Shown in pieces: positions 1 through 64,000 of a stretch of DNA of 64,000 nucleotides. Location of the stretch: the NCBI RefSeq assembly GCF_009914755.1, contig NC_060938.1; one strand, 5' to 3'. Below the pieces are notes generated by a model that worked only from the letters and a program-made list of their open reading frames with translations, ran no database searches and had not been told where the DNA came from. The translations under genes were made by a program, and so were the position numbers. Origin of the DNA: the human T2T-CHM13v2.0 reference genome, Homo sapiens. Position 1 is the first letter of the stretch, and each line of letters begins with the position of its first letter.

Positions 1-318
1 AGGTTTTTTCTTTTCTTTTTAAAGATTACCGACAGTTTTGATTCTGATAACTTTTATATCATGATCCCTAATTTCAAAAAAAAAATTAAACGTGTAACTT
101 ATTTATGATGTATTTGATAGGCTTGGATTTATGAATCACCTCTACTATCTATAGTGGTAGATATATCTGAGCCTGCTTACACAGCACTTCCATCAGATTC
201 TCTCTTCAGTGGAATGGAAGAGGGGGTTTCGGAGAAGGGGATGAAGGAATTGTGCTGCATCAGAGGTCCCCACCTAACAGCACAGGGCCTTTTTCTGTGC
301 TCTTGCCAGGCCGTTGTA

Positions 319-364
319 TTGGCTGATGCAAAAGTAATTTTGGTTTTGTCATTGAAAGTAATGA
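319..364. mobile_element. MADE1 (Hsmar1-derived MITE) half fragment
   Basis: TTGGCTGATGCAAAAGTAATTTTGGTTTTGTCATTGAAAGTAATG resembles one arm of the MADE1 palindrome. Confidence 0.6.
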
Positions 365-775
365 GACCATCTGACTTACAATGTCTGTGCCGTAACCAAC
401 TCCTAATAGCCTCCTAGGACAGCTTTGCCCTGACATACACTGTCCTGGAACCACGTCTGCTTTGTAACTCCTGAGGTAGCTGCCACCATGACCAATGCCT
501 TCTCATCTTTACTCTACATGCAGGTAACAGTTATAATTATATCTCTGTGTATTCACAGAACATTTAGTACATCTGGGACTTCTACAAAATTTCCCTAGCT
601 GATTTTGGTGTTCTAGTGTCCTGGCAGCTCTAGCCATGAAGGGATGATGCTTTATCAGCATTTCTGTTGAGTTTTTTGCTTTTTCTCACAAACTGATTCC
701 ACTTTTCCCACATAAGTTTGACAATTCATTTGAACTCATTTATTCTAAACCCATTATTTTTTGTCTATTATTTAA

Positions 776-946
776 TAGGGTGGGGGGCAAGGGATAAAAG
801 ATAACAAATAAGGTGCAGTGTACACTGCTCGGGTGATGGGTGCACCCAAATCTCAAAAATAACCAGTAAAGAAGTTATTCATGGAACCAAATACCACCGT
901 ACCCCAATAACCTATGGGAAAAAAAATAAAAAATACAATAAAAAAG
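776..946 (+). mobile_element. L1PB-type 3' end fragment
   Basis: GGGATAAAAGA...GTGTACACTGCTCGGGTGATGGGTGCACC...AACCTATGG followed by an A-rich tail. Confidence 0.85.
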
Positions 947-1289
947 AGTCAGAAAAAAAGAAAATAATCACTGTACTTACCATGACACTTAGAAATGGTG
1001 GCTAGCATTATTTGTGTCACCTAATAATATTATTATTTTTTCTTTATGCTACAAACTAGCTCTGCTATTACAATCACTACTATTTGAAGTGTTACTAAAT
1101 TAAATTAAATTTATTGTATCCTTCTGGACTCAGAAATGGGGGTAAATGCTAAGACAATTTCAGAATATTATCACATATTAAAAGCATATTATATGGGGAA
1201 AATGTGATTTTAAAAAAATAGAAATTGGTAGAGAAACAGTTTTTTTGTCTCTTTAATTTCTGCACATTTTGCAAGTATGGACGCTGACT

Positions 1290-1545
1290 TTCTTGTTCCA
1301 AATGATTGTTTTCAAGCATGTTTGTATAGAAAACAGCCTTGGAATAGAAAACCAGTACCTCCTTCTGGAACAAAGGAAAAGTTTATTTACTGTCTAGTAT
1401 AATGCAGATAATTTCTCCCTCTTGGGAAGGGTACAGCCAAGTGAACTTCCCATAATACAAGTTGGGGTTTCTTGAGCTTGGTTTTTTCTTCCACAGTGTA
1501 ATGTGCAGGTGCCACATGGCTCTCTTTGTGTTATCCTGGGAAAGC
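1290..1545 (+). mobile_element. Old ERV LTR-like fragment, family uncertain
   Basis: Repeated CTCCCT(T)CT..GG / CAGCCTTGGAA motifs reminiscent of old ERV LTRs. Confidence 0.35.
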
Positions 1546-1549
1546 TGAT

Positions 1550-2338
1550 GGCTGTAGGTGCATGTTTATTTTGGGGTTCTCTATTCTGTTTCATTGGTCT
1601 TTGTGTCTGTTTTCATATCGCTACCATGCTATTTTGTCTATTGTGGCCTTAGGGTATAGTATGAAGTCAAGTAATGTGATGTCTCCAGCTTTGTTCTTCT
1701 TGCTTAGGTTTCCTTTGGTTGTCTGGGCTCTTTAAAAATCCATATGAAATTTAGAATATATTTTTTTCTAATTCTGTGAAAAACGACATGGGTTGTTTCA
1801 TAGGAATAGTGTTGAATGTGTAGATTGCTTTTGGCAGTATAGCCATTTTAACAATATTGATCTTTCTAATCCATGAGCATGGAATAGTTTTCCATTTGCT
1901 TTGTCATCTATGATTTTTTTCTGCAGTGTTTTGTAGTTCTCCTTTTAGATATCATTTACCTCCTTGCTTAGACATATTCTTCTTTTCTTTTCTTTTCTTT
2001 TGGGGGTTGCTGTTGTAAACAGGATTGCACTCTTGATTTACCTCTCAGTTTAAACATTTTTGGTGTACAGAAATGATACTTCTTTCTATATGTTGTTTTT
2101 TTTAATCCTGAAAGTTTGCTGAAGACTTTTTTTTATCAGTTCTAGGAGCCTTTTGGCACAGTCTTTAGGGATTTCTAGGTGTAGAATCATATCATCAGTG
2201 AAGAGAGATAATTTGACTTCATTTCTTATTTGGATGCCTTTTATCGCTTTCTCTTGCCTGATTGCTCTGGCTAGGACTTGTTAAACAGGAGTGGTGAGAA
2301 CAGCCATCCCTATTTTATTCCTGTTCATAAGGGGAATG
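1550..2338 (-). mobile_element. L1 ORF2 fragment, antisense, internally deleted, cut by ERV insertion
   Basis: Typical antisense L1 text (TTCTCTATTCTGTTTCATTGGTC; TTGCTCTGGCTAGGACTT); ends abruptly at GGGGAATG. Confidence 0.9.
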
Positions 2339-2621
2339 TGTTGGGAGAAAAGCTGAGTGTTGGAAGAGAAGCTGAGGCAGGGCCATATGTTTCTCATTCA
2401 CTTGATACACCGTTTCCTTTCAACCCCTAAATCCTCACCACCTGTTTGTTTGAGCACCAACAAATAGCGTGGGCTCCCAGAGCTTGGGGACTTTGCAGAC
2501 TCCACACTCGTGATGGTCTCCTGGTCCCACTTTCTCTCTCAAACTGTCCTTTTCTCATTCCTTTGACTCTGCCGGACTTCATCACCCCCATGACCTAGTG
2601 TTGGGTCTGATCACCCCAACA
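2339..2621 (+). mobile_element. LTR14-type 5' LTR of HERV-K14 (HML-1), shortened
   Basis: TG...CA termini (TGTTGGGAGAAAAGCTGAG ... ATCACCCCAACA) directly followed by a Lys PBS. Confidence 0.85.
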
Positions 2622-2625
2622 TTCC

Positions 2626-2643
2626 TGGCGCCCAACATGGGGT
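2626..2643 (+). promoter_or_regulatory. tRNA-Lys primer binding site
   Basis: TGGCGCCCAACATGGGGT, near match to the canonical HERV-K PBS TGGCGCCCAACGTGGGGC. Confidence 0.9.
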
Positions 2644-4400
2644 GACAAAGACCCGGTGAAGGAAGGCTGGAGCATGTGAAAGCAGAGGACACAACATCAA
2701 AAGACACCCGAGGACATACAAAGATGGGGAATGAAATTTAGTACTTAGAATTTGTTATCACTCTTTAGTACAGTAAAGCAGTTTTGCCCATGGTTTCCAG
2801 AACAAAGGACTATGAAGTTGGATGAATGGGAGAGAATTGGAAGAGATTTTTTAAAAGGCATATAAAGATGGAGCAGAAATTCTAGTTTCTGTATGGTCAG
2901 TGTGGGCACTAATAAAGGCAGCCCTTGAGCCATTTCAAACAGATGATGAGGCAGACTCAGATGAGGAAGAGGAGGATGAGTGTAAAAAACTAACTTCAAA
3001 TTCTGAGTGTGGGGAGCAGCTACCAGAGGAGATTAAAGAAAAGAAAGAAAAACTTTAAAAAGTATGTTTTACTAGCCCGTTGGCTCCACCTGCTGAATTA
3101 AGTGAATGGCCACCTCCTCTCTCTCCTCTAAATGGGTGAGAAAATAAATTAGCTGAAAAACTTACTGCTCCTGTAGTTACAACATTAAAACCTGGATCAA
3201 TTGGTGGTGGTAGACAAAATTCTATTCAAAAAGCTAAAGCCAAGGGAGACCTTGAAGCATGGCAATTTCCCGTTACGATAATCCAGCAAGTAGGACAGAA
3301 TATAGCTAATTAGGCTGCTTTCTCTTTTAAGTTACTAAAGAATTTAAGCAAGCCATTAGTCAATATGGATTGAACTCTCTTTTTTTGCAAACTTTATTTA
3401 AAAATATGGCTCTTGATAATGGATTACTACCATATAATAAGGATACTTTGACAAAACCTGTTCTCACTCCATCTCAGTACTTGCAGTTTAAAACTTGGTA
3501 GGCTGATGAAGATCAAACTCAGGCAAAAGAAAACACACAAGTGCAGCCACCTGTGCCTGTTTTCTTTGATCAGTTAATGTGAGTTGGCCCTAACTGGGGT
3601 TGATTAGAGAATCAAGCACTAATGGAAGATGTTGCCATTGTTCAGCTGTGCTTCATGTGCTTACATGCATAGAAAAGGATAAATGTTACAGGGGAAAAGT
3701 ATCCTTATTTCAGTTCTGTCTGACAAGGACCTAAAGAACCATATATTAATTTTATTGCTCAGCTCCAAGAGGCTGTGTATAAAGCCGTAAATGATCAAAA
3801 CAGCTCAGGATGTTGTAATACAGCTTCTTGCATACAATAATGCTAATGCAGAGTGTCAAACTGCTATTAGATCCCAGACAGAGAGGGCCCATTTAACTAA
3901 ATATATTAAGGCTTGCGATGGCATTGGAGATAACTTACATAAGGTTATTCTTTTAGCTCAGGCTGTGGCTAGATTAAGAGTAAGAAAAAATATGCTTCAT
4001 TTCTCAGGCTCTTGCCTTAATTGTGGGCAAATTGGACACAAGAAAGAAATGTAGAAAGGAATTCAAAAGACGAAAACTACTACCATCAATCAACAGAAAA
4101 GTCCCAATGTACGTCCCTGGTGTAAGAAAGGCAATCACTGGGCAAGTCCGTGTCATTCTAAATTTAGCAAAGATGGACAACCTCTTTCAGGAAATAGGAA
4201 GGGGGACCCGCCTCAAGCCCCTCAACAAACTGAGGCATACCCAGCACAGCCACTGCCCTTACAAATGTACAGCAATTGTCCCCCACCTCAGCAAGCAGTG
4301 CTGCTGTAGACCTCTACAGCACAATTCCCATCTCCTTACTTCCTGGGGAGCCATGAAAGAAGGTCCCCACAGGAGTTAGGGCACCCTTACCCTGAGGAAC
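2644..4400 (+). pseudogene. gag: HERV-K14/HML-1 internal region: disrupted gag and start of dUTPase/pro
   Basis: Capsid C-terminal peptide (LLAYNNANAECQTAI), zinc knuckles (CLNCGQIGH; CKKGNHWASPC), dUTPase start KVPTGV; many stops and frameshifts. Confidence 0.85.
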
Positions 4401-4851
4401 TGTTGGGAACAAGCCTCCCCAAATCCGGCCATAAACTGGCCCCAAAACTGGCCATAAACAAAATCTCTGCAGCACTGTGACATGTTCATGATGGCCATAA
4501 CACCCACGCTGGAAGGTTGTGGGTTTACTGGAATGAGAACAAGGAATACCTGGCCCGTCCAGGGTGGAAATCCACTTAAAGGCATTCTTAAGCCACAAAC
4601 AATAGCATGAGTGATCTGTGCCTTAAGAATAAGGGATACTTTTAGTTAATCTAATATCTATAGAAACAATGCTAATGACTGGCTTGCTGTTAATAAATAC
4701 GTGGGTAAATCTCTGTTCAGGGCCCTGCTCTGAAGGCTGTAAGACACCCCCCCCCCCATTTTCCCACTTCACACCTCTATATTTCTGTGTGTGTCTTTAA
4801 TTCCTCTAGTGTTGCTGGGTTAGGGTCTCTCCAACCGACCTGGTCTCAGCA
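4401..4851 (+). mobile_element. MER9 5' LTR of HERV-K9 (HML-3)
   Basis: TGTTGGGAACAAGCC...GGCCATAAACTGGCCCCAAAACTGGCCATAAAC start, CTGGTCTCAGCA end, followed by a diverged PBS (TGGTGCCC...). Confidence 0.9.
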
Positions 4852-6320
4852 AGTGGTGCCCATTAATGGGGGCTCAAATACAGGTCAAAGGATCGCTGGA
4901 GCAACGATTGGAGAATGTGGAACTAGCTGGAGGACACCCGAGTACTCTTAAAGCAATCCCCGTGGTGAGTAAGAAGGGGAGCTCGGAAGCATCAGGGTAG
5001 CAATAGGACAAGTGTGGGCTGTGGTTCGTTCTACCTTGGAACTTTTTCACACTGATGATGAGGAGGAAGGAGAGTATAACAAAGTAACAGTAGAGGTTAC
5101 AGACCAGGTTTATTTGTCACCTAAAGCTAAAGCAGAAAAGGAGGGAGAGGTTCATCCCTATCCTTCTGCACACCCTCATTACTATTTTGAAGAAAACGAC
5201 CCTCCAGATCTTTCTTTTCTGGAGGACACTGGGTGAAAAGTAGTTGCCCTGGTGACTGAGCAGCGCCTTGAGCGACTGTTCTTCGTTCTATTCAGGCAGG
5301 AATACAGCAAGCTAGACAAAAGTGGGATTTAGAGGCTTGGCAGTTCCCTGTTTGAATACACCCCCCAGATCAACAGGGAAATATTATAGCTACATTTGGG
5401 CCTTTTCCTTTTAAATCACTCAAAAAAATTAAACAAGCTATAAATCAGTATGGACCAGGTTCTCCTTTTGAAATGGGACTGTTAAAGAATGTTGCTGTTT
5501 CCAGTCGGATGATTCCTACTGACTGGGACACTTTTACTCTAGCTTGTCTAACTCCTGCTCAGTTCTTACAATTTAAAACTTAGTAGGCAGATGAAGCTTC
5601 CATTCAGGCTGCTCGCAATGCCTGGGCCCAACCTCAAATTAATATAACTGCAGACCAACTTTTGGGGGTTGGTGGCTGGGCTGGTTTACATGTACAAGTG
5701 GTCATGCAGGATGATGCCATAGAACAGCTTAGAGGAGTGTGCATTAGAGCTTGGAATAAATCACTTCATGTGGAGAACAATACCCTTCCTTTAGTGCTAT
5801 AAAACAGGGAACAAGAGAACCATATGTGGATTTTATAGCTTGGTTACAGGAGTCTCTTGAAAAGATGATTGCAGATTTGGCTGCTTAGGATATAGTGTTG
5901 CAGTTATTGGTTTTGACAATGCTAATCCTTATTGCCAGGCTGCTCTGCGACCTATCAGAGGGAAAGCACATTTAGTTGATTATAACAAGGCCTGTGATGA
6001 TATCAGAGATAATCTACATAAAGCTACTTTGTTGGCACAGGCGATGGCAGGACTGAGAGTGGATAAAGGAAATACTCTATTTCCTGGAGCTTGTTTTAAC
6101 TGTGGGAAGCATGGTCATACTAAAAAGAATGTAAAAAAAAAAAAAAAATCACCGAGTCAGGCCACTAGATAGGGGAAAAAACAAAACTGCTGATCCTGAA
6201 ATATGTCCAAAATGTAAAAAAGGAAAACTTTGGGCTAATCAGTGTCACTCTAAGTTTGATAAAGAAGGGAACCCGATTTTGGGAAACTCCCTGAGGGGCC
6301 CATCCCAGGCCCTGTTCTAA
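4852..6320 (+). pseudogene. gag: HML-3 leader and disrupted gag
   Basis: CFNCGKHGH and CPKCKKG..WANQC knuckles, NANP.CQ capsid motif, GGGAAAC slippery site at 6281-6287. Confidence 0.9.
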
Positions 6321-7222
6321 ACCAGGGCATTTCCATCTCAGGCCATTCCCTCACCCCCATACGTTATCTTTCCCCACCACAGCCCATAGTGCTGCAGTAG
6401 ATCCATGCTGCACAAAAGCTGTGAGCCTTCTGCCTGGGGAACCCCCGCAAAAGGTCCCAACAGGAGTCTGTGGACTGTTGCGAGCAGGGACAATGGGATT
6501 ACTTTTAGGAAGGTCTAGTTTAAGTTTAAAAGGGGTACAAATACACACTGGAGTCATTGATTCAGATTACAATGAGGAAATTCAAATTGTGATATTTAGT
6601 TCTGTTCCCTGGAAAGCACAGCCAGGAGTGCGCATAGCACAGCTCCTGAGTGAGCCGTATGTGGGAATGGGAAAAAGTGAAATTAAATGAACTGGAGGAT
6701 TTGGAAGCACAAATAAAAAAGGCAAGGCAGCTTATTGGGTAAATCAAATTACTGATAAACATCCTACCTGTGAAATAACTATCCAGGGAAAGAACTTTAA
6801 AGGTTTGGTAGATACTATTTTTTTTTTTTGGTAGGAGTGGACATTTCAATTATTTCTCTACAGCACTGGCTGTCCATGTGGCCAATTCAGCCCACTCAAT
6901 TTAACACAGTGGAAACTGCTAAAGCTCCAGAAGTGTATCAGAGTAGCTATACTTTGCATTGTGAAGGGCCCAATGGACAACCTGGGACTGTTCAACCAAT
7001 TGCAACTTCTGTACCTATAAATTTATGGGGGAGAGATTTATTATGACAATGGGGAGCACAAGTTCTAATTCCATAACAAGTATACAGCCCTCAAAGTCAA
7101 CATATGATGCACGAAATGGGGCATGTCCCTGGTATAGGAGTAGAAAAAAAATTGCAAGGTTTGAAAGAACTGCTTCAAACGGAAAGACAAAGTTCCTGCC
7201 AAAGATTAGTATACCATTTTTG
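6281..7222 (+). pseudogene. pro: HML-3 dUTPase-protease (pro), disrupted
   Basis: ORF 6421-6690 has dUTPase motifs (LLGRSS, GVIDSDY); protease GLVDT-G.D and INLWGRDLL. Confidence 0.9.
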
Positions 7223-8210
7223 ATGGTGGCCATAGTTAAGCCTCCAGAACCTATACCTTTAAAATGGTTAACAGATAAGCCAATTTGGATAGAATAATGG
7301 CTGCTAAGCAAAGGGAAACTGGATGCTTTAGAGAAATTAGTTACTGAACAATTAGAAAATGGGCACATAGCGCCAACATTTTCCCCTTGGAATTCTCCAG
7401 TTTTCATAATTAAGAAAAAATCAGGTAAATGGAGAATGTTAACTGACTTAAGAGCCATCAATTCAGTTATACAACCTATGGAAATATAACAGCCAGGATT
7501 CCCTTCTCTACTATAATTCCAAAAAATTGGCCTTTAATAGTCACAGATTTAAAAGACTGTTTCTTTACTACCCTTTTAGCTGAGCAAGACTGTGAACGGT
7601 TTGCATTTACAATTCCTGCAGTAAACAACCTGCAGCCTGCTAAGCTTTTTCATTGTTTCACAGATGGGTCTAGTAATGGTAAAGGTTCTTATTCTGGATC
7701 AAAAGCTAAAGTTTTCCAGACACCCTATACTTCAGCTCAAAAGGCGGAGCTTGTAGCTGTAATTGAGGTGTTGGCTGCTTTTGATATGCCTGTTAATGTG
7801 ATTTCTGATTCTTCATACATGGGTCATTCCACACAGTTAATTGAAAATGCTCAGTTAAGATTTCATACAGACGAACAACTGATAATAAAAACAAAAAAGG
7901 GGGAGAAACAGGGATTACGGGATAGCCCATACACAATTGAATCTTGCATTATTAACTTTCAAATTTTTGAGCCTGCCCAAAGGCCAGATGTTACCAGCAG
8001 CTGAACAGCATCTACAGAAACCAGCTGCAAAGACAGAAGCAGAACAACTGGTTTGGTGGAGAGATCCAATAACAAAAAGTTGGGAAATAGGTAAAATTAT
8101 AACTTGGCATAGAGGTTATGCTTGTGTTTCTCCAGGACCGAATCAACAACTGATTTAGATACCATCAAGACACCTGAAATTTTATCATGAGCCAGATGCT
8201 GAGGAAGAGA
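7200..8210 (+). pseudogene. pol: HML-3 pol remnant with two large internal deletions
   Basis: RT N-terminus ([27 protein letters not shown]; DLKDCFF), RNase H (FTDGS; SAQKAEL; ISDSSY), integrase C-terminus (VWWRDPITKSW; RGYACVS). Confidence 0.9.
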
Positions 8211-8245
8211 GAAAAAGCACAATCATCATTGAAATTAGAGCTTCT

Positions 8246-8458
8246 GGCTGGGCGCGGTGGCTCACGCCTGTAATCCCAGCACTCTGGAAGGCCGAGGTGG
8301 GCGGATCACAAGGTCAGGAGATAGAGACCATCCTGGCTAACACGGCAAAACCCCGCCTCTACTAAAAATACAAAAAATTAGCTGGGTGAGGTGGCGGGCG
8401 CCTATAGTCCCAGCTACTCAGGAGGCTGAGGCAGGAGAATGGCGTGAACCCAGGAGGC
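8246..8458 (+). mobile_element. AluY-like, 3'-truncated
   Basis: Alu head and mid A-tract; stops at GGCGTGAACCCAGGAGGC with no tail. Confidence 0.95.
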
Positions 8459-8581
8459 AAAACTTCAGGTTTTGCCAAGAATGACACTGTAAATGTAACA
8501 AAGCTTCTGTGCTTGTTAGTGAACAACAAATCAGCTACTCTCCTGTATTCGGAGATCAGGATGAAATGAAAAGAACAAGCA

Positions 8582-8882
<301 letters not shown>

Positions 8883-9594
8883 GACCCCCAACCTTGTCTA
8901 GACTGTGGGGTTTCAGTTTCACCCCAGGGGGGTCCTGGTTGGGTTAGAACCCTGAATCTGGTTTGAGTTCGTATCCTAAAGAATAAAGGGAATAAAGGCT
9001 GTAGCCACTAAGCTACTCAATCTGGTCCGGTTCTGGCTTTTGTGTGTCTGTCTGTATTTTTGGTCTAAATATTTGGCCCAACAGAGGTTAAAGGCTTTGA
9101 TGTTCTCAGCAAAAGCCTTGAGATCTCTAGTTTATCTGTGTGCTCAACTGGAACAAAGAGACTCCATAAACTAGAAAAACCTAAAGAAAATGGCACGCGT
9201 GAAAAAATGAGAGCCAACTCCTGTTTGTTGTTCTGTCCACCTCCCTCTCTCACTCCTCCTTCTGCCTTTGCTGTGGTCCCATGGTGTTTCTGTCTTTCTG
9301 GGGACCTGAGATTCAGTGTAGGAGTGAAGTCCATGATTTTAAAGCCTTCATGTCTCTGCTTTTTAACTCTGCCTGCTTTGCTGAGCTCTTATAATGAGAA
9401 ATAAACCATTCAGAACAGAAACAACAGGGCATCAGAAAACCAACTTCAGGCAGCGCTCCGGCAAGTACCTCCCTAGAGGGGAAGGGCCTACTAAAGGAGA
9501 TTTAATCTTGAAAAGGCCAAAATGAGAAGCTCTAACCTTAAGCTTGCTAGGTTTTCTAGGACTCGAGCTGGCTATATATTATGGACCATTCTAG

Positions 9595-10252
<658 letters not shown>

Positions 10253-10494
10253 TCTAGTGCACACTTTAAACCTGATGGCCAAATTACATGAAAGAAAATT
10301 CAGAACTCAAATAGTTACTATTTTTAAAAACCCTAAAGTGAAAAAGTCTCAGTTCTTTTGCCTATCTATTTTTTTTTCCCTGCCTACTTTGAATCTGCTG
10401 ATTTGTCTACTGGTGTTGAGATAAGACTTACTGTCTGTGGTGTTACTAATTCAAGGTCACTTGGCTGAAGAAAAACAAAAGAATGAAACAATTC

Positions 10495-10808
<314 letters not shown>

Positions 10809-11293
10809 ACAAAAGAGTTCTTTTATAAATACAAATAATTTAAAAAGTATTGATAAAATAAAAATAGAAAATAGAAATCTCTTCAGACTTGTCAGCATAC
10901 GTTTTTGACTGTGTTTTATATTTACATTTGCTAGATATTTTAAGGTGCTAGGGTTTGGCATGAAGGTTATAAAGCTATAAACACAGGAAAAAAGAATATT
11001 TGTTTATGTGATTTTTTAAATACATAAGACCAATTTAATATGTTTTGTTGAACAAAAATAATGGAATTTTCTGAGTTATTGGTAAAATACCCATGTATTT
11101 AACTTTGAAGTCCTCACTTACGTGAACTCCTGATATTCACAGGCTATAACATGGTTAACAAGAAAATAACCTAGAAATGATGACTAGCTTTGTCTAATAC
11201 CTCAGTTCTCACAAATACTCTAGATAAACTGTCAAAAATAAGTAAATGTAAATGGATAAATGTCTATACAAGACATCTTAATGTATTTTTGAA

Positions 11294-11945
<652 letters not shown>

Positions 11946-13116
11946 TATGTTTTAGGAACACATAATTCTAAATTATGAAATTATTCTCATATGTAAGATA
12001 CTGCTATATGACAATTCCAGATTTCTTGCTTCCTAGGTTTTTTATTAAAATAAGGGTTACTAAGTGTTAATATCTTGCTAGATATGTGTGATTAAGACTA
12101 CTAGATACAAGAGAAACAATTCTGTATGCAAAATGTATACCGGTTTTTGTTTCAGAGAAAGTAAATTCACTTAGAGATTTTTAAGGATTATTTTAAATTG
12201 AAGGAATAAAAAAGATAGATAAAACTACATGTGTGTAAAAAGTTGGGAAAGATGAAAAAATTATACAAGGTTATTAAAAGTTTATGTAAATCTTACATCG
12301 AGGCCAAAACTGATTGAGATCAGATAGATTGTTTATAAAGTTTATTTAAATTAGCTATAATATTAAAAACAGTGATAAAAAACTAAAAATTTTGGTTAAA
12401 ACAACAAGGTTTTCTTAATGTATTTATTTGCTCATAATAAGAGGTAATAAATATTGACTTTTAATCCTGAAATCTGTTACTATAAAAACTTTTCAGATTT
12501 GTATATCAGAAGTTCAACTTTTCCTGTACTTTCATGTTACACATGACTCACAGATCACATCACTGTCTCCTGTTCCTTCTTGAGAAGGAATAAAAGGCTT
12601 GGGTTTCCTGCTTGGCTGGGATGATAACTCCTTCAGCTTTTTCATCAGGTCTTATTTTATACTATTGGCTTTTAAATATGTCTTAATTACTTCATGTAAC
12701 CAGGAAACTTTCTTGCTATCATTGTGAGCTATGGATCCCCACTGCTCTATGCTCTGGTTTTCCTGTTGACATTCCTTTGTAATATTATGCTCACTCATGA
12801 CCCTGGACACACTCTTTCTATGTCTAATTAAATTCAAGTCTCCTTGTCATCGGAATTGACTTCCAAGTGATTTAAATTAGCTTCCCGTAAGAAGACACAG
12901 TTATGCCACAGGAGTTTTACCCTTTAAATGACTGGCCTGTAATAAAGATTTTAGGTTTTATCAAGATAATCCATGTGTTGCCTTTATTTTTTTTTAATTA
13001 CTTGGGAAAACTGAGGGTTTTCAGTTATCACATCCATGTAACCTTCTACGTTGCTTTTGATGTCTTTTGGTTGTCATTCTAATTAAATGAATGACTGTTA
13101 TTTAAAAATGACATGT

Positions 13117-13828
13117 GTCTGTGTGCAGCGGCTCATGTCTGTAATTCCGGCCCTTTGGGAGGCCAAGGTGTGTGGATCACTTGAGCCCAGGAGTTCAAGT
13201 CCAGCCTGGGCAAAATGGCAAAATCACATCTCTACTGAAAATACAAAAGCTAGCTATGTGTCGTAACAAGTGCTCATAGTCCTGGCTACTTGGGATACTA
13301 AGGTGGAGGATCACCTGAGCCTGGGAAGTTGAGGCTGCAGTGAGCCATGATTTCACCACTGCACTCCAGCCTGGGCAACAGGGTGAGACCCTGTCTCAAA
13401 AAAATAATAAAATAAAAAACAATAAACTGTCATTCTGTTTTGGTCAAGTGTTTTCAATTTTTTGACATCTTTGCTAAATCTTAGTTGATAACATTGTATG
13501 GGAAGCATTGCCAAAAGATAAGTAACACTAAATCTTTTTTTTTTCTCCGAGACAGAATCTTGCTTTGTCACCCAGGCTGGAGTGCAGTGGCGTGATCTAG
13601 GTCCATTGCAACCTCTGCCCCAAGGTTCAAGCGATTCTCCTGCCTCAACCTCCCAAGTAGCTGAGACTACAGACACATGCCACCACGCCCGGCTAATTTT
13701 GTATTTTTAGTAGAGACAAGATTTCTCCATGTTGGCCAGGCTGGTGTCAAACTCCTGACCTCTGATGATCTATCCAACTTGGTCTCCCAAAGTGTTGGGA
13801 TTACAGACATGAGCCACTGTGCCTGGCC
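13117..13828. mobile_element. Tail-to-tail Alu pair: AluJ (+) 13117-13420 and AluS (-) 13534-13828
   Basis: Alu consensus matches. Confidence 0.9.
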
Positions 13829-14198
13829 TAAATCTTCTTTTGGTTACATTTATAGGTATATTATTAATATAAATATTTTAAATGTTATATAAATTATAAA
13901 AATCTAATATGGTATCAGTCATAATTTTGATGATGTTAAATATTCTCTAAAGTTGTATATGTATAGATATATTATTAATATAAATATTCTAAAGATTATA
14001 TAAAATTTGTGGATGTCTGATGGATCTGATGTGTTGCCGTCAGTCATGATTCTGGCTGTTATCTTAAAATGCTACATATAATAGAAATAACTAAATTTTC
14101 TCGCAGGTCGAGAACTTCCACTGGATTTTAACCAAAGGATATTCTAAGTTTTTGTCATCCACGTTGATTGTTTAAAGTTCTTCTCTAAAACCCTTTAC

Positions 14199-14540
14199 AG
14201 GCCGGGCGTGCTGCTGGAGGCTGTGCAGGGCACAGTGCTGGGCGTGGTGCAGGGCACGGTGGCTCACACGTGTAAAAATCCCAGCACTTTGCAAGGCCGA
14301 GGTGGGTGAATTGCTTGAACTCAGAAGTTTGAAAGCATCCTGGGCAACATGGTAAAACCCTGTCTCTACAAAAATACAAAAATTAGCCAGCATGATGGTG
14401 CATGCCTATGGTCCCAACTACTTCGGAGGCTGAGGTAGGAGGATGGCTTGAGTTTGGGAGGGAAAAATTGTGGTGAGCCAAGATCATGCCACTGCACTCC
14501 ATCCTGAGTGATAGAACCAGACCATGTCTCAAAAAAAAAA
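14199..14540 (+). mobile_element. AluJ with reiterated 5' head
   Basis: TSD AAAA(C/G)CCTTTACA on both sides; head motif repeated. Confidence 0.9.
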
Positions 14541-15324
14541 GCCTTTACAATCAGCTATCATCTAAATTACTTTTAATGGAAAGGACTCTGACAAGTTCTC
14601 TTAAATATGGTTTCAGATAACTTTGGGGATCATACCATTGGACTAGGAAAATCTTCCAGGACTCTAAAAAGCTGAATGAGGATTTCCAATTGAAATCAAG
14701 CAAAACACAAAAAACTGAATGAGAATTGCTATTTGAAATCAAGCAGAACAAGATTTAGTTACATTGGACTGAACTTATAAAAGAAGGAAAAGATTTTATT
14801 CATGGCCCTTCCATTGGAAACATTGTTGATTCTCTTTATGTTTTGTTTTCCAAAGTCAAGAATTTTTTTTCTTTTCAGCTATTTTTAACTTGCCCTACGT
14901 TAGAAAAACTACATTGTGAACAAAAATTTGAGCGATTTATCTGTCTCTCTCACTGATTTCTCCAGAATTCAGAAGCCATTCGTGAGCATTCCTAAATTAT
15001 GGCAATATAATTATTTGCATAATTTCAATAAGAATCTGTTTTTGGTAACAGGATTCAATTGGAGACACTGTTTGTTTTATCAAGGCTTTAACTCGAACGG
15101 CAGATACAACCAGACCACTTTAAGGAATTGAGCTTGACTTTATAGCACCAATGCAAAGCCCCTTAGAATGACTGGCTTGGTGTCTTGTCTACAAGGGTCC
15201 TTTACAAAGTTGCTGTCCTTGTGGTAAGAAGTAAAGAATGTCATTTTCTGACGGGCCCAGGAACCTCAAGTTATTTGGGGACCTTGAGAAGATAGGACTA
15301 CACCCATTCATAAAAGTATTACAG

Positions 15325-18300
15325 GAGAGCTGGCAAGATGTCTGAATAGGAACAGCTCCGGTCTGCAACACCCAGTGGGATCAACACAGAAGGCAGGTGG
15401 TTCATGCATTTCCAACTGAGCCTCCACTGGTGATACCCAGGCAAACAGGGTCTGGAGTGGACCTCCAGCAAACTCGAGCAAACCTGCAGCAGAGGGACCT
15501 GACTGGTAGAAGGAAAACTAACAAACATAAAGGAATAGTATCAACATCACCAACATCAAAGTCCAAAGGTAGATAAATCCACAAAGATGGGGAGAAACCA
15601 GTGCAAAAAGGCTGAAAACTCCAAAAACCAGAATGCCTCTTCTCCTCCAGAAGATCACAACTCCTCACCAGCAAGAGAACAAAACTGGACAGACAATGAG
15701 TTTGATGGATTGACAGAAGTAGGCTTCAGAAGGCGGGTAATAACAAACTCCTCCAAGCTAAAGGAGCGTGTTCTAACCCAATGCAAGGAAGCTAAGAGCC
15801 TGAAAAAAAAGGTAGGACGAATTGTTAACTAGAATAACCAGTTTAGAGAAGAATATAAATGACCTGATGGAGCTGAAAAACCCAGCACAAGAACTTCATG
15901 AAGCATACACAAGTATCAATAGCTGAATCAATCAAGCAGGAGAAAGAATATCAGAGATTGAAGATCAACTCAATGAAATAAAGCAAGAAGAAAAGATTCG
16001 AGAAAAAAGAGTGAAAGAAATGAACAAAGCCTCCAAGAAATAGAGGAATATGTTAAAACACTGAATCTATGTTTGATTCGTGTACATGAAAGTGACAGAG
16101 AGAATGGAACCAAGTTGGAAAACACTCTCAAGGATATTATCCAGGAGAACTTCCCCAACCTAGCAAGACAGGCCAACATTCAAATTCAGGAAATACAGAG
16201 AACACCACTAAGATATTCCTCAAGAAGAGCAACCCCAAGACACAAAATCATCAGATTCACCAAGGTTGAAATGAAGGAAAAAATATAAAGGGCAGCCAGA
16301 GAGAAAGGTTGAGTTACCCACAAAGGGAAGCCCATCAGACTAACAGTGGATCTCTTGGCAGAAAGCCTACAAGCCAGAAGAGAGTGGGGGCCAATATACA
16401 ACATTCCTAAAGAAAAGAATTTTCAAGCCAGAATTTCATATCCAGGCAAACTAAGCTTCATAATTGAAGTAGAAATAAAATCCTTTACAAGCAAATGCTG
16501 AGAGATATTGTCACCACCAGGCCTGCTTTACAAGAACTCCTGAAGGAAGCACTAAACGTGGAAAGGAACAACTGGTAACAGCCACTGCAAAAACATAACA
16601 AATTATAAAGACCATTGACACTATGAAAAATCTGCATCAACTAATGAGCAAAATAACCAGCTAGTATCATAATGACAGGATCAAATTCATACATAACAAT
16701 ATTAACCTTAAATGTAAATGAGCTAAATGCCCCCAATTGAAAGACACAAACTGGCAAATTGGATAAAGAGTCAAGACTCATCAATGTGCTGTACTCAGGA
16801 GACCAATCTCATACACATAGGCTCAAAATAAAGGGATGGAGGAACATTTACCAAGCAAGTGGAAAGCAACAAAAGGCAGGGGTTGCAATCCTAGTTTCTG
16901 ATAAAACAGATCTTAAGCCAACAGAGATCAAAAGAGACAAAGAAGGGCACTACATAATGGTAAAGGGATCAATGCAACAAGAAGAGCTAACTATCCTAGA
17001 GATATATGCACCCAATACAGGAGCACTCAGATTCATAAAGCAAGTTCTTAAAGACCTACAAAGAGACTTAGACTCCCACACAATAATAGTGGGAGACTTT
17101 AACACTCCACTGTCAATATTAGATCAATGAGACAGAAAATTAACAAGAATATCCAGGACTTGAACTCAGTTCTGGACCAAGTGGACCTAAAAGATATCTA
17201 CAGAACTCTCCATCCCAAATCAATAGAATATACCTTCTTCTCAGCACCACATTGCACTTATTCTAAAATTGACCACATAATTGGAAGTAACACTCTCCTC
17301 AGGAAATGCAAAAGAATGGAAATCATAACAAACAGTCTCTCAGACCACAATGCATTCAAATTAGTATGCAGGATTAAGAAACTCACTCAAAACCTCACAA
17401 CTACATGGAAACTGGGTAACCTGATCCTGAATGACTACTGGGTAAATAAAGAATTGAAGGCAGAAATAAAAATGTTCTTCGAAACCAATGAGAACAAAGA
17501 CACAACGTCCCAGAATCTCTGGGACACATTTAAAGCAGTGTGTAGAGGGAAATTTATAGCACTAAATGTCCACAAGAGAAAGCAGGAAAGATCTAAAATT
17601 GACACCTTAACATGAAAATTAAAAGAACTAGAGAAGCAAGAACAAACAAATTCAAAAGCTAGCAGAAGACAAGACACAAATAAGATCAGAGCAGAATTGA
17701 AGGAGATAGAGACACGAAAAACCCTTCAAAAAATCAATGAATCCAGGAGCTGGTTTTTTGAAAAGATCAACAAATCAGACCACTAGCCAGACTAATAAAG
17801 AAGAAAAGAGAGAAGAATCAAATAGATGCAATAAAACATGATTAAGGGGATATCACCACTGATCCCACAGAAATACATATTATCATCAGAGAATACTACC
17901 AAGACTAAACCAGGAAGAAGTGAAATTCCTGAATAAACCAATAACAAGTTCTGAAATTGAGGCATTAATTATAGCCTACCAACCAAAAAAATTCCAGGAC
18001 CAGATGGATTCACAGCCGAATTCTACTAGAGGTACAAAGAGGAGCTGGTACCATTCCTTCTGAAACTATTCCAAACAATAGAAAAAGAGAGAATCCTCCC
18101 TAATTCATTTTATGAGGTCAGCATCACCTTGATACCAAAACCTCGCAGGGACACAACAAAAAAAGAAAACTTTAGACCAATATCCCTGATGAACATTGAT
18201 GCAGAAATCCTGAATAAAATACTGGAAAACTGAATCCAGCAGCACATCAAAAAGCTTGTCCACCATGATCAAGTTGGCTTCACCCCTGGGATGCAAGGGT

Positions 18301-20617
18301 GGTTCAACATATGCAAATCAATAAATGTAATCCATCACATAAAGGGAACCAATGACAAAAACTGCATGATTATCTCAATAGATGCAGAAAGAGCCTTTGA
18401 CAAAATTCAACAACCTTTCATGCTAAAAACTCTCAATAAACTGGTATTGATGGAAAGTATCTCAAAATAATAAGTGCTATTTATGACAAACCCACAGCCA
18501 GTAACATACTGAATGTGCAAAAACTGGAAGCATTCCCTTTGAAAATCAGCACAAGACAAGGATACCCTCTCTCACTACTCCTATTCAACATAGTATTGGA
18601 AGTTCTGGCCAGGGCAATCAGGCAAGAGAAAGAAATAAAGGGTATTCAATTAGGAAAAGAGGAAGTCAAATGGTCTCTGTTTGCAGATGACATGATTGTA
18701 TATTTAGAAAACCCCATCATCTCAGCCCAAAATCTCCTTAAGCTGATAAGCAACTTCAGCAAAGTTTCAGGATACAAAATCAATGTGCAAAAATCACAAG
18801 CATTCCTATACATCAATAACAGACAAACAGAGAGCCAAGCTGTGAGTGAACTCCCATTCACCATTGCTATAAAAAGAATGAGATACCTAGGAATACAACT
18901 TACAAGGATGTGAAGGACCTCTTCAAGGAGAACTACAAACCACTCCTCAAGGAAATAAGAGAGGACACAAACAAATGGAAAATCATTCCATGCTCATAGA
19001 TAAGAAGAATCAGTATCGTGAAAGTGACCTACTGCCCAAAGTAATTTATAGATTCACTGCTATCCCCATGAAACTGCCATTGACTTTCTCCACGGAATTG
19101 GAAAAATGTACTTTAAATTTCATATGGAATCAAAAAAGAGCCCGAATAGCCAAGACAATCCTAACCAAAAAGAACAAAGCTGGAAGCATCATGCCACCTG
19201 ACTTCAAACTATACTACAAGCTATGGTAACCAAAACAGCATGGTACTGGTACGAAAACAGATATATAGATCAAAGGAACAGAACAGAGGCCTCAGAAATA
19301 GCACCACACATCTACAACCATCTGATCTTTGACAAACCTGAGAAAAACGAGCACTGGGGAAAGGATTCCCTATTTAATAAATGATGTTGGGAAAACTAGC
19401 TAGCCATAGGCAGAAAGCTGAAACTGGATCCCTTCCTTACACCTTATACAAAAATTAACTCAAGATGGGTTAAAGACTTAAACATAAGACCTAAAGCCAT
19501 AAAAACCGTAGAGGAAAACCTAGGCAATACCATTCAGGACATAGGCATGGGCAAAGACTTCATGACTAAAACACCAAAAACAAAGGCAACAAAAGCCAAA
19601 ATTGACAAATGGGACCTAATTAAACTAAAGAGTTTCTGGACAGCAAAAGAAACTATCAGAGTGAACGGGCAACCTACAAAATGGGAGAAAATTTTTGCAG
19701 TCTATCCATCTGACAAAGGGCTAATATCCAGAATCTACAAAGAACTTAAACAAATTTGCAAGATAAAACAACCCCATTGAAAAGTGGGCAAAGGATGTGA
19801 ACAGACACTTCTCAAAAGAGGACAATTATGCAACCAACAAACTTATAAAAAAGCTCATCATCACTAGTCATTAGAGAAATGCAAATCAAAACCACAATGA
19901 GATACCATCTCATGCCAGTTAGAATGGCGAAAATTAAAAAGTCAGGAAACAACAAATACTGGAGAGAGTGTGGAGAAATAGGAAGGCTTTTACACTGTTG
20001 GTGGGAGTGTAAATTAGTTCAACCATTGTGGAAGACAGTGTGGCTATTCCTCAAGGATCTAGAACTAGAAATACCGTTTGGCCCAGCAATCCCATTACTG
20101 GGTATATACCCAAAGGATTATAAATCATTCTACTATAAAGACACATGCACATGTATGTTTATTGCAGGACTGTTCACAATAACAAAGACTTGAAACCAAC
20201 CCAAATGCCCATCAATGATAGATTGAATAAAGAAAATGTGGCACATATACACCATGGAATACTATGCAGCCATAAAAAACGATGAGTTCATGTCCTTTGC
20301 AGGGACATGGAAGAAGCTGGAAACCATCATTCTCAGCAAACTAACACAAGAACAGAAAACCAAACACCACATGTTCTCACTCATAAGTGGGAGTTGAACA
20401 ATGAGAACACATGGACACAGGGAGGGGAACATCACACACTGGGGCCTGTTGGGGGGTGGGGGCAGGGAGAGGGATAGCATTAGGAGAAATGCCTAATATA
20501 GGTGATGGGTTGATGGGTGCAGCAAACCACTGCAGAATATATATACCTATGTAACAAACCTGCACGTTCTGCACATGTACCCCAGAACTTAAAGTATAAT
20601 TCTAAAAAGTAGGTTAA
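15325..20617 (+). mobile_element. Near full-length L1PA7/8-like LINE-1 with spliced 5'UTR; ORF1 and ORF2 disrupted
   Basis: 5' GCTGGCAAGATG..GAATAGGAACAGCTCCGGTCTGCA; ORF1 ATG 15587 (MGRNQCKK); ORF2 ATG ~16672; RT FADDM; 3' CTGCACATGTACCCCAGAACTTAAAGTATAAT; TSD AAAAGTATTACAG (15312-15324) / AAAATTATTACAG (20618-20630). Confidence 0.97.
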
Positions 20618-21439
20618 AAAATTATTACAGACACAGTCTGATGCAAATCTTTGACTTGGCTAGCTTCAAGGCTCTTAAAAGATTCCTTATTAAAAATTTC
20701 CAACAAGGCCAATTTTAAGAAGCCTATATGGCCAATAAATATTCTTGCTGCCCTTTATGGAAATAATCAGGCCCGGTATGATAAGACTAAAACTTATTTT
20801 GCATACAAAATTGGTCCTACTATGATTTGTCTTTGATAAAATGATGGACTAGAGAGAAAATTTATGTTCCAAAAGAAAACTATGACATATGCTATTAGAT
20901 TCCAACCCTGATCATTGTTTTAGAGTTTTTATTATTTGCCTATAATTTGGGCTGAATCCTGAATTATTTCCTGGCTCCAAGTGTTCCCTAGTGAATCTGA
21001 ATATAATATATTTTTTAAAACTTGTTTTATCCTGTCAGGAATGAGATGTATTTTTGAAGGACTACTTAAACTAGCAATTACAATTCGATTATTATGATTA
21101 TAGAATCTCGGGATTTCTCTTCCTTCTTGTCAAGGTCTTTACCTGATGTTTGTCTCATTAAAAAAAAAATGAGACTGATTACACTCTACTCAAGACTGAA
21201 GACATGTACTTTAACCTGTCTCTGTTACCAGTAAACCAAAGCCTTAACTTTCAGAGTCTGTCAGGGACCCTGTGTGGTCCCTGGATCAACCACCCATGGG
21301 CTTATGAATGTGTTGACCGCTGGCATATGAGAAGTAATTGTCTATTAGTTTATGTGACTTTTCCTCTTTCTATTTATAACTCCAATGTTTCTGAACACTG
21401 AAGTAGTTCATCGAAATTACTTTACAGGATTAGACAAAC

Positions 21440-21750
21440 CATACCTGCAAACCAAGGAGGTGAATTTTGGCCAATGTTTGGCAGAAGTCACTTGCAATGG
21501 TGGGGAGTAACCTCTCATGAACGTATAATTAGAAATCTGTCAACCACTCTAGGTAAATTAGCGAATGAACTAGCTGAAGCCATAGCTACCAAACAAAGAT
21601 CTTTAGACGCTTTAGCCAGGATAGTCATCGATGACGGAATAACTTTAGGCTGCATAGTGGTGAAACAGGGAGAAACTTATATGGCAGCTAGCTAACACAT
21701 CATGTTGTGTTTAGATCCATACATCTTCTGAAGTTGAAACACATGTAAAA
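21440..21750 (+). pseudogene. env: Gammaretroviral-type env TM remnant
   Basis: IIRNLS heptad region, QRSLDALARIVIDDGITL...QG (degenerate immunosuppressive domain), then a SCC remnant of CX6CC after a frameshift. Confidence 0.75.
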
Positions 21751-21784
21751 AAATAAGACGATATGAGAATTAATTATGACAAAT

Positions 21785-22320
21785 CCTAGGGAAGAGGCTG
21801 AAAGAGCTGTAACACAAACAGGGCTGAGTCATGCCCCTTGCTTCCCACATTGTGGGCAAAGAGAAGGAAACAAGAGCTGTGACCCTTTGGGAAGCCCAGA
21901 CCTGGGAGCTCCCCGAGCCAGGGCTGTGATTCCCTCTTTGGGGCCCTGTGGTTCCTGGTATCTCCAAGCTTCCGGGTGCCACTGTGTTCCCAGTGTGCCA
22001 GCTGCGGAAGCTGCTTGCGGTGCCCGTGGTCCAGCCACAGACTTGTGGAGAGCTGGCACCCATGTTGGCACCTGGAGCTACCTGCCCCACTGCAGCAGCC
22101 AGGAAGTCTGACTGCACAGTGGCCAGACCCCATGCTTGCTCACACACCCCTTGCCACTCCACGCAGTCTCCCTTGGCAAACATGGGATCCAACCTGGTAG
22201 CATGAGCTGAGCACAGCCTGCCAGGCTGAGTGGGCGGGGCCCAAGCAAAACTCAGGTAAAGGTGCCACCAGCCATAGAGGTTTCTGTCCAGAAAAGTGAC
22301 ACTCCAAAGATCCCGTAACA
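21785..22320 (+). mobile_element. MER52 LTR, 3' part
   Basis: GAGCTGTAACACAAACAGGGCTG...GATCCCGTAACA; homologous to the reverse complement of 38528-39060. Confidence 0.8.
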
Positions 22321-22984
22321 CCGCTACTCTTCCCAGCCTCTGGAAACTCTCAGTCTACTCTCCATCTTGATGAGTTCAATTGTTTTAATTTTTAGCTCCC
22401 ACAAATGTGTGAGAACATGCAAAGTCTTTCTGTGCCTGGCTCATTGTACTTAACATAATGTTCCCTAGTTCCATCCACGTTGTTGCAAGTGACAGAATCT
22501 TATTCTTTTTCATGGCTGAAGAGTACTCCATTGTGTACATGTACTACATTTTCTTTATCCCTTCATCTGTTGATGCACACTTAGGTTGCTTCCAAATCTT
22601 GGCTATTATGAATAGTGCTGAAATAAATATGGGAATGCAGATATCTCGTTCATATACTAATTTTCCCTCCCTTGGGTATATACCCAGCAGTGGGATTGCT
22701 GTATCATATGATAGTTCTATTTTTAATTTTTTGAGGGACCTCCATATTGTTCTCCATAGTGAATGTACTAATTTACATTCCCACCAACAGAGTAAGAGGG
22801 CTCTCTTTTCCCTACATTCTTGCAAGCATTTGTTATTGCCTGTCTTTTGCATAAAAGCCATTTTAATGGGGGTAAGATGATATCTTATTGTAGTTTTGAT
22901 TTGAATTTCTCTGATGATCAGTGATATTGAGCATCTTTTCATATACCTATTTGACATTTATATATCTTCTTTTTTGTTTTTGCT

Positions 22985-23260
22985 CATTTTTTGAGACAGT
23001 GTCTCACTCTGTCACCCAGGCTGGAGTGCAGTGGTATAATGATGGCTTACTGTAGTTATGACTACCAGGGTTCAAGCAATCCTCCCACCTCAGCCTCCTG
23101 AGTAGCTGGGACCACAGGCATGCATCACCATGCCCAGGTAGGTTTTAAAATTATTTGCTATGTTTTTCAGGTTGGTCTTGAACTCCTGGGCTCAAGTGGT
23201 CCAACTGTCTTGGCTCCCCAAAATGCTGGAATTACAGGTGTGAGCCACTGCACCTGACCT
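22985..23260 (-). mobile_element. AluJ
   Basis: Antisense Alu. Confidence 0.9.
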
Positions 23261-23686
23261 GCATGCCTTCTTTTGAGAAATGTCTGTTCAGATTTTTTGC
23301 CCATTTAAATAATTGGATTATTAGTTTTTTTCTTATAGAGTTGTTTGAACTCCTTATATATTCTGGTTATTAATCCCTTGTCAGATATATAGTTTGCAAA
23401 TATTTTCTTCCATTCTGTGGATTGTCTTTTCACTTTGTCCATTGTTTTCTTTACTATGCAGAAACTTTTGAACTTCATGTGATACCATTTGTTCATTTTT
23501 GCTTTGGTTGCCTGAGCTTTTGGAGTAATTACTCAAGAAATCTGTGCCCAGACCAATTTCCTGGAGAGTTTCCCTAATGTTTTCTTTCAGTAGTTTCTTG
23601 TCCTTGATTTAAGTCTTTAACCCATTTGGATTGGATTTTTGTATATAGCACAAGAGAGAGTTCTAGTTTAATTATTCTGCCAATGA

Positions 23687-23944
23687 CTTTGGGAGGCTGA
23701 GGTGGGCAGATCATGAGGGCAGGATATCAAGAACATCCTGGCTAACACGGTGAAACTCCGTCTCTACTAAAAATACAAAAAAAAAATAGCTGGGCATGGT
23801 GGGGGCACTTGTACTCCCAGCTACTTGGGAGGCTGAGGAGGAGAATGGTGTGAACCCGGGAGGTGGAACTTGCAGTGAGCCCAGATCGTGCCACTGCACT
23901 GCAGCCAGAGCAACAGAGTTAGACTCCATCTCAAAAAAAAAAAA
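23687..23944 (+). mobile_element. 5'-truncated AluY-like
   Basis: TSD ATTCTGCCAATGA on both sides. Confidence 0.95.
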
Positions 23945-25229
23945 ATTCTGCCAATGAATATCTAGTTTTCCCAGCACAATTTGGTGAAGAGACTGTCCTC
24001 TCCCCCATGTATATTCTTGGCACCTTCATTGAAAATGAGTTAGTTGTAAATGTAAGGATTTATTTCTGGGTTCTCTATTCTGTTCCATTGGTCTATGTGT
24101 CTGTTTTATGCCAGTATCATGCTGTTTAGCTTACAATTGCTCTGTAGTATAATTTAACGTCAGGTGATGTGATTCTTCCAGTTTTGTTCTTTTTGCTATG
24201 GATGGCTTTGGGTATTCTGGGTCTTTTATGATTTCATATAAATTTTAGGATTTTTTTTCTGTTTCTGTGAAGAATGTTATTAGTATTTCAATAGGGATTG
24301 CATTGGGTCTGTAGATTGCTTTGTGAAGTATGTGTATTTTAACAATATTTACTCTTCCAATCAATGAACATGGACTATCTTTCAATTTTTTTTTTTTTTT
24401 TTGGTGTCTTCTTTAATTTTTTTGCATTGGTGTTCTATAGTTTTCATCGTAGAGATCTTTCACTTCTTTTGTTACATTTATTCCTAGATATTTTATTTTA
24501 TTTGTAGCTATTGTAAATGGGATTACGTTCTTGATTTTCTTCTTTAGATTGTTCAGTTTTGGCATTTAGAAATGTTACTGATTTTTGCATTTTGATTTTG
24601 TATCGTGTGACTCTGAATTTGTTGATCAGTTCTGATAGTTTTTTGGTGGAGTTCTTAGGTTTTTCCAAATATAAGATCAAATCACCTGCAAACAAGAAAA
24701 CAATAATAATTTTACTTCTTTCAATTTGGATGCCCTTTACCGTTTTTCAATTTTCTTGATTGCTCTAGCTAGGACTTCCAGTACTATGTTGAGTAACATT
24801 GTTGGAAGTGGACATTCTTGCCTTGTTCCAGATCTTAGAAGAAAGGCTTTCAGGTTATCTCTGTTCAGAATGATACTGGCTGAGGGTTTGTTGCATATGG
24901 TTTTTATTGTGTTGTGGTATGTTCCTTCTAAATCTAGTTTTTTTGGGGGTTTCTTTTTATCACAGGGAAGTTGGATTTTATTAAATGCTTTTCAGCATCA
25001 ATTGAAATTACCATATGTTTTTTGTCCTTCATTCTGTTGATATGATGTGTCACATTGATTGATTTGCATATGTTGAACCATGTTGGCATCCTTGGGATGA
25101 ATCCCACTTAGACACGATGAATGGTCTTTTTCATAGAATGATTTTGGAAATATTACAGACTTCTCTGTTTTTTGGAATAGTTTGAGTAGGATTGATAGTA
25201 ATTCTTCCTTCAGTGTTTGGTAAAATTAA

Positions 25230-25646
<417 letters not shown>

Positions 25647-26069
25647 CATTACTTGCAGGCTTTTCAATTTATTGGAATATAGTTGGTCATAATAGTTTCT
25701 AATGATTACTTGAATTTCTGCAGTATCAGTTGCAGTGTGTCCTTTTTAATCTCTGGTTTTATGTATTTGAGTCTTCTCTCTTTTTTCTTAGTCTGGCTAA
25801 ATGTTTGTTGATTTTGTTGATCTTTTAAAAAAATATTAACTTTTCATTTCATTGATATTTTATATTTTTAAATTTCAATTTCATTTATTTCTGCTCTGAT
25901 CGTTGTTATGTTTCCTTCTACTAATTTTGGTTTTGGTTTGCTCTTGCTTTTCTAACTATTTAAGATGCATTATTAGGTTGTTTATTTGAAGTTTTTCTAC
26001 TTTCTTTGATGTAGGTGCTTTTTGCTATAAACTTACTCCTTAGTACTGTTTTTACTGTATCCCATAGGT

Positions 26070-26386
26070 TTGTTTTTTGTTTTTTTGTTTTTGTTTATTT
26101 TTGGAGACAGACTCTCTCTCTGTTGCCCAGGCTGGAGTGCAGTGGTGCAATCTTGGCTTACTACAAGCTCTGCCTTCTGGGTTCATGCCATTCTCCTGCC
26201 TCAGCCGAGTAGCTGGGACTACAGGTGCCCACCACCATGCCCAGCTAATTTTTGGTTTTTGTATTTTTAGTAGAGACGGGGTTTCACCGTGTTAGCCAGG
26301 ATGGTCTCCATCTCCTGACCTTGTGATCCACCCAACTCGGCCTCCCAAAGTGCTGGGATTACAGGCATGAGCCACTGCGCCTGGCC
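26070..26386 (-). mobile_element. AluY/Sc-like
   Basis: TSD TGTATCCCATAGGTTT on both sides. Confidence 0.95.
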
Positions 26387-26519
26387 TGTATCCCATAGGT
26401 TTTGGTTTGACTTTAAAGTTTTTCTCTTCTCAAAAACTCAGTGTCATGTTACTGGCTTCTAGAGCTTTGGGCAGTGAGACCCTTTTACTTGATAACAGTG
26501 GTAGCTGGGACAACTTGGC

Positions 26520-26830
26520 AATGTAAATAAATAAACGGCATCTAGATTGGAAAGGAAGAAGTACAGTTATCTTTATGTACAGATGACATGATCTTGCATT
26601 TAGAAAATCATAAGAAATTTACTAAAAAGTGTTAGGACTCATGAACAAATTTTGGAATGTAACACTATATAAGATTGGTATACAAAAATAACTGTATTTC
26701 TTTACCAAGAAATCAAGAATCCAAAAATGGGATTACAAAAATAAATCTTGTTACAATATAATTAAAGCTGGGGTAACTTTAACATAAGAAGCTTAAACTT
26801 GAACACTAAAAACTACAATGCATGGTTAGT
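26520..26830 (+). mobile_element. Old L1M ORF2 fragment
   Basis: ATTGGAAAGGAAGAAGTA...CAGATGACATGATC RT region. Confidence 0.8.
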
Positions 26831-27336
26831 GTTGGAAACACCCAGGTACCATCCCTGAGCCTTCTCTCCTTGGCTCTGAGGACTTTACCTTCACGGGGTG
26901 AGGAAAGGGTTTGCATTCTTGGCTTTTACGTTATAGTAGGTGGGTTCGGGGTGAGGTATCTGCAAGTCAAATGAGTATTACAATCTCTACTTTTATGTAT
27001 AGGAGACTGGGGCCCACAAAGAGAGGGAATGACAATCCATATCCTGGAAGGCGAATTGTCAGGCACTGATTTCCCCTATGTAAACCCTGCCAATCATCGT
27101 GTATTTAAAGGATCCCCGGATACCTTACCAATAGGTGTTCAAGAGAGAGGACTGTAATCTAGGTGTCTGAGAAAGCAAGGCTAGAGATTCCAATATTGGA
27201 GACAACAGGGCTCTGGGAAGATTAAGGTTGAGTTTTCTGGATCTGCAGAATAGAGTCACTGAGGAGCAATTGCAAGTTCAGAGGAGATGAAAGAACAAGT
27301 CAGGGCATGCTTAGGAAAAGAGAAAACCAGGGATAG

Positions 27337-27740
27337 ATTTTAGGCAAGAGTCACACTGAGGAAGGGCAGGTTCTTGGCGTCGCTCAGGAAGGAATCCAAA
27401 AGCAAGCCTGTGGTGGAATAAAGCAGCTCTATGGAGGCATTGGCGGTGTTACAGCCCTGCGTCCGCTCCTGCAGGGCAGGGAGCCCTCTGTGGGTTGTGC
27501 TCCCAGAGTAGCAGCCTAAGGGTGGCTTGTAGTCATTTTTATAATTCACTTTTAATGACATGCTAATTAAGGGGCGGGTTACTCAGAAATAGCTAGAAAT
27601 GGGCAGTAACTTCCAGCTGTTTCCATGGCAAGGGGTGGGGACTTCCTGTGTTGCCATGGCACTGGCAAACTGTCATGGCGCTGGTGGGAGCATCTTCTGG
27701 TTATCTGAGGCGTGAAGTGCTTTCGCTGCCTCTCCCAGTT
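27337..27740 (-). mobile_element. MER4-group LTR, subfamily uncertain
   Basis: GGTTCTTGGC..CAGGAAGGAATCCAA..GCC.GTGG and repeated TTGCCATGGCA motifs. Confidence 0.55.
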
Positions 27741-28322
27741 TCCTCTGTGCCTCTTACCTGAAAGCCCTTCACACCCCCATCTACCCACCTACAAAGTTCA
27801 CTGCCCTTTCACCCCACACCCGTTTCACACGCACTCCCACATCAACCCCAAGCATTCAAGCTGGCAATTTCCCTGTTAGGAACCTCGGTGGTAGCCGGAG
27901 CTCTGAAAAACCCCTAGGCAGAACTCCTTGCCTAGTTTGTGGCAGAAATCAGGGAAGGAAAGGCAAAGTTCAGGTATTTCGCACAATAAATAAATAAAGA
28001 TAGGTAGATTTGACTGATGGATGGATGGATGAAACGTGGGAGTTTATGGGCAAATGTTCATCAGACACTGGAAGTGTAAGTTGTCACAAAGATTATGGAG
28101 TGCACTTGTCTTATGACCCTGTTATTTTATCCTAGTATATACACTAGAGCAATTTTTTCTAACTGTGTAAATTGAAAGCTCACAAATTAGCTTCGTGAGA
28201 GAAAAGATAACAGATTGGAAGAGAATTACCATATTCATTAGTTGTGTTTTTAAAAATTTAAAGTAAAATAGAGACATGATTTTTTTCATGCTTTCGAATG
28301 CATCTATAAAAAATAGACTTGA

Positions 28323-28621
<299 letters not shown>

Positions 28622-28809
28622 TCATTAACAGCATAGACCAATTGGTTTCTATTGGAATTTCTCCATTATTTTCACAATGTCCCAGGCTGTGAATCCAGGA
28701 TTTAATAACGAACCAGAATGCCACATCTGTGTCACGTGGGTAGGGACCAGTCCTGATCCATTAAGTCCGGGTCTCCAGGTAACTGGACTCACTGCTGGGC
28801 AAAACAGAA

Positions 28810-29410
28810 TGTCCGGCGTGCGTTCCTAACGGGGGACCGCAGAGCCTCATAGGAAATGTAGTGTCACCTTCCAATGATGTTTACCATCAAGGACCTTGGG
28901 AACCAGGTTTTCTCTCTACGCATGTGCCACCCCGCCCACTTCGCCATTTTCCTCCGGAAGTGCGGATCCCAGCGGTGGTCGTGTAGCTGAGCAGGCCTGG
29001 GGCTTGGTTCTATGTCCCTGTGGGTAGGTGCGAGGGCGAGGAGGAACCTGTGGGCCTCGGGGGATCCCGGGGGGCCAGACCAGTGTTCCCCATTTGTGGG
29101 GGCAGACGCGTGGGCGCATCGCGGGCAGGAGGGGCCTGACGTGCATTTGCGGGCCGTGGACCCTGGCGGGGGCTGGGAGGACAGACGTGGGGTCCCAGCA
29201 GTGAAGCGGGTTCCAGAGGCACAGGAGTGGGTAGGCGAGGCTGGTGGCCCTGGGCCCGGAGTCTGCAGGCCGCGCTCCTGTCCTGCCGCTGAGGGACCCG
29301 GTTACCAACCCTCATGTAGCTCAGTTTGCCCATCTGTCCCCGTGCTAACACACAGTTCTCGGGAGACGTTCCCCATTCCCAGAGGAGTAGTGCGAAATGC
29401 GTGTGCCTCT
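28810..29410 (+). promoter_or_regulatory. CpG-island promoter with GC box, YY1 and ETS motifs
   Basis: CpG-rich non-repeat block; CCCCGCCC 28930-28937, CGCCATTTT 28942-28950, CCGGAAGTG 28954-28962. Confidence 0.8.
28960..29023 (+). ncRNA. Putative first exon of a spliced lncRNA (start approximate)
   Basis: Directly downstream of the YY1/ETS core; donor TGG|GTAGGT. Confidence 0.6.
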
Positions 29411-30169
29411 AGTCTTAAGCTGGGCGTTTGTATTAGTTGGGTTTCCTGGTGTCTATTTAGCAAGTGAAGTTTCTGGTTCCCTCCTTCACTGTGTGACCTG
29501 CCTAGTCCTCCTGGATTGCATTTATGGAAGTTTATAGAGACCTAGTTTCCATGGAGGAACTCACTGATTCCGCCAGGGAGATGGGGTACTGGATGATGGT
29601 CTTCAGCCTTAAGGGTACTTCAGTCTTAACTGTGTGTTATAAAGTTTGAAAGGGAGGGTTCCCTATGAATAAGAAGCGCACTTGAAAGAACAGCCCTGTG
29701 GTCTAACCTCTCACTGGTGCTTCAGAGGAGGATAAAAGGTCGCAGGTGAAGATCCCAGTTTTCCTCGCTCAGGAAATATTAATTCTACTCCCTGGAATGC
29801 ACAAGATTTGCAAAGACTAGGTGATAGTGGAAGGTTTGGAAGAACTTTCAGAAGGTTGAGGTGAATTCAGCTGAGAAGAACAGGCAAGGACCTAGGAAAT
29901 ATTCCTTATTTGAAGGGGCCTGAAAGTGTGGTCTGGGGTGCAGGAGTGACCTGTCATACTTGAAAAGATTGAAATACTCTCCAAATACAGTCCCATTCCT
30001 TCAAACTTACCTTGTTGTTTCCAGTGTCTGAGATATATTAAACCTAGTCCATCACCAAATATAGCATAGATTGTGAAGTTCTATTGATTGCATTTGATTT
30101 GTAATTTAAGACTTTCTCCCCCTACATAATTTCGTTAAAAACATTGAATTCTATTCACTTAGGTGTAAC

Positions 30170-30600
30170 AGTTAATATTTGCTGTTTAAGGAACTAATTA
30201 AACCTTACTAGCTTATAAAAAACAACCACCATTTTATTTGTTTGAAGTTCTGTGGATCTGCATTTTGGTGTGGTGGGTTCAGCTGTGTAGTTGATATATT
30301 TGTGTTGCCTGGATCACAAAACAGGCCTTAGTCACCTGGTGCCTTGACTGAGCCTGGTTGGTTTAAGATAGTTTCCTTCACAATCTGGTGGTTTGTGGTG
30401 ACTCTTGGCTAGGCCCTGTGTCTCCAACAGGGTAGCTCCAGACCTCTTCACAATATGACTGTGTCCAAAAAGGCAAGAACCAATGGATATTTGCATCACA
30501 TTTTCCATTGTCCATTCACTGGACAAGTCAGATGGAAAAGCCCAATTTATTGTCAGAGCATAATATGAGGGCTTGGATACAGGGAAAGGTGTTATTGGGA
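30170..30600 (-). mobile_element. Old MLT1-type LTR fragment
   Basis: AAACCTTACTAGCTTATAAAAAACAACCACCATTTTATT...TTCTGTGG...CATCACATTTTCCATTG. Confidence 0.5.
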
Positions 30601-31155
30601 AACATGAGTAGAATCGTGTACTGTAGGAAATACATATTATGTACATTTTAAAAAACGTAGGCCAAAATTGCTGGGTTGCAAGATGCACTTTCCATGATGT
30701 TGAGGTATAGAAAAGCAAGATGTACTGTCATGGGAATACTCATATGAAGTTATTTGTGGAATCCACATATTAATAGGAAAATGGTTAATACAGCCCAGTA
30801 TATTTCTATAACATTTATTTTAGTGAACTTATAATGTTTCTTTGTATTAAATTATTAGATTATATCTTTAGGTAATATTGTTACTAAATTAGTAGGTAAT
30901 ACATATTTTTATTCAAAAATAAATTGTGCATCTAATGTCTACCAATTAATGTACTTGTAGATGTATCTTATCTTAACTTGAGTCTTTGCTGCCACTAATG
31001 AGGTGTGAAGGACTCTTCTCCCATGGGGAAGTTTTTCTTTTTCCGGAGGGAGGAGGGCTTTTCCAGGTAATGTGTCTAGAGTGTTGGGCAGAAGAATCTG
31101 GGACCACACCTCACCAGTTCTCTCCTTAATCGACGTCATTTGCCTTCTCTTCCAG

Positions 31156-31214
31156 CTATGTTTCCAGTGTCCTCTGGGTGTTTCCAAGAGCAACAAGAAA
31201 CGAATAAATCTCTG
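31156..31214 (+). ncRNA. Putative 59-nt internal exon
   Basis: Acceptor TTTGCCTTCTCTTCCAG| and donor CTG|GTGAGT, both near consensus. Confidence 0.65.
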
Positions 31215-31607
31215 GTGAGTTGTTTATTTGTTCTTCACTTTGTTTTACACTGTATTTTCTGAGTTTATGGGTGTCTGTGAATTAAAAAGGAAAAGTGGAA
31301 ATAAGTAAAACTCAGGTTGAAGGAAATATACATAAATAAGATAAAGCTGACCTGTAGATATAGACAGGTTATAAAAGCTTAGAGTTGTCTAAGTTGAGTG
31401 CAAAGTTTCCTCTGATCTTTCTGATGCCGAAACAAAAAAGGCAGTCATGTTTGTTACGTGATTGGAATGGAACCCGAAAAGAGAGCACGCTGTATTCTTG
31501 TGGGACAGGAAAGCTTGTGTGCACCAAGTCTTAACCACCACCTTCATTGGTGACATAGATTATGTGCTGGAACATATTTCACACCGGTCTGGGAGTAAGC
31601 ACTTGTA

Positions 31608-31817
31608 GTGTTGTGCAGTGGAAACAGTCATCTTCCGCTAAGGCATGACGTGTTGTGCAGTGGAAATGGTCATCTTCCGCTAAAGCATGGCGTGTTGTGC
31701 AGTGGAAATGGTCATCTGACGCTAAAGCACAGCATGTTGTACAGTGGAAATGGTCATCGTCTGCTAAAGCACGGCGTGTTGTGCAGTGGAAATGGTCATC
31801 TGCTGCTAAAGCACAGC
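31608..31817. repeat. 42-bp minisatellite, 5 copies
   Basis: GTGTTGTGCAGTGGAAATGGTCATCTTCCGCTAAAGCACGGC units at 31608, 31650, 31692, 31734, 31776. Confidence 0.95.
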
Positions 31818-32162
31818 TTCCATCATAAGGTATGCTCCTTGCTCAAAGAGTGTGGTCCCAAACAGCTTTTGGGAGGTCCTCCTTGACTCATGGATGAAAC
31901 CCGGAACATCTTGAGGACTGAGTTAACCACAGGTCCTTAAATAACTCTCCACACATTTTTCTTAGTTTATCTCTACATGCAGGGTGTGCAGCAGCCTGTT
32001 CAAAGTCATATTTTCTGGGAAATATTTTCAGTGTTTATTTGCAATTTAGCCCACTCTGTGTAGTCTTAACTTATTTCTTCTAAACTCACCATTAACCTAA
32101 ATAATAGTCAAATTTAGGGGGGCTGTATTTGTCTTACTCGAGTCTTCTACCATAGTTGAAAC

Positions 32163-32753
32163 TGTCGTACCCAAGCGAGTTAGAGAGAAATGCCACACTT
32201 TGAGACGAATTCAGGAGTCCTTTATTAGCTGGTGACTGAGAGATGGCTAACACAGGAAATACTCTCGGCCCTAAAGAATGGGCTAGATTTTCTTTTATAC
32301 ATTGGTTTAGAGAGGGGAGGGGGGATTCCAGCTGCAATAAACTTACAGAAGAAAAAACAGACAAAAAACTTAAAAAGACAGATGGTTACAGGAAAACAAA
32401 CTGTTCCAGGTGCAGAGGCTTTAAATTCACCACAAAGTGATGAGTGAGGGTGCTCTGGGCTTTATCTTCCAGACAAATGTGGGGGCTTTATGATATTATC
32501 TCTGAGTAATTTGCTGGGAACTGCGGACATCACTTGCCTCAGCACTTTATCAGTTAATTGCACTCTTTGATATGTTGAAAATCAGCTTGCACAAGTTAAA
32601 GTCCTTGAGGAAAGGGGGTGGGTAAGGAGCCCTTGATGTCTTGTAAATGAAGGAGCCAAATGGAGTTTGTCTGGTTTTCTCAGCTAAGGGAGAGTCTATT
32701 CATATTAAAAACAAGGTTAGCTATCTAAGGAAGAGTCTATTCATGTTAATACA
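32163..32753 (-). mobile_element. Solo LTR, probably LTR18B (ERVL)
   Basis: TGTCGTACCC..GCGAGTTAGAGA..ATGCCACACTTTGAG start, antisense polyA signal TTTATT, ends ...TAATACA. Confidence 0.65.
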
Positions 32754-33582
32754 ACGTTGGGTATTACAAAACATCTGTTCATGATCTGGAAATTCTTCCG
32801 TGTTAGTTCTGTTAAAAGAAAAACTTTAAAGGAGTTTAACTGAGCAATAAACGATTCATGAATCGGAAAGTCCCCAGAATCACAGCAGATTCACAGAGAC
32901 TCCAGCACAGTCATGTGGTGGAAGAAGATTTGTAGACAAAAGGGAAGTGGCATAACGAAATCGGAAGTGAGGTACAGAAACAACTCAGCGTTTGCCTTGT
33001 TTGAGCACAGTTTGAACATTTGGCAGTGCCTGATTGGTTGAAGTTTGGCCATTGGGATTGGCCAAGATGTAGCTGTTGTTTGAGGTGCATACACTCAAGT
33101 TAGGTTTTCATTCTTGTTTACCTATTAAGGTAGGTTGCAGGTCATCCACAAGGACTCATATATATAATTATGGAGTCCTTCTCAGGACATACTTAGTTCA
33201 CTTTAACAATGCCTTCCCTTTGGTTATTTTCTCAATTTTGAGAGATTAGCCAAAACTTCAGTCACTGGTGTCACTATTACCCTTGCAAATGTACTTATTT
33301 GGTTTAGAAACCCACTGGGAAATAGAACAGTGAGATTTGAAAAGGTGGAACAAGGACTTGAGTAGAAGGTGTCTTCTTATGCTGGAATATCCTGTTTACA
33401 GGAGAAAAACAAAACCTGGTTTGTTCTAGGATTTATGTGTTTCCTTAAAGTCTTAGTTTGATTATGTTCCATTTAGCATGAGTGACTCCATTTTGGTTTG
33501 GTTTGTTCTGTTGGGACCTATTGCATGAGCTTAGTTCAAAACAATGGCCTCCCAGAATTTTGCTTAAAAAATTCCTCCTTTT

Positions 33583-33875
33583 GGCTGGGCACGGTGGCTC
33601 ATGCCTGTAATCCCAGCACTTTGGGAGGCCGAGGTGGGCAGATCACGAGATCAGGAGATTGAGACCATCCTTGCTAATACGGCGAAACCTCATCTCTACT
33701 AAATACACAAAAAAATAGCCAAGAATGCTGGCGGGTGCCTGTAGTCCCAGCTACTCAGGAGGCTGAGGCAGGAGAATGGCCTGAACCCGGGAGGCAGAGC
33801 TTGCAGTGAGCCGAGATCATGCCACTGCACTCCACTCTGGGGGACAGAGCAAGACTCTGTCTCAGAAAAAGAAAA
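33583..33875 (+). mobile_element. AluY-like
   Basis: Full dimer; TSD approximately AAA(T)TCCTCCTTTT. Confidence 0.95.
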
Positions 33876-33950
33876 TCCTCCTTTTCAGTCAAGTTCTCAC
33901 TTAGTTGAGAGTGTGACCAAAATGTAGGGCCTTAGCCTCACTCTTAGTTA

Positions 33951-34195
33951 CCATTGTTTTGGGTTTCCGGTTTAGCACATCACTCCCATTGTTTTGGGTA
34001 ATGGTTTTAGCACGTCACTCCCATTGTTTTGGGTTTCTGGTTTAGCACGTCACTCCCATTGTTTTGGGTTCTGGTTTTAGTACATCACTCCCATTGTTTT
34101 GGGTTCCGGTTTTAGTACATCAGTCCCATTGTTTTGGGTTTCTGGTTTAGCATGTCACTCCCATTGTTTTGGGTTTCTGGTTTAGCATGTCACTC
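33951..34195. repeat. 35-bp minisatellite, about 7 copies
   Basis: CCCATTGTTTTGGGTTTCTGGTTTAGCA(C/T)GTCACT units. Confidence 0.95.
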
Positions 34196-35395
34196 ATAGG
34201 TTACGGTGTCCTTATGGTTGCACATTTTTTTTAATCTGTTGTCATTCCAGATGAAGAGATACCATTTGACATTTTAGAGATGGCTGCATGCAAACTCTTA
34301 AAACATTTGAGTAAGTACAGTGCACCAGGGAGACTCTTATGACTATTGGGATAACACCAAGAATTTGGTATATGCTCCTTACTCCGGGTCCCCATAAATC
34401 AAACCACCTAAAATCAAATAGATTAAAGAATGAATTAGATAAAGAGTTTACTTGCTTAACTAAGTGGGTTTTTTTGTTAATTCCCTACAACCAAATCTTT
34501 ATAATACCCGATGTTTTCTCCATATGCCATGTTAGCAGCTGCACAGATACTTAAGATAATAGTCTCATGATAGTAGAGAAGTCTTGATCTGTGATCTTGG
34601 GAAAAGCTGTTCACATTAAGGATGCCATCTTCTTCTGGGGGGGAACTGTCCTTGTTAGCTTTACCTTAAGGGTTCCAAGGGGTGTATGGTTCCGAGTGTG
34701 GAGGGACCCTTCAGAGTTGTAAGACTATGAACCCAAAGTTTAAGGTTTTAAAGTTTTGCTGTCATGTGGATGGCAAGGGCAGTCCTCTGATGTTCTCAGA
34801 AGATCCAGTCATCATATTCTAGATTGTGAAGGGGTTGGCTGTCCTCTGTGAACCATAAAAGGCTTTCTTTAGCTGGTGAAAATACACTTCAGCATAATAA
34901 TCTACTGTTTTAACATCAACCCTCTTGCATGGAAGAGCTTTTTTACAATCAGAAAACATGCACTGAAAATGACAACTGAATGAAATCCCTTTATAAAATG
35001 TTTAAATGGCCCATCAGGTAACCAAATGCACCTGAAGTTTTGATTGTTTTCCTAGGAATATAGGTTCGACAAACCAAACATTGATTATAAACTATTTTAG
35101 CAATTTAGAGATCACCACAGCAATATATTTAATTTGGATCATTTTCTCTTTCCATGATGAGTTATGGAATGCAGAACTTTTAATAACAAAAGTTTTAAGG
35201 ACTTAAGACGGAAAGGTGGCCATCCTGGTTCTTCATAAGTCCGTGCTTAATTAACATTAGACTTACATCCTCTTGACTACCAGCTGTTTCTTCAAATTAG
35301 GTGCATGGCACTGGTAACTGATGAGTTATAGGTAATTTGGCTTAGACCATGGAGTGTATTTAAATTATATATCTAAACAATTTCAATATTGGTGA

Positions 35396-37583
<2,188 letters not shown>

Positions 37584-38527
37584 ATTTTTTTTTTTTAAAG
37601 ATTGCGTCTTGCTCTGTCACCCTCCTCACCACATTATAGCTCTGGGGGCCAAGCTGCATCACAATGGAAAATCATGGAATCGCAGGAAGAATCCACTCAG
37701 CTTTGCCAAATGCAGCCCAAGGGGTTGCTTGGAGTAACCAAATTAACATTTTTCATTCTGCCCAGAGCAAAATACATGTGACAAAACATAGACACGTGCC
37801 ACTTTGCTCAGCACCCAGTATCAAACTGGTAAGACTCAAACTTGCTCCCAGATGGGCCGTGCCATCTCTAAATCTTTTTAGAAGCTTCTGCATATTAATA
37901 GGCATCCCTAGATGAGACTAATTTGGGAGCCCTCATTTTTAAATGCACTTCAGGGCATTATTCATTTGGAATGTTCCACTGTAAGTTATCTTAATAAGAT
38001 TTTGCCATTTCTGTAAGACTTTGCTGCTTCCCAGGCCTAATGTATTAGCCAGAAGGAGCTTAGTTTTCCAGAAATTAAGGATCCTATTTTTACCAAAAAT
38101 ATTGGCTTTACTCCCGGGTTCCCTTCATTAACTTAGCCAATGATTTTTTTTTCCTGCTTAAGAATGCGAGAAAAATGAAACAAAGGGGTAGAACACAAAA
38201 ATCCCTGTGAATTTTCAAAAGCCAAATGTTACAACCTTCCAATATTATCATTTACTACCACTTTCCTTCTGACCCAGTCAGATGTAGGAGGCCTCTAACT
38301 GGAACTGGATTCAAGCCAGTTAACTACTGGATCAAATCTGATCCTGGACCTGGTCCCTTTTCTGTCATAACTTCTAAAACATCCAGCCAGTCATGGCTGG
38401 ATAGCAGTTTGGAACAGAAATTTGCTCAAAGAAACTCAGAGCTCAAAACACAAATCCATGGAGCTCTGAAATCCGAGAGAAAATTTACCATGATCCCCAG
38501 CTGCTCCGAGAGATCAAAGGACACAAG

Positions 38528-39781
38528 TGTTACAGAATCTGAGGCGTCACTTTTCTGCCTGAAACCTCTGGCTGGTGGAGCCTTTACCTGTGTTTTGCTT
38601 GGGCCCACTGGGTTAGTTCTGTCCACTCAGCTCATGCTAGTGGTCTGGATCCCACACCTGCCAAGGGCGAGCTGGGTACAGAGCAGTGAGGGGTGTGTGA
38701 GCAAGCGAGCATGGGATCTGGCCACTGCACACAGCCAAGCATGCCAGCTGCAGTGGGGTGGGCAGCTCCAGGCACAGATGCCAGCTCCCTGTGAGGCTGC
38801 AGCTGGACCAGGCCGACTGCAAACAGCTTCCACTGTGGGTATCAGGGAATGCAGTGGCACCCAGAAGCTTGGAGATGCAGGACCTGCAAAGCCCCAAAGA
38901 AGGTGTCACAGCCCTGGCTGGGGGAGCTCCTAGGTCTGTGTTCCCTGAAGGGACACAGCTCTTCTCTCCTTCTCTCTTCTCTTCTTCTTGCCTGCAATTT
39001 GGCAAGCAAGGAGCGCGTTTCAGCCCTGTTTATGTTACACCTCTTTCAGCCCTGCTAGTTGGCAGGTCCCGAGTTCTTGTCCTGAGTCCAGGAAAAATGA
39101 GGTATGTGGACAAGTAGAAGGTGAGCAAGGTGAAGAGGTGCTTTATTGAGCCACAGTACAGCTCAGAGGAGACCTGCAGTGGGTAGTTCCTTTCTGCAGG
39201 CAGGTCATCCCAACGTCTGTTCAGCTCTCAGCAGCTGAGAGGAGATGCACGGTGGGTAGCTGTGCCCATAGTGCCCAGGCGTTCGAGCTGAGGAGGGCCT
39301 TCTGGCCACTGCTGAGCCACTCTTAGCCCCACCTCACCCTCCCTCCTGTGCTTGCCAGTGCCCAAAGTCTGGAGGGGGCCAAGGTGGCAGGGGGCTGGCA
39401 TGTCAGCACTGCCCTGAGCTTGCACAAACCGGGCCGTGTTGTGACTGTGCCCGGGTTTGGCCTCAACTTGGATCCGAATTTGGAGTGGGTTCTGGAAGCA
39501 GAGGGACGCCAGGTGGCAGGACCAGGTACAACTGAGCCTGCGGGGCAGGGGGGCTTGCTGGGCCTCTGAGAGTGCAGAGATGCCCGGGTTTGCAGTCATG
39601 GCTGGATGGCTGCAGCTGTGCCTGGGAGGGCGGGGTTCCTGCCTGATAATTTAGAAGGGACAGGTCTCCCACCCATTCCTGGCTCCCACCAGCTTTGAGG
39701 AGTGCACAGCCCCAGCCACTCCTCCCCACTGCAGCCAGTGTCTCCATAGCAACTGCTCCACGTGGGCCACTGCTGCCATCA
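38528..39781 (-). mobile_element. MER52 solo LTR, full length, nested in the MER51 internal region
   Basis: TGTTACAG ... GGGCCACTGCTGCCATCA termini; near TSD CAAG/CAAA. Confidence 0.85.
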
Positions 39782-39900
39782 CAAACGGGTCCTTTCAGGT
39801 TCCTTCCTTGTACCTCAGCACTCTGGGGGTCATTAGAAGCCTTAGCAACACTGCTCACCACAGTATAGCTCCAGAGGCCCTAGCAGTCCTGCTCCCACAG

Positions 39901-39918
39901 ATCCCACTTCTGACACCA
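39901..39918 (-). promoter_or_regulatory. tRNA-Leu primer binding site
   Basis: Reverse complement TGGTGTCAGAAGTGGGAT, complementary to the tRNA-Leu(CAA) 3' end, adjacent to the 5' LTR. Confidence 0.9.
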
Positions 39919-40794
39919 TCTATTAAAAGAAAATCTTCAGCTGAATTAAATTTAAAGGAACTTAATTGAGCAATGAATGATTCACGAATCAGGCAGCCCC
40001 CAGAATCACAGCAGATTTGGTGAGACTCCAGCACAGACACATGGTGGAAGATTTATAGACAATAAAGGGAACATGATGTACAAAAATCTGAAGTGAGGAG
40101 TGAGGTCTAGAAGCAACTGGGTCCATTACAGTTCTCAGCAGTGAGGTCCAGAAACAACTGGACTGGTTACAGTGCTCAGCATTTGCCTTATTTGAACACA
40201 GCTGAACACTCAGCAGTGTGTGAGTGGCAGAAGTTTGGCTGTTGGGATTGGCCACGACTCAGCTACTGTTTTAGGCACATACTCCTAAGTTAGGTTTTCA
40301 GTCTTTCTACCTATTAAGTTAGGTTGCAGTTTGTCCACAGGGACTCAAATCTAGAAGTACAGAGTCCTTCCCAGGCCATATTTAGTTCACTGTAACAGTT
40401 CCTATTATGACCTCACTGACAGTTCTTTTTCTCTGAATTCTCCTTTCTTCTCAACAGCTTGTCCAAATGTTCCATTGGTCCCTGTTCATCTTGCCCTGCA
40501 GTTCTCCTTGACTGATTCAGCCCTTTGTGGTTTGCAGTCCTGTTTCTCTACAGCTTGGACCTCTTCAGTCTTTCCATCATAGGTTTAACTCTCTGTTGAA
40601 TGCTTCTTTGTAGCTATCCAAATTTACCTTAAGCTCAAAAAATTCGAAGTGAAAGCCACATCCTCTTCTCTTCCCTTATGTGTATGGCATTACTACCGTG
40701 CAGCCAGTGACCCAAAATGGGATTTCTTCTGGGCTTTTCTTGCTTAGATTCAGGCTCATCTGGTGTCAAGCCTTGTTACTTTTGTTTCCTTGTT

Positions 40795-41100
40795 CTTTTA
40801 TTTTTATTTTTTTTCTTTTGAGACAGAGTTTCGCTCTTGTTGCCCAGGCTAGAGCGCAGTGGTGTGATCTCAGCTCACTGCAGCCTCCACCTCCTGGGTT
40901 CAAGCAATTCTCCTGCCTCAGCTCCTGAGTAGCTGGTATTACAGGCATGTGCCACCATGCCCGGCTAATTTTGTATGTTTAGTAGAGATGGGGTTTCTCT
41001 GTTTTGATCAGGGTGGTCTCGAACTCCCGACCTCAGGTGATCCGCCCACCTCGGCCTCCCAAAGTGCTGGGATTACAGACGTGAGCCACCGTGCCTGGCC
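40795..41100 (-). mobile_element. AluS (Sp-like)
   Basis: Antisense dimer flanked by CTTGTT(C/G)TTTT TSD. Confidence 0.95.
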
Positions 41101-41829
41101 TGCTTGTTGTTTTCATCTCATCCTGATTTCCGAATACAGGAGAGAAGCTGAGTTGGTGTTCACTAACAAGCACAGAAGCTTTGTTATATTTACAGTGTCA
41201 TTCTTGGCAAAACCTGAAGGGTGTGTTTGTGGGGTGATGAGGTTCAGTCACCTGTGACCTGTGCATCTGGCCAGCACTGTGGTGACATCCTTAGGAATCC
41301 ATGGGGAGAGAGAAAGCATTCAGGAGTTAGTGGGTCACATTTGACAAGGGCCAATAAAGAAATATGCAAAGACAAAAAACAAGAAGAACATTGTCATATT
41401 TTCTACCTTTTGTTTATATAAATTTATGTCAATGATTTTAGCTTATGTTAATATGCAATGTATATAATATGCTAACATTTACAATATATGTTTATAGTTT
41501 AAACATTTCTGTCATATTTTCAGATTCTTTAAAGATTATATTACGCTTCCTATTTCAGATAGCTGCTTAAAATGAGTAAGGAAAAACGGATGTGTGCATC
41601 AGTTCCAACTGTTTATGTACTAAAACTAGTTGATATCTTGGTTAAGAACAAAAAGTGACAACCTAATTAACTGAAAATTTTAAGTGGGCAATTATAGTTT
41701 TAGCTTTAACGTAAAATATTAACTATGCTCCATTCTTGCATTTTTAACCTAATACTCAATATAAATCACCACATGCCATGTTTCAGATCAAGGTTTTACT
41801 TGGGATCTCTCATGAGTTTTTCAAGGTTT

Positions 41830-43900
41830 TAATTATCTGCAATGTAACAATGTACCAGTAACCTTACTGGCTTAAACCAGGAATTTATTCTTTTTACATG
41901 TCACAATTTTCTGGGTCAAGACACTGGACAGGGCAGTGTGGGTTGGCTGCTTCGTGATGTCCCTGGTCTCATCTGGGAGGACTCTAGTGGCTGGGGACAT
42001 GAAGCAGGCACCCAGAAGGACTCTAGTGGCTGGGGACATGGAGCAGGCACCGAGCCCTCTCTTTGTGGCCAGCACGGACTTCCTCCCAGTCTGGCAGTGT
42101 CAGTTACTCAGGTTTGTCTGGCTTCTCCCAGGGTGTGTGTCCAAGAGGCCCAGGCAGAAGCTGTAAGGCCTCTCATGATCATCCCTCAGAAGTCCCAGAG
42201 CATCTATCCTGCCACACTGTCCAGTCATACTCATCACTGAGACCAGCCATGATTCAAGGGGGGAAGGTGATTAGATTCCACCTCTTGATGAGAAGAATAG
42301 TAGGAACCTGCAGCAGTCTTTAATAAACCACAGTTTGTCCTCTGGCCACAAACTATTAACGTTTCTCCCACATGCAAATTATGCTTTGCCCCTCTCAAGA
42401 GTCCCAGAATGGTTTTCCTTATGGCACTGGCTGGTAGCCCAACTGAATCCTGAATCAGGTTGTGGTGGCCTGTCATCTGCACCCACACACACTCAGCCGC
42501 AGTGAGGACTGAATCAAGTTATGGTGGCCTGTCATCTGCCCCCCCACACACAGCCACAGTGGGGACTGAATCAGGTTGTTGTGACCTATCATCTGTGCCC
42601 ACACACTCAGCCGCAGTGAGGGGACTGGTGTGAAAACAGTCAGCATTTCCCTTTAGAAGCTGTTGGTGGGAGGCAGGAGGGAGGTGCTGCCCTGCAGGCC
42701 CCGTCTAACAGCTGGTCATTCCCATGGGGCGCCTGTTACAGTTCTGTGATTAGTGCCCAGTACGGGTCCCTGAGAATGGCGCCCAGTCCTTGTCCCTGAG
42801 AACGGCGTTTGTGTCCTTTTACTCCTGCCTCTGGGCTTTTGTCATTCTCCATGTTCTTTTTCCTTCAGTGCCTGGGTTGCCGTTGACCAACTTTCTCTGC
42901 CTTTTTCTTATGGTCAATAGGGTATTCAATGGCTTCTTTTTAATTTTTTTCCTTTTCTTTTTTTTTTTCTTTGGCCTTTTGAGACAAGAAATTATTTCTT
43001 TATATTTTCTCTAAATTTTGTTTGAAAAGTGAACTTCCTTCTTTAGATCATGTCCCTCTCCTGTCATATTTATTCAATGACAGTTAGGGTAGGCTGGTAG
43101 CACTTTCCATGTTCTTCCCAGATGTCTCCTTAGGCAGATCCCTGAGATGGTGCAGTGCCCTTTCGGTTTCCATGTTGTGGCTGTAGTTTTCTCACAGTCC
43201 CTCAGCACATAACTCTCAGGCCTTTTCCCCACTTTCCAATGACATTTTCTCACCGTCCTTCAGGCACTGACCAAGAGTCTTGATGCCCTTCCAGGTTGCA
43301 TGAATGGTCTCCTTGAGGCCCAGTTACAGGTCAGCCTCACAGTCGTGGCACATATTGTAGCTTCTGATTACCACAGCGGCTCATTTCCAGCTACCATATT
43401 CTGTTCCAGTTATCTATTCTGAAGAAACCATCCCCAAAACTTGGCAGCTTAAAACAACTCATTATTACCTGTTTTTTGGCTTAGAGAGTCTTGGTGGCCA
43501 GCTCATCTCACACACAGTTGCAGCCAAGCTGGATTGTGTGAAAGCACAGTGGGGTGGTGTGCAGGGTGGCTCACTAGTGGTTGGGAGTGGATGTTGCTGA
43601 AGGCTCACTAGTGGTTGGGAGTCGGTGTTGCTGGAGGGTCAGTGGGGGATGTCAATGTGTGTAGCTAGTCACGGACTGGCCATGTGGTTTCCATCATGAG
43701 GTCTCAGGGGAGTGGGATTTCCTGCCTGGTGACTGGCTTTCTCCTGGATAAGTGTTCTGTTTTCTCAGCCTGGCTTCTGAAGTCCCCAAATACCACCTTT
43801 GTCACCTTCTGTTGGCCAAGCAAGTTAGTAGTCTGGGCAAGGTTTAAGGGGAATTGGTTCTCACAGAGAGAGGAGCAGGAAAGAAGTTGTCACCTTTAGT
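41830..43900 (-). mobile_element. Old MLT1-type MaLR: LTR, internal remnant, LTR
   Basis: Two LTR-like blocks (CTTACTGGCTTAAACCA.. at ~41865; CCCCAAAACTTGGCAGCTTAAAACAAC at ~43430) and an internal/LTR junction CCAGCTACCATATTCTG. Confidence 0.6.
42449..42625. repeat. About 58-bp tandem repeat, 3 copies
   Basis: CTGAATCAGGTTGTGGTGGCCTGTCATCTG...CACACTCAGCCGCAGTGAGG. Confidence 0.9.
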
Positions 43901-44721
43901 CTACCAGAAATATGATTTTTATAACAAGTTTGTTCCAAATACATTCCAGTTCCCCTTGTGAATACTTTTTTGACTCACAGGGTATTTCAAAGTTTATTAC
44001 TTGGTTTTCAGACATTTGAGGCTTTTCTGGATATCAATTTGTTGTTGGTTTCTAATTTAATTTCAGGTGTTCAGACAACATACTTTGTATACTATGTCAT
44101 GCTTGAACATTTTCTCAATTGATCAACATACAGTCTATCTTGGTACTGCCAAGTACCATTTGGGTCAGGATTTTGTCATTTAGATCCGTATTTTTCCTAT
44201 ATTTTTATCTGGTTGTTCCGTCAGTTACTGAGAGAGCAGTATTAATTCACCAGCTATAATTTTGGATTGTCAATTTCCTGCTTTTGTTCTGTTGTTTTTG
44301 ATTCACATAATTTGAGGCTCTGTGTGTGAGAGTACTTTGTGTGCACTTTGAGGCACAATTTATAATTGTAACATCACCCTCTCTGATTCTTTTATTTTTA
44401 TGAAATTACCTTTTTTATTTCTGGTGATATATTTTGTTCTGGAGCCTCTTTCATCTAGTGTTAACGTCTCTGTTGAAGCTTTTTATGATTAGTGTCTGGA
44501 TAGCATATTTTTATGATTAGTGTCTGCATAGCATATTTTTTCTCATACTTTGTGTCTTTGTATTTAAATTGTGTCTCTGTGGATGCCATATTGTTGGGTC
44601 TTGCTTTCCTCTCAGGTCTGGCAGTCTCTGTCTTAAGTAGAGTATTTGTCCAGTTACATTGTAACTAATCATTGCTAAGGTTGGATTTAGGTCTGCCATT
44701 TTTCTACTTATTTTCTATTTG

Positions 44722-45430
<709 letters not shown>

Positions 45431-47356
45431 TTATAAATAATTTATTATTTAGAATTTTCGTAACAAACACATACCTTAAAATTTACCATCGTAACCAGTT
45501 GTAGGTATACAGTTTTGTAGAGTTAAGAATATTTACGGTGCTGTGTAGCAGATTTCTAGATTTTTTTTTTATCTTGGAAAATTCTATACCCATTCAACAA
45601 CTATTAATTTCCCCCTCCTTCCACCTCCTGGCAAGTACTATTCTACTTTGTGTTTCTAAAAATTTGGCTTATATACCTAGGGTTATATAATATTTGTTGT
45701 TTTGTAAGTAGGTTCCATGTTATGTGTCAGATGTGTCACGATTTTCTTCCTTTCTATGGCTGAATAATATTTCTTCATATATATATTATATATATATTAC
45801 ATATATAATATATATATATATATCATGTATATATATATGCTTTTGTTTATCCACCTATTTCTGGACGGACGTTTTGGTTTCTTCCACCTTGTGGCTGTGT
45901 AATGCTGCTGTGAACTTAGGTGTGCACATATCTGTTTGAGGTCCTGCTACTAGTTATTCTGTCTCTGTAATAGTTGGATGGCTGGATCATATGGTCATTT
46001 TATTTTATTTTTTTTGAGGAGCCAGTTCATATTTCCACCAACAGTGTTCAAGGGTTACAGTTTCACCTGCGCTTGTTACTTTCTGTTGGGTTTGAAGTGA
46101 TGTCCCATTGTGGTTTCTTTTTGCATTTCTCTAATGACTAGTGATGTTACACATCTTCTCATATATCTCATGTATCTGTTGGCTATTTGTATATCATCTT
46201 TGCATCTTTGGATAAATGTTGTTTGTCCATTTTTTAATCATTTTATTTTGTTGTTGGGTTGTAGCGGGGTTTTTGTCATGATCATTCATTTATCTCACAG
46301 TTCATTCTCATTACTTGGGCCAGGGTCATGATGGTTCATTATCTCTCAGTTCATCCTCATTACGTTGGGCAAACAGTCATGCTGCAGGGTATAGATTATG
46401 TTATTCTGTTACTTTCAGGTAGAATTGGGGTCTAGGTTATAATTGTTTCTAAGTTTAGATTCTGAATGAGAATCAGCAGAGGTAGACCACCACTGCTGGG
46501 GCCTGGGGATTGCTGGGAAAAAGGCAGGAAACAAATACAGACCTGACCATGGAGGGTTTGTGTTTCATGGCTCCCATCTGGGTACCCAAGGAACCTACAC
46601 GTAGCTCGTGTGTGGAGAGCCTACATTGCCCACTCAAAGCAATTGAGGATGGAACAGTCTTGGGGCTGGAGCTCATTATTTGGAATGATAACCACATCTG
46701 CACAGAGAGGACCTGATAAGATGTTGTCCTTCCATGTATATCTGGGAATCCTGTGTAGGGTCTCTCTGTAAGGACAGGAGCAGTGTTGGCTCCTTGGCCT
46801 CTAGTTAGCCTCACGAGTAGTCTAGTAAAGGCTTTGCCAACTTGTCACCATCTGTGGATATTCTGGCCAGCTCTTGTTTTCACCCTACTGACTTCTTCAG
46901 ACACTAGGCTTTTGCTTCAGACCATTCATGGTTTTTCTTCCTCTTCAAATCAGTAATCAATAAATCCTCTTCAAATCAATAAATTTCCACTCCTTTAGGA
47001 AACTCTGATCTTCTGGTCATGCCAAGGTTTAATTAACTGGTTTAATTGTTTTTCTGTTTTCTTGGTTTCTTTTTCCTTCTTCCTGGGGGTTTCTAGTAAT
47101 TTTAGTTTGATGTCTCACTTTCTCCATTTTTTATTTCTTAGTTTTCTTCTGTGATTATTTTCACTGCAGCTGCAGGGCCTAATCCTGGGTTGGCAGATAA
47201 CTAGCACTTACTCTGCCCTAATTGGAATCCGGGAGAGATAGGAGGTGCTCTAGTGTGAAAATGTGTTTGCTCCTCTCTGCTTCTGGTAGTCTCTCTGTAG
47301 GAGTACTTTACGTATTCTGAATGTTCACTTCTTATGAGATACATGATGTGCAACTA

Positions 47357-47569
47357 TAGGTTGAATGTCTCTGATCCAAAAATCTGAAATCCCAAATGCT
47401 CCAAAGTCTGAAACTTTTTGAGTGCCAACATGACACTCAAAGGAAATGCTTATTGGAGCATCGCAGACTCAGGTGTTTGAATTCGAGATGCTCAACCAGT
47501 AAGAATAATGCAAATATTACAAAATCTGAAACACATCCCAAGCATTTCAAATAAGGGACACTCAACTGG
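47357..47569. mobile_element. Tigger4a/MER46-type MITE
   Basis: Imperfect TIRs (T)AGGTTGAATGTCTCTGAT ... ATAAGGGACACTCAACTGG with TA on both sides. Confidence 0.8.
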
Positions 47570-48368
47570 TATTTTCTTTTATTCTACAGTTTGCCTTTTA
47601 CCCTGTTGGTTGTGACCTTTGTGGTACAGAAGTTTTTAGGTTTGATATATTTTTGCTTTTACTGCCTGAGCTTTTAATGTCATATCCTAAAAATTATTGA
47701 CAAATTCATCATCATAAAGCATTTTCCAAATTTGTTTTCCCTAGGAGTTTGATAGTTCTAGTTTTACTTTTGGGTTTATAATTCACTTTGAATTAATTTT
47801 AACGTGGTGTAAGGTAAGAGTCCAACTTCATTATTTTGCATGTAGATATACAATTTTCCCAACACCATTTGTTGAAGAAACTGTCCTTCGCCATTGAGTG
47901 GTCTTGGCATCCTTGTGGAAGATCATCAGACCATATATGCCAGGGTTGGTTTCTGAGGTCTCTGTTGTGTTGGTCCATAAGTGTGTCAAGTATGTCTTTA
48001 CGCCATGACCACTTTTTTTTTGGCTTATTGCAGTTTTGTAATTGTTTTGAGACCTTTAATTTTGTTCTGCTTCAAGATTGATTTGCCTATTCATGGGCCC
48101 TGGAGATTCCATATGAATTTTAGGATAGGTTTTTCTGTTTATCAAAAATGTCATTGGAATCTTTATAAGGATTGTATTGAACCTAGGTCACTTCGAGTAG
48201 TGTTGACATCATTCCAAGATGAAATCATCTAATCTGCAAACCCACCTTTTCTTTTCATTTATTTGTGTTTAATTTCTTTCAACAGTGTTTTATAGTTTTC
48301 TGTGTTCAAATCTTTTGCCCTTTTGGTTAAGCTTATTTTTAATTTTTATAATGCTGTTGTAAATGTAA

Positions 48369-49053
<685 letters not shown>

Positions 49054-50080
49054 TCTCTTTTTAAAATTTTATTTGCAGATTGTTCATTGTTAGTTTATGG
49101 AAATGCAACTGACTTGTGTGTGTTACTGTATCCTGAAACTTTGTTGAATTTCATTATTTTACCAATATTTTGGGAATTTCAGGATTTTTACCCATTACAT
49201 CCTGTTGTCTGTGAACAAAATTTTGTACTTTTTCTTTTCCAATTTGCATCCTTTTTATTACTTTCTCTTGACTCATTATTCTGAGTAGAAATTCCAGTAC
49301 TGTGATGAATAGACGTGGCAGGAAGAGATGTTGCTATCTTATTCCTGATCCTAGAGGAAAAGATTTTAGTCTTTCACCATTGAGTATGATGTTAGCTGTG
49401 AGCTTTTCATGTATAATCTTTATTTACTGAGGAGTTTCCATATATTACTAATTCTTTGAGTGTTTTTATTACAAAAGGTGTTCATCTGGCTCTGGAACCA
49501 GATAAATGTTGACCTGATAGAATGGATTGGAATGTTCCCTTCTGGTTTTTGAACATTTTTGGAATATTTTGCAGAGGATTGGCATTAATTCTTCTTGAAA
49601 TGTTTGGTAAAATTTTCCAGTGAAGTTATCTGGACCTGGAATTTTCTTTTTGGTGGGGTTTTTGATTACTGGTTGAATCTTCTTACTAGTTACAAGTCTC
49701 TTTGGATTTTTTATTTCTCCGTGATGCAGTATGGTGGTTTGTGTTTCTAGGAATTTATAAATTTATTCTAGGTTGCCCAGTTTTGTGGCATATGGTTGCT
49801 CACATTAGTCTCTTGTAATCTTTTTCATTTCTGTGGCATCTGTTGTACTGTCACCTATTTTATTCATGATTTTAGTATTTGAGATTTCTCTTTTTTCTTA
49901 ATATAGCTGTGAGTTTTAAAATTTTTATTGATCTTTAAAAAAACAAACTCATTGTTTTTTTTCCTTTTTTTTCTGGTCTTATTCTGCTTATCTCTGCTCT
50001 AATCTGTTATTTTCTTCCTTTTGCTTGGTTTGTCATTAGTTTTTTTTTCCCCCCTTCAGGTGTAATGTTAGGTTATTGAT

Positions 50081-50260
50081 TTGAGATCTTTCTTCTTTTT
50101 AATTTAAGCACCTGCAGCTATAAGCTTCCCTTTAGCAAGGGTTTGAGATATTTCTTCTTTTTAATTTAAGCATCTGCAGCTGTAAGCTTCCCTTTAGCAT
50201 GGGTTTGAGATCTTTCTTCTTTTTAATTTAAGCATCTGCAGCTGTAAGCTTCCCTTTAGC
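50081..50260. repeat. About 62-bp tandem triplication of L1 sequence
   Basis: TTGAGATCTTTCTTCTTTTTAATTTAAGCA.CTGCAGCT.TAAGCTTCCCTTTAGCA x3. Confidence 0.95.
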
Positions 50261-50448
50261 ACTGCCTTTGTTGCCTCCTCCTGAGTTTGGGTATGTCATG
50301 GTTTCGTTTTCATTTGCTTAAACATTTTTTGTCCTATTGTAATATAATTGTGTTGTTTTTAATAAAGGTAATTAATGAAACACATAATGAATTGTGCTTC
50401 TGTTTTAATAATATTTTAAGCATTCTTAACTCAGAAATGTAAATTTTA

Positions 50449-52309
<1,861 letters not shown>

Positions 52310-52374
52310 ATGAGATGACCATTTCACCTAAGATATACCCTCTTAAGTATTTTTTTAAGTGTACAATACAGGAC

Positions 52375-55616
<3,242 letters not shown>

Positions 55617-57531
55617 TGTTTTGATAGACTCTGACAATCTCTATCTTTGAATTGGTACATTCATACCATTAGCATTCAAAGTGATTATTGATATCATTGG
55701 ATTAATATCTACTATATTTGTTACTGTTTTCTATTCATTCTCCTCAGTCTCCATTCTTTTGTCTACCACTCTTTTTCTGCCTTTTGCAGTTTTCATTGAT
55801 GATTTTAGATGACTACATTTTCCCTGTCTTTCTTAGCATGTCCTTCTCTTTTTAAAACTTTTTTTTAAGTAGTTGCCACAGAATTTGCAATATACATTTA
55901 CAACCAATTCAAGTCCACTTTCAAATAACACTATCCCACTATCCCACGAATAAGACTACCTGCTTAACAAAACACCTAATTCCTCAGTAACATTTACAAC
56001 AAATTCAAGTCCACTTTCAAATAACACTATCCCACTATCCCACAAATAAGACTACCTGCTTAACAAAGAACACACCTAATTCCTCAATATACATTTACAA
56101 CCAATTCAAGTCCACTTTCAGATAACACTATCCCACTTCATGGGTGACTACCTGCTTAACAAAGAAAACACCTGATTCCTCCCTCCCATCCTTCCATTCC
56201 ATTCCTTGTATTATTGTTCCTTATTTCACTTGTGTATAAGCACACATAATCTATCTGTGTGTATTTATTATTATCTACAAACTTATTGGTCAGATCAATT
56301 ATGAATAAATACATGTTTTTATTGTACCACAATTCCTCCCTCCCATCCTTCCATTCCATTCCTTGTATTAGTGTCACTCATTTCAATTGTGTATAAGCAT
56401 ACATAATCTATCTGTGTGTATTTGTTATTGTCTATGAACTTCTTGGTCAGATCAATTAAGAATAAATACATAGGTTTTTATTGTACCACAATTCTTTAAT
56501 GCTCTTTTTAAAAAAATGTTGATCCAGGTTTCAGTTATATATCTTTTGTTTCCCTCTAAAGAATTTCATTTAACATTTCTTGCAAGACAGGTCTCCTGGC
56601 AACAAGTTTCTTGAATTTGTATTTTTCTGAGGAAGGCCTTAATTCTCCTTCACTTTTGAAGGGTGGTTTCAGTGGGTACAGAAACTTAGGTTGGTGGGTT
56701 TTTTTCTGTCAACATTTTGAATTTTTCATTTCACTGTCTTCTTGCTTTCACAGTTTCTGCAATGTTGAATGCAGTTCTTATCTTTGTGTCTCTGTAGGTA
56801 AGGTGTTTTCTGCCCCACCTCTGGTTTCTTTCAGAGTTTTCCTTTATCTTTTATTTCATATAGTTTGAAAATTATATGTCCAAGTGTAGGTTGTTGGCAT
56901 TTATTCTGCCTGGTGGTCTCTGAGCTTCCTGGATCTTTGGTTTGGTGTCTGACATTAATACTGGAAGTTCTCAGACATGGTTGTTGCAGAACTTTCTTCT
57001 ATTTTTTCTCCTCCTGGTATTCTCATTACTCTGTTGCACCTTTTGTAGTTGTCCCACAGTCTTGGATATCATCTTCTGTTCTTTTCAGTGTTTCTTTTCT
57101 TTAGTTTTTGAAGTTTCTGATGATAAATCCTCAAGCTCAGAGATTCTTTACTCAGCTGAGTCCAGTCTACTAATAAGCCATCAGAGGTATTCTTCAGTTA
57201 TTTACCACATTTTTTACCACTACATTATGTTGAAGGTTCTTACGATGTCTGTCTTTCTGATTACATTACCCATCTACACTTGAATGCTGTCTACTTCATT
57301 CATTAGACCCTTAGCATATTCTCCAGAGGTTTAAAAAAAATTCCAAAATCATATCTTTGTCTGCTTCTGAAGCTTGCTCTGTTGACACAAATTGTATTTT
57401 TTTCTTTTTTTGTATTTTAGTATGCCTTGCAATTTTTTCCCTTTATTCTCATGCATGAAGCACTCACTAAAGGTGACTGCTGTTAGTATAGCTTTAGTAA
57501 TGCGGTGATGAGGTGACAGGGCAGGTGATGC
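55617..57531 (-). mobile_element. Old L1M (L1MC/M4-like) ORF1 and 5' region, antisense
   Basis: CATTTAACATTTCTTGCAAGACAGGTCT..GGCAACAA; CTTTAGTAATG.GGTG.TGAGGTG. Confidence 0.7.
55890..56495. repeat. Adjacent local tandem duplications: about 100 bp x3 (55890-56180) and about 157 bp x2 (56176-56495)
   Basis: ACATTTACAACCAATTCAAGTCCACTTTCAAATAACACTATCCCACT x3; ATTCCTCCCTCCCATCCTTCCATTCCATTCCTTGTATTA...TTTTTATTGTACCACA x2. Confidence 0.95.
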
Positions 57532-57668
57532 TCTCTTAATCTCTTTAGGCTACTATAACAAAATACTTTAGACTGAGTAATTCATAAACAACAGAGATTA
57601 TTGCTCACAGATCTGGAGGCTGGAAAGTCCAAGACTAAAGGGGCAGAATATTTAGTGTTTGGTGAAGG
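57532..57668 (-). mobile_element. MaLR LTR (MLT1A/MSTD-like) 3' part, running directly into the satellite
   Basis: GGCTACTATAACAAAATAC..AGACTG.GTAATT.ATAAACAACAGA.ATT.TTGCTCACAG.TCTGGAGGCTGG.AAGTCCAAGA. Confidence 0.9.
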
Positions 57669-60600
57669 TCAAACATTCAGACACTCGCAACGACTATAGT
57701 GACAGCAGCAGTCTTCAGGAATCCTATGTGAGGGAAAAACATTCAGACCACAACAGGAGTGCTCGGGAATCCTATGTGAGGGACAAACATTCAGACCCCA
57801 GCAGTAGTGTTGTGGAATCCTATGTGAGGGGAAAACTTTCAAACCCTTGTAGCAGTGTTCTGCAATCTTATGTGAGGGGCAAAAATTCAGAACCTTGTAG
57901 CAGTGTTCTGGAATCCTATATGAGGAACAATCAGACCACAGCAGGAATGTTCTGGAATCCTATGTGAGGGGCAAACATTCAGACCACAGCAGGAGTGTTC
58001 TGGAATCCTATGTGAGGGAAAAACATTCAGACCACAGCAGGAGTGCTCTGTAATCCTATGTGAGGGACAAACATTTCAAAACCTTGTAGCAGTGTGCTGG
58101 GATGTTATGTCAGGGACAGACATTTAGACCCTCGCAGCAGTGTTCTAGAATCCCATCTGCGGGACAAACATTCAGACACTCGCAGCAGTGTTCTGGAATT
58201 CTATGTGAGGGACAGACATTCAAACCCCAACAGCAGTGTTCTAGAATCCTATGTGAGGGACAGACGTTCAGACCCCAGCAGCAGTGTTCTGGAATCCTAT
58301 GTGAGGTACAAACATTCAGACACCAGCAGAAGTGTTCTGGAATCCTATGTGAGGGACAAACATTCAGACCCTCGTAGCACTGTTCAGGAATCCTATGTGA
58401 GGGACAAACATTCAGACCCTCCTAGCAGTGTTCTGGAATCTTATGTGAGGGACAAACATTCAAACCACAGCAGCAGTGTTCTGGAATCCTACGTGAAGGA
58501 CAAACTTTCAGACCACAGCAGGAGAGTTCTGGAATCCTATGTGAGGGACAAACTTTCAGACCAAAGCAGGAGTGTTCTTAAATCCTATATGAAGGACAAA
58601 CATTCAGACCCCAGGAACACTGTTCTGAAATCCTATAAGGGCAAACATTCAGACCCCAACATGAATGTTCTGGAATCCTATGTGAGGGACAAGCATTAAG
58701 ACCATAGCAGGAGTATTCTGGAATCCTATGTGAGGGACAAACATTCAGACCCTTGTAGAAGTGTTCTGGAATCCTATGTGATTAAAAAAACATTGAGACC
58801 ACAGCAGGAGTGCTCTGGAATCCTATGTGAGGGACAAACATTCAGACCCCAGAAGGAGTGTTCTGGAATCCTATGTAAAGGACAAACATTCAGACCCTCG
58901 TAGCAGTGTTCTGGAATCCTATGTGAGGGAAAAACATTCAGAACCTCGTAGCAGTGTTCTGGAATCGTATGTGAGGGACAAACATTCAGACCCTCCCAGC
59001 AGTCTTCTGGAATTCTATGTGAGGGACAGACATTCAAACCCCAGCAGCAGGGTTCTGGAATCCGATGTGAGGGACAGACATTCAGACCCCAGCAGCAGTC
59101 TTCTGGAATCCTATGTGAGGGACAAACTTTCAAACACTCATAGCAGTGTTCTGGAATCCTATGTGAGGTACAAACATTCAGACCCTCATAGCAGTGTTCT
59201 GGAATCCTATGTGAGGTACAAACATTCAGACCCTCATAGCAGTTTTCTGGAATACTATGTGAGGGACAACCATTCAGACCATGGCAGTTCTGAAATGCTA
59301 TGTGAAGGACAAACATTCACACCCTCGTAGCAGTGTTCTGGAATCCTATGTGAAGGACAGACATTTAGACCCTCGAAGCAGTGTTCTGCAGTCTTAAGTG
59401 AGGAACAAAAATTCAGACCCTCGTAACAGTGTTCTGGAATCCTTTTTTGAGGGACAGACATTGAGACCCCAGCAGCAGTGGTCTGGAATACCATGTGAGG
59501 GACAAACATTCACACCCCAGCAACACTGTTCTGTAATCGTATGTGAGGGACAAGCATTCAGACCCCAGCAGCAGTGTTCTGGAATCTTATGTGAGGGACA
59601 AACATTGAGACCCTCGTAGCAGTGTTCTGGAATCCTACGTGAGACACAAACATTCGTACCACAGCAGAAGTGTTCCGGAATCTTATGTGAGGGACAACCA
59701 TTCAGATCACAGCAGGAGTGTTCTGGAATCCTTTGTGAGGGACAACCATTCAGACCACAGCAGGAGTGTTCTGGAATCCTATGTGAGGGACAAATATTCA
59801 GACCTCAGCAGGAGGGTTCTGGAATCCTGTGTGAGGGACCAACATTCAGACCCTCGTAGCAGTGTTCTGGAATGCTATGTGAAAGACAACCATTCAGACT
59901 CTCATAGCAATGTTCTGGAATCCTATGTCAGGGACATTCAGACCCCAGCCGCAGTGTTCTGGAATCCTATGTGACAGACAAACATTCAGACCACAGCAGG
60001 ATCGTTCTGGAATCCTATGTGACAGAAAAACGTTCAGACCATAGCAGTAGTGTTCTGCAATCCAATGTGAGGGACAAACATTCAGAGCCCAGCAGCAGTG
60101 TTCAGGAATCCTATGTGAGGGACCAACAATCAGACCCTCGTAGCAGAGTTCTGAAATCCTATGTGAGGGACAAACATTCAGAACCCAGCTGCAGTGTTCT
60201 GGAATCCTATGTGACAGAAAAACATTCCGACCACAGCAGCAGTGTTCTGGAATCCTATGTACGGTACAAACTTTCAGACCACAGCAGGAGAGTTCTGGAA
60301 TCCTATGTGAGGGACAAACTTTCAGACCCCAGGAGCAGTGTTCTGAAATCCTATGTTAAGGGCAAGCATTTACATCCCAGTGTGAATGTTCTCGAATCCT
60401 AGGTAAGGGACAAACATTCAGACCACAGCAGGAGTGTTCTCGAATCCTATGTGAGGAACAAACATTCAGACCACAGAAGGAGTGTTCTGGAATACAATGT
60501 GAGGGACATTCAGACCCTCTTAGCAGTGTTCTGGAGTCCTATGTGGTGAGCAAACTTTCAGACCACAGCAGGAATGTTCTGGAATCCTATGTGAGGGTCA

Positions 60601-62317
60601 AACATTCCGACCACAGCAGGAGTGTTCTGGAATCCTATGTGAGGGCAAACATTCAGACCCACGTGGCAGTGTTCTGGAATCCTATGTGAGGGACAAATAT
60701 TCAGACCACAGCAGGAGTGCTCTGGAATCCTATGTGAGGGACAAACATTCAGAACCTCGTAGCAGTGTCCTGAAATCTTATGTGAGGGAGAGACATTTAG
60801 ACCCTCGCAGCAGTGTTCTGGTATCCCATGTGAGGGACAAACATTCAGACCCTCCCAGCCATATTCTGGAATTCTATGTGAGGGAAAGACGTTCAAACCC
60901 CAGCAGCAGTGTTCTGGAATCTGATTTGAGGGGCAGACATTCAGACCCCAGCAGCAGTGTTCTGGAATGCTATGTGAAGGACAAACATTCAGACCACGGG
61001 AGCAGTGTTCTAGAATCCTACGTGAAGGACAAACATTAAGACTCTCATAGCAGTGTCCTGGAATCATATGTGAGGAACAACCATTCAGACACCAGCAGAA
61101 GTGTTCTGGAATCCTAGGTGTGGGAAAAACATTCAGAACCTAGTAGCAGTGTTCTGGAATCCTATGTGAGGGACATACATTCAGACCACGGCAGCAGTGT
61201 TCTGGAATGGTATGTGAAGGACAAACATTCAGACCCTTGTAGCAGTGTTCCGGAATTCTATGTGAGGGACAAACATTCAGACTACAGCAGCAGTGTTCTG
61301 GAATCCTATATGACGGACCAACGTTCAGACACTTGCAACAGTGTTCTGGAATACTAGGTGAGGGAGAAATATTCACACCCTTGTAGCAGTGTTCTGGAAT
61401 TCTATGTGACTGACAAACATTCAGACTCCAGCAGCAGTGTTCTGTAATCCTATGTGAGTGACAAACATTCAGACCCCAAGAGCAGTGTTCTGAAATCCTA
61501 TGTTAAGGGAAACATTGAGACCCCAGCATGAATGTTCTGGAATCCTATGTGAGGGACAAACATTCAGACCACGGCAGGAGTATTCTGGAATCCTATGTGA
61601 GGGACAAACATTCAGACTACGGCAGGAGTATTCTGGAATCCTATGTGAGGGACAAACATTCAGACCACGGCAGGAGTATTCTGGAATCCTATGTGAGGAA
61701 CAAACATTTAGACCACAGCAGGAGTGTTCTGGAATCCTATATGAGGGATAAGCATTCAGACCCTCGTAGCAGTGTTCTGGAATCCTATGTGAGGGAGAAG
61801 CATTCAGAGCACAGCAGGAGTGCTCTGAAATCCTATGTTAGGGACAAACATTCAGAACCTCGTAACATTGTTCGGGAAACCTATGTGAGGGACAGACATT
61901 TAGACCCTCGCAGCAGTGTTCTGGAATCCCATGTGAGGGTCAAACATTCAGATCCTCACAGCAGTGTTCTGGAATTCTATGTGAGTGACAAACTTCCAGA
62001 CTCCAGCAGCAGTGTTCTGTATTCCTATGTGAAGGACAAACATTCAGAATCCAGGAGCAGTGTTTTGAAATCATATGTTAAGGGCAAACATACCCTAGCA
62101 TCACTGTTCTAGAATCATATGTGAGGGACAGACATTCAGACCCTCACAGCAGTGTTCTGGAATCCTAGATGGGGGACAAACATTCAGACCCCAGCAGCAG
62201 GCTTCTGGAATCCTATGTGGGGGACAAACATTCAGACAATGGCAGCAGTGTTCTGGAATCCTACGTGAGGGACAAACACTCAGAGCCTTGTAGCAGTGTT
62301 CTGGAATCCTATGTGAG
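57662..62317. repeat. CER 48-bp satellite array, about 97 units
   Basis: Unit GTGAGGGACAAACATTCAGACCACAGCAGGAGTGTTCTGGAATCCTAT with a CCCTCGTAGCAG variant; matches the 48-bp CER (D22Z3) family as I recall it. Confidence 0.93.
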
Positions 62318-62659
62318 TGAGAGTGCCTGGAGCCTACCCAACCTGACGCCCCCAAAGCCCTCACAGGGTCTGACCTCCCAGCATGCACCTGCCTCTCCCT
62401 GAACCCCAACTGCCCACCCTGCCTGTTCCCTGGCCTCCTTCATCCTGTGCAGCCCATAGACTGTGACCATCTCTGCAGCCACTCTGGCTCTTCCTTTACC
62501 TTTGTCCTTTCAGAATCTCTGAGCAGGATCTCCCAGGTCCATCCAAACACGTGCTTTGTCCACTTTTGACTAGGCCCTTGGGCATCACTGGGCTATCCCA
62601 GCTGTCCACAGGGCCTTCAATAATGCACATTGCACCTGGCTTATCCAAGCAGTGCTCAG

Positions 62660-63550
62660 CAGCCCACATTGACCAGGTCCCTGCTGACCAGACCCCACAC
62701 ATCAGGTCCTCCCTGATGACACCCTCACTGATTAGACCCTCATGACCAGGCCCCACTAACAAGGCCCCCACTGCCGGGCACACAATGACAAGGACTCCAC
62801 CGACCAGGACCTTACTGACAAGGCCTCACGGACCAAGTCCTTACTGACAAGTCCTCACTGAGTAGGTCATTATTGACAAGGCCTCACTGATCAGGTTCCA
62901 CTGATCATGACCTCATTCCCTGGCCCCAAAGATGAGGCCCCACTGACCAGGCCTCCAGGGAACAGGTTGCCACTGATCAGGCCCCTAATAACCAGGCCTA
63001 AGGTCACCAGATGCCCCTGACTGGGACCCTAGTGAGTAGACCCCACTGAACTGGCACCAAATGCTGAGATCCCCGCTGACCAGGTCACCCTGTAGACCGG
63101 TGCTACAAAAGTCACCACTGACCAAGTCCTCTCTGACTAGGACACTACAGATTAGGTCCCACTGACAAGGCTGCCCTGACCAGGGCCCCACTGACAAGGG
63201 CCTCACTGATGAGGACACGCCCACCAGGGTCTGCTGACTAGGTTCCATGTGCCCAGTCCTCCACTGAATAGCACCCCTTGACCTGGTCACCAGTGCCCCA
63301 GCCCATGCTGACCAGGCCAGCACTAAGCCCCAGCTGACCAGGTCTCCACTGATCAAGCCCCACAGCCCAGGTTTGCACTGACCAGACACCAAACAACTGG
63401 CAGCCAATAGGTCCCCACTCACCAAAACCCCCACTACTAGACCCCACTAATGAGACCCTCTCTAAGCAGACCTCTGCTGACCACGATCCCACTAAATAGT
63501 CCTCACTGACCTAGGTCCACTGACCAGGCCCACACTGATCAGGCCCCTCC
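62660..63550. repeat. Degenerate 14-15 bp tandem repeat (GNCCYCACTGACCAG)
   Basis: Continuous run of CCCCACTGACCAGG-like units. Confidence 0.85.
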
Positions 63551-63569
63551 TAACCACGCCGGAAATCCA

Positions 63570-64000
63570 AGCGGCAATGACATGTTTCATATGGCAGAAG
63601 TTGGAACAAGACAGAGAGAGGAAAGAGGTTCCACAGCCTTTTAAACTACTAGATCTCATGAGAACTCACTCACTATCAGGAGGATGGCATTAAGGGCTTG
63701 GTGCTTTGCCATTTGTGAAGGATCCACTCCCACCCCTTTATGATTAAAACTTTTTCCACCTAGGCCCCGACTCTAACATTAGGGAGTGTACTTTCACATG
63801 AGTTTTGGAAGGGGCATAGAGAAAAACCGTATTATTCTGTCCCTGACCCCACAAATCTCATGTCCTTCTCACATTGCAAGATACAGTCATGCCTTGCCAG
63901 CAGTCTCCCAAAGTCTTAACTCATTTCAGCATTAACTCAAAGTTACAAAGTCCAAAGTCTCATCTGGGTCAAGGCTACATTCTCTTTTGCCTACGAGTCT
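63570..64000 (-). mobile_element. MST-type MaLR LTR (to ~63833) plus internal sequence
   Basis: AGATCTCATGAGAACTCACTCACTATCA; LTR/internal junction then CAAAGTCTTAACTCATTTCAGCATTAACTCAAA. Confidence 0.88.

What the first reader, a model, noticed from the sequence alone, without database searches (positions are those of the whole stretch)
57480..62340. CER satellite unit looks like a MaLR LTR end fused to L1 flank; the array edge may preserve the satellite's birth junction
Seen in the sequence: the array starts with no spacer inside an antisense MaLR LTR (57532-57668), which sits in an old antisense L1M. From recalled consensi: the reverse complement of half the unit, TGCTGTGGTCTGAATGTTTGTCCC, nearly equals the 5' terminus of MLT1A/MSTD LTRs (TGCTATGGTCTGAATGTTTGTGTCCC). 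That is the end missing from the adjacent fragment, in the same orientation. The other half, GCAGTGTTCTGGAATCCTATG, resembles the L1M sequence I expect right after the left flank (...GGGGAAGCGTTCTATAGTCCTATG; 16/21 by eye). Inference: an LTR inserted in L1M lost its middle at GTGAGGG/GAGGGAC microhomology, then the 48 bp spanning the LTR end and L1 flank was tandemly amplified. I do not know whether this origin has been published.
Basis: partly seen in the sequence, partly recalled or inferred. Interest (0 to 1): 0.85.

Follow-up and report, generated by a model that had tools for sequence, protein, structure and literature searches.

The report
Birthplace of the human CER satellite
The 48-base CER satellite that sits beside the ribosomal gene clusters on human acrocentric chromosomes arose by tandem copying of the spot where an old retroviral-like LTR had inserted into an older L1 element, and the flanks of that spot still frame some arrays.

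Summary

- **Array.** Window 57669-62317 holds about 96 copies of a 48-bp unit. It abuts the 3' 137 bp of an antisense LTR (57532-57668) that lies in an antisense L1.
- **LTR half of the unit.** In 27 of 29 unrelated genomic copies of this LTR, the best match of the CER unit falls on the LTR's 5' terminus. That is the end missing here, in the same orientation.
- **L1 half of the unit.** After the LTR-like end comes 5 bp, the length of a target-site duplication. Then come 16 bp that match, in exact register, what 32 unrelated L1 copies carry just past the insertion point. The match is 15 of 21; by chance that level is reached at 3.6e-5 of positions.
- **Decisive result.** The same left junction occurs at 37 places in the genome. 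At two of them (chr22:9.15 Mb, chr14:4.55 Mb) the far end of the array runs in register into the rest of the same L1, collinear for about 600 bp (E 2e-31, 5e-34).
- **This window's copy.** It is a recent duplicate, and its right edge is a breakpoint into an unrelated duplicon.
- **Open points.** Whether the LTR deletion came before amplification is unresolved. Subfamily names could not be tested.
- **Literature.** Seven full-text searches found no paper on this origin.

The parts
56565..56708 (-). Remnant of the L1 ORF1 C-terminal (dsRBD-like) domain. It shows that the flanking old repeat is an antisense LINE-1.
   Evidence: Pfam PF17490 Tnp_22_dsRBD, E 1.3e-4, 22.4 bits (cut-off 22.2), residues 231-278 of the minus-strand read-through from 57398. 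Coordinates were computed from those residues.
56938..57531 (-). Left part of the old L1 (L1M-type by recall), ending at the LTR insertion point.
   Evidence: Aligns at 69-72% to three unrelated copies on chr2, chr5 and chrX. In a multiple alignment with 21 L1 copies it ends where they continue with the sequence matched by the CER unit.
57527..57531 (.). Left copy of the presumed 5-bp target-site duplication: GATGC here, GACGC at chr22:9.15 Mb.
   Evidence: These are the last 5 bases before the LTR. The L1 majority at this place is GAAGC. Units carry GCAGT or GGAGT at the matching place. The flank-proximal last units read GCCGT (chr14:4.55 Mb) and GCTGT (chr22:9.15 Mb).
57532..57668 (-). 3' 137 bp of a solo LTR (MaLR, MLT1-type by recall), antisense. 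Its 5' side, about 219 bp, is missing.
   Evidence: 82-84% identity to LTR copies on chr10, chr22 and chr16 over exactly this span. Full copies are 344-368 bp.
57669..57729 (-). First, irregular CER unit: an LTR-terminus-like start, an extra 18 bp, then the L1-like part. All 12 junction copies compared (the window and 11 paralogs) share it.
   Evidence: The junction reads GGTGAAGGT|CAAACATTCAGAC. Unrelated LTR copies read GGTGAGGGC or AGTGAAGGC at this place.
57669..62317 (-). CER satellite array, about 96 units of 48 bp. On the plus strand each unit is the LTR 5' end (antisense), then 5 bp, then about 16 bp of L1.
62318..62640 (+). Right flank. It is not L1 but a piece of another duplicon joined to the array at a breakpoint.
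   Evidence: 29 places, the window included, share this CER-to-flank junction. At 11 other places (chr20, chr9, chr18, chr13) the homology starts at window 62318 (10 places) or 62326 (1 place). At the 6 of these that were fetched it runs on leftwards into mutually homologous non-CER sequence.

Best explanation
CER was born in place from a transposon insertion junction.

1. A solo LTR, about 357 bp with TG...CA ends, inserted antisense into an old antisense L1 and made a 5-bp target-site duplication.
2. A stretch of about 48 bp spanning three things was duplicated in tandem: the last 20-28 bp of the LTR's 5' end, the right-hand target-site copy, and the next 16 bp or so of L1.
3. That duplication grew into an array by unequal exchange or slippage.
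4. The middle of the LTR (about 200 bp) was lost between an internal GTGAGGG motif and the terminal region, before or after the first duplication. The LTR's 3' 137 bp now touch the array directly.
5. The locus was then copied by segmental duplication to at least 37 places: chr13, 14, 15, 21, 22, Y, 1, 3, 4 and 9. These include blocks of 55-74 kb on the short arms of chr13 and chr14.
6. In one lineage, to which this window belongs, the array was truncated and joined to an unrelated duplicon.

Shown: the homologies, the register, the shared junction, and L1 on both sides of two arrays.
Inferred: the mechanism of the first duplication, the order of deletion and duplication, and the date.
For: - **LTR part.** The best match of the CER dimer lies on the LTR 5' terminus in 27 of 29 unrelated copies. 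Up to 24 of 26 positions are identical (median 18 over the 28 copies that have the terminus). A 21-nt string at the end of an unrelated LTR on chr14:47.19 Mb occurs exactly in the window's array.
- **L1 part.** At the register fixed by LTR end plus 5 bp, 32 unrelated L1 copies match the CER 21-mer at a mean of 12.75 of 21 (range 4-16). The null over 195,204 other 21-mers of the same loci is 5.3 +/- 2.0. The majority sequence gives 15 of 21, a level reached by 3.6e-5 of the null.
- **Shared junction.** 37 places carry flank, LTR fragment and first units together, at 88-100% identity. The window and the 11 paralogs compared have the same irregular first unit.
- **L1 on the far side.** At chr22:9.15 Mb the last unit ends ...GCTGT GTTCTGGAAGGCTATG and goes straight on with ATTGGATCT. 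The next 600 bp or so are collinear with L1 copies from 54 bp past the insertion point (66%, E 2e-31; at least 20 of 32 L1 copies hit). The chr14:4.55 Mb array has the same end (E 5e-34; 87% to the chr22 end).
- **The flank is L1.** Pfam ORF1 domain hit.
- **5-bp duplications in this LTR family.** 3 of 29 copies keep an exact 5-bp repeat outside TG...CA ends, against 1 with 4 bp and none with 6 bp.
Against: - The target-site copies agree poorly: GATGC or GACGC on the left, against GCAGT or GGAGT in units and GCCGT or GCTGT in the last units. That is 2-3 of 5 identical.
- The L1-like 21-mer differs from the L1 majority at 6 places, and single L1 copies match as low as 4 of 21 where they carry indels.
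- The 6-7 bases of the unit between the L1 part and the LTR part (TGAGGG) cannot be assigned. They fit both the LTR-internal motif and the sub-terminal G-run.
- The first unit has an unexplained extra 18 bp.
- The L1 to the right of the two complete arrays lacks about 27 bp relative to other copies.
- Right ends of the other arrays examined are not L1: the window group, chr13 and chr14 large blocks, and chr3:75.8 Mb.
- CER arrays on chr2 and chr9 were found for which no such junction was listed. Their edges were not read.
- No outgroup genome was available, so an unamplified state has not been seen.
Confidence: 0.9

Rival explanations
1. Same origin, different order of events. The array grew first from an intact LTR end plus L1 flank. 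The LTR middle and some units were lost later, by unequal recombination between the LTR-internal GTGAGGG and the same motif in a unit. The array edge would then be a secondary junction, not the founder copy.
For: Unrelated LTR copies carry a sub-terminal G-run before the terminal ACACAAAC, for example ATTTGAGGGGGACACAAAC in L027. That could itself have given the unit's GAGGGACAAAC. The left-edge copy reads GGTGAAGGT rather than the unit's TGTGAGGGA in the window and all 11 paralogs compared.
Against: It needs a 2-bp loss (CA) inside the unit, which the deletion-first order explains without an extra event. The 7-mer GTGAGGG is exact between LTR-internal sequence and unit. Nothing here decides between the two orders.
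Confidence: 0.4
2. The unit derives from the LTR alone, from internal pieces such as the GTTCTGGA and GTGAGGG motifs plus the terminus. The likeness to L1 would then be chance.
For: The LTR holds an exact 8-mer GTTCTGGA about 275 bp from its 5' end. This was the best hit of the unit in 1 of 29 copies. GTGAGGG is also LTR-internal.
Against: - It needs two more deletions and a gap.
- The L1 match is ungapped, at a register fixed in advance, and reached by 3.6e-5 of null positions.
- The last unit of two arrays runs without a break into 600 bp of collinear L1.
Confidence: 0.03
3. Chance or secondary association. CER arose elsewhere, and an array came to lie next to an LTR by recombination through the short LTR-like stretch in its unit.
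For: Most right ends examined are rearrangement breakpoints. These regions are heavily reshuffled, and arrays exist for which no junction was listed.
Against: This would have to place an array exactly at the LTR insertion point of one L1. Both L1 halves would have to stay intact and in register, and the unit would by chance have to resemble LTR end plus 5 bp plus L1 continuation.
Confidence: 0.03

Closest known systems
CER satellite (D22Z3), the 48-bp repeat distal to the rDNA distal junction on all five acrocentrics and near the centromeres of chr14 and chr22 (PMC3847771, PMC6942050, PMC2588610; passages read)
   Same: It has the same period (48 bp) and the same chromosomal setting. An exact 32-mer from the window's array recurs 325 times, including in long runs on the short arms of chr13 and chr14.
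   Different: The passages I read describe where CER lies and what has inserted into it (HERV-K111). None says what it derives from. The Repbase or Dfam consensus was not on hand for a direct comparison.
MER20-derived tandem array in Warburton et al. 2008 (PMC2588610, Discussion passage read)
   Same: The array begins with a copy of the parent transposon in the same orientation. The unit is a tandem expansion of the transposon's end.
   Different: There the unit lies within one element. Here the unit spans an insertion junction: the end of one element, the target-site duplication, and the flank belonging to a second element.
MaLR 'LTR arrays', the 3.5-kb megasatellite of MSTA and THE1 pieces (PMC2588610, passages read)
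   Same: Tandem amplification of MaLR-class sequence, spread with segmental duplications to pericentromeres and acrocentric arms.
   Different: Those units are 3.5 kb and hold whole LTRs and internal parts. The CER unit holds only 20-28 bp of LTR end.
SST1, called a tandemly arrayed TE-derived satellite in the T2T repeat preprint (10.1101/2021.07.12.451456, one passage read)
   Same: A human satellite traced to a transposable element.
   Different: A different element and a much longer unit. That preprint's main text does not contain the word CER.

Membership tests
CER satellite | Tandem array with a 48-bp period | tested here: met
   Period 48, 96.6 copies, 80% matches.
CER satellite | The same repeat forms the large blocks on acrocentric short arms | tested here: met
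   An exact 32-mer of the window array occurs 325 times genome-wide (control 0), with runs at chr13:5.37-5.42 Mb and chr14:1.68-1.75 Mb. Sampled 100-120-bp stretches there align to the unit. That these are the blocks distal to the rDNA junction of the literature is inferred from position.
CER satellite | Match to the curated Repbase or Dfam CER consensus | not testable with these tools
No repeat library was on hand.
Transposon-derived satellite born in place | Unit homologous to transposon sequence | tested here: met
   LTR terminus in 27 of 29 copies. L1 continuation 15 of 21 at a fixed register.
Transposon-derived satellite born in place | Parent element adjacent to the array, same orientation, lacking the part found in the unit | tested here: met
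   The LTR 3' 137 bp abut the array at 57668/57669.
Transposon-derived satellite born in place | Both flanks of the array are contiguous parts of the host sequence | tested here: met
   Met at chr22:9.15 Mb and chr14:4.55 Mb. Not met in the window itself, whose right flank is an unrelated duplicon.
Transposon-derived satellite born in place | Unamplified orthologue in an outgroup | not testable with these tools
   No other primate genome was held.
MaLR LTR (MLT1-type) | Dispersed solo LTR of about 350-370 bp with TG...CA ends and 5-bp target-site duplications | tested here: met
   There were 6558 first-look candidates, and the 40 scored copies are 75-80% alike. Copies are 344-368 bp long. Exact 5-bp repeats outside TG...CA ends survive in 3 of 29 copies.
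MaLR LTR (MLT1-type) | Assignment to MaLR and to a subfamily (MLT1A, MSTD) by a curated model | not testable with these tools
No Dfam model was available.
LINE-1 (old, L1M-type) | L1 protein-coding remnant in the flanking repeat | tested here: met
   Tnp_22_dsRBD, E 1.3e-4, 22.4 bits against a cut-off of 22.2, on the minus strand about 830-970 bp left of the insertion point. This is a borderline score.
LINE-1 (old, L1M-type) | Subfamily (L1MC, L1M4 and the like) | not testable with these tools
   No repeat library. Copies are 69-84% alike, which fits an old family.

The most novel reading that the evidence does not exclude
Every CER array in the human genome, including the large blocks next to the nucleolus organisers on all five acrocentrics, descends from one tandem duplication of about 48 bp. 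That duplication spanned the end of a single LTR, its target-site duplication and the adjoining L1. The complete birth locus (L1 left, LTR stump, array, L1 right) still exists at chr22:9.15 Mb and chr14:4.55 Mb. The deepest split among junction copies (K2P about 0.12) suggests the array predates the apes. Old World monkeys should then carry it, and a more distant primate should show the unamplified L1-LTR-L1 site. This origin appears not to be in print.
Probability: 0.7. Interest if true: 0.65.

Novelty: new member of a known kind. Interest (0 to 1): 0.6.

Why it matters
- **A single origin.** CER flanks the rDNA distal junctions on all five human acrocentric chromosomes. It hosts the HERV-K111 family and is used as a landmark in work on nucleolus organisers and acrocentric exchange. 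Knowing that the unit is an LTR-end, target-site and L1 junction gives the family one datable origin and a fixed polarity.
- **A marker for duplications.** The L1-LTR boundary, present 37 times, can be used to order the segmental duplications of the acrocentric short arms and pericentromeres.
- **A clean example.** It shows a satellite seeded by a stretch that spans two transposons, with the birth locus still readable on both sides.
- **A testable prediction.** It predicts what outgroup primates should show.

It does not point to a cellular function.

Tried and rejected
- **Other copies inside the window.** I looked for other copies of the LTR, the L1 flank or the right flank. A self-comparison found none, so reference copies had to come from the rest of the genome.
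- **Window's right edge as L1.** By eye, AGTGAG..GTGCCT..GGA resembles a stretch of L1 further on, so I suspected the right edge might continue in L1. Rejected. That flank is contiguous with unrelated sequence at 6 fetched loci on chr20, 9, 18 and 13, and has no hit to L1 copies.
- **Right ends of other arrays.** The chr13 and chr14 large blocks and the chr3:75.8 Mb array do not end in the expected L1. The first two end in unrelated sequence. The third ends in a fragment that I recognise by recall as a younger L1.
- **LTR-only origin of the unit.** Considered and set aside (see rivals).
- **An apparent 11-nt identity to one L1 copy.** The copy on chr2 (L042) shares CACAGCAGGAG with the unit. 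The other copies differ there, so it is that copy's private changes.
- **Exact target-site duplications.** They survive in only 3 of 29 LTR copies. That is weak support for the 5-bp rule, which otherwise rests on general knowledge of this class.
- **Second MaLR-like element at 63545-63850.** It looks like another MaLR LTR by eye but has no match to the 29 LTR copies. Left unnamed.
- **Calls that failed.**
I sampled short stretches instead.
  - The first Pfam call failed on stop codons and was repeated with stops read as X.
- **Supplements.** bioRxiv supplements, which may list CER by species for the ape acrocentric preprint, were closed.
Full report
**What is in the window**

Tandem Repeats Finder reports one array at 57703-62317 with period 48, 96.6 copies and 80% matches. 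A 15-mer from the LTR-like half of the unit occurs 81 times at up to 2 mismatches. All hits are on the minus strand between 57669 and 62286, where 0.41 are expected by chance. Nothing else in the 64 kb resembles the array's flanks. Reference copies therefore had to come from the rest of the assembly, which could be searched. The window is chr14:5,642,001-5,706,000 of the assembly the tools call G000.

**The left flank**

A 281-bp query across the boundary (57480-57760) found three LTR-only matches on chr10, chr22 and chr16. They cover window 57530/57544-57668 at 82-84% and stop at 57668.

The chr10 copy is a complete element of 357 bp. Used as a query, it returned 40 scored copies out of 6558 candidates. 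The 29 independent copies I kept are 344-368 bp long. So 57532-57668 is the 3' 137 bp of an antisense solo LTR, and about 219 bp of its 5' side are missing.

The sequence to its left (56938-57531) matches old dispersed copies at 69-72%. It also carries a remnant of the L1 ORF1 C-terminal domain on the minus strand (Pfam Tnp_22_dsRBD, E 1.3e-4, just above the curated cut-off). It is therefore an antisense L1.

**The LTR half of the unit**

I aligned a CER dimer locally against each of the 29 LTR copies with 300 bp of flank on either side.
- The best hit lies on the LTR's 5' terminus in 27 copies. My strict positional window gives 25. Two more sit at the terminus but beyond my estimate of the LTR end.
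- The two misses are a copy that lacks the terminus and an 8-mer hit elsewhere.
- The score beats all 50 shuffled units in 19 of 29 copies. The reverse-complement unit scores 14-21, close to the shuffled means of 15.6-17.0, against 16-39 for the forward unit.
- Individual copies share up to 24 of 26 positions with the unit, with a median of 18 over the 28 copies that have the terminus.
- The terminal 21 nt of an unrelated LTR at chr14:47.19 Mb (ACAAACATTCAGACCACAGCA) occur exactly in the window's array.

This is the end that the neighbouring stump lacks, in the same orientation.

**The L1 half of the unit**

I collected 32 L1 copies that span the insertion point. In a multiple alignment of 21 of them, the window's flank ends where they continue. 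One copy, L057, reads GAAGC ATTCTATAGTCCTATG ATTAGGTCTCAG at that place.

If the LTR made a 5-bp target-site duplication, the sequence after the LTR end should be those 5 bases followed by the continuation. The unit has GCAGT GTTCTGGAATCCTATG at exactly that register.
- At this fixed register the 32 copies match the 21-mer at a mean of 12.75 (range 4-16).
- The null is 5.3 +/- 2.0 over 195,204 other 21-mers of the same loci, both strands.
- The majority sequence matches 15 of 21, a level reached by 3.6e-5 of the null.
- At one dinucleotide the copies show CA, TG and once CG, the pattern of a decayed CpG.
- The 5-bp rule is general knowledge for this class. Here only 3 of 29 LTR copies still show an exact 5-bp repeat outside TG...CA ends.

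**Other arrays**

The boundary (L1 flank, LTR stump, first units) is present at 37 places, the window included, at 88-100% identity. These lie on chr13, 14, 15, 21, 22, Y, 1, 3, 4 and 9. The window and the 11 paralogs I compared have the same junction and the same irregular first unit with 18 extra bases, so the junction predates all these duplications.

The junction bounds small and large arrays alike.
- 29 of the 37 have the window's right flank 1.4-5.1 kb away (positions).
- The copies at chr13:5.369 Mb and chr14:1.682 Mb start blocks that run to about 5.4245 Mb (55 kb) and 1.7559 Mb (74 kb).
- Those two sizes rest on exact 32-mer hits, 100-120-bp samples and the fetched ends. The blocks were sampled, not read through.

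**The decisive result**

The most divergent junction copy, chr22:9.15 Mb (K2P 0.105-0.12 to the other 11 copies compared), heads an array of about 15.4 kb.
- Its last unit reads ...GCTGT GTTCTGGAAGGCTATG and is followed at once by ATTGGATCT.
- From there about 600 bp align collinearly with L1 copies, starting 54 bp past the insertion point (66% identity, E 2e-31).
- At least 20 of the 32 L1 copies hit.
- In a multiple alignment the last unit's L1-like part occupies the same columns as the L1 copies' continuation. Those columns come directly after the ones where the left flanks end. The L1 then goes on after a gap of about 27 bp.

The chr14:4.55 Mb array spans about 25 kb including an inserted L1. 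It ends the same way (...GCCGT GTTCTGGAATGCTATG ATTGGGTTT; E 5e-34 to L1 copies; 87% to the chr22 end).

So at two loci the array sits inside one L1, exactly at the LTR insertion point, with both halves of the L1 in place. I cannot see how an array born elsewhere would arrive in that configuration.

**This window's right edge and others**

The window's right flank starts at 62318. It belongs to another duplicon.
- At 11 places without CER (chr20, chr9, chr18, chr13) the homology begins at window 62318 (10 places) or 62326 (1 place).
- At the 6 of these that I fetched, it continues leftwards into shared non-CER sequence.

The window's array is thus a truncated derivative, and a recent one: K2P 0.004 to the chr21 and chr22 copies and 0.045 to chr14:4.55 Mb. 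The large chr13 and chr14 blocks end in unrelated sequence. The chr3:75.8 Mb array ends in a fragment that I take, by recall, to be a younger L1. CER arrays on chr2:132.5 Mb and at three places on chr9 appeared in the 32-mer search without a listed junction. I did not read their edges.

**Mechanism and order of events**

Shown:
- The unit is LTR end plus 5 bp plus L1 continuation.
- The stump, the array and the L1 halves are collinear.
- The junction is shared.

Inferred:
- A tandem duplication of about 48 bp seeded the array, and unequal exchange enlarged it.

The LTR's middle was lost between its internal GTGAGGG and its terminal region. Three unrelated copies read GGTGAGGGC or AGTGAAGGC at the place of 57660-57668. 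If the deletion came first, the unit (TGAGGGA, then 20 nt of LTR end, then 5, then 16) adds up to 48. The 2-bp difference from LTR termini then needs no extra event. If amplification came first, the edge is a later recombination junction.

**Age**

The deepest distance among junction copies is about 0.12 over 696 aligned columns. At ordinary primate substitution rates (my assumption, 1.2-2e-9 per site per year) that is roughly 30-50 million years. Rates and gene conversion in these regions are uncertain, so this is only a prediction that Old World monkeys may carry CER.

**What is known**

I read passages, not whole texts.
- PMC3847771, PMC6942050, PMC2588610, PMC8997349 and PMC9186530 place CER on the acrocentrics and near the centromeres of chr14 and chr22.
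- PMC3759726 and preprint 10.64898/2026.09.11.751073 treat it as the host of HERV-K111.
- Preprint 10.64898/2025.12.22.696095 lists it among acrocentric satellites.
- The T2T repeat preprint (10.1101/2021.07.12.451456) and the macaque T2T paper (PMC12466775) do not contain the word in their main text.

Seven full-text searches turned up no statement on what CER derives from. Repbase and Dfam entries, subscription journals (including the 1988 description) and bioRxiv supplements were out of reach, so 'unpublished' is probable, not certain.

Transposon-derived satellites are a known kind. The closest parallel I read is the MER20-derived array of Warburton et al. A unit that spans an insertion junction, with the birth locus intact on both sides, is a good new example rather than a new principle.

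Noticed in passing
window about 53855-54295, minus strand: Remnant of a DDE_1 (pogo/Tigger-type) transposase: Pfam PF03184, E 2.9e-14, in the read-through translation.
   Followed up: no
window 55888-56494: Two short tandem arrays, 96 bp x 3 and 157 bp x 2. They lie to the left of the L1 ORF1 remnant, possibly inside the same old L1.
   Followed up: no
window 62640-63560: A degenerate 15/29-bp tandem repeat (unit near CCCACTGACCAGGCC), about 900 bp long, in the right-flank duplicon.
   Followed up: no
window 62318-62640; loci L079-L084: The right flank belongs to a duplicon also present without CER on chr20:30.09 Mb, several places on chr9, chr18:14.50 Mb and chr13:17.96 Mb (88-94%). The CER join lies at a short TGAG-type overlap.
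   Followed up: partly
chr14:5.699/5.847 Mb, chr21:7.497/7.644 Mb, chr22:10.530/10.677 Mb: The junction occurs as inverted pairs about 147 kb apart on three chromosomes, so the window lies in one arm of a large inverted duplication shared by chr14, 21 and 22.
   Followed up: no
chr14:4,528,000-4,531,000 (samples L141-L144): The chr14:4.55 Mb CER array is interrupted by about 3 kb of non-CER sequence with a poly-T junction. By recall this looks like a younger L1 insertion.
   Followed up: no
chr2:132.51 Mb; chr9:42.36-42.39, 47.61-47.64, 77.24-77.25 Mb: CER arrays (exact 32-mer hits) at places where no L1-LTR junction was listed. Their edges were not read.
   Followed up: no
window 63545-63850: By eye this looks like another antisense MaLR-type LTR, but it has no match to the 29 LTR copies used here. 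Not named.
   Followed up: partly
window 57689-57706: The first CER unit carries 18 extra bases (ACGACTATAGTGACAGCA), present with 1-3 substitutions in all 11 other junction copies compared. Their origin is unexplained.
   Followed up: partly
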